A DNA stretch of 64,000 bases, taken from Podarcis cretensis. Lineage: Eukaryota. The DNA lies in NCBI GenBank assembly GCA_951804945.1, contig OX638156.1:44516001-44580000 (forward strand). Reading direction: 5' to 3'. The translations under genes and the position numbers were made by a program. Below, piece after piece: positions 1-64,000 of the stretch. Each line of letters begins with the position of its first letter. Positions within the stretch are counted from its first letter, which is position 1. Below the pieces are notes generated by a model. That model worked only from the letters and a program-made list of their open reading frames with translations. It ran no database searches and was not told the origin of the DNA.

Positions 1-802
1 GCTTTAAATCTTCAAACTCTCCTAATACCATGAGCTGAACTTCATCTAGTGATGCACAGCTGGGAGATTTTTCTATCAAAAGAACAGTTGAGCAGATTAT
101 TTCCAAATATAATATTTGCTGCCCTGCTATCTCTTTTAGAGGAAATAAAACTGCAGGGATATTAGTAACTCTTAAACTTCCTGCATCACTAGCCAGGATT
201 CTCAAAGAAGGACATTTTAATAAATAGGTGCTGAAGTTTCAGCTAGCAAAATGAAAAACGGAATCTGTCTCAGATGGAAAGGAGGAAAAGCAAAACAGAC
301 ACCCACCCACACTCACCACATTGGGACTTCATTTGCAGGGAATACTCCGAAAAGCAACAAAATCCAGGCATGTAATTGCATCAAGTGATTTCTCCAAGGA
401 AAGTTAATCCAGAACCTACTTCAATTTTTGATAACCCTTGTGTCAAACATTCTGTATATAGGTGTAAAAGAATATCCTATCATCTGAGAAATGCACACCC
501 ACCGCTGTGTAGAAAACCCACACTAATCCCCAAGCAGGCCATTGAGACAAATATCTGCTGGCTACATGTGGAGGAATCATTTTGTTAAAAACTGAAGGGA
601 GAAGTATTTCCTCATCACTCACTATCATTGCATTTTTCATTCTAAGACCCAGTTAAAACTTATAAATCAGATTCAGAGGTTCTCTGCCACAGTAAATCCC
701 CCTAATATTAGCAGATGAAGGTGATTGATCTTTCCCCTCCCCAAAACCTAGTAGGGTTCACTCTTGGCCCTTACCTGAAGCCAAGGAGCCCAATTGAAAT
801 GG

Positions 803-1330
803 TGGGGACATGAGGCATGGCCACATTTGTCAGTTCTGGCTTCTCATTCTTCCAATCACAGTTTTTCACATTTTCATACCAGGTTGCAATTGGGTGGGGG
901 GGGGGGAATCCTCACAAAAATTTACAGCATTTAAAAGCACATTTCTCCTACCTAATTAACACAAATTTGTATGCACTTTTGTCTAAAATACAGTTTTGTG
1001 AGAAATTTATCCTAGCACCATGCATTTTGTATGCTATTTTCACTAAAACATGCATGTTTATGCACATTTTCTCCTGAATATACTGTATATGTTGTATTTT
1101 TATGTTGTGATCTACGGATGCAGGGCGGTATACAAATTTAACAAATAATAACAAATATCATAATAACAATATTAATGTACACTTTTTTGCACACTTTTTT
1201 TTGGTTGAAGAACTGCAGTACAAAATTCCAGTACAAAACTGGAATGATAGCTGTGTTTCTATGTTTCTATGTTTTCTATGTATGGTTTGAGAAGAGTCAA
1301 TATGATTAACCTAATATCTCCCCATCCTTG
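803..1330 (-). mobile_element. Non-autonomous hAT-like DNA transposon, degraded copy; same family as 42012-42437 in the opposite orientation
   Basis: Its reverse complement resembles 42012-42437 in several blocks (e.g. GAAGAACTGCAGTACAAAATT here vs TGTTGCAGTACAGTTCTCC). It ends in CCCATCCTTG, the complement of the TAGGGATGGG terminus. No clear TSD. Confidence 0.6.
1085..1160 (+). mobile_element. L2-like LINE 3' tail nested in the hAT-like element
   Basis: TTTTATGTTGTG...GATGCAGGGCGGTATACAAATTTAACAAATAATAA resembles squamate L2 3' ends (recalled). The segment is absent from the 42012-42437 copy. Confidence 0.45.
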
Positions 1331-3605
1331 GGAAACACCAACCACAAGGGATCAAGGAATGGTTTCAGGGACAGTGGGCAACATTTAGGGGCAGGTGGAG
1401 GGACACTGTTACAGACTACAGGATTCCTCAAGAGCCCATGAGTCTTTGGTTATGATTCCTCTAACAGAGAATTTAGGTGGCAAGTGCCAAGAGTAATGGA
1501 GTCAAACCAAGACAACTGAGAAACAGGAGGAATGTATCAACAATCCTGGAGGATCCCCAAAATTTGCAGAGGTATAGAACAACTCTTTAAAACACAAAGG
1601 GGACAATTGTCAACCGCAAAAAAGAACCAACCCAGCCCATGAAGACTAAGCATGCCCATGAGTCACAGAATGTTGACCATCAGTTGGAAATGGAGGTGGC
1701 ATGAAGTGACTGGGATACCCGTTTGAAGGGGATGACTGGGCTAGAACTATCAACACTCCTTTTAAGAGATGGGATACCCTGCAACGTTTTATTGATGCGC
1801 TACTTGTGAAGTACACAAAGTAACTACAACAAATGCTCTTAAGTTGAACAGAAAGGGCCACTCTTCATGAAAGCTTCAGTCTGCTGTGAAAAGTGTCCCC
1901 TCTTTTCCTTCACAGAGATTGTTGGAACAACATTTTGTGTGAAGCAGCCTGATCAGTGTGCCCTGCACAAGTGCCATGCAATGCCTGATCTGAATCAACT
2001 ACACAGATGTGATGATGGAAAGACCTTGGTAGAAAGATAACTTTAACCTATCCTAAGTAACTGTGCTTGCATGCAAAATGGCCAATACTGATTCATCACA
2101 ACTTGATTTTGCCACAGGTTCTTGAATTCCACAAGGATGTCCTTTTTCTTCTCAATTTGAATTGCAACTATTTATTTATTTAACAGGATCAGAGCTTCAC
2201 TTAATCATTGGAGCCTTCAAGTGGTTCACATAAAATTACTTTGCATTACTTTTCCACTAAAAAGGGAGGTAAAGAATGGGGTGTTTATGATTTTTAGTTG
2301 TCTTCAGCTCATGGGTTGGATCATGGGTTGGGGGGGGGGGTTAAAGAAAAATTAAGAAGAGTAGGAACTGTCAAAGAGAGACAGTAAAGACTTACAAAAT
2401 AAAATAAAAAATCTGGTTGGCATAATTATAAAGTCTTTTTGTAGGATATATCTATGCATCTTTCCTCATTTAGAATACTTCCCTATAATGCCAAACAGTT
2501 GCTGCAAAACTGTGATCTATGCACACACTCCAATATATTTTGGGGGTGACAGTCAAAGTTAAAGTAGTAGTTGATTCTCTATGATTACTGTGTATATTCC
2601 CTGAGACAATTAAATAATAAATAGTTATAGTAAAAGTATTCAAACTGATCAGTGGAAGATTTCCTCACCTCCTCCTCCTAAATTATTCTGTTTGTGATTT
2701 TTTTTCTTTTTGTAACGCTTTAACTTGAGTAAATGAGCACCAGCATGCTACCTTGGCAGATTATTTGCTGCGTAAAGGAAACAAACTTTGTAAAATCGTT
2801 ATACAAAGTCTACAGACCTGGAGATAAATAATGAAAATGAACCTTCCCCCTGTAAATGCCCCAGTGTTCATTTAATTTAATATTCTCCATTGGTGGAAAT
2901 AAATTAAAAATGAACAAGGCTTGTTTGTGCCTGCCTTACACTATCCTCTGCTTTTGAATAGCAACCGCATATTAATTTATCAGGATTCCCATAAATTATA
3001 ATTAGCCAGGAGGATTAACAACATAAATCCTTGAATTTAAAACCAACCTGCCCCGCTCTCTCTTCTCTTTGCCCTAAAGTGAAAAGGAGCCCATAAAACC
3101 CATCACTGCTGTTTGATCCATTAAACTCATGAGACATTCTTATTTCAGCTTAGCTACTGGAGGTACATTCGTTAAATCTTTTTAAAGTTACAGTAGCCTG
3201 CCTGGAATTGAAATGCTCACACTGCAGAAAATAATGTGCTAAAATGGCTACACCCGTCTCTAGGGCAACTGTGACCGAGAACATAAAGCCTGCTCAGAAA
3301 TCTGGGGAGGAGCAATTTTAAAAGTCAGTAATTGTTTTTGTTTTTCTGTTTTTTAAAAAGCATCTTTAAAGAAAAGCAGGGGCATCTATAGGTTCCCTGT
3401 GTCTTCTCTTTCCCTGTAGAAAGAGTTCGTAGAAGGTGGTCAAAAAGCATTATAAGGAGTATCACAAATACACACCTGATAAAATAATACTTCACACTAT
3501 TTTGTAATCTGACAAGTCCAGCATCAGTGGAGAGGCAAAATAAGAAACCTGGACCAAATTTATGCTGCTGCATCTTCAGAGCTGTTGCCCACAATGCTTC
3601 TCTGA

Positions 3606-4136
3606 TGCCAGGGACAGGCAGGAGTCTGAAGGGTGGGCAGAGGAAGCATGGGGCAGGAGGATGATCCACGGGAGATGGTCTATGATGTTTGGGGTTCTGT
3701 GCCCACAGTGAGGCAGGGGGAAGTCCATGCAGTCAAAGACAGGAGAAGAGAAGGGGGGAAGAGGTGCAGGAAGGCACAGAGATGGAAGAGACGCTCCCAG
3801 AGAGAGTCAAGCTGTTAGAATCTCCTCCATCCCCTCTCCCACTGTCTCCAAGGATGTGGAGGGGCCTAAAAGCAACAGGAACAGATGGAGATGAGCACAG
3901 GAGAAGTCACTGAAAACCATGTCGGGGGGGGGGGTTTAAATGTGCTGGAAGAGGCATGGCCCGCTGTTGTACCAACTGCTGTGACTGAGCACAGGTCTGA
4001 AGAAGGAAATGCCCAGCTATTAAGCAGGAGTGGTGTATGTGATTCTTGCACCACAGAAGCAGGTATAATCAAGCTTTGCCAATAAAGAACTACTGGTAAA
4101 CTTTCAATCATGTTTCCTCCTTTGGGGGTCTAGACA
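3606..4136 (+). mobile_element. Solo-LTR-like element
   Basis: TG...CA termini (TGCCAGGGAC / GTCTAGACA), purine-rich body and AATAAA at 4081, about 55 nt before the end. No TSD found. Confidence 0.4.
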
Positions 4137-4378
4137 TGCTCGAGAGATCTATGACTGAGTAGAAAAGCTATTGGAAAGCTCTCTAATTGGCACTGTAATG
4201 GCACTTTGATTACTCAAAAGTATATACATAGTAGCATCTACTGATGGATGTGCCTCCCATAGCCTAAGCTGATTTCCTACAAAGCGTGTTCTCCTTCATG
4301 GAGAGCGCATGTTGCGTTGGGGTCTAACAAGACATCCCACTGTTGCTGGGTGGGTAAAAGAGAGTTGCCACAATTACG

Positions 4379-4482
4379 ATTGGGTGCTTCTTGTTGTTGG
4401 GGAGATTTTGATGTTGCTATTTTGTGATTGACAGCCACAAGCTATATATTCCTTGCGTGCAGTGTTGAGCTTCCTCTTTTCG
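4379..4482 (+). promoter_or_regulatory. Putative Pol II core promoter of the repeat
   Basis: Reverse CCAAT (ATTGG, 4379-4383), TATATAT (4443-4449) and pyrimidine initiator/TCT-like CTTCCTCTTTTC (4470-4481) about 27 nt downstream of the TATA start. Confidence 0.35.
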
Positions 4483-4670
4483 CTGCACGCATCAGATCAC
4501 CTGCCCACCCTCCCTGATTTTAGGGTGTTTTTTGCGTTTGACCTTGCTATGCCTGTCATGGGGTCATCTGCTTTTGGGGCAGGGGCCTGGTAGGAATTTT
4601 GTCCACTTGGCTGATTGGCTGGTACCATTTGGTTTTTGCCTACTGTGTAGCAAATCATCACAACTTGTAA

Positions 4671-4978
4671 GGTTGCAGTTAGGCATTGGTTTTATAAATT
4701 GGTTGGTGGAGGGGTATGGATTGGCTGTGCATGCCCCTCCAATGCTGCTGCTGTAAGGGTATTCCATTAAAGGAATCCAGGGGTTTGCCATGCTTTTGTT
4801 CGAACCCCTGTCAAGGGGCTAGGGCCACGCAAGAGCCCCTGGCAACATTTGGGGAGAGGCATGGTACCCAGCTCCATCTCTCTCCCCAGAATGTTTTCCC
4901 TTTCTGACTTCATGGGCGTGCAAATGTCAGTCTGTCCCCATGCGGGGTCAGATGGTCGTAACCAATGCCTAAGCAACC
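4671..4978 (+). ncRNA. Predicted multibranch structured RNA domain (six hairpins, 19-bp closing stem)
   Basis: 4671-4691 pairs with 4960-4978. Hairpins at 4707-4741, 4761-4776, 4778-4810, 4814-4840, 4844-4895 and 4903-4952. Transcription is not demonstrated. Confidence 0.45.
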
Positions 4979-4998
4979 ACTCACATTTTTTGTATTTT

Positions 4999-5075
4999 AA
5001 TAAAGTTGTGGCTAAAATTATGCCTAAAAACTTAAACAAAAATTCTGTTTGAATTGTGTTTTATTTGGGGTGGCT
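4999..5075 (+). terminator. Putative polyadenylation signal with GU/U-rich downstream element
   Basis: AATAAA at 4999-5004, followed by TTCTGTTTGAATTGTGTTTTATTTGGGGTGG from about 5043. Confidence 0.4.
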
Positions 5076-5104
5076 TGGGGACCTCAACACCCAAATTGGA
5101 AGTA

Positions 5105-5456
5105 CCGTATTTTTCGCCCTATAGGCCGCACCGGCCCATAGGGTGCACCTAGTTTTGGGGGAGGAAATAAAGAAAAAAAGCCCAAGCTTCCCCTGACCCC
5201 AGCCCCCAGAACAGGCTGCTATCCGCAAGCCTGGGGAGCCCGGGGGGGACTCCCACTGGGCTCCCCAGGCTTGCGGATATCTGCCCGAAGCCCGGGGTGC
5301 GCTCCGCTGCGCTCCCCGGGTTTCGGGCTGCAGGCTGCTGTCTGCAAGCCTGGGGAGCCTGGCGGGAACTCCCGCGGGCTCCCAAGGCTTGCGGATAGCT
5401 TCCTGAAGCTTGGAGAGAGAGGGGGGTTGGTGCGTCCTATAGGGTGAAAAATATGG
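5105..5456. mobile_element. Tc1/mariner superfamily (Tc2/pogo-like) MITE
   Basis: TIRs CCGTATTTTTCGCCCTATAG / CTATAGGGTGAAAAATATGG (18/20 match). TA TSD at 5103-5104 and 5457-5458. CCGTA termini are typical of Tc2-like elements. CpG-rich interior with three hairpins. Confidence 0.85.
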
Positions 5457-6109
5457 TAGTTTGGTGTATCCTCAAGCCAAGCCAACCTTGGAGACTCCCG
5501 CCCACCTGCCTTGTCTTCTTTCTCCACCCACTCTCTCCCACCCCAACCCTCCTTTCCTTCAATCCCATTTACCTAGCTAGTGAGGCAGTTTAGAGGACTG
5601 TCGGGTGTGGGAAAGTAGGTCCCATCTGGGAGGGAGGCTGGTTCTCTGAGCTACAGAAGAATTAAGAGATCATAATACTCAACTCATAACTGAAGCCCCC
5701 TGAAGTATGAACTTAATAACACATCTAGTAGCATCAGTTTACAAGTGTGGTAGCACTGTCAAACTTCTGTACTTGTTATTTCAGGCTCATCATCATTTTG
5801 GGCTCTCATGCTCCTGTAATCATTTGGGGGAAGTTCTGTGTGCATGCTACCAGTACAAGGGAGTATACTGATCCTCACAACTTTGCTGCCAAAATAGCAG
5901 GAACTGCAATAGCCTTCAATTGTGTGCACAAGTATGTTCACCATTCCCATGAGACTCCCTCCAGAGACCCTAACAATTTTACTGCAATTGTCTAGAAGAC
6001 GTTCAGCCTATATGAATCACTCAGCTATAAGACGATTCCTAGTATCATTCGTTTATTTCCACAAATTAAGTTTTTAAGACCATTTATTTCCCAGGTTACA
6101 CATACAAAC

Positions 6110-6310
6110 GTAAGAATAACCATGCCTGATCAATCCAGCATCCTGCTCTCATAGTGGCCAACCAAATACCTCTGGAAAGCCCAAAAGCAAGACCTCAGCA
6201 CAATAACACTTTCCCTACCTGCCATTCCCAGCAACTAGTATTCAGAGCCATACTGCCTCAGACAGCAGAGGTAGAGCCTAGTCATCGTGACTATTAGTTA
6301 TTGACAGCCT
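6110..6310 (-). mobile_element. CR1 LINE 3' UTR fragment
   Basis: Its reverse complement matches the CR1-type 3' UTR seen on + at 31535, 59500 and 63395 (GAGGCAGTATG..CTGAATACTAGTTGCTGGGAA...GGATGCTGGA). Confidence 0.7.
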
Positions 6311-6499
6311 GAATGACTGGAGCTATTGGAGAATGTAGCAAATTTCTGCCTAAGTTTGTTAATTTACCAGTAAAGAGATATTGCTTTGTTATCAACAGAA
6401 ATATCAAAAAACAAGCCTCCTTTTCTGGAATCCCTGAGTATATCTCAAGAAATATCAAATGCCACCAATAAATGATCCATTTTGAACCTCATTTCCATC

Positions 6500-6930
6500 A
6501 TTGGCCAGTAAAAAAGTAGCATTTACCAGAACATGGTGGGAACTGTCTAGAATTGTGAAGAAATTAATTTGTTATGCAGGCATTTTCTTGCATTTGTTAT
6601 TATGATGTATTAGGACGCATTATTTAACAGTATTAAAAATACGCAGTTCTGGGATATTTGTAAGAATAACACAAAATACAGGGAAAACACTTTAAAAAAC
6701 CCAACAGCCTCCTGAAATAGCATTGCTGGGTATTTTCAGCAGAGACAACCAGGGATTATTGTAGAAAAATGCATTTGGTTACTTATTAATAGCAGTAAGA
6801 CTATTGATAGATAGAAATAGGAAAAAGGCAAAGGATTTAAACATACAAAAATGGTATGATGTAATTTGGGACATAACACTTTCCGAAAAACTGAGGAAAA
6901 GGTTGAGTCAAGAAAAAGTAACAGGGAATT
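6500..6930 (+). mobile_element. L1-clade LINE ORF2 C-terminal fragment (decayed)
   Basis: Translation from 6711 gives PEIALLGIFSRDNQGLL*KNAFGYLLIAVRLLIDRNRKKAKDLNIQKWYDVIWDITLSEKLR, matching the PExxLL...LLxAARxxIxxxWK...W...EKL pattern of L1 ORF2 C-termini. It has an in-frame stop. Confidence 0.7.
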
Positions 6931-7814
6931 GTATCAACGTCAAGCACAAGTTTTAAATGCCCACCCCCTCTCCTTTCCCCGCAAACACAGGGGCAAAATT
7001 CTAGTTAACTTCCAAATGACTCCACATTGCTAAACATTTCAAATTTTCCAAGGCTGACCGGGGTTGATTAAATATGTCCTCTCCTACTGGAAGACTGCTA
7101 GGCTCGCACTGCTGCTTTTTATTTTGTGGTGCCCTTCTCAGATATCACATGAAACAAAGGAGGCAGGAAGGCAGGAATGTTGATGGCTTCAGTCTTCCAT
7201 TGCCTAGAAATGCAGAAACCTGAAGCCATCTCAGACACAGAAAGCACTCTCACAAACAGGAAGAGGTGGAGATTCAGCCAGGCCTATGCAGCTTGTGAGC
7301 TGCCAGCCTAAACACCACCACCAGTCATGCATTGCGGCCTGCCAAGTGCGTAACAACCCCTTCCATTGTTTTGTGGTCCAAAGCAAGCAGCAAAATCCAC
7401 AGATTTATCAATTTCCTGGTGGGGTGCAGTGAAAGGATAGTCATCTGTGTTTGCCTTGGAGGCTCGCAAGTGCATTTTATTAAAGCTGTTGTATGGAGTC
7501 ATTTTTAATTTACATATAACCACTTTGCACACATACACAGAAAAGCATAATAAATGCTCTAGGTAAATAATTTTATTTTTAACACCAGCTGCTTTTTAAA
7601 AGAACTGTACCTTTAAGAACTGATACTTCAATTCCCCTGTTCTCCTCCCTCCCCATCCCCTATTCCTTTTGTGTCATGTCTTTCAGATTGCAAGGCTGAA
7701 GGCACCACCCAAGACACTCTGGGAGCATTTTCAGCTGACAAATGGGATAAAACTATTTTATAGAAATATAAAACTGTCTATGATCTTTGAGAGTTCTTGG
7801 AGAACAAGTGAAGT

Positions 7815-8166
7815 CCCTACAAAGAAGACTGAGAGGAGATATGATATCCATCTTCAAATATCTTAAGGGCTGTCACATGGAAGAGGGAACTTGCTTGTTT
7901 TCTCCTGCTCTGGATGACAGGACTCGAACCAATGGCTTCAAGTTACAAGAAGGGAGATTCCTACTAAACATTCAGGAAATTTTTTTGACAATAAGAGCTG
8001 TGTGGAAGTAGAACAGACTCCCACGAGAGGTGTGGACTCTACTTCCTCAGAGGTTTTTAAGCAGAGCCTGGATGGCCATCTGTCATGGATGCTTTTGCTG
8101 AGATGCCTGCATTGCAGGGGTTGGACTAGATGACCCCTGGATCCATTCCAACTCTAAGATTCTATA
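7815..8166 (+). mobile_element. CR1 LINE 3' end (ORF2 C-terminus plus 3' UTR), 5'-truncated
   Basis: Peptide RRLRGDMISIFKYLKGCHMEEG...LFS...RTRTNGFKLQEGRF...FLTIRAV is typical of the CR1 ORF2 C-terminus. It ends GGGGTTGGACTAGATGACC...TTCCAACTCTAAGATTCTAT, the CR1 hairpin plus ATTCTRT tail. Confidence 0.92.
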
Positions 8167-9427
8167 AATAAATCAGCTGAATCAACTGCAGCAACAGTGA
8201 GAACAGGAACCTCTGCACCACCAGAGGATTTCACAGTGTAACTTGTGAAAAGTCTTACAATTCCTCAGAAGCACGCTTGGATATGAGAACATTTTAACTT
8301 CCTTTCACCTGCATTAATTCTCTTGCTTGTCACTGAGAACATGAATGGTGTTACATTCTTGATGAAATGTCAGTGAATAAGCTACATTTCCTTTACAACA
8401 CAAAATTGGGTTATAGGATAAATTCTTTAGGGCAATATTTTTAACCGCCTAGCAATTGTTCTCCTCTCTTCATGTGGAGTTCTAAAAAGGGCTTTTAAAA
8501 GATGCAAATAGGGTGCCTTCTGTTGGTTGTGCCTGTTTATCGCTGTGCTAGAGAGAGGAAAGCAAGTGCCAAGGTTCTTGATATTTGCTCTTGAATCATT
8601 ATCACTCTAATAGTGATAATTAAAGAGAGCACTGAGTGGTCTCGAGCAAGCAGCTGAAGTAAACAGCTTTTGGGTGGTTAGGGGGCTAAATAAACCCATT
8701 CTGCATGGCCAAGCAGTAGTCCATGATGTCTAAGCAAGAAATCATATCAGACATAAGGAAAGAGGGAGGTTATGTGAATTAGGGGAAAATACAAATCAAT
8801 TTGATACCTGGAAGTAAACATCTTGTTAATAATAAATTCCGCTGCCCTCTATCCCAAAGGGGGAGCCTGTGTGCATCCCATGTGGGGACTGGAAAGTGCT
8901 CTCTCTCTCTTTCTCTCTCAAAGCTGCAGGAGGAGGAAAGCTTTGCCAACCCATCCCAGCTCCCTTAATTATTTTAATTGCAGCAGCGCAATGCCAACAC
9001 ACTGAATTACCCCCTCAGGCTCAGGCTGCTTAGCCAGGAGGTACTGAATTAAACTGTCAGAACATGCAGAAAAATTGCAATGGTGCCTGTCAACAGTATT
9101 TGTTAAGAGACTCGGGTGAAGCAAGTGACTTATATAGAAAAAGAGCTGCCGGTGCAGAGTCGTCAAAGCGCAGCACTGGAACTAATGGGGTATTCAGAGG
9201 TCTTGTTCTACTTCATTGGTCAAAGCCAACAAAAAAAAAAACCCTAGTAATATTTGGGGCGGTTTGCTATTTATGGCCATGGTAATAAAAAAGGCTGTTT
9301 AAAACTGCAAAGCCATCCTTGACAAAGCGGTCCCCACCAGCTGCGTTTTTGTAAGGCGGAGAGGCCACTGTCCAAACACCAAAATCAGGGCTGTCCACAG
9401 ATTAACATGGGGGCATAGGCAGGGGCC

Positions 9428-9568
9428 TTATATGAAGCCCATCAAGCTCAGTGTTGTTCTGCAGGGTGTCAGGCAGGGGTCTCTCTCAGCACTACCTGAA
9501 GAGACTGGGTATTGACGCTGGGGATTTCTGCATGAAAAATAGATGCTCTGTCACTGAGTCACAGGCCT
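9428..9568 (-). mobile_element. Squam3-type tRNA-derived SINE, degraded
   Basis: Reverse complement shows a tRNA-like head (CTCAGTGACAGAGCATCT...CATGCAGAAATCCCCAG) followed by CAGGTAGTGCTGAGAGAGACCCCTGCCTGA. Confidence 0.7.
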
Positions 9569-11996
9569 TAAAAAGTTAAAAAAAAATTTAACTGCTTGCC
9601 CGAATAAAGTTAAACACATTTGAGTGCTATCCTAAAAATCTAGACAGGATGATTTTTGAGCACGACAAAAGTGTGAGTGTGAGGTGAGGTGACAGAATTT
9701 AATCAACAAAAACTACTTTTTGGCATCCATCGCGTGCGCTCTCTCGAGAGAGAAAGAGAGAATGGAGTGCACTTCCAGGGGTGAAGTCAAACTGCTGTGT
9801 TGGCAGCACTGAAGTGACCTCTTCAGGGCACAATCCTGGGCAGTGAGCATGGAAGTCCAGGGCTGCCCAGACGACAAGACCCCCCTCTCAGCCTCACTGA
9901 TGTGGTCCAAAGGAAAGCAGAGCAATACATGGGGCATCACCTTGGCTGTGGAAGTTGCTGGAAGGAGGTGTAGAAGGCACCACCCAACCATCTTAGTGAT
10001 TCCACTCTGGATTTACGTAGGGTTCACTCCTTAGCTATTACTTCTCCCAAAGATATTCTGCAAGGCAGAGGAGGTTTAGGAGTTTTCTTTCTTCTAGATG
10101 GGCAACTTTCCCAGGTTGACAAGTCTCATCTGTCCCTCAATTCCCTCTACACTACAGCATGTAAGCATTGGGCCGACAGATCTTAGCCTTCCACCTAGTC
10201 CTCTTGTCCCTCCAAAAGTGACCTCCCTCTCACCTGGGTTATTTCTACATATGCAGCAGATTGAAGGGGAAGTAAGGTGGCAAAATCTTGAGGTGGAAGA
10301 ATGGATTGTATAATTACAGAATGCAGGTGGAAAGTATATTTCTGAATGCTCCCCTTTTGCAAACAACTGCCTGCAGGTAGGATACTAGCACAACAAGGAG
10401 CTGGGCTAGAGTCTTTCTCCCCTATGTGCTAATTTTTCCACCTACATGGAGGATTTCCTCTTTTAAACATGGGGTAGCATTCTAAGCAGCACTCAAATAG
10501 TTGTACACTCTGTATTAATAAATATCAGAAATAAAGGGAAATCGCCCCCTGTGAAACTATACATTACATTTATGCTGCCACAATTAGACTCACATCTATA
10601 CTGACATTACATCAAGTGACACATTTAATGTAAATTGTAGTTAGAGCCCAAGCTGCAATTGTAGAATTTACTGCATCAGTGTAAAACAGCAGCAGACTGA
10701 TTTCTTTAGATTTTTTTTCAAAAAAACAACAACACATATGAATAATTTGCTTGCAAATGATAAAGGGGAGTGAAGCATGAATGTGTATGTGTGTTCATCA
10801 ATAGTACAATTAATGCTCATATTCCAAGGACAATCTGTATTTTAGGACCAGAGTATCAGAGTGCAGCCCGCCATCTCTAGCATCTATCCGGCCCATTCAT
10901 TTTGCTAATATCCCTTGATTAAATGCAGTTGCTGGAATTCTTTAAGTAGTTTCACATCATCATTTGGGCACTCATTTAAATGGGTTTCCACTAATAAGAG
11001 TATAAGTTCAGTAGAGGTTAATGAACCATTAATTCACTCTTTTAACTAGCTCATTTATGTAACATATAGCCTGTTTATTTTCATGCAAACGAGCCACACA
11101 ACATTTAATAGGCTAAACAATCAAAGATATAAATAAACATGGTTTATGCAATCAGGCAATAATCTTCCCGCAACTGACTCGGGAGTATTTCCACTAATTT
11201 CAATGGCACTACTCCAGCATAAACGGTTATATGGTCCAGGTCATATTTCCCTGCAGTAAATACTAGAAGTCATATTAATTACTGCAACATCTATACCTGA
11301 AACTGAAAGAACATTTTGTTGGTGGGGAGATGGGAGGAGGGAGTCAAGAATATCTGTTGTTGCGGGTGCTGTAAGGAATGGTGTGAATAGCACAAGAGTG
11401 GGAGAAAGGCTCTCTGCCCCAAGGATGCTGCAGTTGTAACAGTAATTAGATCACACTCTTAGCAGATACTTATACCACTTCTCTTTCTTATAAAACCCTG
11501 GGGTGGAGGGAGAAACTTTCACCCTGCAGGTACATGGCTTGATTTCTAAACACTTGAGCACTATTTCAGATAGAAAGCACAATGAATCAGCTATAGCTGA
11601 AGTACTAGTCTTCCTCATTCCACCATTCTCAAGCAGTTGCTGGGGGGCTCCAACAAGCCTGGAGGGGCCTGCCACTACTGCCTATACTGATTAGTGCCAG
11701 GTAGTGGGCTGCATCTCAATGTCTTCAGGGCATTGTGAGAAACGATGACTACTTTAGTTTTTCACAATTACTTGGAATAACACTACTCCTGCCACCACAT
11801 AAGCCTGCCGGGGGGGCAACACCAAGAGACGCTTTATGAAGCACCCATTCAAAGCTAGAACTAGCCCTGGCACCATACTGCAACTCCATGCACTGGTATT
11901 TTCTTTGCGCACAGAACGTAAACATGTAAAAGTTGCATATGTTATCTGGATCCCTGCATTCTGCAATACAGAACATCACTATGATTTGCATAGGAG

Positions 11997-12750
11997 TGTT
12001 AAGAGTTCACAGGGAGGTTAAAGGTAAAAGGGGATATTTTGCTCAGGAAGTTCTGCACATAACACTCATAAGTTTAAAAGTAAATATTGAGCCAATATAT
12101 TTTCCACAGAAGGGTTAAAGTTTCAGCCTAGGAACTTGGCAATTAAGACTCCCGTTCTCCTTCTGATTAGCTAAAAGGTTGGGAGAGGGAGTGATAATAT
12201 TTTATATGAGGTGGAAAATAGGGTAGTTTGCTGAAAGAATTGCAGAGTCAGAAACATGAAGAGCTATAAGAAAGAAAAGGGCTGAATCACTTTAAGAGAT
12301 CTAGAACATTGACAAGCATTAGCACATTGGACATTAGCATTGGACATTAGCATTAGGACATTGCAGCAAGAAAGGTCCAGGAGAAGACCACAAAGAAGCC
12401 AGCAGCTGAACTAAGACAAGCAAATAAGCAAGTATTGGACTAGTTATGGAAACAGTATAGAATAGATATAGCTGGATTTGTTTATCCATGTTCATTTTTT
12501 AATTTGCTCAAATAGTAAATAACAACAATCATTTTTATTTTTAAAAATCTTAAATGTTATTTAATCTACTGCCTTGTGAGAACCTTAAGTAAAAACATAG
12601 TTTCTTGTGGGGAGAACGTCTGAGGCCTTGTTACTCATCCCACACAGGGAGTAGGTATGTATGACCAGCTGAAGTCCTAAGGTTAAAGAGTTGTTTAGTG
12701 GAGGCAGTCAGAGAAATATTTTTCACTTGGAGGCAATAATGAACTTAACA
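11997..12750. mobile_element. Solo-LTR-like element
   Basis: Inverted termini TGTTAAGAGTTC / GAACTTAACA (TG...CA), with an internal short tandem repeat (CATTGGACATTAG) at about 12315-12362. Flanks AGGAG/AGGCA match only partly. Confidence 0.5.
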
Positions 12751-13096
12751 AGGCACAGGGATTCACTTTGTTTCTTTGTCTCCCTTCCTCTCATACTGCT
12801 GGTTACAGTCCATGCCTTCACACATGCACTGACTATGCCCCTGTGAAGAATTGTGGTTTGAATGACTCACTTGATATAAGTGTGAACAGTCCGCTGAAAA
12901 GCATTGCATTTGCGATGATGTCGTAAGAACATTCCATCTGCAAGGTTTGATTTAGGATGGCTTGTTCACAAATGCATGCCACCTGATATTTAGTAAGCTA
13001 ACAATGAGCATGTATGTGTGTGTGAAAGAGCACAAACAAAATGGATGAAACATGGCACAGCCCATAATTGCATATTAGGCTTTATATAGATTATTT

Positions 13097-13226
13097 CAGG
13101 GGTAGGCAATGTGGTGGCCCTCTAGATGTTTTTGACTGCAGCTCCTATCAGCCCCAGGCAGCATTGGTGAAGGATGATGGGTGTTGTAGTCCAAAACACC
13201 TGAAGGGCACTACATTGGCTACCTTG
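13097..13226. mobile_element. Palindromic hAT-type MITE (~130 bp)
   Basis: CAGGGGTAGGCAA...TTGGCTACCTTG termini, with a core (CTCCTATCAGCCCCAGG...GATGATGGG..TTGTAGTCC) shared with four other copies in the window. Confidence 0.7.
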
Positions 13227-13268
13227 GATACGATCAAGGGTGAAATCTGCTACCCTTTTGCTGTAGAG

Positions 13269-13395
13269 CAGGAGCATGGAACCTGTGCTCCTCCAGATGT
13301 TGTTGGACTCCAATTCCTATCAGCCCCAGGTAGCATTGCCAATGGTCAGTGGAACTGAGTAGTAGTCCAACTGAGGACCACGTTCCCCACCCCTG
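13269..13395. mobile_element. Palindromic hAT-type MITE (~130 bp)
   Basis: CAGG...CCCTG termini. 8-bp TSD CTGTAGAG (13261-13268) / CTGTAGGG (13396-13403). Confidence 0.8.
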
Positions 13396-16017
13396 CTGTA
13401 GGGGCTACTTCATGTATTACATTTCTTAAGGTGGACACCTAACTATGTTGTTCCATTGTAATGTGCAGATGTGACTAAGTGGTGATTCAAAACTATGTAT
13501 CATATATATGGACAACTTGTCAGAGCAGTTTGTTGCTTGTGCACTGGGTGAAAAACCCAGGTTTTTTGCTGTATAATGTGTGAACTGGGATAGCCCAGTT
13601 CAAATAAATGAGCTCACTGCAGAATGTGTTGGATATGGACTGCAGCCAAAGCTAACACTAGCCTTTGACCCGGCCAAAGTAAATTATAGTTAATGATTAA
13701 AGCTGTCAGACTATTTCTAGGAATGCACCTTCAGTAACCTTTAGCACAGCTCAGCTGCAGGTACTTTATTTGCAAGAAGTGTTTTGTTTTCTGAAATCCC
13801 AATCCTGAAGTTGTTTGTGTTTTTTAGAGGAGGAGGGAGGGAATCTTCTAGGGAAAGTAGCCAATCTCTCCTGTCAGCAGTAGGAAGTATGAATATGCAC
13901 GGAGGAGAACAGATCAATTTGGAAGCAGCTCATTTACTGTAAATACTCAAAGTTCAGCTATATGCTTAGCCAGTGCTTATTAAAATAGCTTTGAATATAT
14001 TCTGACCTCTAATAAAGAGCAGGTTAAAAACAACGAGAATGAGCTCCAAAACAGCCAAAGACTAATGGTTTCATTTTCTTGTACTCTCCTCTCCTCTCAG
14101 CAAACAAGGCTGCCGCCGCCACCACCACCCTTACCTCCTTCCAGGATGTAGGCAAATGTGTGCACTTAACAGGATGCCCTATCCTCTACCAAAAACAAAT
14201 ATAACCACACAAGGGTAGGTGCAAAGAGGCACTGATCTGAACCATAGTGTGATTTGGAATACATCAGACATGCGTTCAAAACTCTGCTCCGGAACTAGGG
14301 CAGCTTCCAATCTAAAATTCATTCCCCTGAGTTAAGTGGGACAAAAACAATACGGTGTGGTTTTTCAGATTGAAAGGAATTAAGGAAGAGAGCTATGTTA
14401 GCTCAGACACAGTTATGACCACCTGAAAAGAAGTGGGATGCCTTTGGTTCTAGGCTGAAGTGAACACGACCTGTGTTTTCAGAAAAGACCTTTACCTCCA
14501 ACAGAGCTTCTTAGAGCATCCAAGTCATTGGACATCAACAACTGTTGTGTAGATTTTCCAATCACAGGGTGGATTCACTAAGCAGGCTCCAGTATGGTTT
14601 CAAATCATGTTCAATGGAAAATGGTTAGAATTTCCTCATAGAAATTCATGTATGAGAAGGGGAGGGTCCAGAGTGCTTGGGAACATTAAGTGTGGAGCCA
14701 GCGTGGAAAGCCCTTACCCATTTTGAGCCCACATGCATTCTTTTGAGGGCTAGGAGAGGGCTTTTAATTTATAGAAACCGCATTGTCCACTGTAGTCTTC
14801 CAGAGGCATGAGAACACTTAAAGCTGCCTTTAGGCCAAGGCAGCTGGTCCCAATCCTGCTTCATCTGTGGGGTTTTTTAACTAGGCAATGCAAACAGTTG
14901 AATTAGATATGACTGCCCAAGCCCTGTCCTCCAGTGAAAATGTACCAGATTTTTCATCTGCAGTAACTTCTTATAAAGTGTGTGTGTGTGGGGGGGGTTT
15001 CCCTTGTGGCACCCTGAGTACTTATATGTCCACCAAGGTCCCCTCCCCCACTGTAATTAGTATTAAAAGATGGGTTCTGTTGTAGCCGATAAAATAGGTT
15101 GTGGCTTGAGCTTGCTCCCAAGTGTGTGTCTCTCTGTGTTGTACCCACAACAGTTTCTTCAGTTGGCAAAGTGCCCATTGGTCCCCAAAGGTTGGTGATA
15201 CCAAGTAAACAAAGGGTAGCAAACCAGACTGTGAATCATTGAAAGAAATAAAAACACTGCAAATTTCCAGTAACATGGATTATTGGTCATAAGACTTCAT
15301 AGAAAACAGAATATGTATTTATAGCTCAATTTCAACATCTTCCCCCCACCCCCTACATTTACTGCAACACACTTTCCAATCTGATTCCCATGAGTATATC
15401 GAAACCAGTATTTAACCCACTTCCTATTGTGGTACACTCTGTAACCACTTCAGATTTGACTGTATGAACTACTGCTCTGTTCCCTACCCTTCTACCATTA
15501 CCTAAGCATTCTTTTAGGTATTAGTTATTTTCCCCTCCCATTTGCATTTGCTTTCCTTCCTTCCTTTTATCAGTGATCTGCCTGCAGTTTCAGCCACCCC
15601 CACAGTAATGAAGCATGAAGGTGAAACGATCAAAAAGGAAAATAAAATGAAATAACAATAACATGTGTCACAAAACATTCTTGTGAAATTCTTTTTCTCC
15701 AAAACAATCTAATCAGTAAACATTGAAAACAATGAAACATCCAGGTCTTCTCCTTTCTCCATTAAGAAGCATTTGTACCTAATTTATCAACCTGTACTTA
15801 CATGGTTAAGTTCCTAAGGTTAAACTGTTTTGCTCATTCATTCATTTCACTTTCCCCCACCCTTCCAAGTAGCTCAGGGAAGTGTGCATAGTTTCCACCC
15901 CCATTTTATCTACGCTGCAATCCATGAATAGAGGGGTTCAAACCCCCAACCAACCACCCATTCAAAGAAGTATGGCAACAGTGGGGTTAACCCATGGGAC
16001 TCTGCAATGCCCCTATG

Positions 16018-16654
16018 TGTCATGAGCTGGCAGGACAGCAGGCAGGAGGAAGAGGATCCTGGCAAGGGGTATAGCCATGACTGGGACACACAGGGGCAAG
16101 CTGGGGATGGGGAAGGAGAGATTCGTGTAGAAAGTACTCACGGGCGATGGTAGGTGGCAAGAGGATGGAAGTCAGTGCACAGGAACCAGAGCAGCAGGAC
16201 ACATCACCAGAGCCAGAGGAGCCCCTATCTCCCTGAACATGGCAGGTTATGAGGCAGCAGGAGGAACACTCCAGAAGGCAGAGGCAGGCAAGAACTCACT
16301 AGCTAGCCAGGTGGAGCTTGTTAGCTCTGGGAGGAGGTGTGTGATTCTTCAGCTGGAACAGGTGAAGGTCACATGTCTTGTCAAGCCCAGATGCTGCAAT
16401 CAGCATGCAAAGTATAAAACAGTAGAGCTGACATGCTGGTGCTGCTCAACTTCCCACATTGGTTGGATCATGGCTTGGTTGTTCCAGAGAGCTCTTTGGG
16501 AATGTTTGTGCGGGACTGACCTCAGGCTGCAGAGGCAGGAACCTGGCATGACTAGACTTTGGTCTTGTTAGCCTGTTAGCCTATGGGCTAGCATCTGCCA
16601 TGGAATCATGTGGGCTAGTGGGACTTGCTGCCAGGTACCCTGTGGTTCAGGACA
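16018..16654. mobile_element. Solo-LTR-like element
   Basis: Inverted termini TGTCATGAGC / GTTCAGGACA (8/10). Flanking 5-mers CTATG / CTATA resemble a TSD. Confidence 0.6.
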
Positions 16655-17456
16655 CTATATTCATTATTAGAGTGGTCACTTACATAATTCAAAAGGAAAG
16701 GGAAACACATCATGAAAAAAGTCACATTTGAATCAAGTTTGCATAGCTAATGTGTGTGCATGTTTATACAAAATTAGAAATAATTGCTATCATTTAAATA
16801 GAAACGCAGTACATCTCACCTCATTTGAATAGGAACACAATATATCTCATCCTAAGCTAAGGGAAGATTGAGCAGGTGACCTGTGTGTCTGCTCAGGCTG
16901 TGGTCCAGGTGCTGACTGTTGCTGGGTAACTTCAAGGCCACCCTGGTCTCAGTTCTTTAAACATGGCTTGGACAGGACAGTCCTTCAAATAGAAGGCTCC
17001 TTCAAAGAGAAGACTGTTGACCCTCTACTTAAAGGCACAGACACCAAGATAACATGACATGTTCTTTGGTGCTGAGAAACAGTAGTGGGCAGTGTTAGGA
17101 CTGAGAGAGGCAGAAATTGCTGGGAGCACCTTAGCAGAAATTGAGATCCAGCCTTGGGGGAAGAAGACTGCTGTACAAGTTGCTTTCTGAGGATCTGCAT
17201 GGTCAGCTCTGTCAATTTTCTCCATTTAAGCTCTGCTTGTATAGCTGTAAGTAATCCTGCTATTACAAAGGTGCTATCAGTTTACAATACTCTCTCACCC
17301 AAAGCAAACTAGAACCTTTAGTACTGGCATCAAACTCTGCAGCACCCCAAAGTGGGGGTCACATAATCATAGTGTGCTGAAGGCTGTATGTATTACTGCA
17401 TTTTCTAGACCACAAAATTAAATTCCTGCTTCTTCCAGATGGCCCGTGTGTAAGCA

Positions 17457-17490
17457 TGTGTGTGTGTGCTCTCTCTCTCTCTCTCTCCCC

Positions 17491-17549
<59 letters not shown>

Positions 17550-17550
17550 A
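17457..17550. repeat. Compound microsatellite (TG)n(CT)n(CA)n
   Basis: Seen directly in the sequence. Confidence 0.95.
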
Positions 17551-17658
17551 TGCAGACACACTGTTCTTTTGCAGCTTTAAAGAACCTTTTATTCCAAAAA
17601 CATTTTTCAGTTGTTTATTCGAATGCATGTAGAAGGATAATCACTGCATCAACTGGCC

Positions 17659-17715
17659 CTGCCCCCATCATGCGTTTGGTGTAATGTCTGAAAGAGCCTT
17701 CTAGAGAAGTGTAGG
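17659..17715 (+). repeat. 57-bp direct repeat, copy 1 (copy 2 at 19193-19249)
   Basis: 52/57 identity between copies, with an identical 29-bp core TCTGAAAGAGCCTTCTAGAGAAGTGTAGG. Confidence 0.9.
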
Positions 17716-19192
17716 TCCTGTCTGCACAGTTGGGGATCCCAGACTATGAAAGAGTCCTGGAGTGCTCATGCAGTGCATGCATACATGCAGTGGACAGTAC
17801 ACTGCGCATGAGGAAGAGGTAGTGGTTACAATCCTACAAGCATTCAAAACAGGTTTGTTTGTTATTTTTAAAAAACTGTATTTTCAGCTGTGGGGCTCTA
17901 GGGTGAGCCAGCCAGATAGTGGGTTGGTCAAAGATGGATGAAGCTGAAGGAGGATTATTTTAGGCGTGTTATCACTGAACAGAGGTACACAATGTCCCTA
18001 CACATGTACAAGTGTTTGTGTGAAAGTGTGCTGATTTGTCCAGTTCAGCTGTTGGGTACCAGAATGTACATTCACTGAACACTACATGTGACTAAAGTAT
18101 GAGTGTACAACTCAAATATATGTGTATACAGATTGTATGCTTATTGAATGTAATGTGTAAACACCTCTTTAATGAATATCTATAAGGTAGCTTGAAGTCA
18201 GTGGCATAGACCAGTCTAGCAGCTGGGAAAGTTTGAAGAGAAACCTTAAGACTTACAAAAAATAGTCAGAGATGCAATCTCCCCCCTTCCCCCCGCCCCT
18301 TTACATCCAAAAGGTTCTGCTGTTCGGAGTAACATTTTAACAGCAGTGCCTTCTGAGAAGAACATTGCTTCTGATGGAATGCAGTAAATGGTCCAGAAGA
18401 TTAATGGGCTGCTTTAAGGAAAGAGACTCTTTCAAATCTCTTTGCAGCCAGTGATGGGGAAGTGTATGGGTTTTTGCAAAGGATCAGAAGTTCTCTTCTA
18501 AATTCAACATGTTGGAAGCAAATTATAACACTTTCAGTCATTAGCCATTTTAATGCAGGAAGTTCTTTTAAAGTGTCTTTTTTCATAGACATTTCCAAAT
18601 AAATGACTGTCCTGTGCGTGTGCATACCACACGCACACACCACACGCACACACATTCATTCATTCATTCACTAAAAGATAAAACATTACATTAAATGCTC
18701 AGTTCCAGTGATAAGCTAAAAGATTTTGCAGTTCAGGGACTGAGGATCAGAAAAAGAAAACAATGAAGGACAGAAGGATGAAGAACAGATTCCAACAGAA
18801 GATTCCAGCTAACAGAAGTATTTTTGATAACACAGCAACACAGCCAGAATTGTCAATCCTAAGAAATTTCACAAAGTGCCACTGTACAGCATATACCTTT
18901 TAAGAGATGTTTCCAAACTTGGGCTTCCAGTAAAACTTTGGGTGACAGCCAGTATTATGCAGAGGTCATGAACCAAGGAGACAAAGCCTGTAGCCAGAAC
19001 CAAAGGAAAAACCAGGCAGCTGGAGCCAGGTGCAAGCAGGACTGAAGAACCACCAAAAGGTACAGCAGAGATTAGGAAGCTTTCCAAGCGCCATGCGTTA
19101 GAGGTGGGCAGGGCCAGAAGCAGAAGTGGGCAGAGCAACAAACATTAATTTTACTTTTGTACAGTAGACTAGTTGGTGCACACCAGGGCCGG

Positions 19193-19249
19193 CTGCCACC
19201 ACCATGCATTTAGTGTAATATCTGAAAGAGCCTTCTAGAGAAGTGTAGG
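19193..19249 (+). repeat. 57-bp direct repeat, copy 2
   Basis: Matches 17659-17715 at 52/57 positions. Confidence 0.9.
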
Positions 19250-19559
19250 AGAAGCAGCACTGGCACTGATTTCCAGCAAGATCTCACTGAAATCACATGA
19301 AATCTTGTGCAGCATGCGATATCTGACCCAAAAATGGTGCCAATGCTGGGGCCGCTTCTTGACTGGTGGTTGAGGTGGCAAGGCAGGTGGTGCAGGTGGC
19401 ACAGTACTTCCTGTTTCACAAGTGGCAAAATGAGATGCGCCACCCCTGCTCCATCCACTCTCCACACACCCCTCTCTATCCTTGATCCAGACAACCAAGG
19501 GGCATGATCAAAGTTCAAGAACACAGAGACATTCCAGCTGCGCAAAAACAAACATGTGG

Positions 19560-20170
19560 AAGCAGCGTGGATGAAGGGTATGGCCTGGAGGGAGACTAGA
19601 GGACCAGATAGAGTGGCTTGGAGGGCAACATTCAGCTGCCAGGTCTGAGGTTCCACACCTCTGGAATATAGGGACACACCAAGGACAAGAAAACCTTGTT
19701 GTTAACTCAGACTGGGAGCCGTATTATAGACCTTTTTAGAAATATCTATTGAACAGCTTGAGTGGGTGTGCCACACTCAGTTCTGGAGGTGTCCAGTATG
19801 AGCCCAGCTGCCCCTGGAAAGTGGGGTGTGGAGCCTCAGAACCAGGGCCAAATGGTGCTATCCATGCTTTTGTATTTGGCTCCCAAGACTCTCTGCAGGG
19901 CACACACCCTCCCCACAGGCCATGGTCATCACCAGCCCTGCTTTGTCCTCTCATTGAGAGCTTTTTCTGACCGGAACATGTGATAATGCATCTTGCTTGC
20001 CTGCAATGAGGATGAAAAGATGTGAGTGGGTTTGTGACTGAATAAACCTCTAGCTTTTGACAGTTGCTTTACCTCCCCCCCCCCCTTTCTTGTCTTTGGC
20101 CTCACCCACCATTGTCATGCAGCCTATGAAAAGAGGGCCACAAGGAAATGTAGCCCTTGGGCTCAAAAAG
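19560..20170. mobile_element. Two degraded hAT-like elements with related ends in inverted orientation
   Basis: The end at about 19600-19663 (...CAGGTCTGAGGTTCCACACCTCTG) is the reverse-complement counterpart of the start at about 19821 (GGGGTGTGGAGCCTCAGAACC...). Confidence 0.45.
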
Positions 20171-20178
20171 CCCTAGAT

Positions 20179-20294
20179 CAGGTGTGGGGTTACAGCTGCT
20201 GCTGAGCTACAACTCCCATCAGCCCCAGGAAGCATGGCCAAGGACCAGGGATCCTGGGAGTTAGAGTTCAGAAACCGATGGAAGGTCAAACCTA
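20179..20294. mobile_element. Palindromic hAT-type MITE
   Basis: Core CTACAACTCCCATCAGCCCCAG...GGGAGTT. 8-bp TSD CCCTAGAT / CCCTAGAA. Confidence 0.75.
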
Positions 20295-21351
20295 CCCTAG
20301 AACAAATGGTAATCAAGACAAGGAAAGTCTTTGCAGAGCCCCTTCCTTTATTTAACCCCTTAACATCTCGTTTATGGCACTACAATTTTCAGTGTAGCCT
20401 TCCAGCTTGGGTTGTGGTAGCACAGGAAAACTAAGCAGCAACATTTCACATGGCCTGTTACCTCCCCTTGGTCCACCATAGCACATTGTGCCAACTCCCA
20501 GTTTTGGGAAATTCCATTCTACAAAGCCTGCATATATTAGGCATGCGTTAGAAGTACTCTACATCGCCAAATTATATTCAGCAAAGAGCAAGCTATCGAA
20601 CACATTTCATAGAGAGAGAAAGAGCACTTGGGAAAATATTTCCCTTGATCGTTTTTCTCCATAAGTTCCTCTGGCAACCGATTCTAAACATAGGTGCCAA
20701 ATTATGGTAGCTCTAAGCATTCTATTACTCTTTGGCACACTAAAGAGCCAGTGATTTAAGACAGTTTGAGATGTCCATTAGCTGTAGCAATGAATTCAAA
20801 TACTAAGAAGCCAGGCCATAAATCCACTTTCACACAAAGATTAACCACCGCTAATACTTCTGTTTGTCTAATATTAGCGGCTCCTTCTTTAACTAGGAAC
20901 CACAGAGATCTCTGCTTGCTAATATCATCTTTTCTTTTCCTTTCCTTTTTTTTGGTTGGGGGAAGATATAGTTAGATTGGTTTCTGCTAAAGAATCTGTA
21001 AAGGTGAAGACTGTCCATTTTGTAAAGAAACAGACACCAGAGCTTAAAACCATCATATGCACTATGCATGTGTACACAAACAAACGAGACACACTGACTA
21101 TCAGTGGTTATTATGATAAGGCATCAGCTATGCCCTATGGGCAGTTTTCAACAAATGAGTGCAAGATTTTCTACTTCTGCAATGGGTCTTTCGCCTCTCA
21201 TGTGTGCCTTGTAAACTCCCAAAAACTGACCTAGGGGATTGGGGCAACTCTTAGAACAGAATTAGGGGACAAGTGGAGAGAGGAGGAAGAACACCAGTTC
21301 TATTAAGCATTGCCTACACATATATTAGCAGACTAAAGTGTCTGACTATCT

Positions 21352-21980
21352 TAGGGTTGCCATATTTCAAGAAGTAAATTTTTAAAAAATGAAAACCCGA
21401 AAGTTGAGGGTAAGAGGCGAAGCGTGGGAATGCAATGGGGGAGACAGAGTGGCATAAACGGTGGGAGCAGAGGTCACACTCAACTGGCACTAGGGAATCC
21501 CTGCTCATTCGCTCCAGGCAAGCAGCAGGAGCGGGACCTCCCCTCCCTAATCTGGCTGCTAGTTTGGAGCGAGCTGGCAGCAGCAGCAGCATGAAGCGCT
21601 CATAACCGGACTACAGCTCCTCCAACAGTGAGGAACTGGATGAGCCCATTGAAGTGGAGAAGAAGAGCAGAGATGAGAATGGGAACTTGAGCTCCGCTGC
21701 AGGTTTCATGTCTCCAACCACCATGTCCCAAATTCTGGCTTGGAAAAGATGCAGAGGGATTACTGAAAAGCATTGCAGGGATCAACTAAACTGGAGAAAG
21801 CTGAAATCCTGCAAAATGACTATGGATCACCTGAAAATGCCAAAAAAGGAAAGTGATTTCTCATTTTTCTTACCAAAGTTCCAGGACAAACCACTGTCTT
21901 CCAGAAATTCCTCCCAGATGTCACGTCTGCCTTTGAAATCCAGGTAAAGTCCTGGAAATCCTGGATGTATGGCAGCCCTA
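21352..21980. mobile_element. Non-autonomous hAT transposon (629 bp)
   Basis: TIRs TAGGGTTGCCATA / TATGGCAGCCCTA. Perfect 8-bp TSD GACTATCT (21344-21351 and 21981-21988). Confidence 0.9.
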
Positions 21981-22718
21981 GACTATCTCCCATGCAAGCT
22001 TTGTATAAAAGAGGCAGGGAAAGCTTGCCCCAGATTTCTAATGTGCATATCTGGCTGGCTTTTCACTCTAGACAGAGCTGGCTCTCAGCATGTATTAGTC
22101 AGGAAGCTGGTTGATGGGGCTCCTCCAATGTATGTGCTGTAGAGCCTGGAGCAGGGATAGGTATAATAGGTAACTTATCTTCACAAAGCAAAGGAGAAAG
22201 GTGCAGAGGAAGCAAGAGAAATTTGTTTGCGAAAGCGCTGGAGAGCAGTACTGGCCCTATACATTTTGCTGCCTGAAGTGTAACACCAAACAGTATTTTA
22301 CTCTCTCTCTTCCACCACCACTATCACAGAAGTACAAACTGTGGTGCTGTCAACTTTGGAGAAGGAGTCCTAGGGATATTGGAGATACACAAAAGGCTGG
22401 AATACGTCTTGCATTTTGATGTAATACACATTATCATTTAGAGAAGGTGGCATAAGGCTAGTTAAGTCCAGGGTCTAAAATTACTTAATTGCACCTCTGA
22501 GTGCAAATACTTGAAAGAAGTTTCACTGCACCATTCAACTGAACATTAATTCCTGTTTTTCTTCATCTCATTATATTATGCAGCCTGCTTCAGCTTGCTG
22601 CAAGATATGACTGGCCCCATTTTTAGGAGTTTCCTTACCTGTGAAGATTGCTTGCCTGATAACTATAGAAAAATGAAAAGACTGGTGGAGGCAAAATGGA
22701 CTGCTGTGTAACACAGCA

Positions 22719-22872
22719 AGCTGCCTTATTCTGAGGCAGATCATTGGTCCATCCAACTGGCAGTGGCTCTCAAGGGCTTCAGGCAGGGGTCTCTACCAGC
22801 CCTATCTGGAGATGCCAGGGATTGAAACCAGGGCCTTCTGCATGCAAAACAGATGCTATACCATGCCCCTTC
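22719..22872 (-). mobile_element. Squam3-type tRNA-derived SINE
   Basis: Reverse complement reads AGCATCTGTTTTGCATGCAGAAGGCCCTGGTTTCAATCCCTGGCATCTCCAGATAGGGCTGG...GATGGACCAATG...ATAAGGCAGCT. Confidence 0.85.
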
Positions 22873-22959
22873 ACCTAAATGCATGACCTATCTTTTTATG
22901 TTCCTATGCTTGTTCCTAAAATAATCTAAAACAGAGTCTGCACTGACTAGTACTCACTG

Positions 22960-23026
22960 CTACCCGGAGATGCTGGGGTTTGAATCTGGAACCCTGTGCT
23001 CTACCACTGAGGCACAGCACTTCCCA
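22960..23026 (-). mobile_element. Squam3-type SINE head fragment
   Basis: Reverse complement has CTCAGTGGTAGAGCA...CCAGATTCAAACCCCAGCATCTCC (A- and B-box-like motifs). Confidence 0.6.
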
Positions 23027-24117
23027 CAGAGTACAACACCTATATGCCTAGTGTAGAAAGCAAGAGGGCTGCAGTGGGAGCAAAATTCTCTATCCATCTC
23101 ATGATAGCCCTCAGCATGCTGGTTGCAGTAGTTGTTGCTGTTATTAATTCTACTTATTTACAAGACTTCAGTAACATAAGCAATAGTGTGTAAGTATAGC
23201 AACTTATGCTGGCAGATCAAGGCAAGAGAACTCCAGTATGTTCCGTTTTAAAGAGAAAGGCATGTCCTTACTGATGGGACAAAATAGAGAGGCATGGATG
23301 TAGGATTGATTGCATTGACTACCATTAAGCTGTAGACTTTGGCATACAGATAAACCTTCTAATATAGCCTGTACTTCGGGTTGATCAACACAAACCGACT
23401 CCCAATACCATAAAACAAACTTGTGCAACACATACAAATCAATTGATCACTTAGATTTTATTTGTGACATAAAAAGGAATTCCCTTCTTGGCTAGCTGCT
23501 CCATTGTGACTAAAAATGAAGATTATAACTGAGAAGGAGCTCAGAAAAAGAGTGGAGATAGAGAAGAACAACAACAGGGGCACACAACTATTTTGGGTCT
23601 GTACATTCTGTTCTTTTCTTCCACTGACTTCCATTTGCGGAAGAGGAAAGAGTGGAAGAAAGGTTCTTGAAGTGATTTTGCAAGACGGTGCACGCTGCCG
23701 CCTTATTGATAGCAGCATGCATCTGAGGAAACAAAATATTTTGCAACAAAGGGAAGCACTGAACTGAAGAGAAGCTAAAAGAGGCTTGAGATCCTGGGGG
23801 TGAAGGAAACAAGAAACCACAGCGCAGGGCCCCAGCCGGAATACACAGCAATGCCCTTTGAAAAAGTCTACTGCTATTCTGCTTATGTTATATACATGCT
23901 AACAGACCCTCAGCAGGATGTGAATAATGCCAAATGTGTGAAGTGCTTAAGTGACTTCAGATGGGGAGGGGAAGCCGTTGTTGCTCAACAACTTCAGGGT
24001 GATACAATGAAAGAAACTATACTCTAAGGTCTTTCCCCATAATTCTCAGTGTTTGTCATTGCTTCATTGGGCATATGCATCCAACATCAAACACCGGGCT
24101 TATATCTAGCACATAAT

Positions 24118-24243
24118 CAGGGCTTTTTATCAGCCAGAACTCAGTTCTGGCACCTCTCAGGTGGGCCCCATTGCCTTTATAAGAGAACAAGGGAGGTGCT
24201 AATGGTGAGTTCTGACTCCTCTTTTTCTAGCAAAATAGCACTG
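24118..24243. mobile_element. hAT-type MITE (126 bp)
   Basis: Inverted termini CAGGGCTTTTT / AAATAGCACTG. Perfect 8-bp TSD CACATAAT (24110-24117 and 24244-24251). Confidence 0.85.
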
Positions 24244-25522
24244 CACATAATCAAAACCTTCCCCCCCCCCCCAAGGTCTCTAAAGGTCTTCCCTCAGTCT
24301 CTAAAGACCAAAACAGATGCAATTTCAGATGCAACGGGACTGGATGAGGTTGAGTGACTAATTAAATGTTGCTTAAGAAAAGAGATGATGGTGGCTATAT
24401 AATTAGGTAGAAGGTGAAATTGGTGCTTAGTATTTGCAATGTATGAGAGAAAGAAGATGCAAGAGGTTACCATGGGTGGGGTTTGCATGCATGAGGGGTT
24501 GCACAAAAGAAGGGGGGAACATGAACATGGGTGAGAAAAGTGGCTTCAGAAATGGAGTTGGGAAGATAAAAACAAACTTGGTAGCTGCATGGGGTGGGAA
24601 GGAGAAGCTCTAGGGGGTTAATGTGGGGAAATGGCAGGGAGTTGGCAACCGAAGTGAGTAGGGGCACAGCCCCCAGTAAGCTGTCAAATCTGCCAATTTG
24701 GAGGAAGAGGCTCTCAAAACACTGGTCTTTATTATTTGAAAATGTGGAGTTTTGACTAGAATCTTCAGGCCCAGTGAGCTGTGTGAGAACACAAAGCCCA
24801 AGCACTGAGGAAAAGCTCTTTAGCCTAGAAGGCCCCAAAAGAGGCAGAATCATTGCAACTGAGAATGCTGAAAATCTCTACCTATTTGGTAAAACACATG
24901 GGTAAAACAAATCATTTGTGTTTCCAGGTCCTGTTGGTCACTTCAAGTGCTAAGAGCAATTTGGTTGGGATTTAAATGACAACGTTTACCATATCTCTTG
25001 AACTCCGCTGATTGGATCTTAATGTGTGTGGGGAAATGGAGATAAGTCATTACACTATATCAGATTGTACAATGGATCAATCTAGATCATATGTAACAGT
25101 AGCTCCATATCTATGTCCTGAAGTGCAAGTATTTTAAAATGTGAACTGCCAACACAGCCCCCCATAGTCCAGATTGATACTCAAGCATTGGGACCCTGTT
25201 ATGGTCCCAGTTTAGATTGGGAGCCTTCACACTGGCAGTTTAATAGTAGGGGAATGCTGGCAGGAAGAGCACTGGGATCAGCCTGGGGAGATGCCAGCAA
25301 CTTAGCAGAAAGGAAAAGAGAAGGAGGAGGGAAGGGAGAAGAAGGTCATATAGGAATCTGTGTGGTAAAGATACCTGAGTAGGGAAGAGGATTTGGAAAG
25401 AAGAGATGAGGAAGAAAAACAAACTGGAGAAAACTGTGAGAATGGAAAGTGGCAGGGCATGGGACAATAAAAGGACAGTAGGTTTGTTTCCTTGCTTTGC
25501 TGGTGTGTGTGAGAGAGAGAGC

Positions 25523-25573
<51 letters not shown>
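25523..25573. repeat. Tetranucleotide microsatellite (ACTA)12+
   Basis: Seen directly in the sequence. Confidence 0.95.
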
Positions 25574-25682
25574 GGTGTGCCAGGAACCTGTGCCTTATCT
25601 GTTGCACAAACAGCCCGGTCTGTTTTAGCCACAAGGTTCACAGACTGATCTGTATTTCTTAAGGGCTTGACTTAAATTTAAT

Positions 25683-26000
25683 GAATTTATTAATTATTTC
25701 TCCCAAAAAAATATTCCAGAGTGATGTATAAGAAATAGCATATTATAACAACAACAACAACAACAATATAAATCCCATAAACATATTTAAAACATGGTCA
25801 GAGCAAAAACAACCAATCATTGGTGCCAACCAAATGCCTGGAGAAACAAGCATATCTTTGGTGCGGAAACAACAACAACATTGGTGCTAGGCAGACCTCC
25901 CTAGATGGGATGCTACTACAGAAAAGGGAGGTTCTCTCATCACCACCCTCCAGACGTCCTTTGGATATGGCAAGCAGGAACAGGAAAGCTAAGCTGAAGG
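25683..26000 (-). mobile_element. L2-like LINE 3' fragment, degraded
   Basis: An A-rich stretch followed by AAATGCCTGG...GGTGCTAGGCAGACCTCCCT...CTACAGAAAAGG resembles the reverse strand of squamate L2 3' ends (recalled). Confidence 0.45.
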
Positions 26001-27062
26001 CCTCCACCTTTCACAGTTTGCTATCTCACACATTCACCCACCACAACATAAATCATGGACTGTGCTGACAGTGGCGCTCTATATGTGGTATTTTGTAACA
26101 GAAGCAAGTGGTTAACCGATGAAAATCCCACAGAAAGTGCAAGGGTGGGCTTCCGAAACAGGGTTCGATGAGGAGGCAGCACTGCCGCTTTCAGTGGAAA
26201 TGCAAACTGAAAGTAAGCTGCAGAGAAACCCACCTAAGACAATCAAAAGGCCAGCTCATTCAGTGCCAGATGGCACAATGATAAGGGGGGAAATGAAAGC
26301 AGTTCCTGAAAAGGCAGAAATCATTGGTTACGACATACCCTCTAAATGATCAGGGCTTATAAGGTGCAGTGGCTTTGTCTGCAGTTTGATTTCAAACTGT
26401 GCAGGCAAAAATGTCATCATCATGACACCAAGTGATTGACAGCTGAGAAGCCCCACCTACTTGTCAAACCTAGCCTATGCAGGAGGATGAGGGACATAAG
26501 GATCTGGCCCACTGGCTGGATCCAATTTTCCACATCTGCTCTACCATTTCATATTTAACAATAAAGGCCCTGTGGGATGTTGGGACACAAATTGAAGATC
26601 AAAGAAGACATTTTTTGTGAAGCCTGTTTTTTTTCTATCTTTCCACTCCTGGCAGTGATTTCAGCAGGAAGACAAAGAGTTAAACTTCTGCTCCCCATCC
26701 TCCACAGTCCGACAGCTGCTGAGACATCTCCACAGCTGCTACATACATTTTAGAAAATGCAATGTTAAATGCCTCCACACAATTAACGTCACATCTAGTT
26801 GGGCTCCCAGTGATTTTAGCCACTGAAAATTAGAACCATCTGCACAGTGTCTGCCAGCTGGGCTTTGGCCAAATACAGTAGAATTATCTGGGAGATTGCC
26901 ATTGCAAAGAGGGTGGCTATCTTTCCTTCCTGCAATGGGAAAAGTATCTACAACCCAACACATGAGGCTTTCTTTCTTCTTATAAGGCAGAGCAAAAGCT
27001 TCTTCATGTGTTTAAAACAACATGTGTGGGCTTAACCTGGGAAGGGGGTGTGGGCACAGAGG

Positions 27063-27467
27063 TGTGAGGGACCAGGAGTCAGATTTATTCTCCTCAGTTG
27101 ATGGAGTCCAGGATTTTGAACCAAAAAGGGAAGAGTATGCAGGACCAGCCCTGGAAGCACTCCAACAGGATGAGCGCCCCTCAAGATCAGTGATGTGGCC
27201 CTGCTGTCCTCTGACTCAGAGGATTCAGTTGCAGAAGACCCAGTGAGACTAAAGGCTCTCCTACTCTGCCACAGTAAGAGACTTCTGGAAAGGGCTGAGC
27301 CCCTTTAATAAAAGCAGCACCATGCAATGTTCCTCAGTCACACATGGAGCTCAGTCAGTTTGCTTCTGGCTGAAGCGACATCCATGTTTGTGGTTTTTTC
27401 CTGAGCCCTGAACATTACCTTGCCTTGCACCCAACCTGGGCCAATTTACATACCATATATCAGGACA
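27063..27467. mobile_element. Solo-LTR-like element
   Basis: TGTGAGGGAC...TCAGGACA termini, the same architecture as 16018-16654. TSD not convincing. Confidence 0.4.
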
Positions 27468-28602
27468 GGGGGTGCTGACTGCACCCCCAGCATCCTGTTG
27501 TGTGTAGACCCCTCATCCTCCTCTTCCAACCTTTAAACATTGAGTGAGAAAGTCTGCAGGTAGATGCTAACCATGATTAGAATCTTGACTCAGATTTTTA
27601 CATGTTGGGTGAAGATGGGGTGATGTGTATTGAGAAGTGGGAGCAGGCCAGCATCTGCACCCCTTACACAGTTTGAGTCCTCAAACGTTTTCTCAAAAGC
27701 CAGAAGAGGGTTGAAGTTACAAGAAGTTTCTAGAATTTTGGAGGGCTCGTGGACCAGCCAGCATTAAGAGATGCAGAACTGTCTGCAGTAGGAAGGTGTA
27801 TGTTGTTTGCGTGCAGATGTGCAAACCAATGCTGGCAGGTGAGATGATACAGTTTGTGTTTCAGAGCTGTGAGCAACATCACAATAGAAACCACACAAGG
27901 CCTCTGCAGCTTCAAACTCAGCCTTGTAGGTTGCAGTCAGGATGTGGCTACAGACAGTTTCCTGTGGCCAAGACTCTCCGGTTAATATAAAAAACTATAA
28001 AACAAAAATGAAGTGGGTAGACCAGCTCCCACTGGGAAATGATGGGAATTCAAGACAAAGGATATAGAAGGTCATGGAGTTTTGCCTCACAAGGCTCTAA
28101 ATGGAAAGTTTAAAGATTTATTAAGTCTGAATTTCCACTTATCTATAACAATTAACACAGCTTTGTTAATATTCACAGCTTCTTGTTACTAGAGGAATAT
28201 GATACTTTATTATATAGAGAAAATATAATTCAGAGTCAACCCCCTCCCCCCAAAAAAGAATCAGCACTAATTTCCCTGATACTAAATTATTTCAAATGTT
28301 TCATTAATATTGTCTCCTCAACACTAGTAATTGTGTTTTTTCTTATCACTTGCTTTTGCCACTCATTCCAAGTCTTCGTTGACTTACCCAATGCAAGTTC
28401 ACAGAAAAGAGAAAAAAAAAACACTGTGCAAAAACTATATCACTGGCACTGTCATTCAATCTGTTCATAACTACTGCAGTTCCCAGTCTCCTAAAAATAG
28501 GGTCTATCTCTCACAGAGGCTTTTATCCTGCAAACTACTATACAACACCTTTCAGTATGTCATTGTGGAATTCACCTATGGATTCTTGTAAGCAAATAGG
28601 GA

Positions 28603-28932
28603 TGTCAGGGCTGAACCAAAGGCAGCTGTCAGAGGTGAACCAGGGACTGGAAAACAGGATCCATGAACACAGCCAAGGGACCCAGAGCCAAGGGAGTGAG
28701 CTAAGAAATCAGAGCCAGGGACCAAGCCAGCTCACAGGCAGGGCAATGCTAAGGCTAACTGTGCACAACAAGAGAGCTGGGAAATGGATGATGCCAAGAG
28801 GAGCTCAACACATGAAGAACTGTGATGAAACCCAAAGCAGGAATGAAATAATCAGAGGCCTCATTGGAGCAAGAGCCTCTGGGTGACCTGAAGAACTAAG
28901 CCGAAAGGTTGTCAGATGTGCATTTCAAGACA
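28603..28932. mobile_element. Solo-LTR-like element
   Basis: TGTCAGGG...TCAAGACA termini with internal AGAGCCAAGGGA-type repeats. No TSD. Confidence 0.35.
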
Positions 28933-29826
28933 ATACAGAGGTTATTCATATTCAAGCAGAAATTTATTTCCTGTTGCTTTCCTGTTGTCTCTTTCTCCTT
29001 TTTAAATTGTTGCTAGCTTGCCTATAATTCTGGGGAAAATACTTTGAGCCACAGAAATACAGTTCCAGTTGTTTTATTCCATTAATCATCCAATTCTATA
29101 AGCTACCATACCACTGCATTATACACAGGTGCATAAAACTGGGCACAATGATTTAATGCCACAACTCACAATCCTGTACAGACAGAGACTAGTCCCCAAT
29201 CCAAGGTGTTGTGCTGGAAATGACCAATGTCCATTAGTGTTAGAGGCTCAAATACTTTAATCCACTGAAAAAGTGGCCTGAGAGGGACAGGGTGGGAAGA
29301 ATATTGAGAATAGCAGGGAAACTTCTCAAATGGCTGCTTATACTGGCCACAGTGTTGACTGACTTGTGTGCAGGATAAAAATGGGGAACTCAAATGGAAT
29401 ATTCTGGAAAAGGGCATGACTAACTGGCTAGTACCCTGAAAAGGAGCAGTTTTTTCATATTAGGTCTCATTAGTGGTTAAATAAGTATAGAGGTATTTCA
29501 GCTATCAGGCAGTGTTGAAATACAGACCACTCCACTGTGCAGAACAGTGTAAAAAGGCAAAGATTCTGGTAGCATTCCGCCAATTCACATCCTAATAATA
29601 ATAACTATTATTATAATAATAATACAAATCCCCTGTGTTTCTGCTGTAGACCAATTACATTTTTCTGTAATGCTTGAAGGTTATGGTGAGTGTCTGAAAA
29701 CACTCTGTTTTCAAATACATGAATTCAGGGCAACTCCTAAAAATAGGTTTGGGGTGGAACAAAGCGGTGACAAAGTCTGTTCTTAGCGGAGCAATTATTT
29801 AATTCATCCTATATAGGACTTTAATC

Positions 29827-30051
29827 CACTGGTGGAGGAAGAAGAGTGCGGGGGGAGTGCACCACCCCCGGCAGTGCAATCCCGGTGGGGTGCTATTGCA
29901 GTTGCACCCCTGCCTGCGCTGGGCGTCACACCCCCAGGACACGTGCCACGCCCCTGCGGGCAGCGCATGATGCCCCCAGGATGTGTGTCAGCCCCGCCTC
30001 CACCTGCTCTCCGCCCCCCCCCCGGTGCCAGAGCATGAAGCTCCGCCACTG
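29827..30051. mobile_element. GC-rich hAT-type MITE (225 bp)
   Basis: TIRs CACTGGTGGAG / CTCCGCCACTG (9/11). 8-bp TSD CTTTAATC / CCTTAATC. Confidence 0.85.
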
Positions 30052-30949
30052 CCTTAATCTACTATATCTGAGAGATTGAGAAGTAGGCAATATTTCAAGC
30101 GACTATCTATTACCTCTCACTAACTTCTGAAGTCTTTTCTGCACGAATACCCTTCAAATGACAGTGGAAAAAATATGGTTGAACCAGTGAAAACAGGAAA
30201 AGAGGCCCCATTTGTTGTGGTGATGTGTTGGATCTAGAAGATCCTGACACCTGCACTAGTTGCTCAAGAACAAATTCCGCTTCAACTTCTAAACAGCATG
30301 TGAAGTTTAAGGAAGACAGCCAAACAGGAGTTTTCTGTTACTGCCGACTAAGGTGTTCCCTCTCCTAAGGGAATCCTGGAATCAAATTTTCTAAGAGAGA
30401 TCTTCAAAGAGCTTGTTCAGCACTCAAATGACCTCTTCTTGTTATTTTTGTCAAGGCCTATGCTTTTGCCAGCAAATCCTGCATCCTGGACTTAACAGAA
30501 TGGTGGTCACCTCTCCAGACTACCTGGAGCCCCAAAAGGTAAATCTATATACTGTGGCTGATTGAGGTGAGTGTTTGTTACAGCCTTTATGAATTTAATA
30601 GACACCAAAAGCAATGTATTCCCAAGCAGAGGACAAAAGGACGGTGACACAACACGCTGTACAGTTACATTTGCATATAGAGGCTCATTTTGTCATTCTG
30701 AGGCAGCATGTTATAGCTTAATTTACTAAACTAAAGGAAGGCGGGGGGAATACAAATCTTCAATATTTGCAACCTACCCAGTTAAATGTTCTTGATCACT
30801 AATAAAGCAATTTTTCAAATTATGATTTTAAAAACCCACAAACATATTTCAAGTGGTACTTGGTAAATTTTCTCATTTAAACTTGCACAAGTTTTAACAC
30901 TCTGTAATCCACTTCAGTTGAAATAGAAGCAACTTTCTATTTATTTTTA

Positions 30950-31450
30950 ATACTGTTTCAATAATTGCCTAATTCTTCTCAATTTCTTTCAATCCTTAAT
31001 TCAATTTCTTTGAAGGTCTCCTTTATTTTTAGGAATTCCTTCAAAGTGCTATCTTTTTAAAAATCTCTGTTTCGTTCCATATCTTCAATTTTTGACTTTG
31101 CTAGTTATTTTGGTTATTTTCCATGCTATTTTAACTATGCTGAGAATATATAGAACTGGCATTTGTTTGTCCATAGGAATACATCTACTGACACAATGTA
31201 ATAATCACACATCCAGATTACTTTCTTCCTTTAGTTGGAATATTTTGATAATTATGCCCACTACCAAGGTGCCTTGCAACATTCCTGCCGCATTTGATTC
31301 TGATATATCTAACATTTTCATTCTTTAACTATATATTTTCTACATTTTCAATCCCTTGGATGCCACTGTGTACTCGTTTTAAAGCAGTTTTCCTTATACT
31401 GACTGGCCATGGCAAAATGTTAACCCCCTTGCATACACCCTCAAACAGAA
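30950..31450 (-). mobile_element. Highly decayed LINE (probably L1 ORF2 C-terminal) fragment
   Basis: The minus strand is A-rich and gives broken peptides (SIRKTALKRVH; IIIKIFQLKEESNLDV*LL; VLYILSIVKIAWK) reminiscent of the L1 ORF2 end. A Gypsy integrase remnant is an alternative. Confidence 0.35.
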
Positions 31451-31534
31451 GTGACTATTTTAATATTTTATCATGGTCATTTATTTGATCATTTGTCATG
31501 TGATAATTTACAATGTATAAAAAATATGGGATTT

Positions 31535-31816
31535 GCTACCACAAGGTATAGTGATGGACACCAACTCGAATGGATTTAAAAAACGGATTGGACAAATTAA
31601 TAGATCAGTGCCTATCAATGGATGATAGTAATGATAACTATACATCTCCTCTAGGATCAGAGATAGTATGCCATTGAATACTAGTTACATGGGAACACAA
31701 GCAGAAGTGTGATGTTGTCCTTGTGTCCTGCTTCTGTCTTCCAATAGGACACCTGACTGGCATGTGTAGGGACAGAATGGATAGGGCTTTGGTTTGATCC
31801 AGCAAGGATACCTTCT
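31535..31816 (+). mobile_element. CR1 LINE 3' end, degraded
   Basis: GTGATGG..ACCAACT.GAATGGATTTAAAAAA.GGATTGGACAAATT (ORF2 end), followed by the 3' UTR ending TTTGGTTTGATCCAGCAAGG. Confidence 0.75.
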
Positions 31817-31894
31817 AAAAGAGGTATCACATTGCCAGAACAATGCACAGGCATACCATAGGTAACTTTAAGTCTTCATATGAAGCATTGAAAA

Positions 31895-32096
31895 TAGAAA
31901 GCTACCTTATGCCACTCAGACTGTTTGCACATCTAGGTCTTTATTGACTACTTTGAATGACAGTGATTCAGGGTGTGAGGCAGATTTCCTTTAACGCCTC
32001 TTGCTACCTGATCCTTTTAACCAGAAATGGTAGGAATTGAACCTGAGACCTTCTCCATGCAATGCAGGTACTCCATCATTCAGCTGCGGTGCTTCC
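31895..32096 (-). mobile_element. Squam3-type SINE, variant with an internal TTAAAAGGATCAGG insert
   Basis: Reverse complement has a tRNA-like head, GGTTAAAAGGATCAGGTAGC and the tail ATAAGGTAGCTTTCTAT. Confidence 0.7.
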
Positions 32097-33019
32097 TTAA
32101 AGGATTCATCCATCATCCTTGACCCAGCAAGGCTCTGCCACCATCACAGCTGTGTGTTCTGTTTAAATCTTTACTCCAGCTTCTCCTCACTTTGACTCAC
32201 ATGATAAGACAAACTTACTAATGTTTACTCAGTTTGCATTTCAACAGAGAAGACTGCTACTGTGAGAAAAGTCAACAAAAACTTGAAACCTCACATATGA
32301 ATCCATCTTGCACAAAACCTTGGAAGCCCTCCTTTGTGGTAGTAAGGTACCCATTGTTTAAAAATGTATTTTGGGAAGTAGCCCTCACTTTAGGAAGTTT
32401 AACTAATGGCACTGTCCATTAAAAAAAAAAATCAATATCCCAGGTTCCATTAACAGTTAACAATAGTCCAGTTATCAGTAGCAAAATGTGCTCACATTTT
32501 TACATGACCATATTCTGCCAACAGCATGTGATAAATAACCTAGCACTGTGTTGTTCACAACTGCATAATTATGACTGATTGTGATTATGAATGACTAACT
32601 AAGACAGATGCAAAGTGTTTCTATATTGGTTTAAAAGGGAGGAAATCAAGGTTCATCTGCTCATAAAATAATGTTCTTTTCAATACTTTCTGATTCATTT
32701 GGCACAATTTCTGGTGTTAACTGGTTATACCAAACATTGGTAATAGTGCTAAGTTTACAGACATTATAGATTGCAGAAAATCATTTGCGAAATCAACATG
32801 ACATCCATCAGCCTTACTGGGAGGCAAGTGGAAGACACTGAGAATGAACATAAAATGCTACTGCTGTTTGACACATCAGTCCTCAGATGGTGTGTAACTC
32901 CAGGATCATAGCCACAATGTAGTCACAGAGAAACAAAAATAAAGTATCAGCATGCTTCAAGGTTTGCACTGAGCATGCTCAGTAGCCACGGCATAGTTCC
33001 AAAGTCCCCTTTGTTAGAA

Positions 33020-33238
33020 CAGTTGTACCTTGGTTGTCAAACAGAATCCATTCGGGAAGTCCATTCAACTTCTAAAAACGTTTGACAACCACGCAATCGG
33101 CTACATGCAATCAGAAGCTGCGTTGGACGTTTGGCTTCCAAAGAATGTTTGCAAACTGGAACACTCACTTCTGAGTTTGCAGCGTTCGGGAGCCAAAACA
33201 TTCAACTCCCAAGGCATTTGGCTTCCAAGGTACAACCG
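33020..33238. mobile_element. Tigger/pogo-like (Tc1/mariner) MITE
   Basis: TIRs CAGTTGTACCTTGG / CCAAGGTACAACCG (13/14). TA on the right flank, AA on the left. Confidence 0.8.
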
Positions 33239-33699
33239 TATTGTTAACCATCTTTATGGATCCTAAACTGGTGTGGCGAATGGTGGCTGCTAGGATGCAG
33301 GATGCCACTTAAGTGAATTCTCTCTCAGGAGCTGGTATACCAACATTTGGAAAAATTACAGCCACAAGATCAACCTGACACATTCAAAAGGACATGGATT
33401 CGTTTTATTTCCTTCGACAATTCAGCTGATGATGGCATTTGCCCCTCCCCCTCCAAAATTAGGAATCCTTTTGGAAGAGATCATAAACATGAACTTAGAC
33501 TCTAACTTTTGGTGGTATTAAATGCTGTTTTGGTGGTATTAAATTTGCTTCTTTTTGCCACCATCATTATATATATGTGTATTGACAATAATCTGATGTT
33601 GTATGTGATTGACTATCCTATTTGTTTGCTTCCATTTTATTATCCTGTTGTTTGTCCATGTCTGTTCACTATTAAAAATAATTATTTAAAAGATGCATA

Positions 33700-33795
33700 T
33701 GCTAGCCTACCTCAAAGGGTTGTTGTGAGGATAAAATGTGGCGGGGACAAACCATGAATTCCGCTGAGTTTCAGAGTGGGCTAAAACTGTAATAA
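33700..33795 (+). mobile_element. Old CORE-SINE (MIR-like) 3' fragment
   Basis: CCTACCTCAAAGGGTTGTTGTGAGGATAAAAT is the MIR/CORE motif. Confidence 0.6.
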
Positions 33796-33879
33796 CTACA
33801 ATACTTCCTACAAGGTCTCTTGAAGAGGCAGGTAGGTCATTATTTTTCAAAAAGAAAGAAAGAAATCAAATACAATTTA

Positions 33880-34050
33880 TATGGAATGTTTTACATGCAG
33901 AAGGATCCCCATTTAATCCCCAGCATCTTCAGGTAGGGCAGGGAAGTATTCCTGTCTAAAAACCTGGAAAGCCATCACCAATCTGTGAAAGCAATAGTGA
34001 GCTAGATGGATTTATGGTCTGACTCAGTATAAGGCAGTTCTGTATATTCT
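33880..34050 (+). mobile_element. Squam3-type SINE
   Basis: CATGCAGAAGGATCCCCATTTAATCCCCAGCATCTTCAGGTAGGGCAGGGAA...GAGCTAGATGGA...GGTCTGACTCAGTATAAGGCAGTTC. Confidence 0.8.
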
Positions 34051-34394
34051 GCCAGTCAGCCCCAATCTCCCTCTTGCCTGCCCCTGATATAAAGCCCGGC
34101 ATGCAGCTGCGTATTAGAAAATGTCCTCTGATAAATCGGCAGCAGGCAGCACCTACACCACTGCCCGTCCTTCCTGCCCACACTGTGTGCCTGACATGCT
34201 GAAAAGTTGCTTGAGAGCTGCTGGGATTTTCACTTGACCTGTGCTGTTTGCACTGCCTATTTCTGGAGGACCCATGTAGGTTCTGTTTCCTGCTATCCCA
34301 GTGTGCTAACTAAGTCATTGCTTTATCCTGAGCTCAAGGACATCTCAAATATCCAGGAATAATTTAGATCATACATCATATATTGTCTGTGTAT

Positions 34395-34395
<1 letters not shown>

Positions 34396-34441
<46 letters not shown>
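34396..34441. repeat. (AG)23 microsatellite
   Basis: Seen directly in the sequence. Confidence 0.95.
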
Positions 34442-34444
<3 letters not shown>

Positions 34445-34774
34445 GTATATAATCTTATCATAGTTCCTTATTCTGATCTAAAGATCACACACAACACCTT
34501 CCCTCAGTTTTAAGGGAAAGCTAGTTTCTTACCTTAAAGTAAATTACTTTCTTCCCTAGCACTTATAAAATAGAGTGATGAATAGAAAGCTACATTAATT
34601 ACTTCTCCCATGCTTACATATCACAGACCCAGCAACACCACATGGCATCCATGGGCAAGTGCTGAGCCCAAAGCAATCTGGCAGATCTGCCGTCAATACC
34701 TCTGCTGGCCCCCTTTATCCCCCCCCCCGCCCCCGCACCAAACCAGGCAGTTGCCCTTTCCCCACACTGCTAGA

Positions 34775-34858
34775 AAGGCTACAGTTCAGTGGATAGAGAA
34801 CCTTCTTTGCACACAGAATGGCCCAACTTCAGTCTCTGCCATGTCTGGGTAGGGCCAT
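34775..34858 (+). mobile_element. Squam3-type SINE head, degraded
   Basis: GGCTACAGTTCAGTGGATAGAG...CTTTGCACACAGAA...GGTAGGGC. Confidence 0.55.
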
Positions 34859-34987
34859 AGAAGACATCAGGTACACAGTATTATCAATGAATAGCCCTAC
34901 TCCTCAACCCATAAGTAAAACATTAGGACATAAAATCTGCATGGTAAGGCAAGGCAACCTTACTCTGACACAGAGGCATATTTCTGA

Positions 34988-35151
34988 TGGAGATGACAAC
35001 CTTTTTTCTGCTGGGAGCCTCATTTTCTTAGGAGTAATCTGTTGGAGGCCACATATGAGCAGTGTGTATGGTCCGAGCCAAAAGTGGGTGAAGGTGAAGA
35101 CAAAGGTGGGGGGACGGGGACCACACCTTTACTTTCTTTTTCTGCCACCAA

Positions 35152-35201
<50 letters not shown>

Positions 35202-35317
35202 CTCTCTTTCTCTTCTCTCTCCCCCTTTCGCTCAATATTTTCCTCCTTGTCACCCCCATGAAATGAGGCCAAGGACCACAATAAAATGGATCGAGGGCTA
35301 CAGATTGCCTGCCTCTA
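34988..35317. mobile_element. Degraded hAT-like element containing a (CT)22 microsatellite (35155-35198)
   Basis: Candidate 8-bp TSD ATTTCTGA / ATTTATGA. The right end is GATTGCCTGCCTCTA. Confidence 0.5.
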
Positions 35318-35562
35318 ATTTATGACATATTCCAACAATACAAAAATCACAGGCATACATGTCTACGAGACTCTCATTCTTTATGGCCATCAGTCAACTG
35401 CTATATCTTAGGTTTGATACTAGTAGTATTCCGGTCTCTGACAAGATCCACACTTCCTCCCTTTGGTAGCTGCTGCCACTAAGGAGAGCAACTTTCTGCT
35501 CTTCTCGGTATCTAAATAAATTTATCAATGAAAGAAGGCAGCTGTGGTGGCTGCTGAGAAAA

Positions 35563-35606
35563 GCTGGAATCTCCTCAAATCAGAGCTGGAATCTCCTCAA
35601 ATCAGA
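35563..35606. repeat. 22-bp tandem duplication
   Basis: AGCTGGAATCTCCTCAAATCAG occurs twice in tandem. Confidence 0.9.
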
Positions 35607-36153
35607 CAACACGGCAGGAACTGAAACAACATTGATGGGATGGTAGAGTGAGGAAGCAAGAACAGTCCTCTGCTTTGCCTTGCCCAGCCCCTGTGCTGCT
35701 GGAGTATGCAGAGCACATAGCCCTGCGGAACTGCGGGCCCAGCAGAAAGGTGATGGCGGCTTCCAAAAAGGAGTGAGTCTTGCAGGCAGCAAAGGTTGCC
35801 GCCACAGATGTACAGGAGGTGAAGGAGATCTGGGCACTCTCTGCCCCTCTCTGGCAGAAACAGCACTGTGCTGGCGCCGAGGAGGCTGCAGTCTCCGCAG
35901 CTCCCTCATGCACCAGAGCCCAGCAGAGGAAAGGTGCGGTGCAGTGAGGCTTCTGCCACTGCTCCCTCTGTGCTGCTTCCACCCCAGGCCTGAGAGAAGC
36001 AGTGGAGCGGGCAGGTGCATGAGAGAAGTGGCGGGTCTGGCTGGGTGGCTGGTTGAGGGTGTGACAGAAGTGGCGGGGTGGGTGGGCAGGGGTGGTGGGT
36101 GTCCCATCCTGAAATGTTGGAGGGTATGTAAGTAGGCAACTTGAAACTCAAAG

Positions 36154-36191
36154 CATTGGCCTGACCCAGCAGGCTGTTCTTATGTTCTTAT
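36154..36191 (+). mobile_element. CR1 extreme 3' tail
   Basis: CATTGGCCTGACCCAGCAGGCTGTTCTTATGTTCTTAT. Confidence 0.6.
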
Positions 36192-37876
36192 AAGCAAACA
36201 TAAGCTCTTTGCGGGGTGGGGTGGGGTGTCAAATAAATTATGAGATTCAGGACTAGCAAAAAGCAGAGGTAACTGCAATGTAATCAAAGAGAGACAGAAT
36301 TGCAAACTGTGTAGATACTTCTTTGGCACTGCTGATTTTATTTATCTGTGTGCCATATCTTTAGGCTGTGCCTCAGAAGGGTACAAAGGAATAATAAAAA
36401 TATAAAACAAACTATTTAAAACAACAAATTGACAACAGATCAAACAAAAAACAAAATAATTTCAGTGGTAGATCCATAAAGGTATAAAATAGTAAGCTGG
36501 GATATATGGGTTTTTAAAAGTCCATTTAAAAACCTCAACTGAAGGGGCCAATAGTACCTTAGTGCTCCACAAAAATACTAAGGTGGAACTGCTCTGAAAG
36601 GGTTAAAATCTGCAGAGATTTTTCTTCCACCTTTCATTTTTTAAAAAGGAAAAGTTAAGTGTTCAACTCTGGAAAGAAAACTGTCACTTTGTGTTTGCAG
36701 GTTTGTAGAAAAGCGTCCTCCCCCTTCTCCATTTAATGTAAACATTCATTAAACTAATTTGAAGTTGTCATTACTCTCCTCCCCTGCTGCTTTATATCAG
36801 ATTATTCCTAAGCGCTCAGTGAAGAGCCCCATAAACACACAGTCTATTTCCCTGCAGGGTATAATCACACAGTTTGCACTGTGATTTATGTGGTGTAGCA
36901 CTGGTGAGTGTCCTAAACTTTGAAAAGCTTCCATTCATCCTCCTGCCTTGAAACCAGCCCATAGTCTAGTCTATGCCTATCCATTCTACACATAGTTTAA
37001 GCTTCCATCCTTTGGATAAGAAATGCTGAATGACAACAAAGAGGTAGCTAATTTGCCAAGAGTAATGAGTAGCACTAATCACAATGTTAGCACGCCCTTC
37101 AAACCAACAACTTTCCTTTGAGAGTTTATCCTCGCCTCAATGAGGATTCATTATAATGCATTTAGAGAGGAGAACTAGTGCCATGTCACAATCTTCGCCC
37201 CACGTGAATACAATGAGTCCCATCTGCACACGTGAAAATGCATTTAGCCAGACCCCCTCAAGTGTCCCAATTTAATTGGGACATCCCAGATTTATAGAAG
37301 CTGCCCAGGCTTCTGAACTCAATCCAGGATACCCTGATTTTCCATGGACTGGGGCAACCTTACCGGGGTTGCTCTAGGACTTGTGGCATGTCTGGCAGGG
37401 TGAGACCTTGTACGGCCTTCTGGGGGCTGCTCTATATTGTTTTCAGCAGCCACCAGGCTCCTTAGCCACTGGTGGCCACCACATCATATGGAGATGCCCC
37501 CCCCCCAAAAAAAAAAAAAAACATCCCAGAGTGCAGTAGTATTGCAGAACTGGGCATTAACACATTGCATTGGGTGAAAACAGGAGGACAACCCTTCAGC
37601 ATGCCTAGGAAAGTAGGGGGTCCAGGACAGCAACTTATCAAAGACCTCCTCAAATCCTGGACCCAGCCTTGCTGCCTTGTCTCTCAGAAATGGAGTGAAG
37701 GCCAGAGCTGTCTCCTCCTTGGTATCACCACCCTTTCTGCCATAAATAGTAGTACAACCAGCACAGTAACACGAGAGGTATTCAGCATCTCATGAGACAT
37801 TTGGGCCTCTGGAAGGATGCAACAGGGTTGATGGGGGCTGCAAATGGATATCTCATCTTTCTCCTCCACCTTGGTA

Positions 37877-37877
37877 T

Positions 37878-37942
<65 letters not shown>
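37877..37942. repeat. (TG)13(AG)20 compound microsatellite
   Basis: Seen directly in the sequence. Confidence 0.95.
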
Positions 37943-37945
<3 letters not shown>

Positions 37946-40176
37946 AGTGTGATGGCGGTCAGGGCTGCTACAGAGGGTGGATGGGAGACCCATTACATAG
38001 TCTATTCTAAGTCCTTGTCCTAGTTCAGGCCTGCAACAGAGATGGGCAGAAAGCAGATTGGAATCTGGAGGGGAATCTCTGTGTGATTGCATTAGATCAG
38101 CATGGTTTTCTGACTTCCAACAGTTTTAATAATAGCAAGTAAAACTGCAAGTTTTGTGGTTTTTAAAATCTTTTCCACAACTGCCCTTCTGTGCTTATCT
38201 CTCAGCCTCAGTGTTCACCTAGCCAGTTTTGTCACTATGGTGAGATGTATCACTTATGTACCTATTTCAATTGTAGTAATTGTTTCCAATTTTTGCCCCT
38301 GTGCATGTAAAATAGCATATGCAAATCCTGTGCAAATCTTTTCCCCTTTTTGTCCTCTTTTCTTGTTGACACATTTGGTCTTCTTTTGGTGATGAATAAG
38401 TGAGTACCTTAGCTGGGAAGTATGTCATCTATTAAGGTTTGGGAAACATTCAGCTGCAAAAGGTGACGAACCACAATATTTTCTAATCTGAACAGCATCT
38501 TCCATCACTTTTATGCAGGGATCAGGTTTCCGCCAAAAGCCCTGTACGGAAACAGACTGGACAAAAACAAGATAATCTTGTTTCTGTGTAAAGACAGCAG
38601 GTTCCATTAATAAAAGACACAGCTAGTATTACCGACCTCTGCTGTGCTGACAAGCAAAGGAGACTTCAAAAAGATGAATTTTCCCCACAGATACAACACA
38701 GCATAGACTTAACCTATTGAGGACGGATGGAGAGTTTGTGTGTACTAAGCATGTCAGCTGCTTAGATAGTGATAAGAAACTTCTTCAGCATTCTTCTTGT
38801 ACAATTCAGAGATGGTTGGTTGTGTTCCAAACTGAGGAGGTTGTACAGATTTCGCCCCATATTGTAGTCCTGAAGGGAGTAATTTGGCTATGGAGAACCT
38901 CTCTAAAATGCATTATCTTGTCCATACTCTTAGCAGCTATTCACCTTGTCCTCCACAAAGGAAGAGATGGAAGCAGGACCACTCCACCAACTCAGCTGAG
39001 AATCCAGCTTTTCACCACCTACTTCTCAGTCAGGGCAGGATTTAGGGGGAAGAAGTCTAAGGCCTCACACTATCAAATACGCAGGAGGGCCTCCAAACAC
39101 AGTAGGGCTTGCTTATTTGGTTTTGAATTAAGTGAAGCAATACACACTACCATCTAGTGTGTGTGTGTGTGTGTCCTCCCAATAAAATCATTAACTAAAA
39201 TTTACTGCACCCATGCTCTCTCTCTCTCTCTCTCCCCTACCCCCAACCCAAACTTTTGCCATTCCATTATAAGGAAAGAATCCTTATAATTAAGGGACAA
39301 ATTTATATGTTACATTATTCACACTTTCTTTGCTTAAACCGTGCCCTTGTATTTTCAAGGGGAAAACAAAACAAAACAGTCATTGGTCCCCAATTCAGTC
39401 TAGCTTACATTTCCACTGGATGGTGCTATTTGCAATAAATAGCACAGCACCATCAAGGGCGAACAGCACCTAGAGAGGGTGAACTTTTCAGCAAGAAACT
39501 GTTATGGGGCAGAATGCATCCAGAGTCCCAAAGACACATGAATAAAGGAGAAAGAAGGCTGGGAGAAGACAGTTAAAGGCTGAAAAGGCGAGACAGAAAA
39601 CCCTTACTTGTGATTTAAGGATTAGCCAGAGGTCGGGGGAATACCTGGGTGTTAAACTGCAAGCTGAAACATCTTCCTTGGAGAGATACCTGAACCTGCC
39701 ATTCATTTCCCATGAATTTGGTCTCTAAAGCCGCCTGTGTCACCTGAACCTGATAATATATCTGGATATAGCTAAGGAACACAGACATGCCTTGGACCAT
39801 TTGAAGGAAAATACATTTTGGGCAGCTATGTGATTAGACAGCACATTGCTTTAATGTTGTGTATATGAGTATTACCCATAGTGGACAAGTATGCTGCATA
39901 TTCCAGAACTATTTTTGGACTTTGCTGCAGATGGAATCCTACAAAGTTCAAGCAAAGGAACCAGAGCAGATTCTAATCATGCCAATTTTCTTAAAGGAAA
40001 AAGGATAGGACATGCCAGCAATGGTTATTTTTGCTTCAGTAAGAACTGCTGTCAGCAAAAGCCATGTCTATAATATAGTCTATCTTCAAATGTGCCAGGT
40101 GTGTGTGTAGGCATTTAAATGAGGTTCAGATATTTGATATAGGTAGGGTTAGAATAAAACTGTATACTTTCATATA

Positions 40177-40258
40177 TTTGAGGCCTAAGTCATTTAAGGA
40201 TTTAAACGCTAACACAAGCACCTTAAATTGGGCTGGGAAACAAACTGGCAACCAATTC
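40177..40258 (-). mobile_element. L2-like ORF2 fragment
   Basis: AAGCACCTTAAATTGGGCTGGGAAACAAACTGGCAACCAAT corresponds to the reverse strand of the L2 HWLPV..R.QFKVL motif (translation WLPVCFPAQFKVL). Confidence 0.6.
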
Positions 40259-40316
40259 ATCTTGCACATTTCATTTTGAAAAATCATGTTTACAGGGAAT
40301 TTGATGTGCTTTCAAC

Positions 40317-40678
40317 CATAGGAACCATCTAAGGGGGGTCTGGGGGTCCAAGGGTCCCCCACAAAAATTCAAGAAGGGGGCTAGCCCCCCAATAAATCTG
40401 CAGCAGCCATGCGCACATATTGCACAATATGCTCACCTTAATCATGCAACTCTCATGGTGTGCCCACAGCACTCATGCATACTTCACAGCATGTGTGTGA
40501 CTGATGTCAGAACGTTGAATGATTTGCATGACTGGTGCCAGCACATTGTACGATGTGTGCACATGGCACAAGCATAGTGTGTTGACGTGTGAGCACGTCA
40601 GCACATCGCACAGCGTGCTGACGTCACTTGTGAATGATAACCCTAACCCTCAATTGTGAGAACAAGACGACACATTTA
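40317..40678. mobile_element. hAT-type non-autonomous element with internal degenerate tandem repeats
   Basis: Perfect 8-bp flanking repeat CTTTCAAC (40309-40316 and 40679-40686). CATAGG start and repeated GTGTG..TGA.GTCA units. TIR degenerate. Confidence 0.65.
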
Positions 40679-42011
40679 CTTTCAACAACAGCAAACATAC
40701 ACACACAAAAAAGGCGGCACATTTGCTTTCAATGTAGAAGACACAAAATGAGTATCCACATATGCCTGGGATGAAATCTGTACAGTTTAGCCAAATTCCT
40801 TCAAGGTGCAATAGCATGTTAATGTAAATCCTGCTTTTAAATGCTATATTGACAATAATATGAACGGAGATAAAAGAAAGACGTAGGATCCACTACTTGA
40901 CAGAATATCACCTATCTAAAGTTCATTAGGTTGTAGAAGAGAACTTAGTGAAATGTATTTTGGAGTCGTTTAAAAGACCTGCGGTCAGATGAATAGGTGT
41001 GAACTCTTTGTCATCACTGCAAGGTGAAAGAAATACAAGCCAGTAATGGGAAGAGAAAAACAACAGGAAGGTGTATGGTAAGATGTGGTGTGTCGGATGT
41101 GTAACTTTATCTTACATGCTTCATGGTTTTCCTGTTAAACTCTTCTGTAATTCACAAAGCATCAATGCTAAGAAAGTGCTGATTTATATATATAGGCTGG
41201 TTTGCCTGCTTCCTTCCTATCTTCAAAACATTACAGAGTTCTAGTGCTAAGATATAAAATGAGACTCTGCTGTGTTGAGCTGTATTTCTGGTGCCCTCAG
41301 TGCTTTTATGGCTTATGAGATACACACACTATGGTCTATACTTTGAAGGGAAAACATAAGATACAACACACAGATACCTTTCCCTGACCCTTCTAATCCT
41401 AGCTCTAAAATTTAGGGTCAAACTAGATGTTATATAAATCCCACAAATTCTTTTTAATGTGTACATTTTTGTTATGTAAAGACTGTGGGCAATAGAGAAG
41501 GGAAGCTTACATTTTTTCCTCTTTGCCATGGTCCTGTCATGGGAAGCCAGCCTCCACTGGTGCACTTCAGTTGCTGGGGTTGCATTGCTGTACCATTGAC
41601 AGTTCCAGATTGATGTTAAATAGAGTAGATGTTAAATAAAAGGGAGGATTCTTATCCTCCCATGCTCCCATAGAAGCCTATGGGACACCTGAGTCAGAGT
41701 CTGGTGCATCACCCTCTAGGGAGGACAGAACCACTGTAAAACCAAGCCAAGCGGCTCAGGTAGATACCATGGTCCAGCAGAACCAATAAGGATTGACTCT
41801 CCTACTTGTCCTGGGTAGATTATCTTCCAGAGTGATTAGGTTGTCTGTGTCTCAAAACTCATCCAGAAGATAAATTTGAGTCTAGATCATCAATGTCACA
41901 AATAAATCCCTGGAGTTGGGTCATCGTCACATCATCACCTTGCCCATTTGAGATTTGACTGGCAGCTTCTTGGCACAGTGGGATTTAAATAAGGCTGCCT
42001 CTGCTCTCAAG

Positions 42012-42437
42012 TAGGGATGGGGGATAAATCTGATTCACTTTGTATTTAAAGGTGAACCCACTAAATTCACACTTTCCTAAACACTATGCAAACTGAAACA
42101 TAGCTGTCCTTCAAAATTTGCACTACTTTGAATGTTGCAGTACAGTTCTCCAGCAAAAATGCATAGACTGGAGTAAAGTATCCATAATAATGAATTCATT
42201 ATTGAAAATATCATATAGAAACATTGCTTTAGACTAAGATGAAGTGTACATTAGGGGAAATTCCATGCAAATATGCATATTAAGAGAAATTCATGCAAAA
42301 ATACTGATGAAATTTCATGAGGACCCTTGTTGTTTTTTAAACAAGAAAAGAAAGTGAATTGATGTGGAAATTTCAAAACTGACGTGGAAACTGAACTTAA
42401 GAGTAGAAGAATATGGCACAAAACTGACATATTCTTA
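42012..42437 (+). mobile_element. Non-autonomous hAT-like DNA transposon; same family as 803-1330
   Basis: Starts TAGGGATGGG. 8-bp TSD CTCTCAAG / CTCTCAAA. Confidence 0.7.
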
Positions 42438-42849
42438 CTCTCAAATCTTGGCTACCTTTCTAACTCATTTCTATTTTGCAGTGCACGTCATACAGTATAA
42501 CCCTCTGTATCTTAAGCCAAGCCATATCTGAGTCATTTTGCTGACATATTGCCTTATCCTTTACCTCACATGTGCCTTTTTGCTCTAGAACTCCTTTAGT
42601 TGTGCTTCCTTAACATGGAATCAAACACCACCACTCTGTTGCAACTTCCAGACCACTTTTAGATGGGCTTCTAACTCTTAGATAGGCTTGTCTTGAAGCA
42701 GCTTCACCTGTGCAATATATTAAGCTGGCTTTTGGGACAAGTCTCCCAGTCTTGGTCAAAACCTGGTCAAAACAAGCTCCCCAGTTCAGTTTTCTTCACA
42801 GCAATATCAAAAGCAACACGATGTCCAGAAACAGTGACATTTTTATTAT

Positions 42850-43080
42850 TATTTGATATCCCGCTTTATCACTACCCGAAGGAGTCTCAAAGCGGCTAAC
42901 ATTCTCCTTTCCCTTCCTTCCCCACAACAAACACTCTGTGAGGTGAGTGGGGCTGAGAGACTTCAAGAAGTGTGACTGGCCCAAGGTCACCCAGCAGCTG
43001 CATGTGGAGGAGCGGAGACGCGAATCCAGTTCCCCAGATTATGAGTCTACTGCTCCTAACCACTACACCACACTGGCTCC
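42850..43080 (-). mobile_element. Squam2-type tRNA-derived CORE-SINE, near full length and well preserved
   Basis: Reverse complement: GAGCCAGTGTGGTGTAGTGGTTAGGAGC (A box), a B-box-like GGATTCGCGTCTCC, CORE GGGTGACCTTGGGCCAGTCAC...CCTCACAGAGTGTTTGTTGTG and an L2-like tail AGCCGCTTTGAGACTCC...AAAGCGGGATATCAAATAATAAT. Confidence 0.85.
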
Positions 43081-44299
43081 AGTGTGGAAAACTTAATGAA
43101 ATAATTCAAAACATCAAAACTAATAAATCTCTGAAATTCCTTAAATGAATCACGGTGCCAGACTTTACCTGGCGGAGAACAAGCTGTGAAGCTTTGTATA
43201 ATCAGCAAATGTCCAATTCTGATGTCCAACTCTGAACTCTGCTGAACAATGTTTCCAGATAACAACTACTGTTTTGTTGAATTCTTCATCAGCCAATTAG
43301 TTCAACACTCGTAAGTAGAAAGATATGTAATTTCTTCATTAACCTATCTTTTTTTCGAACAAATATAATATACATGAGAATGAAAAATACTCTAGAACAG
43401 TGCTCATGTGATTATGTAGTCACTTCACAAACATTTATCAATCTGACATGGTAAGACTGGGCCCCTCGTATTATCCTTTTGCAACCTGCACAGCTGGTCT
43501 CAAAAACTCTTGTTTCCAATTATACCCACAGATAATGTTGGGTAAATTCAGCTTCTCAGTATTAGCTTGGCCTAAGCTTGATCCCATTTGACTAATTTCC
43601 TGAATCTTAGCAGGATGCTTAAGGAACCCATTACCTTGCAAGGCTGAGGAAACCTGGGCATTTTTGTTATTTGAATTTGGCCTGCAAAAGATATTCATCA
43701 ATTCTGCCATGAATTAGAAGTTTGTGCCTAACAGACTTATTCATTAACTGCACTCACCAATCATGTATCATTTCACTGCCTAAAATACTTGCGGCTGGAA
43801 TTCATTAAGCCTCCCTTTGTAAGTGATCATGTGTCTCCTCTCCACTAAACACTGCCCATCTGATAATTGCCTAAACTAAAGCAATGAAATCTGGGACTTC
43901 CTATTTTATAGGCATATGCCATTTTGAAGCTATCTGCATGTTTATTAAACCAGAGGGAATGCTGTTTCTGTAGTATTGCTGCTGTGATTGTCACATTGTT
44001 CCTTGATCAACACTTTATGGTCAGCAGGATTCTGTGTTTATTTTTTAAAGGGAGGAGAAGCAGGTGTCTTTAAAGCTCAGATTATTTCAATAAAAGATGT
44101 TATTGTAATCTGGTTTCTACTTTTGCTGTTCTTTTAAGAATGAAACAACTACCACTGTGATAATATAAATGACAAGAATAGAGCCACTCACCCTGGACAG
44201 CTTGTGAGTAAAACAACACCAAATACACAAATATCGAAATTAAAATCAGCAAAAAATACCAAGAGAAAGCAGCAGCAACACTTTCATCACATCAGATAC

Positions 44300-44560
44300 T
44301 TCATAAAACAGGCTGGATTTAAAACACAATAAAATAGCCTGGGTAAATAAAAAGGTATATACTTGGTGTTTGAGAGACCACAGAAAAGGTACCAGGTGAC
44401 TCCAGTGAAGATATCAAAGAGCTGCAAGACCTCTCACTGGCAGACACTCACTTCACTTGTCAGGGGCATTCAGAGATCAGCAAACTCTGAAGAGGATATT
44501 AAGGTCCAGGTAGTCATATACTGAGGTGGCAGGGAGAACTTTCAAGTAACTTTGTCACTA
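44300..44560 (-). mobile_element. L2-like LINE 3' fragment, degraded
   Basis: GCCTGGGTAAATAAAAAGGT...GGTACCAGG...CTCTGAAGAGGAT resembles the L2 3' region on the reverse strand (recalled). Confidence 0.45.
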
Positions 44561-44647
44561 CTGGGTTTATTGGGTTTATATTTCAGATGGAGATTTAGGG
44601 ATTGACACAGAAGCTTTTCAGGAAACCTTTAACCATTTTAAACAAGA

Positions 44648-45124
44648 TGTTCTGGCCCCTCCAGTTTGCTACTAGACTTGTACTAAAGTGCTGGTCCCAG
44701 AAAATGCATCTGCCTTCATTCTCTCTCTCCTCACAACAACATACAAGAAGTCCCTGGTTGTTGTCTGTTGCCTGGTATTGTCACTGGTCTCAACCCAGGG
44801 ACCTTGCCTGGCGGAGGACTCCAATGAGGATGAGATACTTCTTCAGAGGGAGAACTGCCAGTGCACAGCTCAGCCATCACCCTCCAACTCAGAGGTCACC
44901 CCTTTCATCAGTGATACCTCTTTCTCTCCAGCCTCATGGAAGCCCCAAACTACAAAATAAGGCGAGGGCCCTATAAAGAGCCAGCAAGTCAGCCAGCCCC
45001 TCCAGAGAGGCGGTGCCTGCCACACTCAAGGCCTAGGTTCTTGTTCCCAGCAGCAGGGTCCTTTGGAGCTGTGCAAGGTCTTCTACAATCTCTGCTTGAT
45101 ATGGGCTCTTCACTGGACCCTGCA
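44648..45124 (-). mobile_element. Solo-LTR-like element, degraded
   Basis: The reverse complement begins TGCAGGGTCC and ends GGGGCCAGAACA, like 3606-4136. No TSD. Confidence 0.3.
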
Positions 45125-46257
45125 TCCTTTCCCTGCAAGAACTGGACTGTCTGCTCAATTGCTTCTGCTTCTTTAAACTGTTTCATATCACTGAACTCTG
45201 AAATCATATTAAATATGTACAGCATGGTGATGCGGTGTCACTATAGCATAGCATGTGGAAACAGCATCACAGAAAAACTGTCAAACACAAAGGGTGAAAG
45301 AAATAAAAGCAAAATTTGGGGTGAGTGACTTTGTCAGGAAAGTGGGTAAAAATGAACCAGAATGATGGCAGAGATATTTTGACATACCCTTAGATGAATT
45401 CCTCGTGGAAATCCACCACTGACCTTGTGCCATGACACAAAGGGATGAAATCAAGAAAGCCTGAATGGCAAGGGGTATTTATATTGGGATGGGGTGGCCA
45501 ATCTAAAATAACAGGGTGTGAGGATGCTCAGTGTTGTCCTTGAGGCACACAATACTTATCACTCTGAAAAAAAGCACTAAAAACAGTGACCAGGAGAGTA
45601 AAGGGGTGGAGAGAAAGCAGATCAAATCAGAAAGCAGCAAAAGCTTTGAAGAATTTGTTTAGGTTTAATTCCACAAATTTGTGGGTGACGGTAATAATGG
45701 TCTTTATAGGCCAAGTGGTTTAGAGAGTCATGAAAATTGAAAACATACCAAAACTAATGCTTTGCGAAAACAGTTGGTAAAATGTTTTCAGCTTGTGAAT
45801 TACAGTGGTCTTTTGCTTCTGATAATGAGTGGCAATTGCATCCTAATGCTATTTCATTGATTTCTATTCCAGTTCAGCTCCCATGCTGGGTTCAGCCTGG
45901 GTATCAAAATACAACTATCAGCTCACCATAGGAACAGCTTCGCGTAGAACTTGCTAGCTTTTTAAAGAAGAATTTTAATGGCTCTAAGAAGACAAATACG
46001 TTTCTATTATTGAAGCCCCCCCCCCAAAAAAAACCCCAACAACTGTGAGTAGGATATTATATACATGCAAAAGACCTAATTTATTTATTATTTATGTTTA
46101 GGCCACCACAGTCTGAAAAAACTTGGTGGGCTGCCTTTGGTTTCCAGGTGGGATTCCCCACCCCTGCTCTTATTCTAATTTACCAAAGTACACCACAGCA
46201 GGGCAAGGGAGCCAGGACAACTAGCAAGAAGGTGGGGCCAGAGCAGCTCATGTAAAA

Positions 46258-46377
46258 TAAGGTTAGCTAACCTGTGGTCCTTCAGATTTTGGCCTTCAAC
46301 TCCTGCCTGCCAGTGGTCAGGGATCATGAAGATTTTAGAGCAGCAACATCTAAGGAGCCACAAGTTAGCAACCCCAA
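46258..46377. mobile_element. Palindromic hAT-type MITE, degraded
   Basis: Same core as the 13269 and 52271 copies. TSD ATGTAAAA / ATATAAAA. Confidence 0.65.
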
Positions 46378-46622
46378 ATATAAAAGCAATTTTAGCTGAA
46401 GTCCAATGTTTAAGAGGCTGTTGTTGTTAGTTGAGGTGAAATGCCAAAGCAACCCCTTCCTCTAGGATAGACATTTGTCCTGCTTTACACTGAACAGTGT
46501 AAAGGCTACCCAATCCAAGTTTGGTTTAAAAATAAAGACTAATCAGAAGAAAGAATAGGTTGCCCATCAATAGTTAGCACTTTAACAGCAGACTGACAAG
46601 AATTTCCCACTAAGAGATGTAT

Positions 46623-46924
46623 TGGGTGGTTGTCAATACTAATTCTACTCAGAGTAGGCCTATTCAAGTTAATCAGAGGCAGATTTAGGGCAGCATGACC
46701 AGTTCTGCCACACTGGTCACTGAAACTAGGGGATGCCATAGGGTGTCACAACTATGACATAGTGAATGGGAGGTGAGAGGTGGGGCTGCCAAATTTTGGG
46801 CTTGCACAGGGCGCCACTGAAGTTTGAAAGACCAAAGTTTGCCCCAGAGTTGATGTACATGACTAACTTAGGTTCATTAATCTCAGTGGGTATACTCTGA
46901 GTAGGACTTAGTTGGCTGCAACCT
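46623..46924. mobile_element. Palindromic MITE interrupted by a hAT-like insertion (46674-46846)
   Basis: Host arms CTACTCAGAGTA (left) and TACTCTGAGTAG (right) are inverted repeats. An uninterrupted relative lies at 53220-53337. The insert has CAGAGGCAGATTT / AAGTTTGCCCCA ends and flanks AAGTTAAT / GAGTTGAT. Confidence 0.7.
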
Positions 46925-47936
46925 ATTGTATGAAATCACAGTAATGATCACTAAACTTGCATCTATATATATTAACAACACAGGCAAATGTAAAGCAAAT
47001 CAATGTCCTCTTCTTTGGTGGAGCATTTCCTCTTTTACCTTAGTTACCCTACTGTTGTCCCTCTCATCAAAGCCTTTTGACTTCCAGCTTGGAAGGTTGA
47101 GTAAACTGGAGAGAACACAACAGCTCTTATAATATTCCTACTTCCTTAATGCAAGTTACAAATGCATGAAGCACACCTTATAAAGCTGGTCCAAAGCGCT
47201 CTAGGATTAACTCTATTTGCATAACTCTAAATTTAATGTAGTACTTCCTTTCACTAAATTGCACTTATTTGATGAAATACAAAATCCTTTAAAAGGGTTT
47301 CCTATCCTAAACCAATTTGTGAAGTTGGATTGTGTGTGTGTGTTTTTAAAAAGTATTCTATACAACATTAAAGAAATTAAAGTGATAGGCGCATAATTAG
47401 ATTAATTATTCATATCTTCCAAGTCTCTAATTCTAATATATAACAAAAAGATTAAATATCCACTCAAAGGATTAAGCAAAAAGTCAAGCAGCAGCAGCAA
47501 CACATCTACATTACCTTGCTGTGCAAATTGGAAAAACTAATTAATCTCAAGTTTCGCTCCAAAAATGAATTAGATATTCGTTCACACTCAACTTGGGGCA
47601 CTGAACAGACATTCCAATGATGGCATGCAATGAGAACCCACTTCCTTCCTGTTCCCGAGACACACACACAAGTATTACAATAGCCCCAATTCTACTGAAG
47701 AAAATTTAAGTCTCAGATTCAGTGTACAAACGAAAGCCGACTGACTTTCTTGTTATAACTATGAAGAAAAGTACAACTCGGTAAACATCCCTGGATACTT
47801 TCATTCTGTAAAAGCTGCAGTGAATTCCACTTTAATTTTGTCTGGCTTCATTTTGCAAAAGCCTGCAGAGAAGGAGCATTTTCCTGCTTTTCATATGTCC
47901 ACAAACAAATGCTTGACCATCACATTTTGGCGGAAA

Positions 47937-47999
47937 CTAACTAGGAAAAGAGAGAACATTTGAAACAGATGTTCAAATGTTCTCTCCATTCCTAGTTAG
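47937..47999. repeat. Inverted repeat / hairpin: 28-bp arms (26/28 paired), 7-nt loop
   Basis: CTAACTAGGAAAAGAGAGAACATTTGAA-ACAGATG-TTCAAATGTTCTCTCCATTCCTAGTTAG. Confidence 0.9.
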
Positions 48000-48682
48000 A
48001 ACCCTGGCTCAGTTTCAAGTAAGGAGAATCAAGGCTGGCACATCTCACCATGAGCAATCCACTGCCTTATCGAAACCCTGCACTTTGCTGTATGCTACTA
48101 CCTCTCCCTTCTTCTAGAAGGAAAACCCATATATTGGGGAAGAAGATTAGTAGTTGACAGAAGAGTGCTCTAGAAGCAGCTGACCATTCCTCCAGGGGGA
48201 ACTTTAATTCTAGGCACACCCCACCCCCAAACTGGGGATAATGAAGCTAATGCCCTTGATCTCTAGTTGGAACTGACATTTTGAGTAAATGTTCCATCCA
48301 ATGAGATACACCTGTGCCATATATTCCTAAGTGGCACAAGAAGAGAAATAATTTTAAAGAACAGGACTTGGGTAAAGGAGAAGTCACATGCCACTGTAAC
48401 CCCCTCTTCTGGCCCCAGCTTTGAGGCACAGCAAACAGCAGAACAAGAGAGGTGTCTTCTTGGCCAAGAGGTCCTAAGGCTACCAGATGTAAAGAAATGA
48501 GACTTGACCTCATTCACAGTCAGGAAGCTGATTCACAAGATGGCTCACATGCTGCATTTACATTTGCCTTGGGTCCCCAGCGGTCAGTGGTTGGGTCTGA
48601 GCCACCATTTTCATTTCCTAGAATTTCCCTGACAGCACTACATTAAGATGACAGCTCAAATTCAGCTGCCCTGCCCTGACCA

Positions 48683-48870
48683 TAGTAAGCTGCCTTGTAC
48701 CAAGTCAGACCATTGATCCATCTAGCTCGGTATTGTCTACACTGACAACAGCAACTCTCCAGAGTTTCAGCAGAGGATATTCTCTTCCCTAGCAGGAGAT
48801 GTCATCCCTGAACCTAGGACCTTCAGCAGGCCAAGCAGTTGCTCTCCCACTGAGCTATGGCCCTTCCCCA
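48683..48870 (-). mobile_element. Squam3-type SINE, near full length
   Basis: Reverse complement begins GGGGAAGGGCCATAGCTCAGTGGGAGAGCA and ends GTGTAGACAATACCGAGCTAGATGGATCAATGGTCTGACTTGGTACAAGGCAGCTT. Confidence 0.85.
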
Positions 48871-51800
48871 CAAGGCTGTTGCTACTGCCCTCCCATATTT
48901 GTAAGGGCCCTCTGGCAGAGGATGGGACCCACCAGAGGACACTTTTAAAAATGCATTCAGACATCCCCACCTGATTTCTAACAGGCAATAATTTGTGAGC
49001 ATGCATGCAACTGTGGGATGCAGAACACACATTGTTTTTGCTGACTTTGCATTCTTAAAGAATAATAGTTGTAAAAGGGGTGATGCACACAGCTCCAGCA
49101 CAGAGAGGTATGCTTTGTGGCTGCTGCAAGGTGTATGGAGGCGGCAAGAGGGAAGGGAGGGTGTAACATTATTCCAAACTGCAGAAGGGCTGTGTCAATT
49201 GCGGTGAAGACAGCTGAAAGTTTAGAGAAATAAAGGGGGAGAACCTAGATGGAAAATAAAGCAAATTAATAAGCAGTAGATGCTTTAGAGTGTAATTATC
49301 AGAAAGAAAACACTTTGTTTAGCATACTTTATGTTAATGGAGGGCTAGTATGGCCCACTGTGCATAATTTAGCTGAACCATTGTTACAACAATTTAATAC
49401 TTATATAGATATATATATGATTACAGCTACAAGGAAAAAAAGACCAAAGCACAAGAGAGATCATAATAAGCACACGTGAACTCTGAAGGCCTAATTACAT
49501 CACGGGGGAGGGTGAACAGTTACTGCTGATTCAAGCAGAAAATTGGGGTAATTTGTAAACAGGTAAAGTTCCTTTCCAGGTGCACCAGCATGCGTGTGGG
49601 AGCGAGGTGGAGATCCTGGAGCAAAAGGCTACCATCCGCCTTAGAAACACTGTGTTACACTCCCCTACACTTTAAGCCAGGAGTCCTACATAATAGCAGG
49701 GCAAATGATACCTCCAAATTCAAGAAAACCATGGAGCTGATTTATTTATTTTTAAAGACTTTGACTGTAGTTCAGATTAATCAGATTTATTCTTTTCAAG
49801 TTTCTGATTCTGGTTCAGAAACTTGATGGTGGATAGTTTGGTAACCAGTTTGGCAAGAGAGTTTGTCCCCTAACAAAGGATACAAGAAAGAGAAGGTTGG
49901 TCCTGTGTGAAATTCCCACTCACCCAAACAGGGGTTCAGGTAGGGAATGCTAGACTCTAGAATGATGCTGCTCATTTTTAGAGGGATATCAGTTCACTTT
50001 CTCCCAAATGTGGAAAACCAGCCCTGTTGTGTTTGCAGGTCCTGTGGCCAATTCTGCTTAGTAGGACTTCTGCCCGAAGCTTCTGCCTTGATGGCACCAC
50101 TCCCTTTCTTTACCTTTTTGCATTCCCCTGCTCAAGTGGAGCTGGAACAGGAAACACATAGGCTAATGACACCTTGGATGCAGGGCAAGTTGGAGTATGT
50201 ATTAATTACAATGGGGGGGGGGGCGGGACTTCAGCACAGAGGAGCAGCTTTTGGTAGCAAGTCTGTATTTTGGGAAGTGGTCATTTTGCCCAAAGAAATA
50301 ACTTGATTTCTGCCGACCAGAGCTGTGCACCAATGACCTCTCAAATTTTAACATTTCTAGAAACTAAGGAAATGGGAAAGTGAATTTCTCCCAATTTTTC
50401 ACGGGGGATGGGGATTCACCATCTGCAGTGGCAATAGCACAGCTTCTCCCCCACTCCTCTTTTTTGTGCTGTTGTTGCTCTGCTGCTACTGTCTCTCCAA
50501 ATAGTCGCAGCAGCAATCTTTTTGCATCTTTCACAATGTGGCAGAACAACTCAGCTGAGGCTTTGTGGGATGGGTGGTGGAACAACCACCCTCACCCCCC
50601 ACGGTAAATGGTGGTGAAAGTTATGCAAAGTGGCCTTCTTTTTCTGGTGGGTGGTTGAGAAAAAGGGAAAAAAAATATCTGAGTTTTTCAGGCACATGTC
50701 TTCTGAGAAATTTCTGCTCAGCTCTACCACCAACAGTTTCTTAAAGCCCCTACACAAGTTCTCAGATTCATCCAGTGTGGACACTGTAGATCAGCTGCGA
50801 GTGACATCCAATTCAGCCTAGGTTAGCCCTGGCCCCATATGAATGTCACAGATCAACTAGCAACTTTAGCTCAGCACCAGCCCATGGTGAACCAACTGTA
50901 TGGAAATAGCTCAATTTCAGAAAACATCTTGAAGCAAACACGTTCTGCTATCTGGTGGAAATTGTTAGAGGTATGTGGGGACAAACACAAGCACTTATTT
51001 TTAATCTGTACTGGTATAAACACGGGCTCACCCTCAGTAACTGGAAGCCATTATTTTCATAGGAAAATAACTGTGACTGGAAGTGATCACTCACAAGAAC
51101 ATGTGTCATCATCTGATAAAAAGGTGCTCCACCACATTAGTATACGAGGAAGGTCATGTATGGAAAGAAGGGAGGCTGTGGAGGAGGGAATGTACCTACA
51201 TGAATTGTCCATTCATTATTTATGGCCATAAAGATTTGGTGCCCTGGAATCAGTGACATTAAAAGCTATTTTAATTTGAGCTATAATTCTTTTTTGTGCT
51301 TTCAGCAATTGACAGCATCTCGGATAAACATTCATTTGGGACTGCCAGAATAAAGAAGGGGTGGGTGGGGAGGAAGGAAAACAAAACTGATGGTATCTTA
51401 CTTCCCCCTCCACTCAAAGTCTTGCTGGACGATTCTTGCTCAATGCTCTGCCCACTTAAACAGCATGTGTATGATTAACTGCAGATGTATTCAGCAGCTT
51501 GCATATGTGGTTAATTTGCTCTGAATTTCCACGCTGTATTATAACACTAATGATCACTAATAACAGACAAACCCACAGTTTATTGAGTAAGTAATTGGAG
51601 ACATTATTATTTTCACCATCCAAAAGGGGATCAGGCCGACCAATTCAAGCTGGCCAATACGATAAATAATGTGTAAATCAATCTCAGAAACAGCATGCTC
51701 CGCTTCTTTGCAAAATGATAGAGATTGATTGGCAGAGAGAGGGGGGCATACTTGCTGCTATTTCTAGGAAATAAAGTCAATAAAAGTCCATGTTCAAGAA

Positions 51801-52270
51801 GCAAAAGGTCAGGTGTGGAAGACAGTTTGATCCTGCTGCAAAACAGATTTTGCCACCTCAGTACATGGAAGTCACATGGCCTTGCACTTATGCTCTAATG
51901 GGGAAAGCTTGTGGCAATGGACACTGTCAGCATCTACTCCCAATTGTCCCTACAAATAGAAACAGTATCTCTCCCCCCCCCTTCTTATCCCTGGCAAATT
52001 ATTATCCCTTTTTCATCCCTAACTTTTTGCCAATGGGATATGCCATGTTAAAATGTTGCTAGCTGTTGTTGAAACTGTCATTTATTGAGGTTCAGCTTCC
52101 TCCCCAGGGACTCTTGAAGTTATATCTCTGAATCAGAGATGAATTCCTCTTGTCTCTAGTGCACATGCACAAAAATATTTGATGCTGCAAGTCAGAATTG
52201 TCAGTCATCAAGGGTTTAGCTTGCTCCCCATGATCTCTAGACGTTAACTAGCTTAGTGGAACAGATACAT

Positions 52271-52410
52271 CAGAGGGGACAAAGCCTGGGGCCCCCTAGA
52301 TGGTGCTGGATGTTAGCTCCCATCATCCCTGACCATTGGCCATGCTGGCTGGGGCTGGCTTGAATCAGGAGTCCACCAAAATCTGGAGGACTGCAGGTTC
52401 CCAGCCCCTA
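52271..52410. mobile_element. Palindromic hAT-type MITE (140 bp)
   Basis: Perfect 8-bp TSD AGATACAT (52263-52270 and 52411-52418). Core CTCCCATCATCCCTGACCATTGGCCATGCTGGCTGGGGCTG. Confidence 0.85.
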
Positions 52411-52689
52411 AGATACATCTTGTGTATAGTTGACAAGTAGATCAATGCCTGCACATGAACACTAAAGCATTGAGAAGCACAGCGCCTGTCCTTTCACACA
52501 CACTAGCTCATGAGTTATACTTTGACCTGCTGACTGTAGGACAGTTATGTATTTCTGAAATTATCTTTAAGCAAAAGAACTGATGCCCTGTCGGCTTTTT
52601 CATTAATGAGGGATGGTGTAAAGCAATATAGTAGATAGTAAACAGCCTCTTTAAGGGAAGGGGAGGGGGAAAAAGAAGTCCTCAGTATG

Positions 52690-52809
52690 TAGGCTTGCCA
52701 TATTTCAAAAAGTGAAAATCACATTCTAGCCGTTTTTTGAAAATTCCGCCTGGATGCTATTTTTGACACCCAGCTACGTCTGGGAAATTCTGGACGTATG
52801 GCAGTCCGA
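52690..52809. mobile_element. 120-bp hAT MITE, a short relative of 21352-21980
   Basis: Termini TAGGCTTGCCATATTTCAA / CTGGACGTATGGCAGTCCGA match the long copy. TSD TCAGTATG / CCAGTATG. Confidence 0.8.
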
Positions 52810-53219
52810 CCAGTATGAGAGTTGAGAAAATTCAAACACAAATCTCTTTTTGTCTTTAGATGTTGAAGGGTGTGTCAGAATCCACCCAATTCAAATCAGA
52901 AGGATCTACTCACTCCACTGGAGCCCTTTGTGAAGAGCCATTGAAAGGTGCAGAGTGGAGATGGATGGATTGTTTAATCCTGCCAAATCTCAGAGGGTCT
53001 CTTCCACAAGCACGTGTGACCACCCATTCTTCCTTCTCTAACATGGCTGTCTGACCCAGTCACACTTGTGTTTAAATCTCAGTTATAGCTTGGCTCTTAT
53101 CCAGCTGACTTTGACCAATGGGGGCTTTAAGACAAATGATCTATAATGCTCCTTTGAAGAGGATTGTCATGTGATAATTCATTATGAAGGAAGATGAATA
53201 AAGATATCATTTAAGACTA

Positions 53220-53337
53220 TGGGTGATATTCAATGAAGTTTTATTCAAAGTAGATCCATGAAAATTAATGAGTATGACTGTTAGGTCCATTCATTCATCT
53301 GTATCTACGCTGAACAAATCTTAGCTAAATATCACTT
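53220..53337. mobile_element. Palindromic MITE, uninterrupted relative of 46623-46924
   Basis: GGTGATATTCAA...TAAATATCACT inverted ends and shared internal motifs (ATGACT..TTAGGT.CATT). Confidence 0.6.
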
Positions 53338-54235
53338 CTGGGTTTTATGTGAACTTTCACATGGTGGTACATGTTTCTAATGAGCATGTTTTCATGGGGT
53401 AACAGTTGGGTGTCAGGTAAAAGGCTCCACAGATAGAAACACAAGCAGAAAGGATTCACCCAGAAGATACAAGAAGTTGTGGGTTATTCCCTGGTATATC
53501 TTCTAAGGAAAATTGGATGAGAGGGCATGGTGATATCTTTGAACACTTAGGGCCCAATGTAACAGCTTATTGCAAAGATTTCCATTCTCTTATAAAGGGA
53601 GCCTTTCTCTGATGGTAGAAGCTCTTGCTGTCAGCAGAAATGAACCTTAATCTTTATTCACAGTGTTTCTTCTGACAAAGGTCAATTTAACAGCAGCAGC
53701 TTTTATCTTCAAACATATTTCTTGGCATATATGTTGTGAGAAATATTTCGCACCTTGTAAACTTCTAGACAGCTCTCATGAGCCTGTGATGAGGATTCAT
53801 GAACTGCACAAAGCTGGTATCCATGAGATAATCTGAATCACTATATGGCTTCTGGCAATTCTATCACCTGGCATGGACTTAATGCAAGGCCACAGGAATA
53901 TATTGTTATATTTATTAATAACATGTTCAAAAGAATGAAAATCTGTATCTTAAAAATGCTACCTCTCTGGAATCTATCAATTATATAATTTCCTGTCAAG
54001 GATTTAGCACACATGATTCCTTTAGTCTACAAACTTCTCTTGAACCAAGCACATAGTTTCAGAATCATCTGAGATGTTCCAAATCTGAAGCCTATTCCCT
54101 TTTAATAATAATAATAATTTAATTATTTACACTATTCTTATCAGTAAACATAGGCTTGGAGAATTCAGCTGGATTAAACAAGGCCATCTGTTTCATCAGT
54201 GGTGAAACCACAAAGTCTTCTAAAGCATCCACAAA

Positions 54236-54517
54236 CAGGGGCTCTGACTTGCCCCCCACATTGAGGGGCCGCAGTCACACAATGACACTGGGCATCCCCT
54301 GAATGAGGGCAGGATGCACGGAGAGTTATATTTGCGCTTGCTTATCCCAGCTGCCATCCGGCTCCTGGACTGCTGCTAGGGTTGGGTTGTGCAAAGGGTG
54401 TCCGGGGGCAGTGGGTGATGGTGGCAGTACCCTCAATGTTGGGGGGGGGCGCTGCCCCCTTCTCAAAAATATAGGGGGAGCTGAAGCCCCCTCTGCTCCC
54501 TATACCCAGCACAGCTG
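54236..54517. mobile_element. GC-rich hAT-type MITE (282 bp)
   Basis: Perfect 8-bp TSD TCCACAAA (54228-54235 and 54518-54525). CAG...CTG termini. Confidence 0.8.
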
Positions 54518-55236
54518 TCCACAAATGCTGGTTGTTCAACAACACAAAGCTAAAGTTCAACTAGTCTAAGAATGCAAGAAAAATTATCATCAAGACTCTC
54601 CTCTGTCTCCAAAGCCCCTGCACAAGTCTGCCTGACAAGACTGATATGTTCTTAATATTTCTCTTATGTTGAAATGTATTATATTTATATCCCACGAGTT
54701 AACCACGATTGGCTCCCAAAGCAGCTTACTATAAAAACCTGCACATAAATGCAGAATTATTTGGAATACATTGGTGTCACTTCCTTAGCAGTATAGATGA
54801 TATACAGTACTCTAGATTGTTTATGGGTGGAGCTGTATGTTCTGCTAGAGCCCAGGGTCTGAGGAGAGGCTTCTGCTGAGAGGAAGCCAGAAAGTGACTT
54901 GGGGAGGAGTTAGCAGACAGCAGCCATTCCATTTTGCTGATTGCAGCCTCTGAGAGCATGAGAACAGGACTTGTAAACAGGAGGGTTTGCAAGTGTATTT
55001 TGAGGGGAGGCCTGGAGTGCCTCAGTGTATGTAGGGCCAAGAGACATCAACGGCGAAGGAGCTGCTGTCTATCACCAGCTGCCACATGGAAAAGATCATA
55101 ATGATTTTATATGTTGATCTTGTTCATTGTGGTTTTAAAGAATGGGCTTAGAAGCACCTTGGAATTATTTGTATCCTTAAATAAATGGAGAGAGCATGAT
55201 AGGCCAGGTATCACCTGGGCCCAGGCCTGAGTGTAT

Positions 55237-56139
55237 GTTGTTGTTTAGTCGTTTAGTCGTGTCCGACTCTTCATGACCCCATGGACCAGAGCACGCCAGG
55301 CACTCCTGTCTTCCACTGCCTCCCGCAGTTTGGTCAGACTCATGTTTGTAGCTTCGAGAACACTGTCCAACCATCTCGTCCTCTGTCGTCCCCTTCTCCT
55401 TGTGCCCTCCATCTTTCCCAGCATCAGGGTCTTTTCCAGGGAGTCTTCTCTTCTCATGAGGTGGCCAAAGTATTGGAGCCTCAGCTTCACAATCTGTCCT
55501 TCCAGTGAGCACTCAGGGCTGATTTCCTTCAGAATGTTTCCTTCAGAACGTTTGATCTCCTTGCAGTCCATGGGACTCTCAAGAGTCTCCTCCAGCACCA
55601 TAATTCAAAAGCATCAATTCTTTGGCGATCAGCCTTCTTTATGGTCCAGCTCTCACTTCCATACATCACTACTGGGAAAACCATGGCTTTAACTATGCGG
55701 ACCTTTGTTGGAAAGGTGATGTCTCTACTTTTTAAGATGCTGTCTAGGTTTGCCATCGCCTTTCTCCCAAGGAACAGGCGTATTTTAATTTTGTGACTGC
55801 TGTCACCATCTGCAGTGATCATGGAGCCCAAGAAAGTAAAATCTCTCACTGCCTCCATTTCTTCCCCTTCTATTTGCCAGGAGGTGATGGGACCAGTGGC
55901 CATGATCTTCGTTTTTTTGATGTTGAGCTTCAGACCACTTTCTCCTCCTCACTTTCTGCCATCAAGGTTGTGTCATCTGCATATCTGAGGTTGTTGATGT
56001 TTCTTCCAGCGATCTTAATTCCCGCTTGGGAATCATCCAGCCCAGCCTTTCGCACGATGAATTCTGCATATAAGTTAAATAAGCAGGGGGACAATATACA
56101 GCCTTGCCGTACTCCTTTCCCAATTTTGAACCAATCAGT
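55237..56139 (-). mobile_element. BovB (RTE-clade) LINE, 5'-truncated 903-bp copy with disrupted RT C-terminal coding sequence
   Basis: Peptides TDWFKIGKGVRQGCILSPCLFNLYAE...INNLRYADDTTLMAESEEE (RT YADD motif), MATGPITSWQIEGE...RIDAFELWCWRRLLRVPWTARRSN and LRLQYFGHLMRREDSLEKTLMLGK are diagnostic of BovB. It has a (CAA)n tail and a perfect 12-bp TSD GCCTGAGTGTAT (55225-55236 and 56140-56151). Confidence 0.97.
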
Positions 56140-58756
56140 GCCTGAGTGTATACTTAGCAGAAAACCTGAATCTGCCTTTGAGTAATATGTGAAGGAGCAG
56201 CCATGCTCATGCAGGGAGGTTGAAATCAAGACTTTGCACAGTCATGCATCAGGCTTAACAACCTCTCTCTATAAGCTCACAGGCAGAAATGACCACACAC
56301 AAAGGGGTTATCACTTTGGGAAGACCAGTCTCCAATGTCTCTTTGCCACTTGGCTCAGGCTTAATTGAAAAAGCTTAGTACACTAATTAATTCAAGCTTG
56401 GCTTGGCCATCCTTGAAAAACACACACAAAAAACCAGGGCCCACATCCAGGAAGCTAATATCAGCAGTATAATTTTAATGCTACTAAATAATCCCTTTAT
56501 GGCAGGTAACATAGTGCTATTAGACTTGAAAAATGGAATTAAAATTAACTGGCTTTTTTTAGTAATGCTAGGATATTAGAATTAGAGTTGAGAAGGTCAT
56601 TTATTATATTTGCAGGACAGATAATTAAAATATCACTTTCTTTAAAAGCAAGAGGCCCAATGTACAAGGTACATCTGTCAACATTTCTTTCGGATTTGTA
56701 CAGGAGATATCAGAACTTAAAACGCCTCTCAGAATTTCACTGCTAAAGAGCCTAGTTGACATCCCCTATCAGACATATCACATGATGTGTCAACGTGTAA
56801 GTAATGCAAGAGTACAGGGAGAGCTCTCTTTCAGCATGATGTTTCAATATCTAATCAGAATTTATTGTGGTGGATGGATGCTAGAAAAATAATAAAGAGG
56901 GTTGGGCATCAGCAAACAGAAAGACACTGCAGCTCATTGTTATTTCATATTAATTACCTTTTTTTGTTAAGTGGGGGACGCACATATCGGGGGGCAGGGG
57001 AGGACATCTCTCTGAAATATCTGATAAATTGTCTCTCATATTGACCTTCCCAAGCATTAAGATCTACAGGGGAGGCCCCGTAGCCAAATCTGGGTCAAAG
57101 AGCAGTAACACATTGGAGGATCTTTTCTGTGTAAGAGGTGTGAAATTCAGCTTTAGATGTTCTTAATTTGGTTTAGAGTCCAACAATTGAAACTGGATGC
57201 TTTTGTTAAATGGACAAATAAAGCAACTAGTTAGAAGTTAATTCCAAAATGTATACAATACAATAAATCCCCATTGTTTCTTGTTGCTTCACTTCAGCAC
57301 CATGTAATGGTGTCTGGGGTTCAGTTGTAAGTCATCATCCTGTAGTTACAAGTCATAGACCTTCCCCACTCAACAAATTATACTCATGCTAATTCATTTT
57401 TAGATTTTGATATATGAGAAGCTAATTCTGGATGTAAAGCATTCTGTCATAAAACTCACAATGATTTGGACATTAAAGCTTGTAATGAAAGTTTGAGAGC
57501 ACGTATTAGAGAGTTGAGAGTTGTTAGCACATGCCTTGAGCCTTTCAGAATTATAGAAAGCACACAGTGGGGTATATTGATTGTGAACTTTCTGTGATCA
57601 ATGCATTTTAATTTAACCAGCGTACAGTGTCTACAACTACTCTCTAACCCCCTAACAATTACATATGCAACGCAGGTACAAGATCAGCTAAATGTTCACA
57701 AAATACCCCAGTTGTCTATTTTTTAGGGTCGCTTTTCCCCAAACTGAAATGGCAAACATTATTCAGAATACTGAAAACTGTCCACTCTCCCAGGAAATCG
57801 AAAGGGGGGGGGGTACAGATTTGGCCTTCTTCTTTTGCAACATGGCAAAAGTACAGTAGTGTGCATAGTTAGCTGGCACAGATTCAGCTCCTTTGTGGTG
57901 AAGTCTGCAGAGGCGTCTTAACCTGTCACAGCTAATGGGTTTTGCTGTGGACGCCAAAGCATAACATGTTGAGAGTATTTGAGGAAGGGGGGCATTAGAA
58001 ATATCTAAAGTGTTGGCAGTCTCAAAGGCTTGGAGGGGGAAAAGCAGCTACTTTTAACTGTTTTTCAGAAGCTCTACAAACACTGGAGAGTATCAAATCT
58101 AATGAAGTAGTAATGAAGTAACTAGGGTGGGGAGAGAAAGAATTGTAAAAAAAAGTTTTCCTAAGTAATACAAAATCATTACAATGTCCTGCCAGACATG
58201 CATTTTTTAAAATGAGAGCTGTAATAACGGAAAATTAGATTCCATTACTTATTCATGGGCTTCTGGTTAATGCTGATCTCCATACAGAGCGATCCACTTT
58301 TATAAATAGCATCTTTGCAAGGGGTGCTGCTTTTGCGGGGAGGGCAAGCCAATGTCCAAAACATGGACTGGCTTTGTCAACAGGAAGTTCTCTTTCCCTA
58401 CATCGACAAAAAAAGCAAGAAGCAAGGTTTGTTTGTTTGTTTGTATCAACAAAGATGGCAAAGAAATTACTTTGATTTGGCAAAAAGCCCAACCTTTCAT
58501 CTTCAACTTTCTCCACTTGGGGGCCTAACTTTAAACACAATTAAAACTGGGACCCAATTAATTTTTTTAACCACACATGCCCAGCTTCCTGTTCTTCTGT
58601 CTTTTCCACTTCTATCTCAATCTCCTTTTTTCTTCACTTGAACAACTATCTTTTAAAATAAAAAAATAAAAACTTCCAAAATGATAGCCATATCAGCTTG
58701 TTGCAGTAAAACACATACACCATGATTTCCTTATCCTCCTTGTCTTCCACACAGCA

Positions 58757-58918
58757 GGAACCTAGGAAACTGCCTTATACTGAGTCAGACCATTCATTCA
58801 TTTAAGCTCTATATTATCTACTCTGACTGGCAGGCTGCTCCAGGGTTTCAAGCAGGAGCTTTACCCATCTCTACCTGGAGACATGAAGGATTGAACCTGG
58901 GATCTTCTGCATGCAAGG
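58757..58918 (-). mobile_element. Squam3-type SINE, 5'-truncated
   Basis: Reverse complement reads TTGCATGCAGAAGATCCCAGGTTCAATCC...CTCCAGGTAG...GGTCTGACTCAGTATAAGGCAGTTTCCTAGGTTCC. Confidence 0.85.
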
Positions 58919-59499
58919 TAAGCTAAGGTCCTTACGCTGAATGTAATCATGTGAAAGAGGGAAACATAGCCATGCCTGCTGCCCTCAACCACAACACATT
59001 GTTGGCACATCTGTGAAATGAGTCAGGACTATATACATAAATTCCCCTGTCAACATGTGCATGTCCACATCATGGGAGAAACCTATACATGAAGAGTAGA
59101 CCCCTACTAATGCCACCTCAACATGTGGGTGTACAGAGCGCTGTCCCACCAAATGAACAATAATCTCCACATTCCCAGCTTTCATTTAAAAACAAAAGAG
59201 TAAGTTTTTAAGCATACTACTGTATTCTCATTTGTTTTGTGAAAAGGTTGCCTGCTCCAACATTTCAGTTCTTTGGGACTTTATTTATCTGGACTTTGTC
59301 CTTTGACCTTTCCCCCGCCATGGAAAAATTCCTGCAAGACACCCATGTCTCTCTCCACGGGGTTGTTATTTGTGAGTGGGAATTACTGAATGAGGCTTTC
59401 ATGGCAACTTGAAAACAATTAGATTTGTTGTAGCTTAGTTTTTCTGGTGACGAGAGTCTACAATGTGGTCAGTATTTTCCAGCCAGATCCTGGAAGACA

Positions 59500-59806
59500 A
59501 ATGCAAGCCTGTTTTACATGACACACTGAATTCACTGCCACAAGGTGTGCTGAGGATCTCTGGTTTTGATGGCTGCAGAAGGGGATTTGACAAGTTCATC
59601 AAGGATGGCATGGCTTTAGGTCATGTTGGCTACAAGCCTATTTTCAGAGGCAGTATGACACTGAAAACAAGTTACTGGGAAGCAACAGCAGCAGTAGAAG
59701 CAGTAGAAGTAGAAGCTGAAGAAGCATCTATTTGACCACCATGGGCTGGGGGATGATGCTGGCCTAAAGGGATCTTTGGGCTGATCCAGCACTGCTCTTT
59801 TTACAT
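59500..59806 (+). mobile_element. CR1 LINE 3' end, degraded
   Basis: Peptide NSLPQGV...GFDGCRRGFDKFIKD (CR1 ORF2 end), followed by the 3' UTR ending GGGCTGATCCAGCA. Confidence 0.75.
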
Positions 59807-62780
59807 TGTTGTTTTTAATTTGGCTATTCTGCCCCATCACCCACATAGATGTAAATCTTGCCAGGTTCTTAATTAAGTACACAAAAGTACATAATGCTTA
59901 TGCAATAATACTTTGTTGCTTTGTTGTTGTTTTTCTAAACACATACATAAATGTTGGTGTTGCTAAAAGTGTCATTCACTTTAGGTTTGGCTGTGACCCA
60001 GTTGTGGGTCCTGATCCAACACTTGAATACCAATTCCAAAATGATCATTTGAAAAGTATTTACTTTTAAACTCAGAAACTAGTCATTGCAGCGTTCCTTT
60101 TCCTTTCTTACATGCAAAAGAAAAAAAACAGTATTTTATGAACAAAAAGCGTTATGCTTAAGGGATAGGTAGAAGATCTCTAAATGGAATTCATAACTGA
60201 GATTCTTGAAAAGCTTTAACAGTAAATATATAAGATGCAAAATCTTGGTGAAGAAGCAGATTACAATATAATGCCTACATGCTGAAAGGCCACGTGACAT
60301 TTTTCCAAGATTCCCCCATGTAATATTGATAGAAAAGTACAGCATTATTACTCAGAAACAGTATTTGTGTTTTCTTTAATGGAAACTTTTATTCTCCCAT
60401 TGATTGCGTTGACATAATTTGAATTATTGGAAAACATTTACAGTATTCATTTTTGACATGGGGCACCTTGCAGGTAAAAAGGGATGGAAGCATCCCAGAC
60501 AAGTGGACTTCTCTCTCATATCCTATTGGAGGGAGGAATATACCTTCATCTCAAGATCTGGGATTCATGCATCTCTTAGCTAGGGTGTTGCAAGGTAGCT
60601 GAAATTAACCCATCACAGGAAGCAATATTTAACTGTATAGTTTTCCCATCAGAGGCTGCTATCACACAAGGGGTTTATTGTGTTAGTTTAACTAATTATA
60701 AGGCCAGCGCTTCTGACCTTTTCCCTGACATTCCTTTCACACTGCACATGCCTGTTCCATCAAATCTCAACCGCTATATCACCATGTTGTAGTAAATGCC
60801 ATTCATGCATGTCATTCCTCCATACTGCCCTTCTTCCTCTACCTTCTACCATTCTTCTAAGCTTTACCTTTTCAGCATGATTTTCTGTGCTGAATTACAG
60901 GCAGAAACGAAAAAGGTGTGAGCCTTGAAACAGGCAGGGAGCACAGTGCATGCTGGTATGGTGCCTTGTGGCTCATCACATGAGCAGCTGTGGCATGCAC
61001 GCATACAAACTGGGGAAATTTCTGCACAAAACTTGTGATTTTTCACAGAAAAATGACATACTTAAAAGCACCTCCATGCAATCAATTCAGTGTATTGAGC
61101 TGGTGATATATTCACAACAACAAAAATATGTGTGCTATCAAAGTCACAAGTATAGCTTGCTATTTTAGATCTATGTGCAGATTAAAACAAAAACATAGGA
61201 TTTCAATGCAGCAAAGCACTTCCAAATTCTGCTTTTCAAACTAAATCTTCTACCACACCCAAACTGACCTACACAAACCTTATGTAAGTGTCCAATAAAC
61301 AGTGAAAATGCACACTGCAATCTTCTTAGAAATGGTGTTGAAAACATTTTATAAATGGCTTAGTCCAATGAATCATTAAGTATGACTGTGTTTACTACAA
61401 CATATATTTGTATTTATTCAGCTAAGAACTTCAGCTACTATGCAAAGTAAATCAAATGGTCACTTGATCCATTCTAACCCACCCATCCTGACCCCCACAT
61501 GCCTGAACACTGCTGGCAATGGGGTGGAGAACTGGCTCATGGTTAGCATGCAACAGTCAGCATCTTCAGACAGATGCTGGAACAAAAGTGCTCCAACAAA
61601 ACCCACCACTGTTGCCTGCCTTGCTCCTCCCACCAATGCCATGACATTCTGGATCATTGTGGTGAATTGAAATGGTACCTCTTCCACTGGGGTTTGGGAG
61701 CTGCCATTCTAATTAAACTTCCTCAGAGACAGATGACATGGAAAAAACCTCTTACAGTACCATAAAACACAAAGCTGAGTTGTAAGAAAATGGTACTCTG
61801 TCTGGGAAATTAAAATGGTGGACAGGTCCCAGTTCTACATGCCAAACTCTATTATAGTGTCACTATATTATAGTGCCATTGCCTATTGCCGCTGCGTAAA
61901 CCAACGTGGGGGGTGGGGGGCGAGCTGACTAGGAAAGGACCTGCTAGCTAGAAGGACTTTCACTGAATGCTCCATCGCATATAGGGTGGAGAAATGGTCA
62001 TTACTAAATATATCAAACGGGTTTTAAAAAAAATACTCTAGGCAACCCACAAAAACAGCTGCACATTTATTATAGGAAACTAATCATAAGGAATCAGGTT
62101 GTTGAAATAACAAATGAGCTCACAATTGCTTTGCTTCAGATAACTCCCATATGCTTTTTAGCTATCTGTGGAAAAACAACTTATCCTCCCCTCTTCAAGA
62201 TTACTACATGACATGCAGTTTGTTTATTTTCAGTCCACTGAGGAGCTGGCCCAATCATGAACATGAATGGGGATCACAGCAAAAATGGGGTGGGTAGAAG
62301 AATAGAAATGTTTATCATTAGGAGGATATGCAAATGTACTTCATGGTCTCCTTGACGACCTTACAATCCACTTGGAAGAGTTGTATATTTTCACATGGGA
62401 CTAAATGTATATGCAGGAGGAAAATAATAATAATCATGCAATCTGTGGAGGGGAAAAAGTTGCAAGCATAACATCCCCCACCTCTTCTGCCTGCATCAGC
62501 CAGAGCAAGACTCGCTAACATTTCCCCATGGACTTCAATCCATAAATGTAATATTAGTCACTGAAGGGCCAGAAACCATATTGACTCATTTTTTAAATGA
62601 GTTACATTCAAGATACACTTTTGAATTCTGGAAGTTGAAGGAGCTTGCTTTAAATCTTGACCCCATGTAGTGTGTGTTGCCACAATGGAAACACTCACAG
62701 TTTAATGTTATTTTGGAGACTTGTCCGAAGAAAGGACAATGAACAGACCTCTTGTGGAGAGGTGGTGGTTGTCTTGGTCC

Positions 62781-62848
<68 letters not shown>
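62781..62848. repeat. (AG)n microsatellite, ~68 bp, with one interruption
   Basis: Seen directly in the sequence. Confidence 0.95.
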
Positions 62849-62852
<4 letters not shown>

Positions 62853-63394
62853 CGCATCTACCCCACAGATGTGATCTGAAAGTGTGGTGAGAGAAGGCAC
62901 AAGTCTCTCTCATACCGCTTGCTAAAGTGGCTAGAGGAAATACAGGAAATCATGGGAGTAAACAAATAATGGATTTTTATGTGAGAAGAGTAGATTGCAT
63001 GCATTATCCAGCAGCAAACACTGGAGGTGTGTGTAGGGGGGAGGGGAGAGAGTTTGCAATGGTTCAGGGGGGGAAACACTGCACAGGCTCAGAGGCAACT
63101 TTCTTCTTCTTAAGAAATCTGTGCCATGGACATTCTGGCTGATCTAGGAGTAGCTAAGGAATGCTTAATTATTAGTAAACATGCATAAGATTGTCTAGTA
63201 ACAAAATACATATGGACAGAACTGGAGTTGAGAGAGGTTCTTTTAAGGGAGTATAAAACTGGAAAATGAAGCCTCAGAAGCATTTGCTGCTAGACATTAT
63301 TCACTTAACATATGATTTTACAGCTGTTCATCATTATCTAGAACTAAAAGTGAGAACAAATGTATATCAGTTACACTGTACATAATACTGCCTA

Positions 63395-63685
63395 AAAAGA
63401 GAAACTTCTGAGGTCCCAGAATAGGAAAAAAGTTGTAACAAAGGGAATTAGCCAAAATCATGGAGGAAGAGGCTATTGAATACTAGTAATGATGGCTATA
63501 TTTTACCTCAGGTTTCCAAGGTGGCATGCCAGTTAATATCACTCGCTGTGGATCATGCCAGAGACTGCTATTGCTTTCATGTCCTGCCTGTGGGCTTCTG
63601 ATGGACCTGTGGCTGGACAGTGTAAGAAGAGAATGCTAGACTAGATAGACCTTTGATGTTATCCAGCAGGTCTCTTCTTCTGTTA
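63395..63685 (+). mobile_element. CR1 LINE 3' end, degraded
   Basis: AAATCATGGAGGAAGAGGCTAT...CTAGTAATGATGGCTAT...GAATGCTAGACTAGATAGACCTTTG...ATCCAGCAGGTCTCTTCTT. Confidence 0.75.
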
Positions 63686-63933
63686 TTTTATTTTACAGCA
63701 TCAGCATCTTAGCAAGCAGGGCTGTTGTCTTCTAATTTTATTTGTTTATTTTAGAATGCTTTGCAGTGTAAGAGCCATGGAAACCCCTTCACCCTGAGAT
63801 CAGCAGACATGACTCTGCTCATGAGATCCTCTATTTATTGAAATCAAGTGGAATGTAACCTAGTGCAGAACAGGGATTTCTCCACCATGGAACTCATTGC
63901 ATAGTGATGTCTATCTGGGGACCTCTCTGAAAA

Positions 63934-63981
63934 ATTCTGCAGAAACCTGACAGCATTCTGCAGAAACCTGACAGCATTCTG
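63934..63981. repeat. 21-bp tandem duplication
   Basis: ATTCTGCAGAAACCTGACAGC twice, plus a partial third unit ATTCTG. Confidence 0.9.
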
Positions 63982-64000
63982 TAAACTAAACACTCCACAA

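Follow-up and report, generated by a model that had tools for sequence, protein, structure and literature searches.

A solo A-X-B unit of an Ngaro retrotransposon in Podarcis cretensis and conserved structures that may control its parent element

The window, a 64,000-nucleotide stretch of Podarcis cretensis contig OX638156.1, carries at 4283-5094 of the forward strand an 812-base sequence that is, judged by its sequence, a solo A-X-B unit of an Ngaro tyrosine-recombinase retrotransposon. The unit was likely left by recombination between the two A repeats, A1 and A2, of a full-length element, and its folds likely control the parent element, through a poly(A) switch, an ENE and a folded junction, as opposed to serving a gene of its own. 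The probability of this reading is put at roughly 80%. The element itself is of a known kind, and solo AB units are already known. What appears to be new is a set of three structures, namely the fold of spacer X with its 9-mer, a helix at B1 and a hairpin at the B|A junction, which are kept across five clades that are 45-59% identical. No description of them was found in the accessible literature on Ngaro, squamates, ENEs, attC and poly(A) occlusion; Tycowski 2012/2016 and Goodwin and Poulter 2004 may anticipate part of it, and the Tycowski supplements may already list an ENE from a YR element.

In the proposed mechanism, the parent would be transcribed from a start site within A1, about 25 nt short of its end. 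At B1, and there alone, the terminal part of the SGNH frame is predicted to form a helix with the bases that precede AAUAAA; this helix would make the first poly(A) site less effective and allow read-through of the B1|A2 junction, which is needed to rebuild both ends. At B2, the X 9-mer would bind the bases immediately downstream of AAUAAA and keep the tail close to a U-rich loop, where an ENE-type triple helix would then protect transcripts that had read through, and no others. Once cDNA has been made, its B and A ends would come together as an imperfect hairpin of single-stranded DNA, which the tyrosine recombinase would join to a host site whose last two bases are AA. For split-direct-repeat retrotransposons, passage of the first poly(A) site, cDNA priming and integration have little experimental basis in the literature available to us, and the available text of PMC7192593 describes the primer and the recombinase specificity of DIRS-1 as unknown. 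The three conserved structures are small modules, one per step, and can be tested separately. It is tempting to view them together as a structural code of vertebrate Ngaro elements, in which a poly(A)-skipping fold switch, a tail-capturing ENE that marks only replication-competent RNA and an attC-like folded site for the tyrosine recombinase would be combined, with each solo keeping a promoter-ENE-poly(A) cassette able to make a stabilized 550-nt RNA, but this broader proposal is tentative. Identity, architecture, age pattern, conservation, complementarity and covariation can be read directly from the sequences compared.

Identity of the unit and its full-length relatives

The original prediction had placed a feature at 4379-5075 inside an Ngaro-like repeat. 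The type of repeat is correct, since full-length relatives with split repeats, RT and YR occur in the same genome; the bounds are not, as the genome copies give a span of 4283 to 5094. Dispersed copies are 84-90% identical across the same 815-bp span in a search of the species' own genome, in which 40 of 4831 first-look candidates were scored, the latter number not being the copy number of the subfamily. Exact motifs for the window's subfamily gave 52 and 36 matches, and the subfamily is estimated at roughly 100 copies. The ends of the copies are sharp, and in the 30 loci inspected the flanks are unrelated except for other repeats, with neither TG..CA ends nor a target-site duplication. No target-site duplication was found at the window unit itself, where two A's at 4281-4282 are read as the host target. 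A classical LTR was rejected on these grounds (no TG..CA, no duplication) and because the parents code for a YR. A Helentron-associated element of the HINE/DINE-1 type would share the subterminal inverted repeats, terminal stem-loop, T/A-rich ends and absence of a target duplication on the minus strand described in the available text of PMC4067079; the same ends, however, are the split direct repeats of elements that code for RT and YR, and this candidate was rejected as having next to no probability.

Comparison of copies, ends and parents divides the unit into repeat A (4283-4499), spacer X (4500-4673) and repeat B (4674-5094), all on the forward strand. Repeat A comprises a U3-like, putative promoter and about 25 nt past the presumed start; it is about 212-217 bp long in the clade and, like B (419-437 bp), occurs twice in full elements. 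X is present once, between A2 and B2, and its core is the most conserved non-coding part. The absence of a credible ORF, noted at the outset, is borne out by stop-to-stop frames of only 84-97 aa here and by many 1-nt indels in the copies. Rfam returned nothing at gathering score in 4000-5600, and five loci gave only miRNA-type noise in the flanks. The window copy is an ordinary decayed remnant in which pairs of the 9-mer and of the junction arm are broken.

A Pfam integrase search of the genome gave 19 matches, 18 of them related frames. The 18 YR-anchored 10-kb loci comprise 11 with the layout A1-ORFs-B1-A2-X-B2, six with A-ORFs-B and one with a single B; the 11 full elements belong to relatives that share 72-76% identity with the window unit and to one more distant family. 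Intact relatives are ordered A1-ORF1-RT-YR-SGNH-B1-A2-X-B2, and the window unit corresponds to their A2-X-B2 at 72-76% identity. Within full elements, A1 and A2 are 99-100% and B1 and B2 97-100% identical. Both elements scanned against Pfam matched RVT_1 (E 2.4e-13 and 4.3e-11), Phage_integrase on the same strand after RT (E 2.3e-6 and 1.3e-6, above cut-off) and, in an SGNH-like frame after YR, Lipase_GDSL_2 (E 6e-4 and 4.6e-7, below the curated cut-off). No methyltransferase family was found in them at E 0.01, and neither ORF1/gag-like nor RNase H domains gave a Pfam match, with long ORFs lying at the expected places. Altogether, 19 full 3' ends fall into the five clades, and no full-length parent of the window's own subfamily was present among 67 loci.

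The closest described layout is that of Xenopus DIRS-53_XT, which in the available text of PMC9210276 likewise has A1-ORFs-B1-A2-B2, the order RT-YR-SGNH and no methyltransferase, with an A repeat of 236 bp (212-264 bp here). Its B repeat is 152 bp as opposed to 358-437 bp here, and the elements described here differ further by a single-copy spacer of 160-190 bp between A2 and B2. Neither RNA structure nor solos are described for elements of this type in that text.

Ngaro elements are diverse in this genome, with 1762 first-look SGNH candidates. Among 70 of these that were inspected, 26 have the X motif downstream, 38 have B without X and six have neither; the copies of B without X are likely products of recombination between B1 and B2. 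Two young full-length copies (L068 and L069, G000:C10) lie about 225 kb apart at the same position of a 186-bp tandem array, and one locus (L034, G000:C3:108630903-108632457) holds two units rearranged into a nested inverted pair. A 428-aa frame with a phage-integrase match of 96.9 bits (L035, G000:C29:4761-5231) is unlike the Ngaro YRs and possibly represents bacterial contamination of the assembly.

Origin and age of the solo units

The layout of the solo is the expected outcome of losing everything from A1 to A2, and recombination predicts that solos supplant full elements with age. Full elements contain 19 of the 21 A-X-B units that share 98-100% identity with a young copy; the other two are solo. 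Among 19 units at 88-95%, none has a B1 match, and the nine inspected are all solo. Whole ORF-side ends show the reciprocal pattern: B2 is kept in 19/20 at 97-100% and in 3/19 at 82-95% identity (one truncated copy left out). These identity bands indicate that both deletion products accumulate with age. Motif matches for the window's subfamily number 36, of which 35 come after X and one after an SGNH-type frame end; a motif for ORF-side copies of this subfamily gave no match, and one such copy with a variant base was found otherwise.

The surplus of solos could be due to selection against long copies or to direct insertion of short cDNA, which these counts do not separate. In the latter case, the B1-A2-X-B2 end of full-length RNA would be reverse-transcribed into a short A-X-B cDNA and inserted by the recombinase, making the solo in part a by-product mini-element. 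In its favor, every full element has at its 3' end the whole unit in permuted order, and ORF-side copies are outnumbered by solos by at least 19 to 5 in the 88-95% band and by 35 to 1 in the window's subfamily, although recombination between B1 and B2 ought to be the easier event. Against this, just two of the 21 youngest units are solo, and selective loss of long copies would presumably yield the same excess, such that an additional direct route is considered unlikely. Recombination between A1 and A2 is the preferred origin, and recombination is also invoked for comparable remnants: isolated AB units of Ngaro in Cafeteria (PMC8547959) and the SIRE of trypanosome VIPER (PMC6681497), which consists of the A2-B2 region plus an exclusive internal part of about 30 bp, are both attributed to recombination in the available texts, the latter of which describes SIRE mobility as open. 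As far as those texts go, the present case differs in its vertebrate host and in an exclusive part that is longer, is the most conserved piece and folds with covariation.

Transcription signals, poly(A) sites and the folded RNA

The motifs named in the original prediction were found where it had placed them. The promoter-like array (4379-4481, forward strand) consists of a reverse CCAAT (ATTGG, 4379-4383), a TATA-like TATATAT (4443-4449) and a pyrimidine-rich initiator (4470-4481); it is a putative promoter by its motifs, from which a start near 4474, 31 nt after the TATA-like motif, would be expected. The poly(A) region (4999-5066) comprises AATAAA at 4999-5004, an invariant 9-mer at 5004-5012, a presumed cleavage site at about 5025 and a GU/U-rich tract at about 5043-5066 (T/GT-rich in the DNA). 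The U-rich motif at 4589-4644 and a closing helix, 4671-4691 with 4960-4978, were equally in place. CCAAT, GC-rich and TATA-like motifs occur at comparable places in other clades. Of 42 whole solos, 34 retain the pyrimidine motif, 33 a TATA-like motif, 27 ATTGG and 36 the hexamer, and the distance from pyrimidine motif to hexamer is 514-547 nt in the 29 of 42 solos with both ends parsed. Promoter and poly(A) signals are combined in one unit with conserved spacing, as had been proposed. The A repeat of the window's subfamily also carries, at 4420-4481, motifs present in 26 and 28 of 42 solos that we take to resemble YY1 and PBX/PREP sites, and the initiator of this subfamily presumably resembles the TCT/5'-TOP type.

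A solo LTR likewise holds a promoter and a poly(A) signal in one remnant. In the three Ngaro families compared, A ends about 25 nt past the pyrimidine motif and the poly(A) signal lies in B. Because A holds the presumed start and B the poly(A) signal, the layout that had been taken for a mini transcription unit is the same coincidence as in a solo LTR. The idea of a self-contained gene for a capped, polyadenylated, structured RNA of 550 nt, acting as a non-autonomous retro-RNA or in a role of its own, is in keeping with the maintained spacing of the promoter-like and poly(A) motifs. Such an RNA, running from 4474 to about 5025, would nevertheless leave out some 190 nt of A and some 70 nt of B, as well as the B|A junction; solos have no B|A junction, and their transcript would be without what rebuilds both ends. 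RNA reads were taken from runs labeled as another organism, one that has 5-8% of the sequence words, and in these runs 76-142 reads of 10.5-12.8 million per run matched (108-162 in a second set). In 4/4 runs of each set, reads cover X and B and leave the ORFs nearly bare, and some join X to B, which would suit a 550-nt transcript. Reads also lie upstream of the presumed start and beyond the presumed cleavage site, no pile-ups of starts or ends were seen in these low-depth raw reads of another species, and read depth tracks sequence conservation and the number of solos. The gene is thus quite improbable, and a self-contained non-coding or retro-RNA is not supported, the layout being what loss between A1 and A2 would leave. 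The companion suggestion of a replication or stability module survives in part: a module of this kind fits, though for the RNA of the parent element.

Folding of 4470-5025 gives -215.2 kcal/mol (z -4.82; 0/100 shuffles as low). The reverse strand of the same region also scores z -4.08, so the strand is not given by the z-score alone. Covariation among 27 decayed copies is weak (13 of 200 pairs, covariation term -1.34), and subfamilies were therefore compared instead. Covariation between subfamilies substantiates the predicted RNA structure. In repeat B, the multibranch domain (4671-4978) has its closing helix, 4671-4691/4960-4978, kept in all clades, and the B domain scores z -2.1 to -6.1 in 6/6 cases compared with -0.1 to -2.4 for ORF controls. 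A hairpin in B at 4762-4775 has the same 6-nt loop in 6/6 representatives folded, and this loop is nearly invariant across clades; from its predicted structure, the hairpin is a candidate protein site or kissing loop.

The two copies of B differ in what precedes them. The stretch of B from its closing helix to AAUAAA has its complement in the last part of the SGNH frame, and the duplex energies are -17 to -40 kcal/mol at B1 vs. -4 to -15 for the sequence before B2, the former being stronger in 12/12. In 9/12 representatives, at most 1/200 shuffles was as stable as the B1 helix. The best partner for this helix came from the same clade in 12/12 and was the element's own sequence in 5/12. The 25 nt before AAUAAA are predicted to be more paired at B1 than at B2 in 18/18 comparisons; the hexamer itself is predicted to be less open at B1 in just 7/18. 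The helix is weakest in the window's own clade, where 6, 17 and 18 of 200 shuffles were as stable in three of four representatives. These predictions suggest that an upstream helix weakens the B1 poly(A) site. In HIV-1, a poly(A) hairpin similarly allows structure to choose between two identical poly(A) signals. The Ngaro arrangement differs from HIV-1 and solo LTRs in that both signals lie at the 3' end, 0.8 kb apart, with no TG..CA and no target duplication.

Spacer X and the junction hairpin

X is better conserved than the repeats even though it is single-copy (93% vs. 84-85% and 84% vs. 74% in two comparisons), and non-CpG variation among 42 solos is 2.8% in its core vs. 10.0% in A. The core fold (4544-4653) is closed by helix P1 (4544-4551/4646-4653), which encloses a small hairpin, a side arm and the ENE-like stem. 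A hairpin originally drawn at 4539-4566 is present in the minimum-energy fold of the window copy; across subfamilies, the P1 pairing is favored instead. On 19 aligned cores, 96.8% of cells are paired and 6/30 pairs are changed on both sides, the structure having been drawn from these same 19 sequences. Only 3/500 shuffles scored as high, a control inflated by the relatedness of the sequences, and slid controls were 32-53% paired. RNAalifold independently recovers P1, the side arm and the lower stem, and two held-out sequences score 62 and 107.5 bits, one with additional compensatory changes. The resulting model gave 38 matches in 87 sources, one per full element. In metagenome contigs, the X motif had two matches, neither of which fits the model, and in viral contigs it had none.

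In the ENE-like stem (4589-4644), G-C pairs flank a U-rich internal loop in which U 4597-4600 faces U 4633-4637, a pattern that is the ENE signature according to the available texts of PMC7583470 and PMC12501189. A similar loop is described there for KSHV PAN, plant transposable-element ENEs and Evade, and the position of the present motif, in the non-coding spacer from the ORFs to the 3' repeat of a retrotransposon, is shared with known transposable-element ENEs; the X fold differs from known ENEs in having no Rfam match here. U tracts between G-C pairs are found in 19/19 aligned and both held-out sequences. In two clades, the youngest included, the loop is just about U3 by U3-4, and the upper stem shows no double change. 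The emphasis that had been placed on this motif as the important part of the region is upheld. An ENE whose putative triple helix protects the tail is suggested by the structure model and, if true, an ENE in an amniote-type repeat would widen the range of ENEs past the hosts listed in the available text of PMC7583470.

Downstream of the core, the X 9-mer (4657-4665) is complementary to the 9-mer at 5004-5012, whose first base is the final A of AAUAAA. The two 9-mers hardly vary in 19/19, and the helix between them, being invariant, offers no covariation; its first X base is mutated in the window copy. The bases after the hexamer pair upstream with a probability of at least 0.5 in 11/19 at B2 and 5/18 at B1. 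The ENE-like stem lies about 380 linear nt from the poly(A) tail, based on a presumed cleavage site, and the helix that would tether the two is predicted in 11/19.

It is also possible, if less probable, that the X fold is real and serves as a platform for priming, packaging or RT binding, with an RNA 3' end annealed to the 9-mer priming cDNA. Both 9-mers stay the same in clades that share 45-59% identity, which suggests that their sequence itself matters; the polarity would lead to copying of X, A2 and B1; two clades have only short U tracts; and the available text of PMC7192593 gives DIRS-1 as having no known primer. Against this, such priming would first require removal of the poly(A) tail, and none of the 19 aligned sequences has lost the U tracts that lie between G-C pairs. 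As a separate observation, C is found at 4658 (unit position 378) in 4/42 solos, where the 9-mer otherwise forms a U-G pair with its partner; this could be due to primer copying, subfamily variation or chance. In most clades, a pyrimidine tract and then AG stand at the start of X (4500-4530), with three tandem acceptor-like sites in two far families (L130, about 2290-2380; L060, about 7833-7920) and donor-like motifs after A1 and directly upstream of B1. Judged by these motifs, X-B2 may be a terminal exon.

The last structure spans the natural B1|A2 junction, which as single-stranded DNA is predicted to form one imperfect hairpin in 12/12 representatives (z at or below -2.3 in 10/12; -1.1 and -0.8 in the other two). 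The insertion boundary occupies one and the same position in 12/12, just before an internal loop of 1-2 nt about 10 bp down from the tip. In solos, the halves lie at opposite ends and are paired by RNAalifold: the A half is at 4284-4338, with a terminal stem-loop (4284-4309) and a segment (4311-4338) complementary to the end of B, and the B half is at 5067-5094, the boundary following the terminal CAA. A conventional inverted repeat centered on the junction is found in the window's clade only and is absent from other clades. The exact junction motif had one match in the genome, a solo with a chance flank; young parents differ from the motif.

On the host side, base -2 is A in 29/29 parsed junctions and base -1 is A in 24/29; no base is fixed in the right flank, where the strongest preference is for T at +2 (18/27). 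This one-sided preference fits an attC-like folded-strand site. In the available texts of PMC5027507 and PMC3458562, integron attC is likewise an imperfect single-strand hairpin with little sequence conservation that is used by a tyrosine recombinase, and it shares an exchange point inside the stem beside an unpaired spacer as well as a short A-containing microhomology. The present case differs in being a eukaryotic retroelement and in its internal loop of 1-2 nt as opposed to 5-6. Permuted insertions were found in 0/21 units, which argues against a circle with two equal junctions; a linear strand with paired ends would fit the junction data, and DIRS-1 cDNA is described as single-stranded and mostly linear in the available text of PMC7192593. 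Folded-strand integration at an attC-like junction is suggested by the folding model; alternatively, the hairpin could work as RNA, in strand transfer. If true, a folded-strand site would link eukaryotic YR elements to the strategy of integrons and CTX.

Directly beyond the unit, a separate MITE occupies 5105-5456 of the window, with 38-nt terminal inverted repeats and TA duplications, and is presumably of the Tc1/mariner type. Its internal palindromes reach z of about -11 to -12, far stronger than the fold of the A-X-B unit.

Follow-up and report, generated by a model that had tools for sequence, protein, structure and literature searches.

Can a hairpin with two opposed U-tracts, found in a 64,000-nt stretch of the Podarcis cretensis genome (the window, from whose first nucleotide all positions are counted), clamp a poly(A) tail, and in what kind of element does it reside? 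A preliminary description of this DNA took the hairpin for an ENE-like element of a vertebrate retroelement, with a lower-stem variant shared with CR1 3′ ends and a distant stem that loops out the sequence further downstream. Established ENEs include those of KSHV PAN RNA, MALAT1/NEAT1 and transposable elements of plants and fungi, according to the cited sections of PMC7583470 and PMC13541005. The results partly support the overall interpretation. The motif is a real, conserved RNA module of Ngaro 3′ ends, and its reading as an ENE-like poly(A) clamp, forming one arm of a conserved predicted three-way junction in the Ngaro spacer, is put forward with modest confidence.

Host Element and Position of the Motif

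The unit that carries the hairpin (Table 1) is a solo A-spacer-B remnant of a Ngaro tyrosine-recombinase retrotransposon. A search of the same genome gave 4734 candidates, 40 of which were scored; 26 of the 29 other copies fetched span the same ~820 bp (84.5–89.8% identity), with sharp, AA-bounded ends and unrelated flanks. In loci with a tyrosine recombinase, the halves of the unit stand in swapped order downstream of the ORFs, the 3′ half first and the 5′ half second. Six of the twelve extended YR loci have the order A1–ORF1–RT–YR–SGNH–B1–A2–spacer–B2, which is the split direct repeat arrangement of Ngaro (A1...B1 A2 B2), and the repeats within these full elements are 97.5–100% identical. 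The Ngaro set of reverse transcriptase, tyrosine recombinase and SGNH ORF was found in L051 and L055 (RVT_1, Phage_integrase and Lipase_GDSL_2, the SGNH match being under the curated cut-off). Because the full elements show this layout, the window unit is a solo A-spacer-B, the expected outcome of A1/A2 recombination; they are sister families, 71–76% identical to the window unit, and the parent of the window family itself is not among them. A LINE or SINE as host was ruled out by the fixed ends and the split direct repeats. The retroelement host of the preliminary description thus stands in refined form, as a Ngaro solo remnant, the hairpin forming part of a larger predicted fold, a three-way junction, as one of its arms.

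Table 1. Features of the Ngaro solo unit in the window.
Feature	Position (nt)	Strand	Basis
Solo A-spacer-B remnant of Ngaro retrotransposon, AA-bounded	4281–5094	+	Family copies; A2-spacer-B2 end of full elements
A repeat, likely promoter	4281–4499	+	A1/A2 boundaries of full elements; promoter role inferred
Single-copy spacer between A2 and B2	4500–4670	+	161–183 bp in six full elements
Predicted three-way junction	4544–4653	+	93.3% of cells paired over 42 clusters; model R1
ENE-like arm	4589–4644	+	Coordinates checked in sequence; family covariation
5′ strand of predicted helix with 5003–5011, overlapping hexamer end	4658–4666	+	Cells paired in 24 units
B repeat, closed by long-range stem 4679–4691/4960–4972	4671–5094	+	Full-element comparison; stem pairing
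AATAAA, candidate poly(A) signal	4999–5004	+	Most conserved segment across 24 units

The A1-ORFs-B1-A2-B2 layout and the RT, YR and SGNH ORFs agree with the cited accounts of Ngaro from Xenopus (PMC9210276) and Cafeteria (PMC8547959), the latter of which also describes solo AB repeats. The VIPER-derived SIRE (PMC6681497) consists, like the window unit, of A2, a unique internal piece and B2. The portions of these three accounts that were available describe no RNA structure in the A2-B2 spacer.

In the six full elements the spacer occurs once per element, and the motif is missing after A1 and before B1. A covariance model (R1), built from 29 Ngaro rows that include the window copy and two of the six full elements, returned one match in each full element, always in the spacer. 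In six truncated elements and eight CR1 ends no score exceeded 24 bits. Six of the twelve YR-bearing elements (L054, L056–L060) stop at or near B1; they are without the motif because A2-spacer-B2 is missing there. Among ORF-bearing RNAs, the motif would be present only in the full-length RNA that reads through B1, and no other RNA would hold both A and B whole.

Near the end of A, the window has a TATA-like site (4443–4448) and a pyrimidine-rich, initiator-like segment (4473–4479), which we take to be TCT/TOP-like. The TATA-like box is 30 nt before the initiator, with similar spacing in five full elements (the pyrimidine run is weaker in L052). A2 and solo units could drive an RNA of ~550 nt.

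Several other repeats were noted. Directly after the Ngaro solo lies a MITE-like element (5100–5461) with 38-nt terminal inverted repeats (84%) and nested GC-rich palindromes inside them, a further copy of which is in L022. L070 and L072, from two different Ngaro families, both have the same SINE-like repeat within the lower-stem 3′ strand, with insertion points that nearly coincide. L031 (G000:C29:3261-6731), on a CpG-rich contig of 58% GC, encodes a bacterial-type integrase (E 8.6e-25) and is likely a contaminant or prophage contig in the assembly.

Structure and Covariation of the Spacer Fold

The window copy has the lower stem (4589–4594/4639–4644), the tracts T4 (4597–4600) and T5 (4633–4637) and the upper arms (4603–4610/4625–4632, six of eight positions paired) where the preliminary description placed them; the arms are better drawn as 3 bp, a 2 × 2 pyrimidine loop and 3–4 bp. 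Segment 4595–4600 is AA plus the U-tract and 4633–4638 is the U-tract plus G, with the upper stem within 4603–4632. A 2 × 2 loop (AR opposite YG) separates the lower stem from the U-tracts. In folds that contain the lower stem, prediction leaves the first three U of the 5′ tract single-stranded (paired probability 0.06). The arm is helix P3 of a predicted junction that also comprises P1 (4544–4551/4646–4653) and P2 (4562–4565/4584–4587). Model R1 matches 4541–4660 of the window with 81 bits, the window copy being in its training set, and a search of Rfam found no family matching the motif.

A scan for the stem/T4+/stem layout yields a single instance in the 64-kb window and none in 40 block shuffles, and the motif is not due to chance. 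Taken alone, the window copy is not unusually stable (z −0.17), and the pair probability of its lower stem in local context is 0.02; the corresponding value is above 0.5 in 14 of 19 family copies and 0.84–1.0 in four intact elements. The window copy is a decayed member of a real motif, itself under no evident selection. For the window motif in isolation, the fold of lowest energy is a slipped helix, which was rejected because position 4591 covaries with 4642.

Genome pattern searches recovered lower stems in matched types: U-A (1679 matches, control 0), C-G (376), a 7-bp AA-UU form (785) and A-U (208 including a G variant, control 5), the last three with patterns that demanded the pair. A pattern blind to the pair gave 4287 matches (control 33). 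Among the first 100 of these, tallied by eye, 94 pair (73 U-A, 14 C-G, 2 A-U and 5 wobble), and four of the six mismatches are chance matches without an inner stem. From 54 clusters, 42 were used after removal of four non-homologous regex matches and eight duplicates or truncated copies, and the proportion of paired cells (93.3%) compares with 87.9 ± 0.6 for shuffled and 30–51% for slid partners. P1 and P2, which lie outside every search pattern, are 90–92% paired, with double changes that in P2 affect three of four pairs. RNAalifold recovers P2 and P3 and misses P1. Kinship inflates such covariation counts, which reflect a few ancestral events and not independent copies. The stems, as judged from these alignments, covary across dozens of Ngaro subfamilies, and the pair-blind pattern together with the 42 clusters bears out the conserved stem/U-loop/stem with compensatory changes that had been proposed.

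Over 24 pattern-selected units, column identity is 0.94 and 0.87 for the two loop strands with the lower stem, 0.57 for the upper stem and loop, and 0.43–0.58 for A, the B body and the B end; the motif would thus combine a variable cap with a fixed U-loop. The cap ranges from a 3-nt loop to a 30-nt hairpin. Next to the U-loop, the upper stem is closed by C-G in 43 of 46 clusters; on the lower side a G-C is found in 42/42, but it is set off by the 2 × 2 loop and belongs to a pattern-selected stem.

Two explanations that give the RNA fold no role are weighed best against these data. A hairpin that arose by chance and was spread by repeat amplification would account for copies related by descent within a family and for a window copy that folds no better than shuffles; it is nevertheless highly improbable, as the motif persists in families where column identity of the A and B bodies has dropped to about 0.45–0.55, its stems covary, and the fold is found outside Ngaro too. 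Equally hard to credit is a DNA element with passenger flanks. The window loop reads as a reverse CCAAT box, presumably of the NF-Y-type consensus, and similar boxes recur in A and B, but three stems have compensatory changes, several families with 3-nt caps are without the box, and the motif is downstream of the TATA-like site.

The U-Tracts

Because selection for U-tracts was to be avoided, tract conservation was assessed in a sample anchored on the 3′ flank only (2378 matches, control 44). Thirty loci from this sample comprised 29 Ngaro copies and one chance match; five were truncated or deleted, and 24 had the whole arm. Both tracts are kept in all 24 intact arms, with at least four U per side in 21 (by eye). 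Loss of the U-tracts or flanking stems among copies had been named beforehand as evidence against an ENE; both tracts are retained, and the stems covary.

In the window family, a test for tracts of at least four U gave 25/30 and 28/30. The tracts are U3C/U3 in the family with 785 matches, which includes an intact element, and U3-4/U3 in that with 376 matches, and the shorter tract has three U in 27 of 50 clusters, old decayed copies included. The cited part of PMC7583470 gives the KSHV ENE five triples and reports that a helix is supported by four in succession. Tract length is marginal for an ENE in some families, and the two abundant families with three-U tracts count against a clamp.

Poly(A) Signal, Long-Range Helices and RNA Reads

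The hexamer and the 9 nt after it form the best conserved segment across 24 units (0.98), and in most units the hexamer is 302–426 nt downstream of the motif. The closing stem proposed in the preliminary description is real: it has 13 bp, is 100% complementary, can be extended to 4671/4978 and loops out about 270–300 nt. Sixteen of the 24 units could be anchored; in these, 152 of the stem's 160 cells are paired, and one unit has two compensatory changes. A second long-range helix, which had been missed, begins 4 nt after P1 and joins the spacer (4658–4666) to positions 5003–5011, which comprise the two final A of the hexamer plus the next 7 nt. It is paired in 229 of 238 cells and shows no compensatory change among the 24 units; predicted hexamer accessibility shows no clear difference between B1 and B2. 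This want of covariation in the hexamer helix and the similar accessibility of B1 and B2 count against the clamp. In L051 and L055, sequence after the SGNH stop, just before B1, is complementary to B just past its closing stem; such pairing would give B1 an outer helix of its own, replacing the spacer helix of B2.

These helices raise another explanation, that the spacer fold regulates 3′-end processing, acting as a U-rich upstream element and, by way of the hexamer helix, setting the use of the B2 signal relative to the identical one in B1. Only the upstream context differs between the two, because B1 and B2 are 97.5–100% identical, and the pairing of the spacer with the hexamer end is as such a regulator would have it. 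The explanation is improbable in view of the similar hexamer accessibility predicted for B1 and B2, the opposed U-tracts inside a stem, which it leaves unexplained, and the presence of the fold in repeats without such a B context.

An encoded A-tract is not conserved: past the hexamer, where the window family has A-runs, other families have T-runs, so that the triplex partner, if any, would be the added tail. A conserved A-rich tract like the one that precedes a tRNA-like element in the MALAT1/NEAT1 type was thus not found, nor was an Rfam match.

Two sets of four RNA runs from a related organism contained 76–123 matching reads per run, mostly 85–95% alike and partial. Depth peaks on the motif and the hexamer and is zero over the YR ORF, a profile that tracks sequence conservation and solo copy number. 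The reads revealed no start or end sites, and no A-tail was seen among 24 of the 53 and 57 loose ends; they are counted neither for nor against the clamp. A scan of sequencing runs listed no RNA run that carries the motif. A site of poly(A) addition was not detected, which counts against the clamp. A search for processed copies ending in poly(A) returned one locus, a fragment among other repeats.

Matches outside Ngaro and the CR1 Link

A young CR1 family of this genome has an esterase ORF1, an endonuclease ORF2 and a ~60-nt 3′ UTR. The motif is missing from all 17 complete ends of this family among the 20 fetched, and that a young CR1 family transposes without it counts against the clamp. The window itself contains a 5′-truncated CR1 end (about 7775–8168) with a short 3′ UTR and no motif, which served as the CR1 terminus reference.

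Viral contigs gave 12 pattern matches, all by chance, and metagenomes at least 113, with two true among the matches listed; model R1 scored 97 of the at least 125 matches from both sources. The two true matches are L230 (57.5 bits) and L224 (54.7 bits), both scored along the entire junction; chance matches reach at most 21. They are without Ngaro flank and have a second, weaker and degenerate arm in tandem after the junction. L224 also carries a separate short-UTR CR1 piece, and both contigs are probably bird-like. Judging by the model scores, the fold is present in a non-Ngaro repeat, to which old A-U type Ngaro families of this genome form a bridge.

A strict CR1-type pattern has one match in this genome (L050; 25 bits, over the arm only), and no CR1 end was found at that locus. 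In one of eight relics tested (L359), a decayed arm scoring 9.9 bits with model R1 has a CR1 terminus about 200 nt further downstream, with scores of 40 and 33 that none of 300 shuffles reached (highest 29); the relic has no recognisable ORF2. The Ngaro-CR1 link of the preliminary description is thus partly supported: a homologous fold outside Ngaro and one decayed CR1 relic favour it, and the young CR1 ends speak against it. The lower-stem variant thought to be shared with CR1 is not confined to CR1, the A-U type being found in Ngaro families of this genome.

These matches bear on the main rival of the ENE reading, in which proteins would recognise the junction as a mark of full-length Ngaro RNA, for packaging or for the start of reverse transcription, and the U-U loop would be structural or protein-binding. 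Such a signal would follow the same logic of position, and that it would occupy the same place counts against the clamp. It would also suit the conservation of P1, P2 and the AR/YG loop beyond the needs of a simple ENE, and tracts of as few as three U; element proteins are known to recognise the 3′ tails of LINEs, according to the cited portion of PMC4176376. This rival is considered a real but unlikely alternative. The fold is common to a non-Ngaro repeat and a CR1 relic, whose proteins are unrelated, pairwise comparison of the Ngaro SGNH and the CR1 esterase found no similarity (E 0.13), the esterase-bearing young CR1 is without the motif, and the apical loop varies freely. Recurrence of the fold in a non-Ngaro repeat would fit a function with no need for an element-specific protein.

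Comparison with Known ENEs

The predicted fold, with its covariation, has the single-domain ENE layout. As far as the cited sections of PMC7583470 and PMC13541005 describe it, the KSHV PAN ENE shares with the Ngaro motif the stem/U-rich internal loop/stem, G-C rich flanks, which in the Ngaro motif adjoin the U-loop on the upper side, a variable cap and a place upstream of a poly(A) signal, in Ngaro a candidate one. It differs in its five triples, whereas the Ngaro motif has U3–U6 per side, carries a 2 × 2 AR/YG loop under the U-loop and is set in a three-way junction, which the literature examined does not describe for known ENEs. The 2 × 2 loop between U-loop and lower stem and the three-way junction count against a classical ENE. 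The dENE lower domain also has an interrupted A-minor stem according to reviews. The Ngaro motif is about 350 nt from its hexamer, unlike that of KSHV, and would be brought close by the predicted long-range helices.

Among transposable elements, the ENE of Evade occupies a spacer upstream of the 3′ LTR and increases mobility, and its flanking G-C pairs are essential, in the cited part of PMC12501189. The Evade/Copia93 ENE and the plant and fungal dENEs share with the Ngaro motif a retrotransposon host and a unique spacer just before the terminal repeat. The Ngaro host is, unlike these, a vertebrate tyrosine-recombinase element with split direct repeats, and its motif has one U-loop and not the two of plant and fungal dENEs; the upper loop is merely 2 × 2 and is missing in short-capped families. 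ENEs have also been predicted in slime-mould transposable elements and stickleback retroviruses (Tycowski 2016, as summarised in PMC7583470), and because of the latter an ENE in a vertebrate retroelement is not unprecedented. The stickleback elements, compared by description only, likewise place an ENE-like element in a vertebrate retroelement, of a different order as far as that summary states. A literature search found no ENE or spacer fold in Ngaro or CR1; the Tycowski 2016 survey may bear on the point.

Proposed Function and Significance

On the preferred reading, an ENE-like clamp, the opposed U-tracts would form U-A:U triples with the poly(A) tail of the element itself, which would slow deadenylation. 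Transcription would start near the end of A. Cleavage takes place 10–30 nt past a hexamer, and RNA reading through B1 would be cleaved at this distance past the hexamer of B2. With the B body looped out by the two long-range helices (Table 1), the tail would emerge no more than about 20 nt from the junction. Selective protection would then go to the sole RNA with a whole A and a whole B, from which a complete element could be copied. No clamp would be present on RNA that ends in B1; short RNAs, if transcribed from A2 or a solo unit, would have the clamp as well.

A wider joint reading is speculative and, taken as a whole, doubtful. It would see the three-way-junction ENE as a mobile module swapped between unrelated vertebrate retroelement orders (Ngaro and CR1), which in Ngaro serves as a selective tail clamp on replication-competent RNA and works with as few as three U-A:U triples, the tail being pre-positioned by the junction and the long-range helices. 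The thousands of solo A-spacer-B units would then be promoter-clamp-poly(A) cassettes for a stable, PAN-like RNA of ~550 nt.

How split-repeat retrotransposons cope with two identical poly(A) signals and come to favour full-length RNA is a question to which the spacer fold brings a directly testable cis element. If the motif is an ENE, poly(A) clamps would extend to a new retroelement order in vertebrates, and its dozens of natural variants (U3 to U6) would probe the minimal triplex. Candidate stability elements would then be present at more than 5000 genomic sites (4287 + 785 pattern matches), some of which could alter host transcripts.
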